The translations under genes and the position numbers were made by a program. Below, piece after piece: positions 1-39,316 of a stretch of 39,316 nt of DNA (the first letter of the stretch is position 1; each line of letters opens with the position of its first letter). A model generated the notes under the pieces. The model was given only the letters and a program-made list of their open reading frames with translations. It was not told where the DNA came from and did no database searches. The stretch spans positions 1-39,316 of the forward strand of contig JAKEEL010000196.1 of the NCBI GenBank assembly GCA_022616595.1, in the 5' to 3' direction. Source of the DNA: Methylococcaceae bacterium. Its GTDB lineage: Bacteria > Pseudomonadota > Gammaproteobacteria > Methylococcales > UBA1147.

Positions 1-686
1 GATTCGTCCGGGATATGGATCGACTCGTTCGGAAACCAGTTTTGAACATCCGATCCTTCGACCTTGTAAAAGGTCCGGCCTTGCTCCTGCCAGGATTCCA
101 TGCAGCCGGCATGGAGTTCCCAAAAATCTTGCGAAACCGTGGTCATTCCGGTATACAAAAGATCGATATCATCCAGAACCTGGTCATTGTAATAGTCTTC
201 GGCCTGAATGCCGAGAATGGTCGCCTTGATTCGGAGGTTGATATCCTTGGAAACCAGGATGACCTGTATGTCGGGCTGCTCCTTGATCAGGCTGAGAACC
301 GTTGCCAGAATCGAATGATCGGGCATGTCTCCGGGCAGCGATTCGGGCAGCAGGGCGGCCATTCTACGGGTTTGGAAAAACAAGCGGCCGCTGTTTCCGC
401 TATTCGGAACGGCGTGATTACTCAGATTGGTGATCGGTATTCCGGCCTCGATTCGCACCGGCTCCGCACTGCTCGAGGCGACCAGTTCGTCAAAGAACCG
501 GCTGGCCTGTCGCGCGTTACGGGCAACCTCGGAAGCTCCTTTCTTGGATCGATCCAACTCCTCGAGTACGATCATCGGGATGAAGATATGATGTTCCTGA
601 AAGCGAAAAATCGATGCGGGATCGTGCATGAGCACGTTGGTATCGAGTACGAACAGTTTTTTCTTTTCGGATGGTTTCGAATTCAT
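1..686 (-). CDS. PhoH2/YlaK-like protein, N-terminal PIN-domain portion (gene continues past the window start)
   Basis: This ORF is absent from the track because it has no stop in the window. My translation from the ATG at 686 (minus strand) gives MNSKPSEKKKLFVLDTNVLMHDPASIFRFQEHHIFIPMIVLEELDRSKKGASEVARNARQA... This is the typical PIN N-terminus of PIN+PhoH ATPase fusions. The 15..824 '+' ORF is its antisense shadow. Confidence 0.8.
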   Translation of the reverse strand, partial: MNSKPSEKKKLFVLDTNVLMHDPASIFRFQEHHIFIPMIVLEELDRSKKGASEVARNARQASRFFDELVASSSAEPVRIEAGIPITNLSNHAVPNSGNSGRLFFQTRRMAALLPESLPGDMPDHSILATVLSLIKEQPDIQVILVSKDINLRIKATILGIQAEDYYNDQVLDDIDLLYTGMTTVSQDFWELHAGCMESWQEQGRTFYKVEGSDVQNWFPNESIHIPDE

Positions 687-837
687 TTCAATCGGTATCC
701 TTCAGGAGGTCCATGCGAGCATCGGGTTCAGCGGGGCGGTTTGATCCAATCGCCGGGAAGCACTTGGCGCCATGCGCCATGTCCGTTTGACGCGACGCCC
801 CGCCCGGGCTCGAAAATTGGCTAGGGGGAGGAAACGC

Positions 838-1314
838 TCAGGCAGCTTGGAGCTGACGGATTTTTTCAAGCACTTCCGTCACGTGTTCGTCAACCTTGAC
901 TCTGCGCCATTCGCACGCGAGCTTGCCATCCCGGTCGATCAGAAAGGTACTGCGCTCGATTCCGAGTACCTGTTTGCCGTACATGTTTTTCATTTTGATC
1001 ACGTCGAAGAGCCGGCACAGGGTTTCGTCCGGATCCGCCAATAGATCGAAGGGAAGGCTCTGTTTTTCCCGGAAGCTCTCGTGGCTTTTCAGGCTGTCCC
1101 GGGATACGCCGAGGATCACCGTATTCAAGGCCTCGAATTCCCTTCGATGATCGCGAAAATCGCAACTTTCGCGGGTGCAGCCCGGGGTGTGGTCCTTCGG
1201 ATAGAAATAAAGAATCAGGTATTTGCCGCGCAAATCCGATAGCTTCACGGTTTTGCCGCCGGTCGAGATGGCTTCAAAGTCCGGGACCGGATGACCCGCA
1301 CTGATCGTTGTCAT
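838..1314 (-). CDS. bcp: Thiol peroxidase / peroxiredoxin Bcp (bacterioferritin comigratory protein)
   Basis: The 158 aa product contains ...YFYPKDHTPGCTRESCDFRD..., the PxxxTxxC peroxidatic Cys motif of the AhpC/TSA fold. Its length is typical of Bcp. Confidence 0.9.
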   Translation of the reverse strand: MTTISAGHPVPDFEAISTGGKTVKLSDLRGKYLILYFYPKDHTPGCTRESCDFRDHRREFEALNTVILGVSRDSLKSHESFREKQSLPFDLLADPDETLCRLFDVIKMKNMYGKQVLGIERSTFLIDRDGKLACEWRRVKVDEHVTEVLEKIRQLQAA

Positions 1315-1529
1315 GAGGACTCCTGATACTGTCGAAATTCGATGGATTAGGCTAATCGAAGATCGCTCTCTGGTGACGGGGATGTCCCCCCTCCAGCAGG
1401 GTATTTTCGATTATTCGGGTGGATAGTATCAGCACTCCGCCCGGCTCAACAAGGTATCCGGGATCAAGTGTAGAAAACAAATGCGTAGCGGGGATGCCGC
1501 CCTCGAGGTCAACTGGTGTGAACCGACTG

Positions 1530-1767
1530 CCCCACCGACCCGAACGGCAAGGTCCTGTCCCGCCCCTGGTTGGCTGAAATCTTCGTCAATACCTCACGCT
1601 TTACCGGCCACTGCTATCGCGCTGCCAACTGGATCGATGTCGGACTTACCACCGCGTGGCCGACAGGATCGTGACCATCAGCTCCACGGCATTGCATCCA
1701 AGCGCATTCTTATCTATCCACTGCACCACAACGCCCGACAACTCCTGATCAACGATTCAAAATGAGA
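1530..1767 (+). pseudogene. Decayed C-terminal remnant of a DUF4338-type (DruA-like) gene
   Basis: Two frames must be joined: GKVLSRPWLAEIFVNTSRFTGHCYRAANWIDVGLTT then (frameshift) GRQDRDHQLHGIASKRILIYPLHHNARQLL*. From memory this matches the C-terminal ...ETFV..RF.G.CYRAANW..VG.T.GRGR.DR.H......K.I..YPL signature of DUF4338 proteins. There is no N-terminal part and no start codon. The track ORF 1481..1765 is a frame mixture. Confidence 0.45.
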
Positions 1768-1916
1768 ATTGCTGGAATGGCCAGAATCTGATAGAAGTTA
1801 AAACTATTTCGTGTTAAAATAAAATGTTATATATTTCAATTTATATTTCAAGGGGCTCTGGTCTCAGACCGAACCGTGGTCCTGAATTCTGAAAGGGTTT
1901 GAAGGAAATCATCACT

Positions 1917-3077
1917 GTGAGTCAAAATTTCATTTTTACTTCGGAATCGGTGTCCGAAGGACATCCCGACAAGGTTGCCGACCAACTCTCCGATGCTGTT
2001 TTGGATGCATTATTGGAACAGGACCCGAAATCGAGGGTGGCCTGTGAAACGATGGTCAAGACCGGCATGGTGATCCTGGCCGGCGAGATTACCACGGAAG
2101 CCTGGGTGGATATGGAGAATCTGGTCAGAACCGTGGTTCGTGAAATCGGCTACGACAATCCGGAAATCGGGTTCGACTGGCAAAGCTGCGCGGTCTTGAA
2201 CGCGATTGGAAAACAATCCCCGGATATCGCGATGGGCGTGGATGAGGCCGAGGGACACGAACAAGGCGCGGGCGACCAGGGATTGATGTTCGGGTATGCC
2301 AGCGATGAAACGGATGTCCTGATGCCCGCGCCGATCACCTACGCTCATCGTCTGGTTCAGCGCCAGGCCGAATTGCGGAAACGCAAGGTCCTCCCGTGGC
2401 TGCGTCCGGACGCCAAAAGCCAGATCACGGTCCGCTACGAAAATTATCGTCCGGTAGCCGTGGACGCGGTTGTCGTGTCCACCCAGCACGCTCCGGATAT
2501 CGGCCGCAACGAACTTCGTGAAGCTGTCATCGACGAAATCATACTCCCGGTGATTCCGGCCGAGTGGATTCACAAGGACACCAAATTCTTCGTGAACCCG
2601 ACCGGACAATTCATTATCGGCGGGCCGGTTGGGGACTGCGGGCTCACCGGTCGAAAAATCATTGTCGATACCTACGGCGGCATGGCTCGTCATGGCGGCG
2701 GGGCGTTCAGCGGCAAGGACCCTTCCAAGGTCGATCGCTCGGCCGCCTACATGTGCCGCTATGTGGCCAAGAATATCGTGGCCGCGGGGCTGGCCGAACG
2801 CTGTGAGATCCAGGTTTCCTACGCGATCGGTGTTGCCGAGCCGACTTCGATCGGCGTGGAGACCTTCGGTACCGGCAAGATCGACGAAAACCGGCTGATC
2901 GGGCTGATTCGCGAGCATTTTGATATGCGCCCGAAAGGTTTGATCCAGATGCTGGATTTGCTGCGCCCGATTTACCACAGAAGCGCCGCCTACGGTCACT
3001 TCGGGCGCAGCGAGGACACATTTTCCTGGGAAAAGACGGACAAAGCCGCGCAATTGAAAGATGCGGCCGGTATCTGA
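1917..3077 (+). CDS. metK: S-adenosylmethionine synthetase
   Basis: Contains [29 protein letters not shown] and [16 protein letters not shown] motifs. I prefer the GTG at 1917 (product [11 protein letters not shown]..., AAGGA about 10 nt upstream) over the TTG at 1899 given in the track. Confidence 0.95.
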
Positions 3078-3122
3078 GCCCGAAACCAAGGATCCCCCAA
3101 CCCTTCGAGTAGAGGAAAAAGC

Positions 3123-4436
3123 ATGAGCAGTCAACCGGTCAAAAACCTCACTCCCGACTACAGGATCGCGGATATTTCTCTGTCCGACTGGGGCCGGAAG
3201 GAGATCAATATCGCCGAAACCGAGATGCCCGGGCTTATGGCGCTTCGCGAGGAATACCGGGACAGACAGCCCTTGAAGGGCGCGCGGATCGCAGGTTGTC
3301 TGCATATGACCATCCAGACCGCGGTATTGATCGAAACGCTGGTCCAGCTCGGGGCCGAGGTGCGCTGGTCGTCCTGCAATATATTCTCGACCCAGGACCA
3401 CGCGGCCGCGGCGATCGCGGCCGCGGGAATACCGGTTTTCGCGTGGAAGGGTGAAACCGAGCAGGAAGCCTGGTGGTGTATCGACCAGACCATTTTCGGC
3501 CCGAATGGCTGGCGTCCGAATATGTTGCTCGACGACGGCGGGGACCTGACTCTGGTCATGCACGAGAAATATCCGGATTTGATGACGGGTGTCCGGGGGC
3601 TGTCGGAAGAAACGACGACCGGCGTGCTGCGCCTGACCGAAATGGTGAAGAAAGGTACCTTGAAAGCCCCGGCCTTCAACGTAAACGACTCGGTAACCAA
3701 GTCAAAATTCGACAATCTGTATGGCTGTCGTGAATCCCTGCTGGACGGGATCAAACGCGCGACCGACGTCATGATCGCGGGCAAAATCGCCGTGGTCTGC
3801 GGTTACGGCGATGTCGGCAAGGGCTGCACCCAATCCTTGCGCGGCCAGGGCGCGACGGTTTGGGTCACCGAAATCGATCCGATCTGCGCTTTGCAGGCCG
3901 CGCTCGAAGGTTACCGCGTGGTCGATTTGGACAAGGCGGCCTATGATGCGGATATTTTCGTGACCGCGACCGGGAACTATCATGTGATCACCCACGAACA
4001 TATGAAGGCCATGAAGGATCAGGCGATCGTGTGCAACATCGGGCATTTCGATTCCGAAATCGATATCGCTGCGCTGCGCCAGTACCCGTGGGAAAACATC
4101 AAGCCGCAGGTTGACCACGTAATTTTTCCGGATGGGAAACGGATCATCGTGCTCGCGGAAGGCCGTTTGGTGAACCTTGGCTGCGCGACCGGGCACCCGA
4201 GCTTCGTGATGTCGAATTCATTCACGAATCAAATATTGGCCCAGATCGAATTGTGGACCAACTCCGGGAAATACCGGAATCAGGTCTACGTGCTTCCGAA
4301 GAAGCTCGACGAAAAAGTGGCTTCGCTGCATCTGAAAAAACTCGGGGTCCACCTGACCCGCCTCAACGAAAAACAGGCGCAATATATCGGAGTGAGCCCG
4401 GACGGCCCCTACAAACCGGAGCATTATCGGTACTGA
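3123..4436 (+). CDS. ahcY: Adenosylhomocysteinase (SAH hydrolase)
   Basis: The 437 aa product has [34 protein letters not shown], the NAD-binding stretch [11 protein letters not shown] and the C-terminal YKPEHYRY. These are classic AhcY features. Confidence 0.95.
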
Positions 4437-4647
4437 GCAGGTTGCGGCGAATTTCGGTTGTTCGCGCCGAAAGCCGCGCTGCGTCTGCTGATTCACAGAC
4501 ATGATGGCATATCGATTTCGAACGGTGCCGTTTCGGCGTCGTATTTGCGTGCATCGGAGTTGCGAGCCAATCGCGTCCGAATTCCAAACAAACCGAGCAC
4601 ACTTCCTTGTCGCTCCCGCGCTTTCGACGATTTCCGAAACTTGAGCC

Positions 4648-5499
4648 ATGATAACCAAGACCGCTTACAAGAAGGATTACAGTTTCGAATTTTTTCCGCC
4701 GCGCTCGCCGGAAGCCGAGCAGCAGCTGATCAGGACTTCGCAGGATCTCGCGGGACTGCATCCTCTGTTTTTTTCGGTGACTTTCGGGGCGGGCGGAACC
4801 ACGCGGGCGAAGACGCGCGAAACGGTAATCGAACTCAAGAATCGCACCGGAATCGAAGCTGCTCCCCATATCTCCTGTATCGGCTCGACCCGGAGCAGTG
4901 TGCAAAGAATCATCCAGGATTACCGGGACCAGGGAATCCGCAGAATCGTCGCGCTGCGCGGTGATATGCCATCCGGCATGATGGAGATCGGCCAATTCCG
5001 CTATGCCAATGAACTGGTCGAATTCATCCGCGCGGAAACCGGCGATTATTTCCATATTCACGTCGCGGCCTACCCTGAAATGCATCCTCAGGCTCCGAAC
5101 ATCGAAGCCGACCTGAAAAACTTCAAACGCAAGGTGGAGGCCGGCGCCGACGATGCGATTACGCAGTATTTCTATAATTCCGAGGCCTATTTCCGTTTCG
5201 TCGATGCCTGCCTGAAGGCGGGTCTCGATATACCGATCATTCCGGGGGTCATGCCGATCGGTAATTTTTTCCAGCTTTCGCGATTTTCCGAGGCCTGCGG
5301 AGCGGACATCCCGCGCTGGATGCGCAAACGCTTCGAATACTACGCGGACAACCGCGATTCGGTTCAGGCGCTCGGCATCGATATCGTGACCACGCTGTGC
5401 CAGAATCTTTTGGACAACGGCGCTCCGGGAATCCACTTTTACACCATGAATCGGTCCGATCTGGTTCGTAAAATCTGGGACCGTCTCGACATAGAATAA
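4648..5499 (+). CDS. metF: 5,10-methylenetetrahydrofolate reductase
   Basis: The 283 aa product has YSFEFFPPRSPEAEQQL..., FFSVTFGAGG and ...IHFYTMNR..., the MetF/MTHFR signature. Confidence 0.92.
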   Translation: MITKTAYKKDYSFEFFPPRSPEAEQQLIRTSQDLAGLHPLFFSVTFGAGGTTRAKTRETVIELKNRTGIEAAPHISCIGSTRSSVQRIIQDYRDQGIRRIVALRGDMPSGMMEIGQFRYANELVEFIRAETGDYFHIHVAAYPEMHPQAPNIEADLKNFKRKVEAGADDAITQYFYNSEAYFRFVDACLKAGLDIPIIPGVMPIGNFFQLSRFSEACGADIPRWMRKRFEYYADNRDSVQALGIDIVTTLCQNLLDNGAPGIHFYTMNRSDLVRKIWDRLDIE

Positions 5500-6237
5500 G
5501 TGCGCGTTCCGAGAATCTATCTCCCGATCACGCTCAGCCCGGCCGTTCCGATCGAATTGGATGAACACTGCGCGCATCACGTGCGGAGCGTACTGCGACT
5601 CAGAAAGGGAGACTCCGTGCAACTCTTCGACGGTCGGGGCGCGGAATATTCGGCTGTCCTCACGCTGGTCAGCAAAAGTTCCGTCAGTGTCTTGGTCGGG
5701 GAAGCGAGCCCTTGCAATACCGAATCCCCGCTAGCGATTCATTTCGGGCTGGCCATCTCGCGCGGCGAACGCATGGACTTCGCGATCCAGAAATCCGTGG
5801 AACTCGGGGTCGCCAGCATCACTCCGGTGTTGACCGAGCGCTGCGTGGTCAGGCTGGACCCACATCGCTCCAAGCAGAAACATTCCCACTGGCAGCGAAT
5901 CGCGACGAACGCGAGCGAACAATCGGGGCGCGCCAGAGTTCCGGAAATCCGCGAACCCGCCGCGCTGACTTCCTGGCTCACCAACTGCCAAGACCTGAAA
6001 ATATATCTCGACCCTTCGTCGAGTCGAACGCTGCATTCCTTGGAATCGGCACCGCGGGGCGTTACCCTGCTTTCCGGACCGGAGGGAGGTTTCACCGAGC
6101 GCGAGCGGGAGCTTGCGGTCAATGCCGGCTTTATCGGTGTGAGGCTCGGACCGCGAATCCTGCGGACGGAAACCGCTGCGCTCGCGGGGATCACGTTGAT
6201 CCAGGCGCTGTGGGGCGACTTGGGTCTTCGTACATAG
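5500..6237 (+). CDS. rsmE: 16S rRNA (uracil1498-N3)-methyltransferase RsmE
   Basis: The product starts MRVPRIYLP...HHVRSVLRLRKGDSVQLFDGRG and ends with the SPOUT knot ...LLSGPEGGFTERE...GPRILRTETAA. The GTG start directly follows the metF stop. Confidence 0.9.
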   Translation: MRVPRIYLPITLSPAVPIELDEHCAHHVRSVLRLRKGDSVQLFDGRGAEYSAVLTLVSKSSVSVLVGEASPCNTESPLAIHFGLAISRGERMDFAIQKSVELGVASITPVLTERCVVRLDPHRSKQKHSHWQRIATNASEQSGRARVPEIREPAALTSWLTNCQDLKIYLDPSSSRTLHSLESAPRGVTLLSGPEGGFTERERELAVNAGFIGVRLGPRILRTETAALAGITLIQALWGDLGLRT

Positions 6238-6321
6238 ACTCCTGGCCGTTCATTCGCCGTAGACCGTTGCCCGTCCGGCGACTCGTGCATGTTTCCTCCT
6301 TACAAGCGACTCGATTGCGGT

Positions 6322-7782
6322 CTATTCTCTACGGCTGATTCTGACCGACAGATTCTTGGGCACCATCACGAACGCAAATTCCTCATCGACAGCCCGGCTG
6401 CCGGGGTGCCTCGAAAAGGAAAAATTCCGGCACAGCATGGCCATGGCCGATTTGATTTCCAGCATGGCCAGGTTTCTTCCGGGACAAAAACGCGGACCGG
6501 CTCCGAAGGGCATGCAAGCGCCGGAATTGTGGGGTGCGGTTTGAGCGCCATCCTGTTGCAGCCAGCGCTCGGGTTTGAATCGCCCCGGCTCGCCGAATGC
6601 CGATCCCTGCATACCGCAGTGCCGCAACAGCAGGAAGATCGTGGCGCCTTTGGCCAGCCGGATGGTCCCGAGCATCCGTTCCAGGTTCGTTTCCAGAAAA
6701 AGTAACGGGGCGACCGACTTCAAACGCATGGTTTCAAAGGCCACGGCCTCGATATACTCGAGCTGATCGTGCTTCGCATACGCGTATAACAGTTTATCCG
6801 CGCCGAGCACGCTGTCGGCCTCGAGTTGCATGCGCGCCTGGACTTCCGGATATTCGGTCATGAAATAAAGCATCCAGGCCAGCGTATTGGCCGTTGTATC
6901 TTCGCCTCCCAGCAACATGGTCAATACGTTCCCCATGATCTCCCGGTCGCTGAAGCGGAATTTCGACTCGTCCCGCGCGACCAGCATGGCCTCCAGCAAA
7001 TTGCCCGGGTGTTCTTCCAGGTCCGGATTCTCGGCGATCCGGGCCCGGCTGTGTTCGACAAAACCGCTGATGGCTTTGCGGATTTCATGCAGCGCTTTTT
7101 CAAGCGCCCGGTCCGCCGGAAGCCGGATGAAATGCCAATACGGAAACGGTGCGTTGACCCGCCGGCTGATCATCGGAAAGACTTTTTCCAGATGTTGTTG
7201 GATCACATCGCCCTCGGATTCGAGGGTATTGACGTCGTAACCGAAGGCCAGATTGGTCGTGGCGTCGACCGTGAATCGCATCAGGTCGTTCTGCACCGCG
7301 ACCGCTTCGGCCGAATCCGCGTATTTTTGCAGTCGGTTCATGAGTTTTTCGGTAATCCGGACCAGCGTTTGATAGAACTCACGCAAATGTTGGGGATTCA
7401 ATGCCTGATTGACCATCGGGCGTTGCCTTCTCCATTGCTCTCCCTCGGCGGAAAAAACGCCGCCGAGCCCGATTTCATTCTGTACCCGTTCGATGGCACT
7501 GATACGCCGGTAGCCCTCGGGCCGGTCCCGCAGGGCTTCGTTGACCAGTACCGAGTCCGACACCACGACCACAGGCCGCCGGCCGAGACGGATGGTGTAC
7601 AGTTTTCCGTAAGCCTCCGCCCATCGTTCCAGAATCGTATGCAGGCGTTTGAGATCCAGTTGTAACAAATTGCCGAGCACGGGGAGTCCTCTCGGGCCTG
7701 GAAGATCGAAAGGGGTGCGCGGCGTGTTGTCCGCCGGGGAATGTCGTTTCCGGTGTTTGCCGGGTAGAGTTTGCTCGTTCAC
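6322..7782 (-). CDS. Cytochrome P450 monooxygenase
   Basis: Contains the heme-thiolate loop FGAGPRFCPGRNLAMLE, the I-helix LLGGEDTTANTL, an ExxR (ETMRLK) and an N-terminal PGPRGLPVLGNL hinge. It starts at a GTG at 7782, 23 nt downstream of the preceding gene's stop. Confidence 0.93.
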   Translation of the reverse strand: MNEQTLPGKHRKRHSPADNTPRTPFDLPGPRGLPVLGNLLQLDLKRLHTILERWAEAYGKLYTIRLGRRPVVVVSDSVLVNEALRDRPEGYRRISAIERVQNEIGLGGVFSAEGEQWRRQRPMVNQALNPQHLREFYQTLVRITEKLMNRLQKYADSAEAVAVQNDLMRFTVDATTNLAFGYDVNTLESEGDVIQQHLEKVFPMISRRVNAPFPYWHFIRLPADRALEKALHEIRKAISGFVEHSRARIAENPDLEEHPGNLLEAMLVARDESKFRFSDREIMGNVLTMLLGGEDTTANTLAWMLYFMTEYPEVQARMQLEADSVLGADKLLYAYAKHDQLEYIEAVAFETMRLKSVAPLLFLETNLERMLGTIRLAKGATIFLLLRHCGMQGSAFGEPGRFKPERWLQQDGAQTAPHNSGACMPFGAGPRFCPGRNLAMLEIKSAMAMLCRNFSFSRHPGSRAVDEEFAFVMVPKNLSVRISRRE

Positions 7783-7805
7783 GCGTACAACCGATTTTTA
7801 CCTGA

Positions 7806-9218
7806 TCAAGAAATGTGAGTGTTCGATGCGCTGGAAACCATGCGTTTCCATCCCTGCTGTTTTTCGATTGCGCCGACCATGTAGCCGGCGATATCCTTGC
7901 CGGTCGCCTGTTCGATCACTTCGAGCCCGGGCGACGAATTCACTTCCAGCAGCAGGGGGCCGTTACGGGAACGGACGAGGTTCACGCCCGCGACTCTCAA
8001 GCCCAGGGACTTCGCCGCTTTAATGGCCAGATTGCGTTCGCCGGATGTGGTTTTTACGAGTGCCACGGACCCTCCTTCGCGGAGGTTGGCCCTGAACTCG
8101 CCCGGAGCGGCCATGCGCTGGATCGCGGCAACGACCCTGCCGTCGATCACGAACAAACGCAGATCCTTGCCTTCGGCTTCCTTGACGAATGCCTGAACCA
8201 ACAAATCCGCCTTCATGGCTTTGAAACCATTGATTACATTTTCAGAGGCCTTGCGGGTTTCCGCGAGCACCACGCCTTTCCCTTGCGTTCCTTCCAGCAG
8301 CTTCACGATCAACGGGGCGCCTCCAACCATGTCGATGAGTTCGCCGGTATCGATCGGCGAATTGGCGAAACCCGTGGTCGGAATATCCAGCCCGTTCTGC
8401 AGCAATAACTGGAGGCAGAACAGCCGGTCCCGCGATTTGCTGATCGCCTCGGATGAATTGAGCGTATGCACCCCGATACTTTCGAAATGCCGGCTCAACG
8501 CACAGCCGTAAAAGGTAAGACTCGGGGGAATGCGCGTGATTACGGCATCGAGATCATTCAAGAGCCGTCCGCCGCGGTAGTGAATTTCAGGCGCTTCCGC
8601 ATCCAGTTTGATATAGCAGTGCTTGATATTCAAAAAAACCATCTGATGGCCGCGCTCGCCGCCCGCTTCCAGAATCCTGCGGTTGCTGTAACGTTCGGGA
8701 TTGCTCGCAAGAAGCCCGATCGTGAGACCCGATTGGGTTTTGTCGGTCTCTCCGTAGGCAGCGAGAATTTCGGATTCGGTTTTATCTCCGCAGATGTTTC
8801 GTTCCGAGGGGTCGACCAGAATTCGCCCATGCATCGCTTCGCGCCCCAGAAGCATGCGATAGCCCATCGAGTCCCGGTTGGTCAGTGTCAGTTCGATTTC
8901 CCAGCTGCAGCCGGACAGCGTCACCGGCGTCAGAATGACATAGCGTTTCTCGCTGGTCCCGTTCGAACTCTTGACCGTGCGCTTACCGAAAACGGGATGT
9001 TCGCAGCGCACCACCGTGCGCCGGTCGTTCTGCAAGGGATGGACTTCGAAACTGACCCAGGGAACGGTATTGCGCTTGAATGCGTGGATATTGAAGGCAT
9101 GGATCGACGAGGTCTTGGCGCCCGAATCGACCCTGGCTTTGATCAACGGTACGCCGAGCGAATCGAATGAACACCATTCTTCGCTCCCGACAATGATTCT
9201 TTGGTCGTTGTCCGCCAT
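7806..9218 (-). CDS. rimK: Fusion protein: N-terminal retropepsin-like 'ATP-dependent zinc protease' (RimB/DUF785-like) domain + C-terminal RimK-family ATP-grasp alpha-L-glutamate ligase
   Basis: The N-terminal ~140 aa reads IVGSEEWCSF..LGVPLIKARVDSGAKTSSIHA...GYRMLLGREAM (RimB/COG4067-like). The C-terminal ~300 aa has ATP-grasp motifs such as LIVKLLEGTQGKGVVL, DLRLFVIDGRVVAAIQR and LLEVNSSPGLE (RimK-like). Confidence 0.85.
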   Translation of the reverse strand: MADNDQRIIVGSEEWCSFDSLGVPLIKARVDSGAKTSSIHAFNIHAFKRNTVPWVSFEVHPLQNDRRTVVRCEHPVFGKRTVKSSNGTSEKRYVILTPVTLSGCSWEIELTLTNRDSMGYRMLLGREAMHGRILVDPSERNICGDKTESEILAAYGETDKTQSGLTIGLLASNPERYSNRRILEAGGERGHQMVFLNIKHCYIKLDAEAPEIHYRGGRLLNDLDAVITRIPPSLTFYGCALSRHFESIGVHTLNSSEAISKSRDRLFCLQLLLQNGLDIPTTGFANSPIDTGELIDMVGGAPLIVKLLEGTQGKGVVLAETRKASENVINGFKAMKADLLVQAFVKEAEGKDLRLFVIDGRVVAAIQRMAAPGEFRANLREGGSVALVKTTSGERNLAIKAAKSLGLRVAGVNLVRSRNGPLLLEVNSSPGLEVIEQATGKDIAGYMVGAIEKQQGWKRMVSSASNTHIS

Positions 9219-9375
9219 ATCAATTCCAGGGATGCCGTTCCGGGTGAATGTTTGCTCAAGAGTACCTCATGGAAAACCGGTTCACCCGCGCGGCTTAGTT
9301 TATCCGGACACGGGCCGCCTCATAAAGCGTTTAGTTCCGGTAAAGGCCGCCTTGACCGAATGGCGGGCATTGCCG

Positions 9376-9398
9376 CAGAATCGAAAAATTCGATTCTG
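9376..9398. promoter_or_regulatory. Perfect 10-bp inverted repeat (CAGAATCGAA-AAA-TTCGATTCTG), candidate operator in the divergent rimK / vWA-cassette intergenic region
   Basis: I read the palindrome directly from the sequence. It lies 155 nt upstream of the vWA gene ATG (9553) and 158 nt from the rimK-fusion start (9218). Confidence 0.35.
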
Positions 9399-9552
9399 GT
9401 CTGTGTCGTGACATCGGATGTCGATCTTTTCTTAGGAAATATTGGCTTTTGCTGTAAAATTGGATCCGGGAGGCCTGTCAGCGCCCGGCCCATTTTCCAG
9501 TTTACTGCATACAAAAACAAATCAAGCGGGAAGACCGCAATCCGAGGGGGTC

Positions 9553-10224
9553 ATGGCTACTAAAATCGCCTATTTTGTTGATATCGTGCTGGTCATCGAC
9601 TGTACCGGCAGCATGCGGCCGGTCATCAACCGGGTCAAGTCCCGGGCGCTCGAGTTCCACGCAAAAATTCTGGCGCGCATGGAAGGGAAGAAGAAATCGA
9701 TCGATCGCTTGCGGATGCGCGTGGTTTCCTACCGGGATTTTTGGGCGGATAAAGATGCGATCCGGGAAATGCCCGAATTTGTCGATATGGAAACCGAAGC
9801 CCACAAGTTCGAGGCCTTCGTCAATGAATTGTGGGCGGACGGCGGCGGAGACGAGCCGGAAAGCGGGCTCGAAGCCCTGGCGCTCGCGATCCAGTCACCG
9901 TGGTACAAGAATTCCCGCTCCAAGAAACGCAGCATCATCGTGGTCTGGACCGACGCGACCGCCCATCCGCTGGAAAAGGCGCAGGAGTCGCCGCCGCAGC
10001 ACTATCCGGAACACATGCCGGCCAGTCTCGATGAACTGACCGATGCCTGGGATGAATTGCCGGTCGCGAGCCGCCGTCTGCTGTTGTATGCGCCGGACCA
10101 GCCTCCATGGAACGAGATCGGCCATAACTGGGACCAGACGATTTACTTCCCGTCGATTGCCGGCGAAGGGCTCGCGGAACACGATATGGACACGATTCTC
10201 GAAGCGATCGCCAACAGCATCTAG
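9553..10224 (+). CDS. Small cytosolic von Willebrand factor A (vWA) domain protein (TerY-like role)
   Basis: Contains the MIDAS motif VLVIDCTGSM (DxTxS), then ADGGGDEPESGLEAL and VVWTDATAH. The ATG at 9553 is preceded by GAGGGGG. The upstream extension of the track ORF (from 9442) has no domain content. There is no signal peptide or TM segment. Confidence 0.85.
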   Translation: MATKIAYFVDIVLVIDCTGSMRPVINRVKSRALEFHAKILARMEGKKKSIDRLRMRVVSYRDFWADKDAIREMPEFVDMETEAHKFEAFVNELWADGGGDEPESGLEALALAIQSPWYKNSRSKKRSIIVVWTDATAHPLEKAQESPPQHYPEHMPASLDELTDAWDELPVASRRLLLYAPDQPPWNEIGHNWDQTIYFPSIAGEGLAEHDMDTILEAIANSI

Positions 10225-10289
10225 CCAGGGTCCCCTTGAATCGCTTGCGCCCCGGCGTAATCGTATCGAAGTGCCGGCTTCCCGCTGCG

Positions 10290-11510
10290 ATGGCCGGCTC
10301 TGAAGATCCCATGCCGCTCACGGAACCAGGCGCATACTTCCGCTGTGCGGCCGCGCAGGATGCCGATGGAAAACAGGATCAAGGCCGCTGCGAGGACGCG
10401 CTTCCGATTCTGACCGAGCTATCCGGAGGGCGCGTTTTGCTGGGAGTCGCGGACGGCTTGGGAGGCTATGCGCGCGGTTTTGACGGTCGAAGCGGCGGAC
10501 AGATCGCATCGGCAACCGCGATGAAGGCTGCGGCGGACGTCTTCCGCCGCGCGGCTCCCGCAGAGCATCCGGATGCTGAAGCGCTGACCAATTCCATATT
10601 CAAACGGCTCAGGCACCTCGCCGAAACCCGCTTGGAGCCGAGCGGGATCCGCGGGACGCTGGGTCGTCATAAACTCGCAACGACGTTGGCGCTCGTGGTC
10701 CTGGACGCCAGACCTCTTCGATCGACCACAAGAATCCAGTGTTATTGGATCGGCGATTCCCGGATTTATTTTTTGGGCCGGGAGGGCCTGCACCAATTGA
10801 CCCGGGACGATAATCTGGCCGGGGCCGATGCATTCGATTCGATTTTCGATCCGCCGCCGATGTCCCGGTTTCTTGCCGCGAGCATGGAACGCGAATGGCG
10901 GATCCATGTACGCGAACTGAACCTGGATTGCCCCGGTGTCGTGATCGCGTGCACCGACGGCTGTTATTCCGAGTGGCGCAGTCCCTGGGGCTTCGAAGCG
11001 GCGCTGCAGCAGGCGCTGGAGCAGAGTGGATCCTGGAAGGAGTGGATCGAGCGGTTTCGCTTCGCGTTGCAACCGCTGCTTTCGGATGATGCCTCTCTGG
11101 TCGCCTTTCCGCTGAAGCTTTTGGACTTCAAGGAGTTCCAAAAACTGCGGGCGGAGACCAGAGGCGCGCTCCAAGAGTGTCTGAAAGCGGAACGCGAACG
11201 GGGATTGCAGGCCAAGGAAATCTGGACTTCGATTTATAAGACGACGTACGAAAGCATCCCCGTCGGAGGCAAAGACCTGCTTTCGGACAGCGTCCTGGCG
11301 AAGCCGGAGAATCCGGCGGCTAGGACGATCGTGTTCTCGGGTCCTGTGCAATCTCGATCACGGATGCTTTCCCGGCTTGATTCACGCTGGTCGATCCCGG
11401 GACTGGCCTGGCTCGCCGGTTTTGCCTGCGGGCTTCCGTTCGGGGAAAAGTTCATGGTTTGGCTGGAATTTTTTTGGCGCTGGTTCAAATCCCTATGGCA
11501 ATCCACCTGA
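10290..11510 (+). CDS. PP2C-family Ser/Thr protein phosphatase with a hydrophobic Trp-rich C-terminal tail
   Basis: Contains PP2C motifs LLGVADGLGGY, WIGDSRIYFL, LTRDDN, VIACTDGCY and LLSDDASLVAF. The C-terminus reads ...IPGLAWLAGFACGLPFGEKFMVWLEFFWRWFKSLWQST. The start is uncertain: TTG 10236, ATG 10290 and ATG 10311 are all in frame. Confidence 0.85.
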   Translation: MAGSEDPMPLTEPGAYFRCAAAQDADGKQDQGRCEDALPILTELSGGRVLLGVADGLGGYARGFDGRSGGQIASATAMKAAADVFRRAAPAEHPDAEALTNSIFKRLRHLAETRLEPSGIRGTLGRHKLATTLALVVLDARPLRSTTRIQCYWIGDSRIYFLGREGLHQLTRDDNLAGADAFDSIFDPPPMSRFLAASMEREWRIHVRELNLDCPGVVIACTDGCYSEWRSPWGFEAALQQALEQSGSWKEWIERFRFALQPLLSDDASLVAFPLKLLDFKEFQKLRAETRGALQECLKAERERGLQAKEIWTSIYKTTYESIPVGGKDLLSDSVLAKPENPAARTIVFSGPVQSRSRMLSRLDSRWSIPGLAWLAGFACGLPFGEKFMVWLEFFWRWFKSLWQST

Positions 11511-12616
11511 CCGCGGGCAGCCGGCTCAAGGGTTATACGCTCACGACGGACATGACTTCGTCCGACGCCGGGATGTCGATGTGGGCCTTTGCCGAGAAGG
11601 ACGGCTTCGATTATTTTGTGAAGTGCTATCTGAGCCCGGTTTTTCCGGATCCGGAGGGACCCGGATCGGAAATCTCCAAGGCCCGTAAACGTGCGCGCTG
11701 CCAGACATTCGAGACACGCATGCTGCGCGTCGAATCGACCCTGAAAGAATGCGGCAATGCAAATTTCCTGGTACGTGGTATCGATTTTTTCCGCCAGGAC
11801 GGGACTTATTTCAAGATCACGAAAAAGGTCTACGCGAATCAGAGCAGCGTGTCCGCATTGCCCGCGCGCAAGCAGATGCTGGTTTTATTGTCCGCCGCCT
11901 ATTCGCTCAAAGTCTTGCATGAAACCTCGAGTTTCATTCATGCGGATATCAAACCGGAAAATTTCTTGCTGCAGCGCGCCGGGGCTGGAATGATCGCGCA
12001 CCTGATCGATTTCGACGCGGGATTTTATATGGGACATCCGCCCCTTCCCGATGAACTGGTCGGAGACCAGCGCTATTGGGCGCCGGAAATGGTCGCCTGG
12101 TTGACTCACGATCACCGGGCGCGGCGAAATCGATGTCCCGCGCTACTGCAATCGCTGGACGTGTTTTCGCTCGGGCTTACCTTCTGCGAATATCTGAGCG
12201 GCGCCTTGCCGATTTCTCCTTCCGGTCATGCCTATCCCGGCGAAGCGGTTCTGGACAATGTCAGACCGACCTTGCCGCAACCCCTTCAAACCAGCCTGGC
12301 GCCGCTGATGACGCTGATTCAAGCCATGCTGCACAAAAATCCGCTGAGCCGTCCGAGCGCGGCCTGCGTGCATCAGCAACTTCGTATCTTCAACCGCGTG
12401 CATTTCGTATCGGATACGACCTACCACAAGATCACGGCTTCGTGGAAACGGTTTCTTGTTTCCGGCGGCGAATCCCTGCGCGGCCTGGTCAAGGCGCGCG
12501 CCGCCCATCCGGCGGTCAAAACCACAAGCGAATTGCGCGTTCGCGGATTAAAAGCCGTTCAACGAGCCGGAGCCCCGTCATTCCCCGGTCGCCTGCGGTT
12601 CTGGAGCAAGGCATGA
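11495..12616 (+). CDS. Atypical Hanks-type Ser/Thr protein kinase
   Basis: Contains a beta3 Lys (YFVKCY), a catalytic loop IHADIKPENFLL (HRD->HAD), a Mg loop LIDFDAGF (DFG->DFD), YWAPEM (APE) and SLDVFSLGLTFCEYLSG. I see no GxGxxG loop. The ATG at 11495 overlaps the phosphatase stop (11508-11510) by 16 nt. TTG 11459 is an alternative start. Confidence 0.85.
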   Translation: MAIHLTAGSRLKGYTLTTDMTSSDAGMSMWAFAEKDGFDYFVKCYLSPVFPDPEGPGSEISKARKRARCQTFETRMLRVESTLKECGNANFLVRGIDFFRQDGTYFKITKKVYANQSSVSALPARKQMLVLLSAAYSLKVLHETSSFIHADIKPENFLLQRAGAGMIAHLIDFDAGFYMGHPPLPDELVGDQRYWAPEMVAWLTHDHRARRNRCPALLQSLDVFSLGLTFCEYLSGALPISPSGHAYPGEAVLDNVRPTLPQPLQTSLAPLMTLIQAMLHKNPLSRPSAACVHQQLRIFNRVHFVSDTTYHKITASWKRFLVSGGESLRGLVKARAAHPAVKTTSELRVRGLKAVQRAGAPSFPGRLRFWSKA

Positions 12617-12996
12617 AGTTTTACGTTTGCGCCTGCGCCGCTTGTACCTGGAAAGGCAATAAACCGCATCGCGACGGACAATGTCCGGTCTGCGGGAATG
12701 CGCTGGACATCCAAATCCGGGAACGCCGCCTTTCCTCGGATCTAACCAGCAAGGTGATCCTGTCGGGCCTGTCGAGCGATCAAAAAATCCAGCCGCCCTT
12801 GCCGGATCTTTCGATTTTGAAGGATTACAAAATATCCGGGCAGGAATTGCAAGGCTTGCTCACGGCCGGCGAATCGATCCGCGCAAGGCTTGTCGAATCG
12901 ATTTCAAAAATGCATTCTTCGAGTCAAGTCCTGAAGCCCGGCGCCGCATTCGCGAGTGTGCTGAAGCGCCGCTCGCTCTCTTCGATCGAGCCATGA
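12613..12996 (+). CDS. Small Zn-ribbon protein (CxxC...CxxC), fourth gene of the cassette
   Basis: The product starts MKFYVCACAACTWKGNKPHRDGQCPVCGNALDIQ... Its ATG at 12613 overlaps the kinase TGA (an ATGA junction). It lies in frame inside track ORF 12076..12996. The last ~70 nt overlap an antisense gene remnant, so the true C-terminus is uncertain. Confidence 0.6.
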   Translation: MKFYVCACAACTWKGNKPHRDGQCPVCGNALDIQIRERRLSSDLTSKVILSGLSSDQKIQPPLPDLSILKDYKISGQELQGLLTAGESIRARLVESISKMHSSSQVLKPGAAFASVLKRRSLSSIEP

Positions 12997-13235
12997 GCGC
13001 AGCTCAATTCGCGGGTACGCTGTTCCACCAAGCGCTCGATGCGGGCCGTGCGGCCGCTTACCGAAAGCAGAAAGGCTCCGAGCCAGGCTTGCAGGCTCGC
13101 GCCGGCGGCCGGCGAGGAATCTCCGTAGCACGGTGCCGCGGCATGAGAGCGATCAGCAAGAAAGCACGCGAACAGGAAAATCGAATGACTTATTTCATCG
13201 ATCTGAAATGTAGTATGGCATGGTTGAGTTGTCAA
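12924..13235 (-). pseudogene. Truncated N-terminal fragment of a membrane sensor (TM / coiled-coil linker / first residues of a PAS domain)
   Basis: The track ORF ends ...LQAWLGAFLLSVSGRTARIERLVEQRTRELSCAHGSIEESERRFSTLANAAPGFRT*. The motif RTxEL...SEERF..L...AP is the usual linker into the first PAS domain of sensor kinases and GGDEF proteins. The reading frame stops exactly where the PAS domain should begin. Confidence 0.4.
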
Positions 13236-13582
13236 TCAAGACCGATCGAGTCCCGCCAACCGCTTCATCGGGCAGCGGTTTCTAAAAGGGAGACATTTCC
13301 CGCAGGTGTCTCCATCGCCGAGATTCTTTATTCCCGTTATTGACACCTCGTCGGTCTTTGCGTACATTTCCGCCCAACTAAAAAGGCGCATGCATTTTCT
13401 GGTTCATCGGGTTAAGCGCCTGTGCATGTCGTTCCTTCCGAGCGCGTTGGCTCCGCAACACCGCGCTGCATGTTTTTTCGCATGACTTGGGAAGGCACGA
13501 TCCTCACGTCCCCGAAGCGAACCGGAATCCCGCCCGGTTGATCCGAACACGCTGCATTGATTTTCTTTTTGCAAGGTAAAGC

Positions 13583-14176
13583 TTGGAAGAACTACTGATT
13601 GAATGGCTCAAGGAATACGGATACATCATCCTGTTCCTGTGGAGCATACTGGAAGGCGAAACCGGCCTGATCATGGGAGGTGTCCTGTGCCATACGGGAG
13701 ACATGTCATACCCTGTGGCGGTTCTGGTCGCGGGATTGGGCGGCTTTGCGGGCGATCAGATCTATTTTTACATCGGACGTTTCAACAAGGGGTTCATACA
13801 AACCAAGCTCCATACCCAACGGCGAAAGTTTGCGATCGCCCACCTGTTGCTGAAAAAATACGGCTGGCCGATTATTTTCGTCCAGCGTTACATGTACGGG
13901 CTGCGCACCGTTATTCCGATTTCGATCGGCATCACCAAGTATTCGGGTGAAAAATTTGCCGTGATCAACCTGATCAGTGCGCTGGTCTGGGCGGCCGTGA
14001 CCATCACCCCGGCTTATATCTTCGGCCAAGAGATCCTTGTTGTACTGGCCTATGCCAAAAAGCACTGGTATTTTGCGTTACCGCTGGCCGGAACATTCCT
14101 CTACGTGGTTTTCACCTATTTCCATCGCTTGGAAAACCAATTGTTGGAACGCAGGAACCAGCGTCGAATCACTTGA
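13583..14176 (+). CDS. DedA-family (SNARE-associated/VTT) inner membrane protein
   Basis: The 197 aa product has LIEWLKEYGYIILFLWSILEGETGLIMGG..., GRF.., ...KYGWPIIFVQRYMYGLRTVIPISIG and multiple TM segments. It starts at a TTG, and the exact start is uncertain. Confidence 0.85.
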   Translation: MEELLIEWLKEYGYIILFLWSILEGETGLIMGGVLCHTGDMSYPVAVLVAGLGGFAGDQIYFYIGRFNKGFIQTKLHTQRRKFAIAHLLLKKYGWPIIFVQRYMYGLRTVIPISIGITKYSGEKFAVINLISALVWAAVTITPAYIFGQEILVVLAYAKKHWYFALPLAGTFLYVVFTYFHRLENQLLERRNQRRIT

Positions 14177-14348
14177 GACTCGCGCGGGAAGATCGCCTGA
14201 AGCGGGGATGTCCGTACTTACCTTGCAGAAGATTCAAGAGCAACGAAGTTACATTGAAGGTAACTATGCAGCGAGATTCCATTGAGCAGCTGTGCGGTGC
14301 GCATAGCGCACCCGGATGCTCAATGATCAAGCCCGCAGATAAGGCTTT

Positions 14349-15716
14349 TCACATGGCCTCGTTCGTTTCGGCTCCGGATTCACGGCCGGAACTCCCATGC
14401 AGGATATTGTTCAGCGTCTGGATATCGGTTTCCGAGAGATTGCTCGCGGATTCTTTCAGCGATACCCAGTTCAGGATGTATTTATTACGGGCTTCCGACA
14501 GAGTATTCTGCGCCTGGAACAGATTGCGTTGTTCGTTCACGACGTCGACCATGGTCCGGGTACCGACCTCGAAACCGGCAGTGGTCGCCTCCAGGGCGCT
14601 CATCGAGGATTTAACCGTGGCTTTCAGCGCCTCAACCTGGCTGATGGTCGAAATGACCCCGCGGTAGGCGTCCTTGACCTGACGGGCCACCTGACGCCGG
14701 ACTACCAGCAGGTTATCTTTCGCGGCATTGAAATTATGCAAGGCCTGGCGCGTTCTGGAATTCACCGCGCCGCCTTCATAGATCGGCAAGGTCACCCGAA
14801 CTCCGACGGTGCCGATATCGCCGCGCAGGCCAAAGGTCGAATTGTCATCCTGAAGCCGGTAATTTCCGATCACATCCACGGTTGGAAAGTGCCCGCTGCG
14901 CTGCAGCTCGATGGTTTTCCGCGCCAGCTCGGCTTGATTCTGGGCCGCGATAATGTTGAGATTCTGGCTGTCCGCGGAGAAGGCCCATTGGTTGATATCG
15001 AGCGGCTCCGGTTTCATCAACGGTATGTTTTCCGGCAAGGGGACGAGTCTCCCCTCGTATTCACCGATTATTTCGCGCAGCGCTTCGATCGAATTGTTCA
15101 GATTGTTTTCCGCAAAGATTTCACGCGACCTGGCGCCGTCGAATCCGGCCTGGGCCTCCAGTACATCGGTAATCGCGATCAGGCCGACATTGAAGCGCTG
15201 CTGAGCCTGTTCGAGCTGGCGCGCGAGGGACTCCTTTTCGGCGTTCGCGAATCTCAGCGTATCCTTCGCCAACAATATATTGAGATAAGCCTGGATCGTG
15301 CGTACCATCAAGTCCTGGACCGCGTCCTGGTATTCCGCCTCGGCCCGGGCGATCTGGTTTTCGGACTGGCTGAGCTGGACCCAATAATCCCAATGGAATA
15401 GCGGTTGGCTCAGATTCACGTCGAAAGTATGGTCCCAATATCGCTGCAACCCGAATCCCTGAAAGCCCTGTTTTAGATTGTTCAGATAGTTCCAATTGGT
15501 GCCGCCGCTTGCTCTTAGCAAAGGCAGTAATTTAGCGATCGCCTGCGGCTTGGATTCGAGCGCGGCCTGACGGACGTCCCTCGCCTGTTGAAATTTCGGA
15601 TCGTTTTCCAGAGCCAGCTTGAATACATGCACCAGGTCGTGGGCGGGTTCATCCGGCTGTGCCCTGGCAATCGCGAACGTGAACAATCCGATGAGCACAA
15701 AAAAAGTCTTTTTCAT
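14349..15716 (-). CDS. tolC: TolC-family outer membrane channel protein
   Basis: The product has a signal peptide MKKTFFVLIGLFTFAIARA and two repeats of the OEP fold (LALENDPKFQQA..., ...YEGG...). I moved the start to the ATG at 15716 (MKKTFF). The 24 codons upstream in the track ORF have no signal-peptide logic. Confidence 0.9.
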   Translation of the reverse strand: MKKTFFVLIGLFTFAIARAQPDEPAHDLVHVFKLALENDPKFQQARDVRQAALESKPQAIAKLLPLLRASGGTNWNYLNNLKQGFQGFGLQRYWDHTFDVNLSQPLFHWDYWVQLSQSENQIARAEAEYQDAVQDLMVRTIQAYLNILLAKDTLRFANAEKESLARQLEQAQQRFNVGLIAITDVLEAQAGFDGARSREIFAENNLNNSIEALREIIGEYEGRLVPLPENIPLMKPEPLDINQWAFSADSQNLNIIAAQNQAELARKTIELQRSGHFPTVDVIGNYRLQDDNSTFGLRGDIGTVGVRVTLPIYEGGAVNSRTRQALHNFNAAKDNLLVVRRQVARQVKDAYRGVISTISQVEALKATVKSSMSALEATTAGFEVGTRTMVDVVNEQRNLFQAQNTLSEARNKYILNWVSLKESASNLSETDIQTLNNILHGSSGRESGAETNEAM

Positions 15717-16165
15717 AAAATTGCTGCCAAGATGACGGAAAATTGGACTGCGGATCGCACGAATCGGGAGTTGAATGCAATCATTCAATCGATCGACGAG
15801 TATAGGAGGATTGTCATCAGAATTCCGAACTTTGAATTCAATATCTGAAACATTGCCGCAACGGCTTGAATACGGTATAAAATCGAAACAGCTCGATACA
15901 AACTAAACACTTAAGGCATCATGACCGCTGATTTTCAGCGCGAGCTTAAATCCCGGGAAAATTATAACTGGAATCCAAGTGACAGCGAATCCGCATAGAA
16001 TAACCGGAAACCGGCGAGGTGAATCGAAAGTCGAGAGTCGATCAATGCGCCGCTCGGGCAATCCGATACCGGTCAAACGAAGGGGCGGGTATTTGCTAGA
16101 CTTATCGATATTCGATCTTCGACTCGCTTCGATTCACCCCGGAAATTACAGGATTGTAAAACACG

Positions 16166-16714
16166 ATGAATGTACCACCCTTAAGCCGCCGCTCTTTTCT
16201 TTGCAACCTTGCCGGTATTTCCGCCGCGGGATTGCTGGCCGCACCAATCAATGCGATTGCCGGATTTTCCGCCGAACGAAGGCTCAATTTTCTCCATACG
16301 CATACCAAAGAAAAGCTCGATATCGTTTATTTTTCGGGCGGCAATTACCTTCCGGACGCCATGTCGGAGATCCGGAATTTCCTGCGCGATCATCGTACCG
16401 ACGAGACCCACCCGATCGATCCGGCATTGTTCGATATATTACATACCATCCGTCGCTATTGTCCCGGTCAAGGTTGTTTTCAGGTTATCTCGGGTTATCG
16501 CTCGCCCGCGACCAACCACTTGTTGCGAAGAAAAACGAGAGGAGTTGCCCGAAAAAGTCTGCACATGCAGGGAAAGGCGATTGACGTTCGATTGCCGGAC
16601 ATCAGCACAAGAATGCTTCGGAATCTTGCGGTTGCCCTGCAGCAGGGCGGCGTGGGTTACTATCGAAAATCGGATTTCGTGCACATCGATACCGGAAGAG
16701 TCAGAACCTGGTAG
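16166..16714 (+). CDS. mepK: YcbK/MepK-like DUF882 peptidase M15 family protein (Tat-exported murein endopeptidase)
   Basis: Contains the Tat signal SRRSFLCNLAGISAAGLLA and then ...ISGYRSPATN...SLHMQGKAIDVRL...GGVGYY..SDFVHIDTGRVRTW, typical of YcbK. Confidence 0.85.
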   Translation: MNVPPLSRRSFLCNLAGISAAGLLAAPINAIAGFSAERRLNFLHTHTKEKLDIVYFSGGNYLPDAMSEIRNFLRDHRTDETHPIDPALFDILHTIRRYCPGQGCFQVISGYRSPATNHLLRRKTRGVARKSLHMQGKAIDVRLPDISTRMLRNLAVALQQGGVGYYRKSDFVHIDTGRVRTW

Positions 16715-16794
16715 GGAAAGGAGCCGTCATTCGTAATGAAGTTGTCCGCGTGAGTCAGTGGCCAGGCCACGGCCGATCTTCCGATCGCGGCAGG

Positions 16795-19305
16795 TCAATG
16801 GAGATGCAGAGACTCATCGATCCGATCCAGCGGAACCGGCGGACCCACGGCGTAGCCCTGAATATAATTGACTCCGATCTGTTGCAGCTTGTGCCTGATC
16901 GCATCGCTTTCGACGAATTCCGCGATGGTCTTCTTTCCCATCAACTGGCCGATTTCATTGATAGACCGGACCATCGCAAAGTCGATGGGATCGTCCAGAA
17001 TATCGGTAATAAACATCCCATCGATTTTCAGATAGTCAACCGGCAGATTCTTCAGGTAGGCAAACGAGGATAATCCGCTGCCGAAGTCATCCAGGGCAAA
17101 GCGGCACCCTTGTTCCTTCAGTGCGCGGATGAAATGGATCGCGCGGGTAAGATTCGAAATCGCCGCGGTTTCGGTGATTTCAAAACAGATTTTTTCAGGC
17201 GGTATGTTCAATCTGCCCAGTAGCTCCGTTACGAAATTCTGGAACTCCTCATCACCGAGCGAATGACCAGACAGGTTGATCGAACACATCGATAGACCGC
17301 TCAATCGTTCCGGATTGGATGCCAGCCAATTCAGAGTGTTTTCAACCACCCAGCGGTCCAATCGCGGGGAAAGATTGAAACGTTCCGAGGCCGGGAAAAA
17401 GGCACCCGGAAGGATCAATTGACCTTCTTCGGAGACCATGCGGGTTAATATCTCACAGTGTTTACCCTGCCCGTCTTCCAGGCCCAATGGAACGATCGGC
17501 TGCGCATAGAGGACGAAACGGTTTTTCTCGATCGCCTCATGGATTCTCGATACCCATTGCATCTCTCCGCGGCGTTTAGCCAGATCCAGATCATCCTCGC
17601 TGTAAACATGGATCCGGTTGCGTCCCATATCCTTCGCGGCGTAGCAGGCCGAGTCGGCCTTGACCAGCAGTTCGGTAATCGTCCCGCTCGACGCGTCGAT
17701 CGGAACCACTCCGATGCTGGCCCCGATGTTAAAACTCCGCCCTTCCCAGGTGAAGCGGAACTCGGCAACGGCAAGGCGGATTTTGTTGGCCACGATTTCA
17801 GCCTGTTGCAGGGAGCAATGTTCCATGAGCACGCCGAATTCGTCCCCGCCGAGCCGGGCCAGCGTATCCCGTTGCCGGACCTGATTCTGCAATACGGTTC
17901 CGAGCTGGTTCAGCAGTTCGTCACCGGCCGGATGGCCGCAGGTATCGTTCACCACTTTGAATTGATCGAGGTCCACATAACACAAGGCATGAAACGACTG
18001 CTCATGCTGCGCGGTTTCCAGGACCCGCTCCAGACGCCGTTCGAATTCGCGGCGGTTCACGAGACCGGTCAGGGCATCATGACTGGCCAGGTATTCCAGT
18101 TCCTGCGACAGCATTCTGGATTCGGTGATGTCCTCATAACAGCCCAACACCCCGAAAATCTTGCCCTCCGTGTCCAACAACGGAATCTTATTGGTCCTGA
18201 GCCAGCGGTAACCCTCGCCACTTCGGCCAATGCGTGTTTCCTCATAATTCAATTTTGGAATACCGCTGTTCAACACGATCAGATCGTCCGCGCGGTAACG
18301 TTCGGCTTTACTGCCGGGAACGACCTCCGAGTCGTTCTTTCCGATGATCTCCGAGGGTGAGTCGAAACCCGCATCCTTTGCAAACTGGATATTGCAGCCC
18401 AGAAAGTTGGAATCTCCATCCTTCCAGAAAACCCGAACCGGGATCGTATCCAGTACATTTCTGAGCATGGACTGAGAATCCTGCAACTCCCGTTCGGTGC
18501 GCTTGCGGTCAGTGATATCGAAAATCGCGCCGAGTACGCCGACGACCTGGTTACCGCAAAAAATCGGACGGCTGGAGATAATGGCCGACAAGGACCGTCC
18601 GTCCTTGCGAACCATGGTATATTCGTTTGGTCCGATAGACTCGCCCTTCGCTATCCTGGCGAAATTTTCGATCGCCCTTTGCCGGTCGGCGGGATCGAAA
18701 TAGTCACTGATTTTCAGGCCCTTCTCGACTTCCGCCCGGGTAAACTGAAACATTTCAAAGCCGGCCGGGTTGGTATACAGCACCTTTCCCTGAAGCGATG
18801 CCTCGAATACCGTTTGGGGCAGCAGGTTGACGAGTTGGCTGAATCGTTCTTCGCTGTGTGCCAGCGCTTCCTGCATTGCCTTCCCGTGATCTGCCGCGGG
18901 GCTTGAGAACGAGGTCGAACCGGCAATTTCCCGGCGCTGTGCGAGCGGGCAGTTCTCCGGATGCGACCGGTTATTCGATCGCTTTCCGATCAGGATTCTT
19001 AACGTAACGGCGAAGCCGAGGGCGATGCAGACAACGCCAAGCAGCGCCGAATACGCGGCCAGATGCAAATCTTTCATCCAGCTCGAAAAGCCGGACTGCG
19101 CGCCGGAGATCGATTCCTGACCGGATATCGCCACACCGAGGAAAGCGATGAAGCAGATTCCGACCAATAGGATCCGGAACCCGAATCCGAGCCCCGAACG
19201 ATGAATATAGCGGCGGTGCCTGTAGAACTCCACGGCTACGATTGCCGGACAGGCGAGTATCAGCAAAGCAAAAACCGTCATGCAGGCTATAGATTCGTGG
19301 ATCAT
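16795..19305 (-). CDS. Membrane-anchored PAS-PAS-GGDEF-EAL signalling protein (c-di-GMP cyclase/phosphodiesterase)
   Basis: N-terminal TM segments are followed by PAS repeats (EERFSQLVNLLPQTVFE...; RKRTERELQDSQSMLRNVLDTIP...). The GGDEF motif is RLGGDEFGVLM, and the EAL domain has YAQPIV...EILTR, ...ELTE/EITE.. and DDFGSG. The start is uncertain: ATG 19305 (MIHES) or 19281 (MTVFALL). The track's 19389 start is an unlikely extension. Confidence 0.9.
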   Translation of the reverse strand: MIHESIACMTVFALLILACPAIVAVEFYRHRRYIHRSGLGFGFRILLVGICFIAFLGVAISGQESISGAQSGFSSWMKDLHLAAYSALLGVVCIALGFAVTLRILIGKRSNNRSHPENCPLAQRREIAGSTSFSSPAADHGKAMQEALAHSEERFSQLVNLLPQTVFEASLQGKVLYTNPAGFEMFQFTRAEVEKGLKISDYFDPADRQRAIENFARIAKGESIGPNEYTMVRKDGRSLSAIISSRPIFCGNQVVGVLGAIFDITDRKRTERELQDSQSMLRNVLDTIPVRVFWKDGDSNFLGCNIQFAKDAGFDSPSEIIGKNDSEVVPGSKAERYRADDLIVLNSGIPKLNYEETRIGRSGEGYRWLRTNKIPLLDTEGKIFGVLGCYEDITESRMLSQELEYLASHDALTGLVNRREFERRLERVLETAQHEQSFHALCYVDLDQFKVVNDTCGHPAGDELLNQLGTVLQNQVRQRDTLARLGGDEFGVLMEHCSLQQAEIVANKIRLAVAEFRFTWEGRSFNIGASIGVVPIDASSGTITELLVKADSACYAAKDMGRNRIHVYSEDDLDLAKRRGEMQWVSRIHEAIEKNRFVLYAQPIVPLGLEDGQGKHCEILTRMVSEEGQLILPGAFFPASERFNLSPRLDRWVVENTLNWLASNPERLSGLSMCSINLSGHSLGDEEFQNFVTELLGRLNIPPEKICFEITETAAISNLTRAIHFIRALKEQGCRFALDDFGSGLSSFAYLKNLPVDYLKIDGMFITDILDDPIDFAMVRSINEIGQLMGKKTIAEFVESDAIRHKLQQIGVNYIQGYAVGPPVPLDRIDESLHLH

Positions 19306-19630
19306 ACCGTCAGTATGCCAGACGGATGGCGGCATCCGACCGGGTCTCGCGCTAAAACCCGCCAGATGTCCCGGTGTTCTCGCAAACAATGCGCCTTGCT
19401 ATTCGTCTCACGTCCCTATTCGTCCATATCCCCGTTTGATTGCCCGTAATCGATGGGCATTCAGCCTGTTACGAAGCATGACCGTGCAGCACTCGCAACT
19501 GCTGTTTTTGTTAGCGGCGGTTAGTTACCAAACTGCGTGCCTTATTTAAATCAAAGCATAGGAGATTTTGAAAAGTTTTCAATAACGTGATGAAAACATC
19601 CACAAAATGGCGATTGCACGGCCTGAACCG

Positions 19631-20617
19631 CTAATCCTCCGAATGACCCGGTTTACCGAACAGAATAGCGTCGGGATTTCGTTGCAGGTAGTCGGCCAGA
19701 CTCCGCATCGACCGGGCCGCGTCGGATAGTTCCTCGAGCGCATTCGATAAGTCCACGTAAAGCGGTGAATCTTCACCCGCGACATTTTCCATTGCGGCCA
19801 ATGATCGTTGGGTCTGTGCCAGAGTCTTGTCGGTGCTTTTCGTAAGCAGTACAACCTGATCGTTGACGGTGTTAACCAGTTTTCTGGTGTCGCTTACGGT
19901 TGTGGTCAGTTCTCCGACCAGAGGATCGACCTGCCTGTTCAATTTGCTCGCGATCGCGTTCAGCGTCGTCAGGATCTCTCCGATCTGCCGGAGATTCCTG
20001 GCGGCATCCGGGGAATTCACCAACTTTTCCAGACTGTTCGCCGTGACCACCAGACTGGAGAAAAACTCTTCCAGCGGCAGATTTTTCAGTTTACCGATGA
20101 CTATGCCGATATCGCTGAAGATCTCATCCGTTTCCGAGGGCAGGGAAGGAATTTCCGCGTATTTCGATCTTCCTCCGACCAGGTTGATGGGGCTATCGGG
20201 ATAAAAGTTGATTTCGATATACAATTGTCCGGTCAAAAGACTCTGCGATTTCAATTGCGCCCTCAAACCATGCCGGATCAGGGAGACATAGGTCATGTCG
20301 GACACTGCCTCCGGATCATCGCTCGTCTCGACGGTCACCGAATTCATGTCCACCTCGATAAAAACCGGAGTTCTTACGACCGCTTTATCGAGATTCAATT
20401 CCACATGCACATCGGTTACCTGACCGACGTGGACCCCCTTGAGTTTAACCGGCGCACCCACTTTCAACCCGTTCACGCTGCCTTCGAAATAAATCACGAA
20501 CCGGCTCTGTTCGGTGAACAGTTTACTGTCCGTGAATACCAGGATGGCCGTAACGACCAGAATGATCGCGCCGACCACGAAGGCGCCGATCAAGGTTGGA
20601 TTGGCCTGCTTGCTCAT
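19631..20617 (-). CDS. MlaD/MCE-family periplasmic substrate-binding component
   Basis: An N-terminal anchor LIGAFVVGAIILVVTAILVF is followed by the MCE domain ...FEGSVNGLKVGAPVKLKGVHVGQVTDV. The C-terminal tail is long and helical. Confidence 0.85.
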   Translation of the reverse strand: MSKQANPTLIGAFVVGAIILVVTAILVFTDSKLFTEQSRFVIYFEGSVNGLKVGAPVKLKGVHVGQVTDVHVELNLDKAVVRTPVFIEVDMNSVTVETSDDPEAVSDMTYVSLIRHGLRAQLKSQSLLTGQLYIEINFYPDSPINLVGGRSKYAEIPSLPSETDEIFSDIGIVIGKLKNLPLEEFFSSLVVTANSLEKLVNSPDAARNLRQIGEILTTLNAIASKLNRQVDPLVGELTTTVSDTRKLVNTVNDQVVLLTKSTDKTLAQTQRSLAAMENVAGEDSPLYVDLSNALEELSDAARSMRSLADYLQRNPDAILFGKPGHSED

Positions 20618-20653
20618 CTGCTCAAGTAGATTCGGGAAGGAGGGTATTATTCA

Positions 20654-21436
20654 TCAATCGAGCGATCCCCCGCCACGGGTCAGAAAAGTCCGAATCCGTG
20701 GATCCTTCGATTCATTCAGCAATTTCCGGGGATGGCCGCCCGCGATCATGGTTTTCGACTCGTTGTCCAAAAAGACCGAGTCGGTGCCGATCGTCAGGAT
20801 ACTCGCCAGTTCATGGGTCACCACTACAATCGTTGTACCGAGGCTTTCCTTGAGTTCCACGATCAAATCATCGAGACGTTTGGCGCTCACCGGATCCAAG
20901 CCCGCGGAAGGCTCATCAAAAAAAAGGATCTCCGGATCCAGCGCCATGGCCCTGGCCAGACCGGCTCGTTTCTGCATGCCGCCGCTGATTTCAGAGGGGT
21001 AGTAATCCTCGAATCCGGCAAGACCCACCAGCGCGAGTTTCATCGAAACGATCTCATCGATCGCATCGCGCGTCAGATTGGTGTATTCGGCCAAAGGGAG
21101 CGCCACATTTTCGGCCAGAGTCAAGGAGGACCACAAGGCGCCGCTCTGGTACAGAATTCCGGTTCGCCGGATGATTTCGTCGCGCTCTGCATCGGGCGTG
21201 TCCCAGAAACTACGGTCATCGTAAAATATCTTTCCCCGGTTCGGGCGCAACAGACCGATCAGATGCTTCAACAGGGTCGTTTTGCCGCAGCCGCTTCCGC
21301 CCATGATGATGAAAATTTCACCCTGCCTGATCGAAAAACTCAGATCGCGCTGAATAATTTGCTCGCCGTAAGCCAATGTCAAATCAGCGACTTTTATCCG
21401 CGCGGGCGATCGATCCGAAGCAGTGCAGCCTTCCAT
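20654..21436 (-). CDS. ABC transporter ATP-binding protein (MlaF-like)
   Basis: Contains Walker A GGSGCGKTT, the ABC signature ISGGMQKRAGLARA, Walker B ILFFDEPSAGLDP and an H-loop VVTHE. Confidence 0.92.
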   Translation of the reverse strand: MEGCTASDRSPARIKVADLTLAYGEQIIQRDLSFSIRQGEIFIIMGGSGCGKTTLLKHLIGLLRPNRGKIFYDDRSFWDTPDAERDEIIRRTGILYQSGALWSSLTLAENVALPLAEYTNLTRDAIDEIVSMKLALVGLAGFEDYYPSEISGGMQKRAGLARAMALDPEILFFDEPSAGLDPVSAKRLDDLIVELKESLGTTIVVVTHELASILTIGTDSVFLDNESKTMIAGGHPRKLLNESKDPRIRTFLTRGGGSLD

Positions 21437-21445
21437 ATTACACGA

Positions 21446-22582
21446 TTACACCCCGAAGGCGTTATAAATCACCGTGAGGATCGCATCCGACACGATAATC
21501 CAGATGATACCCGTGACGACCGCATTGGTCGCGGCTTCACCGACCGCCGCGGAACTTCGTCCGGAATCCATTCCTCTCATGCACCCGGCGATCGCGACCA
21601 AAATTCCGTAGACCGCGCTTTTGAACAGGCCGACGTTGAAATCGCGCATCGCGAGCGCCGCTTCGGTTTGCGTGTAATATTCCGTCAAAGACAAATCGAG
21701 CAACCCGACACCGACCAGCATGCCGCCCAAAATTCCCATAAAGTCGGCATACAGACAAAGCAAGGGCATCATTAAAACCAGCGCGATGATGCGCGGCAAG
21801 ACCAGGAAATCCACCGGAGAAATTCCCATCGTTTTCAATGCGTCGATTTCTTCGTTGACTTTCATGCTGCCCAACTGAGCAGCGAAGGCAGCTCCGGTTC
21901 TCCCGGCCATGATCACGGCGGTCATCAAGGCTCCCATTTCCCTGGCCATGCCCAGACCGACCAGATTCGCGATATAGATCTGCGCGCCGAACATGGTAAG
22001 CTGAACAGATCCGACGAAAGCCAGAATCAAACCGACCAGCACGCTGATCAATGTCACGATGGGCAAAGCCCGGGGCCCGCATTCTTCGATGAACAACCAA
22101 ATATCGGAGCTTCGATATCGAGCCCTGCCGGTGAAAAACCGCGATAAACTCAGACAAGTTTCGCCCAGAAAATACAATTGCTTTTGAGCATTCGCCCGAT
22201 TCGCGAGTAATCGTTCACCGATGCGATACAAAGCCGTTCTATTCCGGGACTCATGCGGAATCTGCTTCGCTTCGGCGACCGCGAATGCAAGGTGGATCAG
22301 CTTCAAGACTCCGTCCGGCAAGCCACGGGTATCGCATTCGATGCCCTTTTCGTTGCAGACCCTGCATAGCTTGACCAGGAAAGTCAGGAGGACACTATCC
22401 CAGCGCGCGATTTCCTCGGAGTCGAACGACAAGCGTTGAACGTCGTGGTTTTTCTGGAATGCATTCGTAATGTCCCGGATATCCGGAATGACTTGGTCCT
22501 TTACCCAGACCCCGCGCAGATGGACGAGCAGGCCGCCCGAGGGATCCAAGTCTACTTCAAGTTTGGGATCATCCGTGGCCAT
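21446..22582 (-). CDS. MlaE-family ABC permease with a fused N-terminal STAS-like domain
   Basis: The C-terminal ~260 aa is a polytopic MlaE/YrbE-like permease (..GPRALPIVTLISVLVGLILAF.., ..EIDALKTMGISPVDFLVLPR..). The N-terminal ~110 aa (LLVHLRGVW....LSFDSEEIARWDSVLLTFLVKL) looks STAS/MlaB-like. Confidence 0.85.
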   Translation of the reverse strand: MATDDPKLEVDLDPSGGLLVHLRGVWVKDQVIPDIRDITNAFQKNHDVQRLSFDSEEIARWDSVLLTFLVKLCRVCNEKGIECDTRGLPDGVLKLIHLAFAVAEAKQIPHESRNRTALYRIGERLLANRANAQKQLYFLGETCLSLSRFFTGRARYRSSDIWLFIEECGPRALPIVTLISVLVGLILAFVGSVQLTMFGAQIYIANLVGLGMAREMGALMTAVIMAGRTGAAFAAQLGSMKVNEEIDALKTMGISPVDFLVLPRIIALVLMMPLLCLYADFMGILGGMLVGVGLLDLSLTEYYTQTEAALAMRDFNVGLFKSAVYGILVAIAGCMRGMDSGRSSAAVGEAATNAVVTGIIWIIVSDAILTVIYNAFGV

Positions 22583-22598
22583 CGCGAAAGCACCTCGG

Positions 22599-22636
22599 AA
22601 AAAAAAAGCGAAGCGCTCGTGAGCGCTTCGCTTTTT
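22599..22636 (-). terminator. Rho-independent terminator downstream of the OmpA-like gene
   Basis: A perfect stem pairs GCGAAGCGCTC (22608-22618) with GAGCGCTTCGC (22621-22631). On the minus strand it is followed by a run of 9 T (the complement of A 22599-22607). Confidence 0.75.
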
Positions 22637-22668
22637 GAAACAGTTTGAATACGAATTAAGCCACTACA

Positions 22669-23367
22669 TTATTTGAAAATGTGCAGTTCGACGCGCCGAT
22701 TCTGCGCACGGCCCGCATCGGTGTCATTCGATGCGATCGGGTCGTCTGGGCCGAAGCCCTTCGAACTCAACTTATCCGCCGGAACCCCCAGCGATACCAG
22801 GTATTCAAGCACGGACTGAGCACGTTTCTGGGACAATCCCAGGTTGTAATCATAGGAACCGACACTGTCGGTGTAGCCTGCAATTTCAACCATCGGGAAC
22901 CCGCGGGACTCGAGATTCGAATACATCGAATCCAGGAAGGCCCTGGACTCAGCATTCAAATCGTATTGATCGAAAGCGAAGAAAACACCGTCCAACTGCA
23001 CGCTCGCGGCAATTTCACGGCCACCTTCCAAGCCTTTCAGCTTTTCATCGATATAGGCGCTCAGAGCCGCCTCGGCCTTCGCGCAGAGTCCTGATGCTTC
23101 ATTCGCATGAACGATTCCATCGTCAATTTCCTTTTCGCCGCTGTTCATGAATTTACCACTGACTCTCTTACCTTCCGACAGGTGAATATTCGCGTGATAA
23201 AGTTCATCCGCGCATACCTTACTGTTGTAGGCGAACGTTCCGAAGTTCGTCCCCAAGGTTTGAGAAATTGAACTATCAAGTTCCTGTATTTTACTAGAAG
23301 GAACTTGTGCACAGCCTCCCACGGCTAAAGCAATTCCCACCCCAACTACAGAAATAATTTTTTTCAC
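22669..23367 (-). CDS. OmpA-domain lipoprotein (peptidoglycan-associated)
   Basis: Contains a lipobox (MKKIISVVGVGIALAVGGC) and a C-terminal OmpA_C domain GYTDSVGSYDYNLGLSQKRAQSV..YL...G......GFG...P.A.N.T..GRAQNRRVEL. Confidence 0.9.
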   Translation of the reverse strand: MKKIISVVGVGIALAVGGCAQVPSSKIQELDSSISQTLGTNFGTFAYNSKVCADELYHANIHLSEGKRVSGKFMNSGEKEIDDGIVHANEASGLCAKAEAALSAYIDEKLKGLEGGREIAASVQLDGVFFAFDQYDLNAESRAFLDSMYSNLESRGFPMVEIAGYTDSVGSYDYNLGLSQKRAQSVLEYLVSLGVPADKLSSKGFGPDDPIASNDTDAGRAQNRRVELHIFK

Positions 23368-23574
23368 TTTGGCACTCCTTCTCTATAAACTCTAAATTAA
23401 CCGATCGATAAAATGATTAGAGAAACAAGCATGCTATTGCTCTGATCACAATTGTATCTTGCTTTCGCTTGTAAATAAACCCCATAGCGACGTTAATTAA
23501 GGCGATTTCTTTAAAATCGTTCAAATAGTAGCAGATAAAACCATTTAAGGAAACCCCGGTCCAGTCTAATCCAT

Positions 23575-24261
23575 TTATTGACCTTCAGAAACCCTGCCGA
23601 CCAAAGCCAATATGGAAAGCGACTTTTCCGCAGGCGGCGCGCTGTTTCGGACCAGAATATCAACAGAATCCATGGGCTTGCCGTAATAAGCCAGGTTAAG
23701 CTCCTTATTTACAGCGAGAATTTCGCCATTCAATGAGACACCTCCATAAACCCCCTTCGATCTGGAATACGATAGAATATCAGCGGTTGCGACTGCTGCC
23801 CCTTTGCCCACAGGACCCGCGGCGACGCTCGCCCCCGCCCCCAACTTCAGACCTGATGCGAGCATCGCGTTGATACCATTCTGGTTCATGACCAGTAACA
23901 CGATCTCCGACATCTGCACACCCAATTGGAGCCCCAGACTGGCAGATCCCAAAGAATAAAAAGCCGGACCCAGCCATTGTCCGCTGGTTTTATCCAGTGT
24001 AAAAAGCACCCCTTTGCCCCCTGAGCCGCCAATTCCCACTCCTGCCTCCCATACCTTGGGAGCGATAAAAATCCCCTTCGCATGTTTCGCCAGCGATCTG
24101 AACCTGGCCATTTCAGGGTCATCCCTGAAGTGCTGGAGCGTCACCTCCGCGGAGCTGACCAGTTCATCAGCATCGGCCGCATAAACCGCAGCAGTCACAT
24201 TGACGCCAAACAACAGGAGCAGAATGCCTATCCGAAAACAAAGGTTCTTGATTATCGTCAA
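23575..24261 (-). CDS. SYLF (Ysc84/DUF500) lipid-binding domain protein, secreted
   Basis: The sequence ...IFIAPKVWEAGVGIGGSGGKGVLF......GPAFYSLGSASLGLQLGVQ...VLLVMN...G..KLGAGASVAAGPVG......ADILSYSRSKGVYGGVSLNG is typical of SYLF. I propose the TTG start at 24261, which gives a signal peptide MTIIKNLCFRIGILLLLFGVNVTAAVYA. The 52 extra codons in the track ORF look spurious. Confidence 0.75.
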   Translation of the reverse strand: MTIIKNLCFRIGILLLLFGVNVTAAVYAADADELVSSAEVTLQHFRDDPEMARFRSLAKHAKGIFIAPKVWEAGVGIGGSGGKGVLFTLDKTSGQWLGPAFYSLGSASLGLQLGVQMSEIVLLVMNQNGINAMLASGLKLGAGASVAAGPVGKGAAVATADILSYSRSKGVYGGVSLNGEILAVNKELNLAYYGKPMDSVDILVRNSAPPAEKSLSILALVGRVSEGQ

Positions 24262-24377
24262 GTTCGGCAATCCATAGTAAACCGTGGTATTCAGTATACC
24301 GCTAAAACCCGCCCGGTGGAAACCATTCCTATTCGCAAGATCAATCGTCCGCAATTGCGCCAATTCAGGCAGTGCTC

Positions 24378-25202
24378 TCAAGGTAATTTCGCGAGCCAGG
24401 AATCGTCCTCGAACCACTTGGATTTAAGTTCTTCGAGGTGACCGGTTAAGGTCATGTTGTGAAGAAAATTATCCATCCAGTTGATCAACAGAGCATCAGC
24501 GGGCAGCGCGATGCCCAATGGTTCCTGAGTCAGCAACGATAATACCGAAATAAGCCCCTGATCCGGATAGCGCAGCATGGTCACTACACACACCGGGTAA
24601 TCCGCAATCAATGCATTGGCCTTGTTTTTCAGAACCGCATCGACCGCCTCGTTGGTATTCTCGCTGGCAATCGATTGCGCATCGGGAATCAGGGTCTCGA
24701 CAAAGATTTCGCTCGTCGAACCTTTGAGTACCGCCAATTTGATATCGGCCCGATTGATATCCGAGGGTTCGTCCGCATTCGCGAGCGTTTCCTCCTTGGT
24801 CAGGATGCATTTGCCGGATACCATATAGGGTCCAGAGAACGCGACATTCAGATTGCGTCGCGAAGTAATGGTCATACCCGACAGGATCAGGTCGACCCGG
24901 CCGGACTGCAGCGCGGGAAGCAACTCGGAAAACGGCATCACCTTGACTTCGAGTTTAACCCCCATCGAATCCGCGATCAGTTCGCCGAGATCGATATCGT
25001 AACCGATCACTTGTTTATCCTTGGTCGTCATGGTCATCGGAGGCATATCGCCGGATGTCCCCATAACCAGGCTGCCTTTAGCGACGATCCGGTTTAAAAC
25101 CGCGGAGTTGCTCGAACCCGCGGAGTTGTCCGGCGTCTCGGCGCAGCCGACCAAACCCGCGAATACAAGGATGAAAATCCAATGGATAATCCGTTTAAGC
25201 AT
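24378..25202 (-). CDS. Periplasmic amino-acid-type solute-binding lipoprotein (PBP type 3 family), orphan
   Basis: The ATG at 25202 gives MLKRIIHWIFILVFAGLVGC (lipobox). Next come ...GYDIDLGELIA..MGVKLE......LLPALQSGRVDLILSGMTIT..R......FS.PY, the classic family-3 SBP pattern. There is no adjacent permease or ATPase. Confidence 0.85.
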   Translation of the reverse strand: MLKRIIHWIFILVFAGLVGCAETPDNSAGSSNSAVLNRIVAKGSLVMGTSGDMPPMTMTTKDKQVIGYDIDLGELIADSMGVKLEVKVMPFSELLPALQSGRVDLILSGMTITSRRNLNVAFSGPYMVSGKCILTKEETLANADEPSDINRADIKLAVLKGSTSEIFVETLIPDAQSIASENTNEAVDAVLKNKANALIADYPVCVVTMLRYPDQGLISVLSLLTQEPLGIALPADALLINWMDNFLHNMTLTGHLEELKSKWFEDDSWLAKLP

Positions 25203-25359
25203 CGTTCCCCCCGAAAGAATTGAACCCCGCGGAAACCGCCGCCGTGAATCAATACCCCAACTCCCACCTGGCCCGCGGCCGCCGTGCCCGGCACCATTTA
25301 TGCCAACCCGGCAAGCATCATTTTTAATACATAGCCGCGACACTATATGACGTCACGGA

Positions 25360-25938
25360 TCAATTTGCAAAGAAATGCTTTTTGAAATAGGCCAATTCCT
25401 CGATCGATTCCTTGATGTCGTCGAGTGCGCGGTGCAGTGTTTTTTTGGTAAAGCGGCCGTTCAGTTCAGGCGCCCAGCGTGTGGCCAGCTCTTTAATGGT
25501 TGAGACATCGAGGTTCCGGTAGTGGAAATATCGTTCCAAGTCCGGCATGCAACGGTAAAGAAAACGCCGATCCTGACAGATACTGTTGCCACACATCGGG
25601 GAGCGGTTGGGCGGCACCCAGTCCTGCACGAATTTTATCGTCTGCCGTTCGGCCTGCGATTCTGTAATCCGGCTTTTTCTGACACGTTCAATGAGCCCCG
25701 AGCTCGAATGGTGCTTCCGATTCCAATCATCCATCCGTTCCAGTACCTCTTCGGTCTGATAGATCGCCAGAGCCGGGCCCTCGGCCAGGATCTCGAGCTG
25801 CGGATTCGTGACCACGGTTGCGATCTCGATGATCGAATCGTGCAGCGGATCCAAACCCGTCATTTCCAGATCGATCCAAATCAGGTTAAGCGGATCATGT
25901 GCCATCGTGATTCCATTAAAATTGGACTTGCCAGCCAT
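25360..25938 (-). CDS. orn: Oligoribonuclease
   Basis: Contains [24 protein letters not shown] (a DEDDh exonuclease) and ...[17 protein letters not shown]. The start may be the ATG at 25905 ([10 protein letters not shown]), which fits the E. coli Orn N-terminus better than 25938. Confidence 0.92.
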
Positions 25939-25991
25939 TGTAGCAGACGCTACCCTGTAACGCAGAATCCTACTCGAATGCGTTTCGAATC

Positions 25992-27251
25992 ATGAACATT
26001 TTTACTTATCTATTTCTCGTTGCGCTGATCGGTTCCTACGCGGTGCAATTCTGGCTGATCCGGCGCCAGGATCGGCACGTGTTGAAACACAGAGATCAGG
26101 TGCCCGACGCGTTCAAAGAATCAATCGCGTTGAATATCCATCAGAAAGCGGCCGACTATACGCTTGCGAAGAACCGCTTGAGCAAATTCAGCGGCAGCCT
26201 CGATGCCATTTTATTGTTGTTCTTTACGCTCGGCGGAGGAATCAGCCTGATCGCCCATACCTGGTCAACGGTCGAAATTTCCCCGATTATCGGCGGCGCC
26301 GGCCTGATCCTGAGCATTTTGCTGATATTCCAACTCGTCGAATTGCCCTTGGCAATCTATCATACTTTCGGCGTCGAAGAAAAATTCGGCTTCAATCGTT
26401 CGACACCCAGACAGTTCATGGTCGACCAGGTCCTTCATCTGGTGCTGACTCTGGCACTCGGCGGCCCGCTGGTCATCGTGGTTCTGTGGGTAATGAGGGA
26501 TGTCGGGGCTCTGTGGTGGTTACTGGCCTGGCTGATCCTCATCACATTCTATGTGTTCCTGACCTGGGCTTACCCGACCTTGATCGCGCCGCTGTTCAAT
26601 CGGTTCACCGTGCTCGACAACGAGGAACTCAAGGCCAGGATCGAAGCATTGCTCGAACGCTGCGGCTTCAGCAGCAAAGGTATTTTCGTGATGGACGGCT
26701 CCCGGCGTTCCGGGCATGGCAACGCTTACTTCACGGGCTTCGGAAGCCACAAGCGGATCGTTTTCTTCGATACCCTGATCAATACCCTGAATCTGGACGA
26801 AGTCGAAGCGGTCCTGGCCCATGAATTGGGGCACTTCAAACGCAGGCATGTGATTAAAATGCTGACCGCGGGCACCGCGCTGAGTTTGATCGGTTTGGCC
26901 ATACTCGGCTGGATCTCCCGGCAGGACTGGTTCTATACCGGGCTCGGGGTCGATATGCCATCGAACGCGGCCGCGCTGGTTCTATTCGTGCTGGTATCTC
27001 CGGTATTCACAATATTTCTGCGTCCCGTGTTCGCCTATGTTCAACGAAGACACGAGTTCGAGGCTGACGATTTCGCATCGATGTTCGCGCAACCGGCTTC
27101 ATTGATCAGTGCCTTGATCAAGTTATACCGGGACAATGCAACCACGTTGACCCCGGACCCGCTGTACATGGCATTCCACTACAGTCACCCGCCTGCTGCA
27201 ATCCGGATTGCGAATCTCGCCGAGAAAGGCATCGCGCCCGAATCGGCCTGA
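25992..27251 (+). CDS. M48-family (Ste24/HtpX-like) zinc metalloprotease, polytopic membrane protein
   Basis: Contains the HExxH motif VLAHELGHFKRRH and a downstream E (EFEADDFA), with multiple TM segments and an M48 N-terminal region. Confidence 0.9.
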   Translation: MNIFTYLFLVALIGSYAVQFWLIRRQDRHVLKHRDQVPDAFKESIALNIHQKAADYTLAKNRLSKFSGSLDAILLLFFTLGGGISLIAHTWSTVEISPIIGGAGLILSILLIFQLVELPLAIYHTFGVEEKFGFNRSTPRQFMVDQVLHLVLTLALGGPLVIVVLWVMRDVGALWWLLAWLILITFYVFLTWAYPTLIAPLFNRFTVLDNEELKARIEALLERCGFSSKGIFVMDGSRRSGHGNAYFTGFGSHKRIVFFDTLINTLNLDEVEAVLAHELGHFKRRHVIKMLTAGTALSLIGLAILGWISRQDWFYTGLGVDMPSNAAALVLFVLVSPVFTIFLRPVFAYVQRRHEFEADDFASMFAQPASLISALIKLYRDNATTLTPDPLYMAFHYSHPPAAIRIANLAEKGIAPESA

Positions 27252-27298
27252 AGCCCGATCAGCCGGCGCCACGGCCAAGCCGAAGTGATCGGGATTTA

Positions 27299-28234
27299 TT
27301 GTCATGGCCCGGATTGGACGCGACGCATTTGACGGGTCCTGAAGCCAAGCGTGCGGTCGCCCGGGAAGGCCTGGTAATCTCCCATCTCGGCAAGAGTCTC
27401 GCCGTGGAAAACGGGTCCGGCGAAACCATTCTGTGCCATACCCGCCGCAATATCGGTACCGTGGCGGTCGGCGACCGTGTGTTGTGGGAACCGGCAGACG
27501 GCCGGCTCGGTTGCGTCGTCGAAATACTCGAACGCCGATCGTTATTGACCAGGCCCGCGCGCGATGAGAAAACCCGTCCAGTCGCCGCGAACCTGGACCA
27601 GATTCTGATCGTGCTCGCGCCAGAACCCCGTTGCGACCTTGTGTTGGTCGATCAATACCTGGTGATCTCGGAAAACCGCGGCCTTCAAGCGCTGTTGGTT
27701 TGCAACAAAACCGATCTCCCGAACCAGCCGAAAGCACTGGATCAGGCCTTGGCGTTCTACCGAGGCATCGGCTATACCACGATACGAGTCAGTGCGAAAA
27801 GCGGAATCGGTCTCGATCAGTTGCAAAGGGAATTGAAAGGTCATACCAGTATGCTCGCCGGGCAATCCGGCGTCGGGAAATCGTCTCTGACCAATGCCTT
27901 GATACCCGACAGGAATCTGCGCACCGGCGAACTGTCGCGAGGCACACTGCACGGAAAACACACGACAACGACGACCACCCTGTTCCATCTGCCGGACGGA
28001 GGTGATTTAATCGACAGTCCCGGGGTCGCTATCTTCGGCCTCGCGGAAACCACGGAAAACGACCTTGCCTTCGGTTACCGGGAATTCCAGCCATTTTTGG
28101 GTCGCTGCCGTTTCAATGATTGCCGGCACGGCGACGACCGGGGTTGCGCAATTTCGCACGCGGTCCAGAACGCAGTGATTTCCGCCGAGCGTTATGAACG
28201 TTTTCTGAAATTGCGGGACAAGCTTCCGCCGTAA
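27299..28234 (+). CDS. rsgA: Ribosome small-subunit-dependent GTPase A
   Basis: Contains circularly permuted GTPase motifs (LVCNKTDL; GQSGVGKSSLTNAL) and a C-terminal Zn knuckle CRFNDCRHGDDRGCAI. It starts at a TTG, and the exact start is uncertain. Confidence 0.9.
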   Translation: MSWPGLDATHLTGPEAKRAVAREGLVISHLGKSLAVENGSGETILCHTRRNIGTVAVGDRVLWEPADGRLGCVVEILERRSLLTRPARDEKTRPVAANLDQILIVLAPEPRCDLVLVDQYLVISENRGLQALLVCNKTDLPNQPKALDQALAFYRGIGYTTIRVSAKSGIGLDQLQRELKGHTSMLAGQSGVGKSSLTNALIPDRNLRTGELSRGTLHGKHTTTTTTLFHLPDGGDLIDSPGVAIFGLAETTENDLAFGYREFQPFLGRCRFNDCRHGDDRGCAISHAVQNAVISAERYERFLKLRDKLPP

Positions 28235-28256
28235 AGCCCCTTCCCGGGGCTTCATT
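28233..28256 (+). terminator. Possible weak terminator hairpin after rsgA
   Basis: A stem AGCCCC-ttccc-GGGGCT directly overlaps the rsgA stop and is followed by TCATTCC. The T-tract is poor. Confidence 0.3.
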
Positions 28257-28371
28257 CCGGATCGCCGGGAAACCGATGGATGTCCGGCGTCGTCTCGTCT
28301 GCCACAACGGTGAAACAGACTGATCGACGGACGAATGTCTTCCGGCCGCTCAGGGTATCTTTCAAGACAGT

Positions 28372-29439
28372 ATGGCTAAGTTCGTCAATAAAAATCGGCT
28401 ACGGTACTTCATTCCCGGTGTTTTATTGGCCGGCCTTTTGTTACTCGGCATGATCGTGCTGCGCGAATATCTCCTTACACTTACCTGGGCATTGATCATC
28501 GCCTATGTCATGTGGCCCCCTTACCGTTTTCTAAGGCGTCGGCTCAAAAACGACGCGACCGTGAGCGCCGCCGTGATGACCGCCATTATTGCGGCAGTAA
28601 TCTCTCTGGCCGCGTACGGGCTGGTCGTCATGCTGCAGGATGAGCTTAAAATCGCCTACAAAACCGTGACGGATAACTTTACTCAAGATGATTATCGGCT
28701 TCCGGAATTTCTGCGGCGGATCCCTTGGCTTGGCGATTATGTGCAGCACGCGATGAATCGCTTGACCGGCGACCGGGCGGGGATGCCGGACCAACTCGCG
28801 GACTTGGTACGGCAATGGATCGGAGAAATTGCCAAATTCCTGGGCGGCCTGGGGCATAATGTTCTGAAGCTCGGAGTGATCGTGGTTACCGTGTTTTTCT
28901 GCTTTCGCGACGGCGATGAAATAGTCCGGCAAATCCATCTCGGATTGGTTCGTTTTCTCGGAGAATATCAGAATGTCTATCTGCAGGCGGCCGGCAACAC
29001 GACGCGGGCCGTCGTCTACGGTCTGGTGCTGGCAGCGGCGGGACAAGGGTTGCTGGCAGGATTCGGCTACGCGTTTGCCGGTGTTAAAGCGCCGCTGCTG
29101 TTTGGCGCGATGACCGCGCTGTTGGCCCTGATTCCGATGGGAGCTACGCTGGTCTGGCTGCCCATCAGTATCCTATTGATTTTCACGAATCAATATTGGC
29201 AGGGGATCGGACTGCTCCTGTGGGGCATTTTCGCGGTCAGCACCATCGATAATGTCATCCGCCCGTTGGTCATCAGCGGTGCGAGCAAAGTACCCTTCCT
29301 GGTCGTGATGTTCGGAGTTCTGGGCGGTCTTGCATCCTTCGGCGCCGTGGGCCTTTTTCTGGGTCCCGTGATCCTGGCTGTTTTGCTGTCGGTGTGGCAG
29401 GCATGGTTGAAGCAACAACGGCAAGAAGAGAAGGAGTAA
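28372..29439 (+). CDS. AI-2E/PerM (UPF0118) family transporter
   Basis: The 355 aa polytopic product has the family-typical ...GLGHNVLKLGVIVVTVFFCFRDG..., ...IPMGATLVWLP... and ...IDNVIRPLVIS....P.L.V..GVLGG...FG..GLFLGPV. Confidence 0.85.
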   Translation: MAKFVNKNRLRYFIPGVLLAGLLLLGMIVLREYLLTLTWALIIAYVMWPPYRFLRRRLKNDATVSAAVMTAIIAAVISLAAYGLVVMLQDELKIAYKTVTDNFTQDDYRLPEFLRRIPWLGDYVQHAMNRLTGDRAGMPDQLADLVRQWIGEIAKFLGGLGHNVLKLGVIVVTVFFCFRDGDEIVRQIHLGLVRFLGEYQNVYLQAAGNTTRAVVYGLVLAAAGQGLLAGFGYAFAGVKAPLLFGAMTALLALIPMGATLVWLPISILLIFTNQYWQGIGLLLWGIFAVSTIDNVIRPLVISGASKVPFLVVMFGVLGGLASFGAVGLFLGPVILAVLLSVWQAWLKQQRQEEKE

Positions 29440-29618
29440 ACGTAGTCCTTTTCCGGGCACCTTTGCCGTAATGATTGAATGGTTCGCCCGGCTACTGCCT
29501 CAGAGGCCCCGAATCAAGGCCGCGCCGAGTGACGCTGATATGACCATCCGGCGACCCGGCGCCGGCACAGAGTCGCCCCAGGCCTCGCACATATCCGCAT
29601 GCGCTTTCATGAAGTCGA

Positions 29619-29954
29619 CTAACCCGGCGGCCAGGTCAACTGCCGCCCTCCGAGAATATGCAGATGCAGGTGATAAACTTCCTGCCCGCCCGCAGACTTG
29701 CAATTGATTGCGACCCGGTAACCCTTCGACAATCCGAGCTGTCCGGCGACGCGCCGGGCGCTCAACAGCAGCTCTCCCGCAAGGGTTTGATCGTCGAGTT
29801 CGTCGAGCGTTTCAATATGCCGTTTGGGGATCACCAAGACATGTACGGGTGCTTTCGGGTGGATATCCCTGAAGGCCAGGACTTCGTCGTTCTCAAAGAC
29901 GACGTCCGGATTGATCTCCCGCTTCACCATTTTGCAAAATATACAATCGGTCAC
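29619..29954 (-). CDS. HIT-family (HinT-like) nucleotide hydrolase
   Basis: The 111 aa product has CIFCKMV....NPDVVFENDEVLAFRDIHPKAPVHVLVIPKRH and the histidine triad HLHLHILGG. Confidence 0.9.
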   Translation of the reverse strand: MTDCIFCKMVKREINPDVVFENDEVLAFRDIHPKAPVHVLVIPKRHIETLDELDDQTLAGELLLSARRVAGQLGLSKGYRVAINCKSAGGQEVYHLHLHILGGRQLTWPPG

Positions 29955-29978
29955 CCTGAACCCTCCCGTCGCTGTCGG

Positions 29979-30575
29979 TTAAATCTCTTTCCGGCCGCTG
30001 AATGCATGCAATAGAGTACCGCTGTCCACATATTCGAGTTCGCCGCCTAGCGGCACCCCGTGTGCGATCCGGGTCACGCGGACCCCGTATGAACGGGCCA
30101 ATCCACTGATATACAATGCGGTCGCCTCCCCCTCGACGGTCGTGCTGGTCGCGAGAATCAGCTCATTCAGCCCCCCCGATTCGAGCCGTTTCTCGAGCAG
30201 CGCCATGCCCAATTCTTCGGGGCCGATACCATCCAAGGGCGAAAGATGACCGTGCAAAACGAAAAAAACCCCGCGAAACACGGTCGCCTGGTCCACGGCG
30301 ATCACATCGGCAGGGCTCTCTACAATACAGAGTACCGAAGGATCGCGGGAAATATCCCGGCAAATCGGACACTGCTGGTCTTCGGTCAAAGTCCTGCAAC
30401 ATTCGCAATGACCGACCCGCTGGATCGCATCCAACAGGGTTTCGGCCAGCAGTTTTGCCCCCTGGCGGTCTCGTTGCAGCAAATGCAAGGCCATGCGCTG
30501 GGCCGATTTGGGCCCGACTCCGGGAAGGCAGCGAAGTCTCTGCATGAGCCGATGTACCAAGTCCGATCCCGGCAC
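29979..30575 (-). CDS. recR: Recombination protein RecR
   Basis: Contains [17 protein letters not shown] (HhH), a C4 Zn finger [16 protein letters not shown] and the Toprim stretch [11 protein letters not shown]. Confidence 0.95.
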
Positions 30576-30580
30576 CGGCG

Positions 30581-30904
30581 TCAGAAAGGCATTTTGAAAC
30601 CGCCCGGAAGCTGCAGCCCGGCGGTCAGACTGGCCATCTTTTCCTGTTTCATCTTATCCACCCGCCGAACGCCGTCATTGAAGGCCGCGGCGACCAGATC
30701 TTCCAGCATGTCCCGGTCTTCTTTCACCAGACTCTCGTCGATCTCGATTTTACGCACTTCGCGCTTGCCGGTCATCACAATCTTGACCAGACCGCCGCCC
30801 GACTCTGCATGCACTTCCATTTCGGCCAGTTCCTGCTGGGCTTTCTGAAAGTCTTCCTGCATTTTCTGAGCCTGCTGCATCATGGCTCCAAGAGGGTTTT
30901 TCAT
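30581..30904 (-). CDS. ybaB: YbaB/EbfC nucleoid-associated protein
   Basis: The 107 aa product has ...[47 protein letters not shown], with the conserved position between dnaX and recR. Confidence 0.92.
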
Positions 30905-30929
30905 AATGTCTCTCCGAATTTAAGAGTTT

Positions 30930-32534
30930 TCAGGAAATACCGCGCGGTTCCGTGGTACCCGGCAAAATCGTGGCATCGAAATTTTCGCGCAAGGCCCGTA
31001 TGTTCGCATCATTCGCGATCGAGGTTTCCGCGGCAATCTGCCGCGCCTGGCGTTCCGCGGCCATTTCGAGTGCGGGAGTCGCCATACCCGGCGCACCGAT
31101 TCGAATGCTGAGTTTCAAGGGCCTTTTATAATAATTTTGCAGCGCGTTCTCGAGGCGTTGCTCGATCAATTCGCTTCTCAGACCCTGATGCTTCGGGTCC
31201 AATAGCAGAGCGATGCGCGAATCATCCGCGCTGTCGAGCACACTGTTACAAGCCAGTTCCTTCGCCAAGCCGTTCACGGTCATGGCCTGAATGATCTGCC
31301 GCCACTGTTGGCTGGCGGGGTCTGCGCGCGGCGGGTTCGGCGGCACCGGACCCTCGCCGAGCGAACAATGATCCGGTCCTGGATCCCGTTCGGCGTCCGG
31401 CGCGACCAATTGCTCGGCTTCGTGATCCGCCGATGCATGCCCGGTTTGAAAAACCGCCGGCTTGAATGCGAGCATGCGCAACAACACCATTTCAAAACCG
31501 CTGCGTGCATCCGGGGCCAGATCGAGATCACGGCTTCCGACGAGTCCGATCTGATAGTAAAGCTGGACATCGGCCGGCGGGATCTTTTTAGCCAGGCCCC
31601 TGAGACTCTCGTTGAATTCATCCGCAGCCAGCCGGTCTGGAATCACCTGAAACAATGCCAAGCGATGCAAGTGTCCGAGTAATAGCCGCAAGACTTCCGA
31701 AAAATCGCGCGTCAGATCGGCCAGTTGGTTCACACAATCGAGCAAGCCCGCCGCATCGCCCTTGGCAAGCCGCAACAGAATTTCAATCACCGGCTGTTCG
31801 GCGGCAATGCCGAGCATCGTCTCGACCGATTGCGATTCAACGCGCCCCGCGCCCTGCGCGATGGCTTGATCCAAGAGGCTCAGGGCGTCGCGCATGCTGC
31901 CATCCGCCGAAAGCGCCAGTGCGTTCAGAGCCTTGTCCTCGTATTCGATGCTTTCCGCGGCAAGAATCCTTGCCATTTGAGTCCGGATCTGTTCCGGCGG
32001 CAAGCGCTTCAGGTTCAACTGCAGACATCTGGACAGCACGGTCACCGGAATCTTTTGCGGATCGGTCGTCGCGAGCAGAAATTTAACATGCGGCGGCGGT
32101 TCTTCGAGCGTCTTGAGCAGGGCATTGAAACTGTGCCCGGACAACATGTGGACTTCATCGATCAAATAGACTTTAAAGCCGCCGCGCGAGGGGGCATATT
32201 GAACATTCTCGAGCAGATCGCGCGTATCCTCGACCTTGGTTCTCGACGCCGCGTCCACCTCGATCAGGTCGATGAAGCGCCCGGCGTCCACATCGCGGCA
32301 GACCGCGCACTCCCCGCACGGATCGAAGCCGCTCCGCGATTCGCAGTTCAGGGCCTTGGCCAGGATTCGAGCGATCGTGGTTTTACCGACCCCGCGAGTC
32401 CCGGTGAAGAGGTAGGCATGGTGCATCCGATTATGCACGATCGCATTGGTCAAAGCCCTGAGCACGTGTTCCTGACCGACCACCTCGCTGAAGCGCCGCG
32501 GCCGCCATTTTCGAGCAAGCACCTGATAAGTCAT
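30930..32534 (-). CDS. dnaX: DNA polymerase III subunit gamma/tau
   Basis: Contains YQVLARKWRP..F.EVVGQEHV...L.NA, Walker A GTRGVGKTT, a Zn module CGECAVC, YLIDEVHMLS and SRC. The product is 534 aa. Confidence 0.95.
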   Translation of the reverse strand: MTYQVLARKWRPRRFSEVVGQEHVLRALTNAIVHNRMHHAYLFTGTRGVGKTTIARILAKALNCESRSGFDPCGECAVCRDVDAGRFIDLIEVDAASRTKVEDTRDLLENVQYAPSRGGFKVYLIDEVHMLSGHSFNALLKTLEEPPPHVKFLLATTDPQKIPVTVLSRCLQLNLKRLPPEQIRTQMARILAAESIEYEDKALNALALSADGSMRDALSLLDQAIAQGAGRVESQSVETMLGIAAEQPVIEILLRLAKGDAAGLLDCVNQLADLTRDFSEVLRLLLGHLHRLALFQVIPDRLAADEFNESLRGLAKKIPPADVQLYYQIGLVGSRDLDLAPDARSGFEMVLLRMLAFKPAVFQTGHASADHEAEQLVAPDAERDPGPDHCSLGEGPVPPNPPRADPASQQWRQIIQAMTVNGLAKELACNSVLDSADDSRIALLLDPKHQGLRSELIEQRLENALQNYYKRPLKLSIRIGAPGMATPALEMAAERQARQIAAETSIANDANIRALRENFDATILPGTTEPRGIS

Positions 32535-32588
32535 GACAATCCAGGCATCAAATTAGGACGGTATAGGCGATCGATCGATTGGACGGGA

Positions 32589-32704
32589 GGGAGGCAGGCC
32601 GTGCCAGCCTCACCCCGGCACACGAATCCGCTGCTACCGCTGCTCCCTTCCGGGCCTGACGGGGTTCACAGCGTATCGTTGCGGAGGGACCGACACGGCT
32701 TACC
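32589..32704 (-). ncRNA. ffs: Signal recognition particle RNA (4.5S RNA)
   Basis: The minus strand reads GGUAAGCCGUGUCGGUCCCUCCGCAACG...CCCCGUCAGGCCCGGAAGGGAGCAGCGGUAGCAGCGG...GUGUGCCGGGGUGAGGCUGGCACGGCCUGCC. It aligns along its length with E. coli 4.5S RNA, including the domain IV core GUCAGGxCCGGAAGGxAGCAGC. The 5' GGUAAGCCGUGUCGG pairs with the 3' CUGGCACGGCCUGCC. It sits in the canonical position upstream of dnaX. The ends are accurate to about +/-5 nt. Confidence 0.88.
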
Positions 32705-32909
32705 ATTGGACTATGGATATCGACTTCAAGTTAACCCATCGGACTGGGCCGGGGGCGGCTATTATGCGGGATCGGAATAGGACATTCAAGGGGAGTCCTA
32801 AGTCCCGGATGACCGTCCGGAACTTGGCCTGAAGTCTCCGCCGCGGATACAATACCAAAAGGGAAACCTACCTTCCGGGTTCGCTTGCACAACGTTTTTC
32901 GGAGTATCC

Positions 32910-33416
32910 ATGGCGCGTTATCGACCTCCTTCCCCTGTTTCGTCTCCCTACATCAGTGCCGCCGGTTACGCGATGCTCGAGAAGGAAGTGCAAAGCCTTT
33001 GGCTCCGGCGATCATCGGTAACCCTTGCGCTTGCGGCCGCCGCGGCCGAAGGGGACCGGTCCGAAAATGCCGAGTATATCTATCGCAAAAAGGAACTCCG
33101 CGAAATCGACCGGCGGATTCGATACTTGCAGAAGAGACTGCCGGCCTTGACCGTGGTCTCGAAAGCACCCGCGGATGCCGATTCCATTTTCTTCGGAGCC
33201 GAGGTCGCCTTGGAAAACCACGAGGGAATCGAATCGACCTATCGGATCGTCGGTTCCGATGAATTCGAACCGGCCAAGGGCTGGATCAGCATCGACTCAC
33301 CGCTCGCGCGAGCCCTGCTGAAGAAACAAGCGGGCGATGAAATCCGGGTCGACACGCCTGGCGGTCCGGTTCTTTATTGGATTACCGGGATCCGCTACCC
33401 GGAACACGAGTCATGA
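32910..33416 (+). CDS. greB: Transcription elongation factor GreB
   Basis: The sequence ISAAGYAMLEKEVQSLW...GDRSENAEYIYRKKELREIDRRIRYLQKRL...ISIDSPLARALLKKQAGDEI aligns closely with E. coli GreB. Confidence 0.9.
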   Translation: MARYRPPSPVSSPYISAAGYAMLEKEVQSLWLRRSSVTLALAAAAAEGDRSENAEYIYRKKELREIDRRIRYLQKRLPALTVVSKAPADADSIFFGAEVALENHEGIESTYRIVGSDEFEPAKGWISIDSPLARALLKKQAGDEIRVDTPGGPVLYWITGIRYPEHES

Positions 33417-33471
33417 CGCGGAACCCGACGCTGTTCCAGACTCCGACCCGGCCTTGGACAGGAGCGGTGAA

Positions 33472-34374
33472 TTGACCCGGCGAACCCTCCCTGCGCGAGC
33501 CGAAGATCGATTCGTCGAGCGCCGCTCGGCTCCGGAAACACTCGTGGAATTTCACTACCAGGTATCGTGGCGTTCACACAGCGCGATTCCGGGGCACCAT
33601 TACAGTACGCAGTCCGGAGGCGGTTTCGAATTTCATGGACATGCCCCGCTGATTTCGCATCCGGACCCTCGAAATCTGGATATCCACGCGAGCCTCAACG
33701 ACCCTTTCGGACAATTCGTGGTACGAACTTTCAGACAGCGAAGCGCAATTCCGGTTTATGTACTCGCCGATTTGTCCGCGTCGATGGCTTTCACGGGCAC
33801 GCGCAACAAACATGAAACCCTGGCTTGGTTCAGCGCCTGCGCCGCCTATTCCGCGTTTCGAACCGGAGATCCTTTTGGATTTATCGGCTGCGGCGAACGG
33901 ATCGACCCGAATTTTTGGATACCCCTGCGATGGTACAAATCGATCGCCGAGGAATTGTGGAAGCGTTTGAACAATCATATTCCAAACGAACGGTCGGCTC
34001 GTGGACTCCTGGAAACCGCAGCGCTGATCGGCCGGAAAAAATCGCTGGTTTTCCTGGTTTCGGATTTCCATTTTCCGCTCGCGATCCTGAATCAATTATT
34101 GGAGAATCTCGAGACACATGATGTCGTGCCCGTGGTACTCTGGGACAGCCGGGAACAAGATCATCCCGAGTGGGGCGTCATCCGCTTCAGTGACCCAGAA
34201 AGCGGAAACAGCCGCTTCCTGATATTGCGGCCGGCCTTAAGGGAAAAAATCCGCGCGGCATTCAGACAGCGTCGCGATTCGATCACCAGGCTGTGCGCCC
34301 AATTCGGTCGGGAACCGTTTTTCGTGACGGATGCCTTCGACCCCGAGGAATTGACGCATTACTTTCTTCGATAA
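33472..34374 (+). CDS. DUF58-domain protein (MxaS-like)
   Basis: Contains the DUF58 core ...GGGFEFHGHAPLISHPDPRNLDIHASLNDPFGQFVVRTFRQRSAIPVYVLADLSASM... I propose the TTG start at 33472 (GGAG 8 nt upstream). The track ORF start 33337 lies inside greB and has no ATG before residue ~150. Confidence 0.75.
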   Translation: MTRRTLPARAEDRFVERRSAPETLVEFHYQVSWRSHSAIPGHHYSTQSGGGFEFHGHAPLISHPDPRNLDIHASLNDPFGQFVVRTFRQRSAIPVYVLADLSASMAFTGTRNKHETLAWFSACAAYSAFRTGDPFGFIGCGERIDPNFWIPLRWYKSIAEELWKRLNNHIPNERSARGLLETAALIGRKKSLVFLVSDFHFPLAILNQLLENLETHDVVPVVLWDSREQDHPEWGVIRFSDPESGNSRFLILRPALREKIRAAFRQRRDSITRLCAQFGREPFFVTDAFDPEELTHYFLR

Positions 34375-34397
34375 CCCGATTGCCTTCAATCGACCCG

Positions 34398-35327
34398 ATG
34401 AGCTTCTCGAAGCGCTTTGCCCTCAGTTTCCCTTTCCTGGTCTTCTCCCTGCTCGTTTGTTCCGAGTCCGCACACGCCGGCCCGGTCCGTGATTTGAGAC
34501 TCGAGGCCGGACGCTCGTTCGGACATGCGATGGGCGACCTGATCCGCCATGAAATCCGTTTCGCCCTGGATAAACCCTATCGGCTCGAGCAAGACAGCCT
34601 GCCCCGCTCCGGGAGCCTGGAAAAATGGCTGGACCTGCGTGAAATCGACATCGCGACAATCGAACAAGAACACAGGACCCATTACAAAATCGCTGTCCTC
34701 TACCAGATCTTCCCGTCGATCCGTGAATCCGAAAGCCGCCGGATCCCTGGCCTTCCGTTCCGGGTTTACGATGAAAACCTTAGCCTGACATTCAATAGCC
34801 CCGATACGTTGATCACGGTATCTCCGCTGATCCCGGGCTACATTCCGGATGCTGGAATTACCCTCCGTCCGGCCATCAAACCCGCGCCGATTCCGGTCAC
34901 CGCGCATTGGCGGATTCTTGCCGCCTTGTGCGCGGCCCTGATCCCGGTCGTTGGTTATGCAGCCTGGCGAAGAGGTCTCCTGCCCGGTTTGCGGTCTCGA
35001 AGAATGCCGTTTGCAGCGGCCCGCCGGGAACTCAGGCGATGGCGGAACGCAAAAGCGTCGGCTCCGGAATACCGGAATGCCTTGCTCGCGATTCATCGAG
35101 CCTTGAATCAAACAGCCGGCGAATCCATTTTCGCCCACGGACTGGAAGGCTTTTTCAAGGCTCACCCGGCCTTCGCGCCGATGCGCGAGAAAACCGGCAT
35201 TTTCTTCAGGCTTTCTGAACAAATCTTTTTCACTCAGACGGAAACCCTGGAAAGCGCTGTCTACTCCGTGCACTGGCTCGAACAATTGTGCCGGGAATAC
35301 CACAAGATCGAACGCAGCGCCGGATGA
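34398..35327 (+). CDS. MxaA-like exported/membrane protein (signal peptide, periplasmic domain, one TM, cytoplasmic tail)
   Basis: The ATG at 34398 gives MSFSKRFALSFPFLVFSLLVCSESAHA. There is a later TM segment WRILAALCAALIPVVGYAAW and then RRGLLPGLRSRR. Its position between the DUF58 and vWA genes and its ~309 aa size match MxaA of mxaRSACKL clusters. This family call is from memory and context. Confidence 0.6.
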   Translation: MSFSKRFALSFPFLVFSLLVCSESAHAGPVRDLRLEAGRSFGHAMGDLIRHEIRFALDKPYRLEQDSLPRSGSLEKWLDLREIDIATIEQEHRTHYKIAVLYQIFPSIRESESRRIPGLPFRVYDENLSLTFNSPDTLITVSPLIPGYIPDAGITLRPAIKPAPIPVTAHWRILAALCAALIPVVGYAAWRRGLLPGLRSRRMPFAAARRELRRWRNAKASAPEYRNALLAIHRALNQTAGESIFAHGLEGFFKAHPAFAPMREKTGIFFRLSEQIFFTQTETLESAVYSVHWLEQLCREYHKIERSAG

Positions 35328-36307
35328 ACATCGAATTCGACCACGCGCAATGGCTGGCCGGCTTGATCCTGGCGATACTGCCGCTGGTTCGCCCGCTGCA
35401 AACGGCGGTTCCCTGTTCCTGTACCGACCTGATACCGGACGACCCGCTGTCCGAGGCGGGCGACTGGCTGCTTCGGCTGATTGCGGCAAGCACGCTGGCG
35501 ATCATCGTGTTGGGTTTATCCGGACCGCATGAAAAGGAGCAGCCGATCGAGAAGGTCGGAAACGGGGCCCATATCGTGCTGCTCCTGGACCGAAGCGCGA
35601 GCATGAACCAGAATTTTTCCGGACGCCACATGGGCGGACGAGCCTCCGAAAGCAAGGGTCGCTATGCTCAACAACTGTTGGCCGAATTCGTCGAACGGCG
35701 CGGCAATGATCTGTTCGCGATGGCCTCCTTCAGCACCGCGCCGATTTACACCCTGGCATTGACCCGGGACCGCGATGCGGTATTGTCGGCACTGCGCGCG
35801 GCATCGCTGAAGGGGCGCGGAATCACCAACATGGCCGCGGGTCTGTCCCTGGCGCTGGATTTTTTCACCGGCCGGGCAATGACCGGGTCGAGAATCATTC
35901 TGCTGGTTTCCGACGGCGCGGCCCGTATCGAACCGGAAGCCCGGGAAAGCCTCAGGCAATGGTTTCATGAAGCAAGGGTTTCGCTGTACTGGATTTATCT
36001 TCGAAATCCGAATGGCGCGAGACTCGCCGAGCGGCCGAAAAATCCGGACGAACAGACCACGCCCGAATATTTTCTGCACCAGTTTTTTTTAAGAATGGAA
36101 ATTCCCTATAAAGCCTACGAAGCGGACAATCCCGGAGCCCTGAAACAGGCCATCCGGGACATCGAGCAACTCGAGAACAAACCGATCCTCTATTTCGAGA
36201 AAAGCTTACGCAAGGATTTATCGGCTCCGTGTTATGCGATCGCGGCTGCATTGCTCGCAATCCTGCTCGCGGTCAAATGGATCGAGATTCGGACGGATCG
36301 GCCGTGA
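35324..36307 (+). CDS. Membrane-anchored vWA-domain protein (MxaC/BatA-like)
   Basis: The ATG at 35324 overlaps the upstream TGA (ATGA). There are two N-terminal TM segments, the MIDAS motif IVLLLDRSASM, ...ILLVSDGAA and a C-terminal TM segment. Confidence 0.8.
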   Translation: MNIEFDHAQWLAGLILAILPLVRPLQTAVPCSCTDLIPDDPLSEAGDWLLRLIAASTLAIIVLGLSGPHEKEQPIEKVGNGAHIVLLLDRSASMNQNFSGRHMGGRASESKGRYAQQLLAEFVERRGNDLFAMASFSTAPIYTLALTRDRDAVLSALRAASLKGRGITNMAAGLSLALDFFTGRAMTGSRIILLVSDGAARIEPEARESLRQWFHEARVSLYWIYLRNPNGARLAERPKNPDEQTTPEYFLHQFFLRMEIPYKAYEADNPGALKQAIRDIEQLENKPILYFEKSLRKDLSAPCYAIAAALLAILLAVKWIEIRTDRP

Positions 36308-36858
36308 TGAAGTCGTGGAAGACCATCGATGCCGTGGTCCTGGCCATTCTGCTCGGCCTGATCGCCGCGATCATCGCCGAAGGCTCGCAACTCTATCGAA
36401 TCCGGCAGATCAATCTGGCGATCGCCAGACCCGAAGCCATTGTCGTCGAAGACGATTCACCGCCGGAAATTGTTTTCGCGAAAGCCTGGCATCTCGGCCA
36501 TCGCGGAGAATTCCAGGAGGCCCTGCGCCTGTATAACGGCATCGAGCATCGCGTGACGCGCGGGGAATACGAAAAAGTCAAATACAACATGGGGCAGCTG
36601 TATCTGAGTGAAGCCGCCCGGTATTGGAATGAACAAGGAGTCTGGGCCTATTCGGAAGTTCTGACCTGGTCCGCTTTGGCACAAAAGGCTTTCCATGATG
36701 TGCTGGTTCTCAACCCATCGAACTGGGACGCGCGTTTCAATCTGGAATTCGCGCTGCGGATCTCCCCGCCCCCGAGGGCACAGGAAAAAGCGGATTGGAC
36801 CGGGCGAAGGAGCAGCGTTCATTCGATTTATCCCGGCATCCCGGGAGGCGGCCCATGA
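36307..36858 (+). CDS. MxaK/BatC-like TPR-like membrane protein
   Basis: The ATG at 36307 overlaps the upstream stop by 1 nt (TGATG). There is an N-terminal TM segment AVVLAILLGLIAAIIA and a helical-repeat region (FQEALRLYNG...YNMGQLYL...AQKAFHDVLVLNPSNWDARFNLEFAL). Confidence 0.65.
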   Translation: MKSWKTIDAVVLAILLGLIAAIIAEGSQLYRIRQINLAIARPEAIVVEDDSPPEIVFAKAWHLGHRGEFQEALRLYNGIEHRVTRGEYEKVKYNMGQLYLSEAARYWNEQGVWAYSEVLTWSALAQKAFHDVLVLNPSNWDARFNLEFALRISPPPRAQEKADWTGRRSSVHSIYPGIPGGGP

Positions 36859-37814
36859 AAGCCGCGAAGCGCGACTTCGCACTGTTGCTGCTCGCAACCT
36901 TAGCGATGCTGCTGTGCCTGAGCCGACCGGCGATTTCCCTGTCGCGGAACACTTTCCGCTACCTGTTCGTTGTGGATATCACGCAGAGCATGAACACCCC
37001 GGACTATCATGAAAACGATCTGCCTCCGGATCGCCTATCCTTCAGCAAACGGTCGCTGAGCGAGGCGATCCGGGATCTCCCCTGCGGCTCGGAGGCCGGA
37101 ATCGGATTGTTCAGCACCAAGGATGTTCTACTGCTGATCGAACCGCTCGAAATTTGTGCGCATTTTGCCGCGATCGACGATGCGATCGCGCACATCGACT
37201 GGCGGATGGCTTGGTCCGCGGACAGCAATGTCGAACGCGGATTGTACGGCGGTATCCTGGCGGCTAAAAACCTGGCACCCGGCACGAACCTGGTATTCAT
37301 GAGCGACGGGGAACAAAATGTCCGCGAGTTGCATCGGCCTCCGTTGGCCAAACACGCCGGAACGATCAAAGGTCATCTGATCGGTGTCGGGGGCTCGATC
37401 CCTTCCCCGATTCCAAGACTGGATCAGGACAACCGGTTGACGGGATTCTGGAACAACGGCGAGGTCGATGAGTTTTCGATCGGCCCGAAGGGTCTCGAGC
37501 CCTCCGCGCGAAAAAATCCCGATCCGGAGGGGATTTACCAATCGAGCCTGCACGAATCGAATCTGCAAATGCTGGCCGCGATGAGTGGTTTGGAGTACCA
37601 GCGCCTCGAATCGCCGAAGCAATTCAGCAAGATTCTACAGAGCGAGGACCTGGCCAAGCCGCGGACCGTGGAAACGGACATCCGCTGGCTGTTCGCGACG
37701 GTGTCCTTTCTGCTGATTATTACCGCCTGTCTTGTTCCGGCCGAAGCCGGACGCCGGGATCGATCGTCCGGGCAGGATTCGAGCGATCGATTCCCATCGT
37801 CTAGCTCCGAATAG
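36855..37814 (+). CDS. Membrane-anchored vWA-domain protein (MxaL/BatB-like)
   Basis: The ATG at 36855 overlaps the upstream TGA (ATGA). There is an N-terminal TM/signal segment, the MIDAS motif YLFVVDITQSM, ...LVFMSDGEQN and a C-terminal TM segment WLFATVSFLLIITACLV. Confidence 0.8.
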   Translation: MKAAKRDFALLLLATLAMLLCLSRPAISLSRNTFRYLFVVDITQSMNTPDYHENDLPPDRLSFSKRSLSEAIRDLPCGSEAGIGLFSTKDVLLLIEPLEICAHFAAIDDAIAHIDWRMAWSADSNVERGLYGGILAAKNLAPGTNLVFMSDGEQNVRELHRPPLAKHAGTIKGHLIGVGGSIPSPIPRLDQDNRLTGFWNNGEVDEFSIGPKGLEPSARKNPDPEGIYQSSLHESNLQMLAAMSGLEYQRLESPKQFSKILQSEDLAKPRTVETDIRWLFATVSFLLIITACLVPAEAGRRDRSSGQDSSDRFPSSSSE

Positions 37815-37822
37815 GGCGCCCG

Positions 37823-38160
37823 AAAATACGGGACGCACAAGACCACAAGATCCATAAGCAACTCATGCTACCCATATTCGCCAGCGAACGTATGGAGATT
37901 TACGCGGAAGACGTTATCCAGATAACCAACAACCAGGTAAGCAAATGGACAATTGGTAAACCTTTCCCGATGCAGACAGAAACCTGACAAATTGCGCTGG
38001 ATGTCATTCTTGACGTCGTGTTTGGTTTAGATCGTTCGGTTGAAAACAAACCGTTGGCTGGAGGCCATTCAGTCCTGCCTCGATCAAACCAATACCACAC
38101 ACCAGTCGGCCCTCACTTCCCTCCTGTCCTTGAATTTCCAAACTTTCAATAATGCTCACC
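37823..38160 (+). pseudogene. Decayed internal fragment of a cytochrome P450 gene
   Basis: My translation is ..DAQDHKIHKQLMLPIFASERMEIYAEDVIQITNNQVSKWTIGKPFPMQTET*QIALDVILDVVFGLDRSVENK, then a +1 shift to RWLEAIQSCLDQTNTTHQSALTSLLSLNF. This matches the P450 B'/C-to-E-helix region (..H...R.L..P.F......Y......I........W..G.PF.......I.L.VI...VFGL). There is an in-frame TGA at 37985-37987 and at least one frameshift. The N-terminus and the whole heme-binding half are missing. Confidence 0.6.
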
Positions 38161-38179
38161 TATGACTGTGCTTGGTATA

Positions 38180-39316
38180 TCAACCGCCGAATCGTGCCGC
38201 GAGTCCCCCGAGCGTAATGTTTGACGCGATCTCGTCGTGCGGAATCAACAAATAAAGCCAAGGCTTGCCGCCATAAGTCGCCGCATGATTGGAAGCGTTG
38301 GCGCACCATCTTACGGCTGCTTCCAATTTGGCCGCCACGATCGGGTCGTTCAGCTCCGTGCGTTTTTTGGGTTCCAGCATGTAAATCGTGTCGGAGGTTT
38401 CCGCAATGAAGTCCGGCTGGTACTCTTTAGTGTCCGCCCCCTGGCGGTAGAAAATCTGGAACTGGCCCCTGGCGGGCTTGAACCACTTGATGGCGTCACG
38501 TTCCAGAATTACAGCGAGCTTGCGTTCCGAATCGGAATCGAACTTCTGCACCGGATAGAGGCAGCGCTGAAAGCCTCCGAACAGGTACTTCGCCATGTTA
38601 CTCTTGTCCGCAGGCTCCACCCGATAGTTGGCGGGCGGTTCCTGCGCGGAATAGGTGTAGGCGCTCGGCTTCAGTTCGGTAAAGCCCTTGCTGATCTTGA
38701 CCTCATAGCCGGCGACGTCCTCCCAGTAGTGCTCCTGCATCTGGGCGTGGATGAATCGCGCGATGTCCCGCTGGTAGCAGCGCAGCACCTTGCTCGCGTC
38801 TTCCTCGGAAAGGTAGGCAAGGAAATGCTGCACAGTTTGGGCGGCAAGGTCGTAGAGCAAATCGGCATGGTCGTCATAGGAAATGTCGTCGAAGTCCACC
38901 AATCCGCTGACCACGTAGTCTTCCAGCCGCGCTTCCTCAATACCACTACGCCCCAGCGAAATGATCTCACGTTGGTGTGCGCGCAAGTGCTGAATCCAAA
39001 GCTCGTCAGAGACCGCGGGGTATTTCAGCGTATCCAGCACCACGGCCTGCAAGCGGATAGGCGAGCCGGGCTTGTTGGCCTCGTCGATGATTTCTTGAAA
39101 TTTGTCATGGGCGACGATATTCAGCCGATCCACCGCGGTTACGCCGGCGCGCTTGCCATAGGGCAGGCGCAAACCGCGCCCGATGGATTGCTCGATCAGA
39201 ACACGGGCATTCGCCGCCCGCAAAGGTACAATGGTGTAAAGGTTGGTCACGTCCCAGCCTTCCTTGAGCATGTTGACGTGAATTACGATTTCCGTTGGCT
39301 CGGAGCACAGCTCCAC
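38180..39316 (-). CDS. res: Type III restriction-modification system Res subunit (helicase/endonuclease), C-terminal part; N-terminus lies beyond the window end
   Basis: Contains the helicase motif VI region VNMLKEGWDVTNLYTIVPLRAANARVLIEQSIGRGLRLPYGKR and a C-terminal PD-(D/E)xK nuclease YQPDFIAETSDTIYMLEPKK. The leading GTG 'M' in the track is just the window edge. Confidence 0.8.
   Translation of the reverse strand: MELCSEPTEIVIHVNMLKEGWDVTNLYTIVPLRAANARVLIEQSIGRGLRLPYGKRAGVTAVDRLNIVAHDKFQEIIDEANKPGSPIRLQAVVLDTLKYPAVSDELWIQHLRAHQREIISLGRSGIEEARLEDYVVSGLVDFDDISYDDHADLLYDLAAQTVQHFLAYLSEEDASKVLRCYQRDIARFIHAQMQEHYWEDVAGYEVKISKGFTELKPSAYTYSAQEPPANYRVEPADKSNMAKYLFGGFQRCLYPVQKFDSDSERKLAVILERDAIKWFKPARGQFQIFYRQGADTKEYQPDFIAETSDTIYMLEPKKRTELNDPIVAAKLEAAVRWCANASNHAATYGGKPWLYLLIPHDEIASNITLGGLAARFGG

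What the first reader, a model, noticed from the sequence alone, without database searches (positions are those of the whole stretch)
9553..12996. Translationally coupled vWA / PP2C phosphatase / atypical Ser-Thr kinase / Zn-ribbon cassette (TerY-P-like triad plus a fourth gene)
Seen in sequence: four same-strand genes are packed tightly. vWA to PP2C has at most a 65 nt gap, depending on the PP2C start. The kinase ATG at 11495 overlaps the PP2C stop by 16 nt. The Zn-ribbon ATG at 12613 overlaps the kinase TGA. The vWA protein is short (223 aa), has no signal peptide or TM segment, and has an intact MIDAS (DCTGS...TD). The PP2C has all metal-binding Asp motifs and ends in an unusual Trp/Phe-rich hydrophobic tail (FMVWLEFFWRWFKSLW). 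The kinase keeps the catalytic residues (VK Lys, HAD-x-KPEN, DFD, APE) but lacks a recognisable Gly-rich loop. Established knowledge: a vWA(TerY)+PP2C+STK 'TerY-P triad' was defined computationally by Anantharaman, Iyer and Aravind (2012). As far as I recall, a TerY-P system was listed as anti-phage by Gao et al. (2020). Its mechanism, ligand and substrates remain unknown. Inference: this is a divergent, four-component member of that class. It could be a self-contained phospho-switch for sensing, stress response or defence, embedded between housekeeping genes. What may be new is the extra Zn-ribbon gene, the membrane-seeking phosphatase tail and the degenerate kinase N-lobe.
Basis: partly seen in the sequence, partly recalled or inferred. 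Interest (0 to 1): 0.75.

Follow-up and report, generated by a model that had tools for sequence, protein, structure and literature searches.

The report
vWA–phosphatase–kinase–zinc-ribbon switch cassette
Four tightly packed genes in a methane-oxidiser genome encode a self-contained protein-phosphorylation switch of a class already known from comparative genomics (the TerY-P triad), which is widespread in bacteria and conserved as a unit but has not been studied experimentally in this form.

Summary
Window 9553-12996 carries four same-strand, overlapping or near-abutting genes: a 223-aa vWA protein with a complete MIDAS, a PP2C phosphatase, a Hanks-type Ser/Thr kinase and a 127-aa Zn-ribbon protein. 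Catalytic residues are intact and invariant across each family.

The linkage is not chance. A one-genome-per-species scan found at least 512 relatives of the vWA protein. Of 79 fetched loci from many phyla, 49 carry vWA, PP2C and kinase together. In most of these the next gene starts with a Zn ribbon followed by a highly variable tail.

The "extra" fourth gene is therefore a regular component. It is fused to the kinase in close relatives, and the literature already describes TerY-P kinases with a C-terminal Zn ribbon.

The proteins are only remotely related to the canonical ter-operon triad of plasmid R478. The kinase lacks the OB fold of the phage-tested version. Neighbourhoods show no clear defence-island signal and there are essentially no viral copies.

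The kinase N-lobe is complete; only its Gly loop is degenerate. The PP2C tail is an interfacial amphipathic helix, not a transmembrane segment.

Verdict: a real, mobile, uncharacterised phospho-switch and a variant of a known kind. Its biological role is unproven. Interest is moderate.

The parts
9352..9381 (+). Weak sigma-70-like promoter match in the 334-bp divergent intergenic region upstream of the vWA gene
   Evidence: 9 of 12 matches. This is a consensus match only, not evidence of function.
9553..10224 (+). vWA protein, 223 aa, cytosolic. MIDAS is D16-x-T18-x-S20 (nt 9598-9612) plus T133-D134 (nt 9949-9954). It has a family-specific C-terminal half (residues about 142-223) and is the most conserved component.
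   Evidence: VWA_4, 1e-12; 63% mean column identity across phyla; 76-84% identity to Methylococcales relatives, against 42-66% for the other three proteins.
10236..11510 (+). PP2C phosphatase ORF. The start is TTG 10236, ATG 10290 or ATG 10311. The catalytic domain covers about residues 30-275 (numbering from 10290), followed by a helical region.
   Evidence: PP2C_2, 2.9e-14; invariant ED, DGxGG, GDS, DG and DD motifs; gene call from TTG 10236.
11391..11507 (+). C-terminal hydrophobic/amphipathic Trp/Phe tail of the PP2C (residues 368-406). It is predicted to be interfacial membrane-binding, not a TM helix. Its last 13 nt also encode the kinase N-terminus.
   Evidence: KD19 maximum 1.19; Wimley-White -8.4 kcal/mol. 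(conserved in L005, L008, L009 and L039 only).
11495..12616 (+). Hanks-type Ser/Thr kinase, 373 aa. Motif positions: K43 (nt 11621-11623), HADIKPEN (nt 11939-11962), DFD (nt 12008-12016), APE. It has a degenerate Gly loop (SDAGMS), a conserved PxYPxxxxPGS insert after K43, and a disordered basic C-tail with an LRG motif.
   Evidence: (pLDDT about 90 for residues 1-310). (Foldseek: ULK1, CaMKII and PknB, with TM-score normalised to the target about 0.7).
12613..12996 (+). Zn-ribbon protein, 127 aa. It has a C-x-C-x2-C...C-x2-C head (nt 12628-12693), an invariant LSGLSxDxK motif and one C-terminal helix. The last ~20 aa differ from all homologs.
   Evidence: family alignment; AF2 pLDDT 56; only 3 representative clusters in 1.84 billion. 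(fused to the kinase in L009 and P0014).

Best explanation
The four genes form one horizontally mobile cassette that encodes a closed Ser/Thr phosphorylation switch of the TerY-P architectural class.

**Shown**
- The Hanks-type kinase and the PP2C phosphatase both have intact, family-invariant catalytic residues, so they are predicted active.
- The small cytosolic vWA protein has a complete MIDAS and is by far the most conserved part.
- The Zn-ribbon protein is the detachable C-terminal module of the kinase.
- The four genes travel together across phyla.

**Inferred**
- The kinase and phosphatase write and erase a phosphate mark on a component of the module, either the Zn-ribbon protein or the vWA protein.
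- The vWA protein acts as a metal-dependent hub or clamp whose binding depends on that mark.
- The Zn-ribbon subunit supplies targeting, sensing or output. In other phyla it carries a TM helix or variable domains such as FGE-sulfatase, PDZ, S1, GNAT or coiled coil.
- In this Methylococcales clade the Zn-ribbon protein is minimal. Membrane contact is probably supplied instead by the amphipathic Trp/Phe tail of the phosphatase.

**Biological role**
The most likely role is conflict or stress sensing (defence-like). This is the weakest step.
For: **Domains and catalytic residues:**

**Kinase fold:** complete.

**Coupling:** overlapping stop/start codons, conserved in relatives. Gaps of -3 to +16 nt between the kinase and gene 4 are typical across phyla.

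**Co-conservation:** at least 512 relatives in a one-genome-per-species collection. 49 of 79 fetched loci have the full triad. The Zn-ribbon-headed gene comes next in most of them. 11 of 31 hit RanBP2-type Zn_ribbon PF00641, and their C-termini are highly variable.

**Natural fusions (Rosetta-stone evidence)**
- Kinase-Zn ribbon in L009 and P0014.
- Kinase-vWA in L049.

**vWA as hub:** 76-84% identity to relatives where the other three proteins are 42-66% identical.

**Mobility**
- None of the window's flanking genes is present at the cassette in other Methylococcales.
- Copies occur on Calothrix and Herpetosiphon plasmids next to transposase or resolvase genes.

**Literature**
- TerY-P is described as vWA + PP2C + STK-Zn ribbon (PMC11090510).
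- Kinase-Zn ribbon + PP2C + stand-alone vWA is described in actinobacterial conflict systems (PMC7159879).
Against: - No substrate, ligand or output is identified.
- AF2 gave no confident placement of the Zn ribbon on the kinase (pLDDT below 55 for that part).
- Neighbourhoods of 53 triad loci are mostly unrelated housekeeping genes. There is only a small excess of STAND NTPases (5 of 132) and scattered PADLOC hits.
- The window's own flanks are housekeeping genes.
- There are no copies in IMG/VR and only one unannotated contig in the phage collection.
- Homology between this clade's Zn-ribbon head and the RanBP2-like heads of other phyla is weak (hhalign E = 0.0024, probability 12%). The equivalence rests on position and Cys pattern.
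- 12 of 79 loci have the vWA gene without kinase or phosphatase, so the vWA protein can also work in other partnerships.
Confidence: 0.6

Rival explanations
1. It is specifically an anti-phage (abortive-infection type) defence system equivalent to the TerY-P system tested by Gao et al. 2020.
For: - It has the same three-domain architecture as a module reported to protect against T7-like phages.
- Its distribution is patchy and HGT-like, and it occurs on plasmids.
- The fourth gene is hypervariable, as is typical of conflict systems.
- It is occasionally adjacent to nSTAND1-WD40, E1/E2-like genes, WYL, Lamassu or Sep-like hits.
Against: - The tested system has a kinase-OB fusion. Here there is no OB, and the only match to the PADLOC STK_OB model is E = 0.033 over about 54 residues.
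- There are no PADLOC hits for vWA, PP2C or the Zn-ribbon protein.
- Most neighbours are housekeeping genes.
- The system is only remotely related to the canonical triad.
Confidence: 0.25
2. It is an ordinary receptor-type Ser/Thr kinase signalling module (kinase plus cognate PP2C) that regulates envelope or developmental physiology. Gene 4 is the split sensor/anchor half of the kinase, and vWA is an adaptor.
For: - In other phyla gene 4 often reads as a cytosolic Zn ribbon, one TM helix and an extracytoplasmic-type domain such as FGE-sulfatase, PDZ or PPC. This mirrors bacterial receptor kinases.
- The Calothrix variant has a kinase with coiled coil and TM.
- The genomic context is housekeeping.
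- The T6SS kinase PpkA also carries a vWA domain (my own knowledge, not tested here).
Against: - The distribution is very patchy, and the genomic context is non-conserved even within Methylococcales. This argues against a core physiological regulator.
- The window's own gene 4 has no TM or sensor domain.
- No conserved target gene lies next to the cassette.
Confidence: 0.13
3. It is a tellurite/metal stress sensor like the TerY genes of ter operons.
For: The name and the original context of TerY-P. R478 has vWA(TerY_C)-PP2C-kinase next to terZABCDE. The MIDAS is a metal site.
Against: - There are no Ter genes in the flanks.
- There is no TerY_C domain.
- tblastn of the vWA protein finds none of the ter plasmids even at E <= 1.
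- hhalign to the R478 TerY gives probability 6.6%.
Confidence: 0.02

Closest known systems
TerY-P triad as described with CoCoNuT systems (Bell et al., eLife 2024, PMC11090510): TerY-like vWA + PP2C + STK fused to a C-terminal Zn ribbon
   Same: It has the same four modules: vWA with MIDAS, PP2C, STK and Zn ribbon. The Zn ribbon lies immediately C-terminal to the kinase and is literally fused to it in relatives L009 and P0014. One cyanobacterial family member has the FtsK/WXG100 genes downstream that this literature mentions.
   Different: - Here the Zn ribbon is a separate, translationally coupled gene.
- There is no McrBC/CoCoNuT, CARF or HEPN neighbour.
- The MIDAS is DxTxS rather than DxSxS.
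Canonical ter-operon TerY-P triad (Anantharaman, Iyer & Aravind 2012), e.g. plasmid R478
   Same: The gene order is vWA > PP2C > kinase, and a Cys-rich metal-binding module is part of the set.
   Different: - In R478 the metal-binding module is TerY_C fused to the vWA protein, the PP2C has a 280-aa N-terminal extension, and the kinase is InaA/Kdo-like.
- The R478 vWA proteins hit Pfam VWA/VWA_2, not VWA_4.
- hhalign probability is 6.6% (vWA), 78% (PP2C) and 94% (kinase core only).
- The window has no ter genes.
TerY-P-like anti-phage system of Gao et al. 2020 (kinase-OB fusion)
   Same: It is a three-enzyme architecture and a stand-alone cassette.
   Different: There is no OB fold on or after the kinase, and no PADLOC hits for vWA or PP2C. 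No functional data exist for this lineage.
Actinobacterial kinase(-Zn ribbon / TM) + PP2C + stand-alone vWA genes linked to GAP1-N2 GTPase-centric conflict systems (Kaur et al., eLife 2020, PMC7159879)
   Same: The component set is the same. Actinobacterial members of this vWA family occur in the order PP2C > kinase > vWA, then a RanBP2-type Zn-ribbon protein.
   Different: No DO-GTPase or GAP1 genes lie near the window cassette. The window clade is gammaproteobacterial with a minimal Zn-ribbon protein.
PpkA/PppA/Fha1 threonine-phosphorylation pathway of type VI secretion (own knowledge, not tested)
   Same: It is a Hanks kinase paired with a PP2C and a vWA domain. Kinase-vWA fusions also exist in this family (L049).
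   Different: No FHA protein and no T6SS genes are present in the cassette or its flanks. Here the vWA protein is cytosolic and stand-alone.

Membership tests
TerY-P triad (architectural class; Anantharaman 2012, Bell 2024) | Stand-alone vWA protein with intact MIDAS encoded next to the two enzymes | tested here: met
   (VWA_4, 1e-12). (D16, T18, S20, T133 and D134 invariant).
TerY-P triad (architectural class; Anantharaman 2012, Bell 2024) | PP2C-family phosphatase with catalytic metal ligands | tested here: met
   (PP2C_2, 2.9e-14). (ED, DGxGG, GDS, DG and DD motifs invariant).
TerY-P triad (architectural class; Anantharaman 2012, Bell 2024) | Catalytically competent Ser/Thr kinase | tested here: met
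   (Pkinase, 2.2e-18). (K43, HxDxKxxN, DFD, APE and R286 invariant). (complete kinase fold).
TerY-P triad (architectural class; Anantharaman 2012, Bell 2024) | Conserved operonic linkage of the three genes across distant genomes | tested here: met
   49 of 79 loci have the full triad, in Cyanobacteria, Bacteroidota, Actinomycetota, Chloroflexota, Verrucomicrobiota, Firmicutes, Spirochaetes and Proteobacteria.
TerY-P triad (architectural class; Anantharaman 2012, Bell 2024) | Zn ribbon at the C-terminus of the kinase (Bell 2024 description) | tested here: inconclusive
   In the window it is present as a separate gene whose ATG overlaps the kinase stop. It is truly fused in L009 and P0014. The module is therefore present, but the fusion is not.
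Canonical ter-operon TerY-P (R478 type) | Sequence-level relatedness to TerY, including the TerY_C metal-binding domain, and linkage to ter genes | tested here: not met
   No TerY_C hit. No ter plasmid found by tblastn at E <= 1. hhalign probability 6.6% for vWA. No Ter genes in the flanks.
Gao 2020 anti-phage TerY-P | Kinase fused to a C-terminal OB fold | tested here: not met
   The kinase C-tail is disordered and is followed by a Zn ribbon. The PADLOC STK_OB model matches only at E = 0.033 over about 54 residues.
Gao 2020 anti-phage TerY-P | Recognition by defence-system HMMs (PADLOC) | tested here: inconclusive
   No hits for vWA, PP2C or the Zn-ribbon protein. The canonical R478 triad also gives none, so this library cannot decide. 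DefenseFinder is not available.
Gao 2020 anti-phage TerY-P | Protection against phage | not testable with these tools
   This requires an experiment.
T6SS threonine-phosphorylation pathway (PpkA/PppA/Fha) | FHA-domain substrate and T6SS genes in the neighbourhood | tested here: not met
   There is no FHA domain in the four proteins. The flanks are P450, RimK-like, DedA, TolC and GGDEF-EAL.
GAP1-N2 GTPase-centric conflict systems (Kaur 2020) | DO-GTPase and GAP1 genes adjacent to the kinase/PP2C/vWA genes | tested here: not met
   The window flanks and the neighbour survey show no such genes among the frequent families.

The most novel reading that the evidence does not exclude
The window belongs to a large, experimentally untouched four-component family with at least about 500 loci in a one-genome-per-species collection. 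The family is distinct at sequence level from canonical TerY-P.

In this reading, an ultra-conserved cytosolic MIDAS protein is a phospho-dependent hub. It pairs either with a kinase/PP2C couple plus a Zn-ribbon-headed protein carrying a hypervariable sensor/effector tail, or alternatively with STAND NTPases.

That would make it an immune-receptor-like signalling platform whose logic (a MIDAS reading a phospho-mark) has no characterised bacterial precedent.
Probability: 0.25. Interest if true: 0.65.

Novelty: new variant of a known kind. Interest (0 to 1): 0.42.

Why it matters
TerY-P-type modules are listed among anti-phage systems and are embedded in larger defence operons, yet their mechanism, substrate and trigger are unknown.

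This lineage offers a compact and very widespread version: four small soluble proteins with all catalytic residues intact. It also has natural kinase-Zn-ribbon and kinase-vWA fusions that indicate which proteins are likely to interact.

If the vWA MIDAS reads a phosphorylation mark, that would be a new signalling principle in bacteria. If the module turns out to be a plain regulatory kinase/phosphatase pair, it would caution against annotating every vWA-PP2C-kinase cluster as a defence system.

Tried and rejected
1. **PADLOC as a membership test.** There were no hits for three of the four proteins. The canonical R478 triad also fails, so the negative result cannot be interpreted.

2. **AF2 of the Zn-ribbon protein alone.** pLDDT was 56, too low for a fold search.

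3. **AF2 of a kinase + Zn-ribbon concatenation mimicking the natural fusion.**
   - The kinase is well modelled but the Zn-ribbon part has pLDDT below 55, so there is no docking information.
   - MAFFT misaligned the stand-alone Zn-ribbon rows.

4. **Search for an empty insertion site.**
   - Contigs with the identical DedA all carry the cassette.
   - RimK homologs from metagenomes share no synteny.
   - The boundaries of the insertion therefore remain undefined.

5. **Flanking repeats.** Only short, chance-level matches were found.

6. **Viral origin.** No relatives in IMG/VR, and one unannotated faecal contig in the phage collection.

7. **The RRxS site in the Zn-ribbon protein as a kinase substrate site.** It is not conserved in homologs or in the fused form, so the idea was dropped.

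8. **Anantharaman et al. 2012.** The paper could not be read because it is not held. Statements about it rest on citing papers and on my own memory.

9. **Profile search for the Zn-ribbon family.** Only 3 representative clusters were found, so nothing is learnt from remote relatives.

Full report
**What is in the sequence**

The window comes from a Methylococcaceae metagenome-assembled genome (source name of P0001). Four genes lie on the + strand between 9553 and 12996.

- **vWA:** a 223-aa protein, 9553-10224, with a GAGGGGG Shine-Dalgarno-like run just upstream.
- **PP2C:** an ORF at 10236-11510.
- **Kinase:** its ATG at 11495 overlaps the PP2C stop by 16 nt.
- **Zn-ribbon protein:** a 127-aa protein whose ATG at 12613 overlaps the kinase TGA.

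Pfam places the first three in VWA_4 (1e-12), PP2C_2 (2.9e-14) and Pkinase (2.2e-18). The fourth has no family.

The PP2C start is uncertain. Gene calls on contigs of the same organism use TTG 10236. ATG 10290 or 10311 are alternatives.

The flanks are housekeeping genes:
- Upstream: MetK, AdoHcyase, MTHFR, RsmE, a P450 and a RimK-like ligase.
- Downstream: DedA, TolC, an M15 peptidase and a PAS-GGDEF-EAL protein.

**Are the proteins functional?**

Family alignments show that all catalytic or ligand residues are invariant.

- **vWA:** MIDAS D16-x-T18-x-S20, plus T133 and D134.
- **Kinase:** K43, E73, H149-x-D151-x-K153-x-x-N156, D172-F-D174, P197-E198, D222 and R286.
- **PP2C:** E35-D36, D55-G56-x-G-G, G155-D156-S157, D223-G224 and D266-D267.

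The kinase's Gly-rich loop is xGGGx in most relatives and SDAGMS in this clade. Only Gly26 is invariant.

An AF2 model of the kinase is confident for residues 1-310 (pLDDT about 90) and has a complete N-lobe. It superposes on ULK1, CaMKII and PknB, with TM-scores normalised to the target of about 0.7. The N-lobe is therefore atypical in one loop and carries a conserved PxYPxxxxPGS insert, but it is not degenerate.

The PP2C tail (residues 368-406) is not hydrophobic enough for a TM helix (Kyte-Doolittle 19-residue maximum 1.19). It is strongly interfacial and amphipathic (Wimley-White -8.4 kcal/mol). It is conserved only in the Methylococcales clade.

**Is the linkage more than chance?**

Yes. 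The vWA protein has 779 database relatives. A scan of one genome per species found at least 512 encoded relatives.

I fetched 79 loci and classified them with iterated profiles:
- 43 have the order vWA > PP2C > kinase.
- 6, all actinobacterial, have PP2C > kinase > vWA.
- About 10 are partial or truncated.
- 7 are too short to judge.
- 12 have the vWA gene in another context. One of these sits next to an nSTAND1-WD40 NTPase.

The loci come from Cyanobacteria, Bacteroidota, Actinomycetota, Chloroflexota, Verrucomicrobiota, Firmicutes, Spirochaetes and Proteobacteria. Two lie on plasmids beside transposase or resolvase genes.

Within Methylococcales the cassette is intact, but none of the window's flanking genes accompanies it. 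It therefore moves as a unit. The vWA protein is 76-84% identical between these relatives. The PP2C, kinase and Zn-ribbon proteins are 42-66% identical.

**The fourth gene**

Close sequence relatives of the window's Zn-ribbon protein are rare: 13 proteins and 3 representative clusters among 1.84 billion.

The position is conserved, however. In most triad loci the gene that follows the kinase, at a gap of -3 to +16 nt, begins with a CxxC...CxxC Zn ribbon. All four Cys are invariant in a 31-sequence alignment. Eleven of the 31 hit the RanBP2-type Zn ribbon, PF00641.

Behind the ribbon the proteins diverge completely. Tails include single TM helices, coiled coils, and FGE-sulfatase, PDZ, S1, GNAT and PPC domains.

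In two close relatives, L009 and the 22-member cluster P0014, the kinase and the Zn-ribbon protein form one polypeptide. An actinobacterial locus fuses a canonical Hanks kinase to this vWA family.

The Zn-ribbon gene is thus the detachable C-terminal module of the kinase, not an addition peculiar to this window. Direct profile comparison of this clade's ribbon with the RanBP2-like heads is weak (E = 0.0024, probability 12%). The equivalence therefore rests on position and Cys pattern.

**Comparison with what is known**

Bell et al. describe TerY-P as a TerY-like vWA, a PP2C and an STK fused to a C-terminal Zn ribbon. They state that the phage-tested modules of Gao et al. carry an OB fold in that position instead (PMC11090510; PMC7699616). 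Kaur et al. describe kinase-Zn ribbon, PP2C and stand-alone vWA genes in actinobacterial conflict systems (PMC7159879).

I retrieved the canonical ter-operon triad from plasmid R478. Its order is vWA+TerY_C, then PP2C, then an InaA-like kinase. Sequence relations to the window families are remote:
- hhalign probability is 6.6% for vWA, 78% for PP2C, and 94% for the kinase catalytic core only.
- tblastn of the window vWA protein finds no ter plasmid, even at E <= 1.
- PADLOC has no hit for the window's vWA, PP2C or Zn-ribbon proteins. It has none for the R478 triad either, so that test decides nothing.

The cassette therefore shares the architecture of the TerY-P class but belongs to a separate sequence lineage. 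That lineage has a VWA_4-type vWA, a DxTxS MIDAS, no TerY_C and no OB fold.

**Role**

Context gives little help.
- Two genes on either side of 53 triad loci are mostly unrelated housekeeping genes. There is a small excess of STAND NTPases (5 of 132), some DUF4407 proteins, and a few scattered defence-model hits.
- The family is essentially absent from viral collections.
- I found no experimental paper on this family in the held library.

The favoured model is a closed phospho-switch with four parts:
1. The kinase and PP2C oppose each other on a substrate inside the module.
2. The highly constrained vWA protein acts as a metal-dependent hub.
3. The Zn-ribbon subunit supplies targeting, sensing or output.
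4. In this clade the PP2C tail provides membrane contact.

Activity of the enzymes, the co-inheritance and the fusions are shown. The substrate, the reading of a phospho-mark by the MIDAS, and a defence role are all inferred.

**Verdict**

This is a genuine, mobile, uncharacterised variant of a known kind. I score it as moderately interesting, because the whole class still lacks a mechanism and this compact lineage would be a convenient entry point.

Noticed in passing
window 12924-13235 (- strand): A 103-aa ORF with a hydrophobic N-terminal part and the stretch ...ERLVEQRTRELSCAHGSIEESERRFSTLANAAPGF. This reads like the TM-linker-PAS start of a sensor protein cut off after about 100 residues.

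It overlaps the last 73 nt of the Zn-ribbon gene, whose final ~20 residues are the only part that departs from all homologs. This may be a recombination junction at about 12937 that replaced the native 3' end of the cassette.

The ORF has no Pfam hit and no paralog in the window.
   Followed up: partly
L009 9808-11385; protein P0014: Natural kinase-Zn-ribbon fusion proteins (525-aa ORF and 483 aa) in Methylococcaceae relatives. The P0014 cluster has 22 member sequences, so this is not an assembly artefact.
   Followed up: yes
L049 885-2687: Actinomycetota MAG: a single 600-aa ORF with a canonical Hanks kinase (GFGGFATV Gly loop) at the N-terminus and a member of this vWA family (48% identical to the window's) at the C-terminus. 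Similar long vWA-containing ORFs occur in L059, L068 and L069.
   Followed up: partly
L011 8001-12158; L003 4011-7775: In L011 this vWA family is immediately followed by an nSTAND1-WD40 NTPase with no kinase or PP2C. In L003 it sits next to one, together with ThiF/E2-like genes. This suggests the vWA protein can serve other conflict-type partners.
   Followed up: partly
L039 8001-8673: The vWA gene of the closest genome-collection relative (Methylococcales JTS-RE114) is split between two reading frames at about codon 123. This is either a frameshift pseudogene or a sequencing error.
   Followed up: no
L027, L054, L056: Microcoleus and Phormidium loci carry two tandem copies of the vWA gene upstream of the PP2C and kinase. 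This is reminiscent of the duplicated VWA genes described for some CoCoNuT operons.
   Followed up: no
window 32599-32695 (- strand): Bacterial small SRP RNA, 78.2 bits, full length.
   Followed up: no
window 15-6237: A cluster of activated-methyl-cycle genes (MetK, AdoHcy hydrolase, MTHFR) followed by the 16S rRNA methyltransferase RsmE. Next comes a cytochrome P450, which is unusual in a gammaproteobacterial methanotroph, and a RimK-like ligase with an N-terminal retropepsin-like Zn_protease domain.
   Followed up: no
window 11495-12616 (kinase) and 12613-12996 (Zn ribbon), C-termini: In this clade both the kinase and most Zn-ribbon homologs end in a similar basic R-F-R / R-F-W motif (...RLRFWSKA...RFRSDE). 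The kinase family also has a nearly invariant L-R-G motif in its otherwise disordered tail. These may be docking motifs. The window's Zn-ribbon protein has lost its copy.
   Followed up: no
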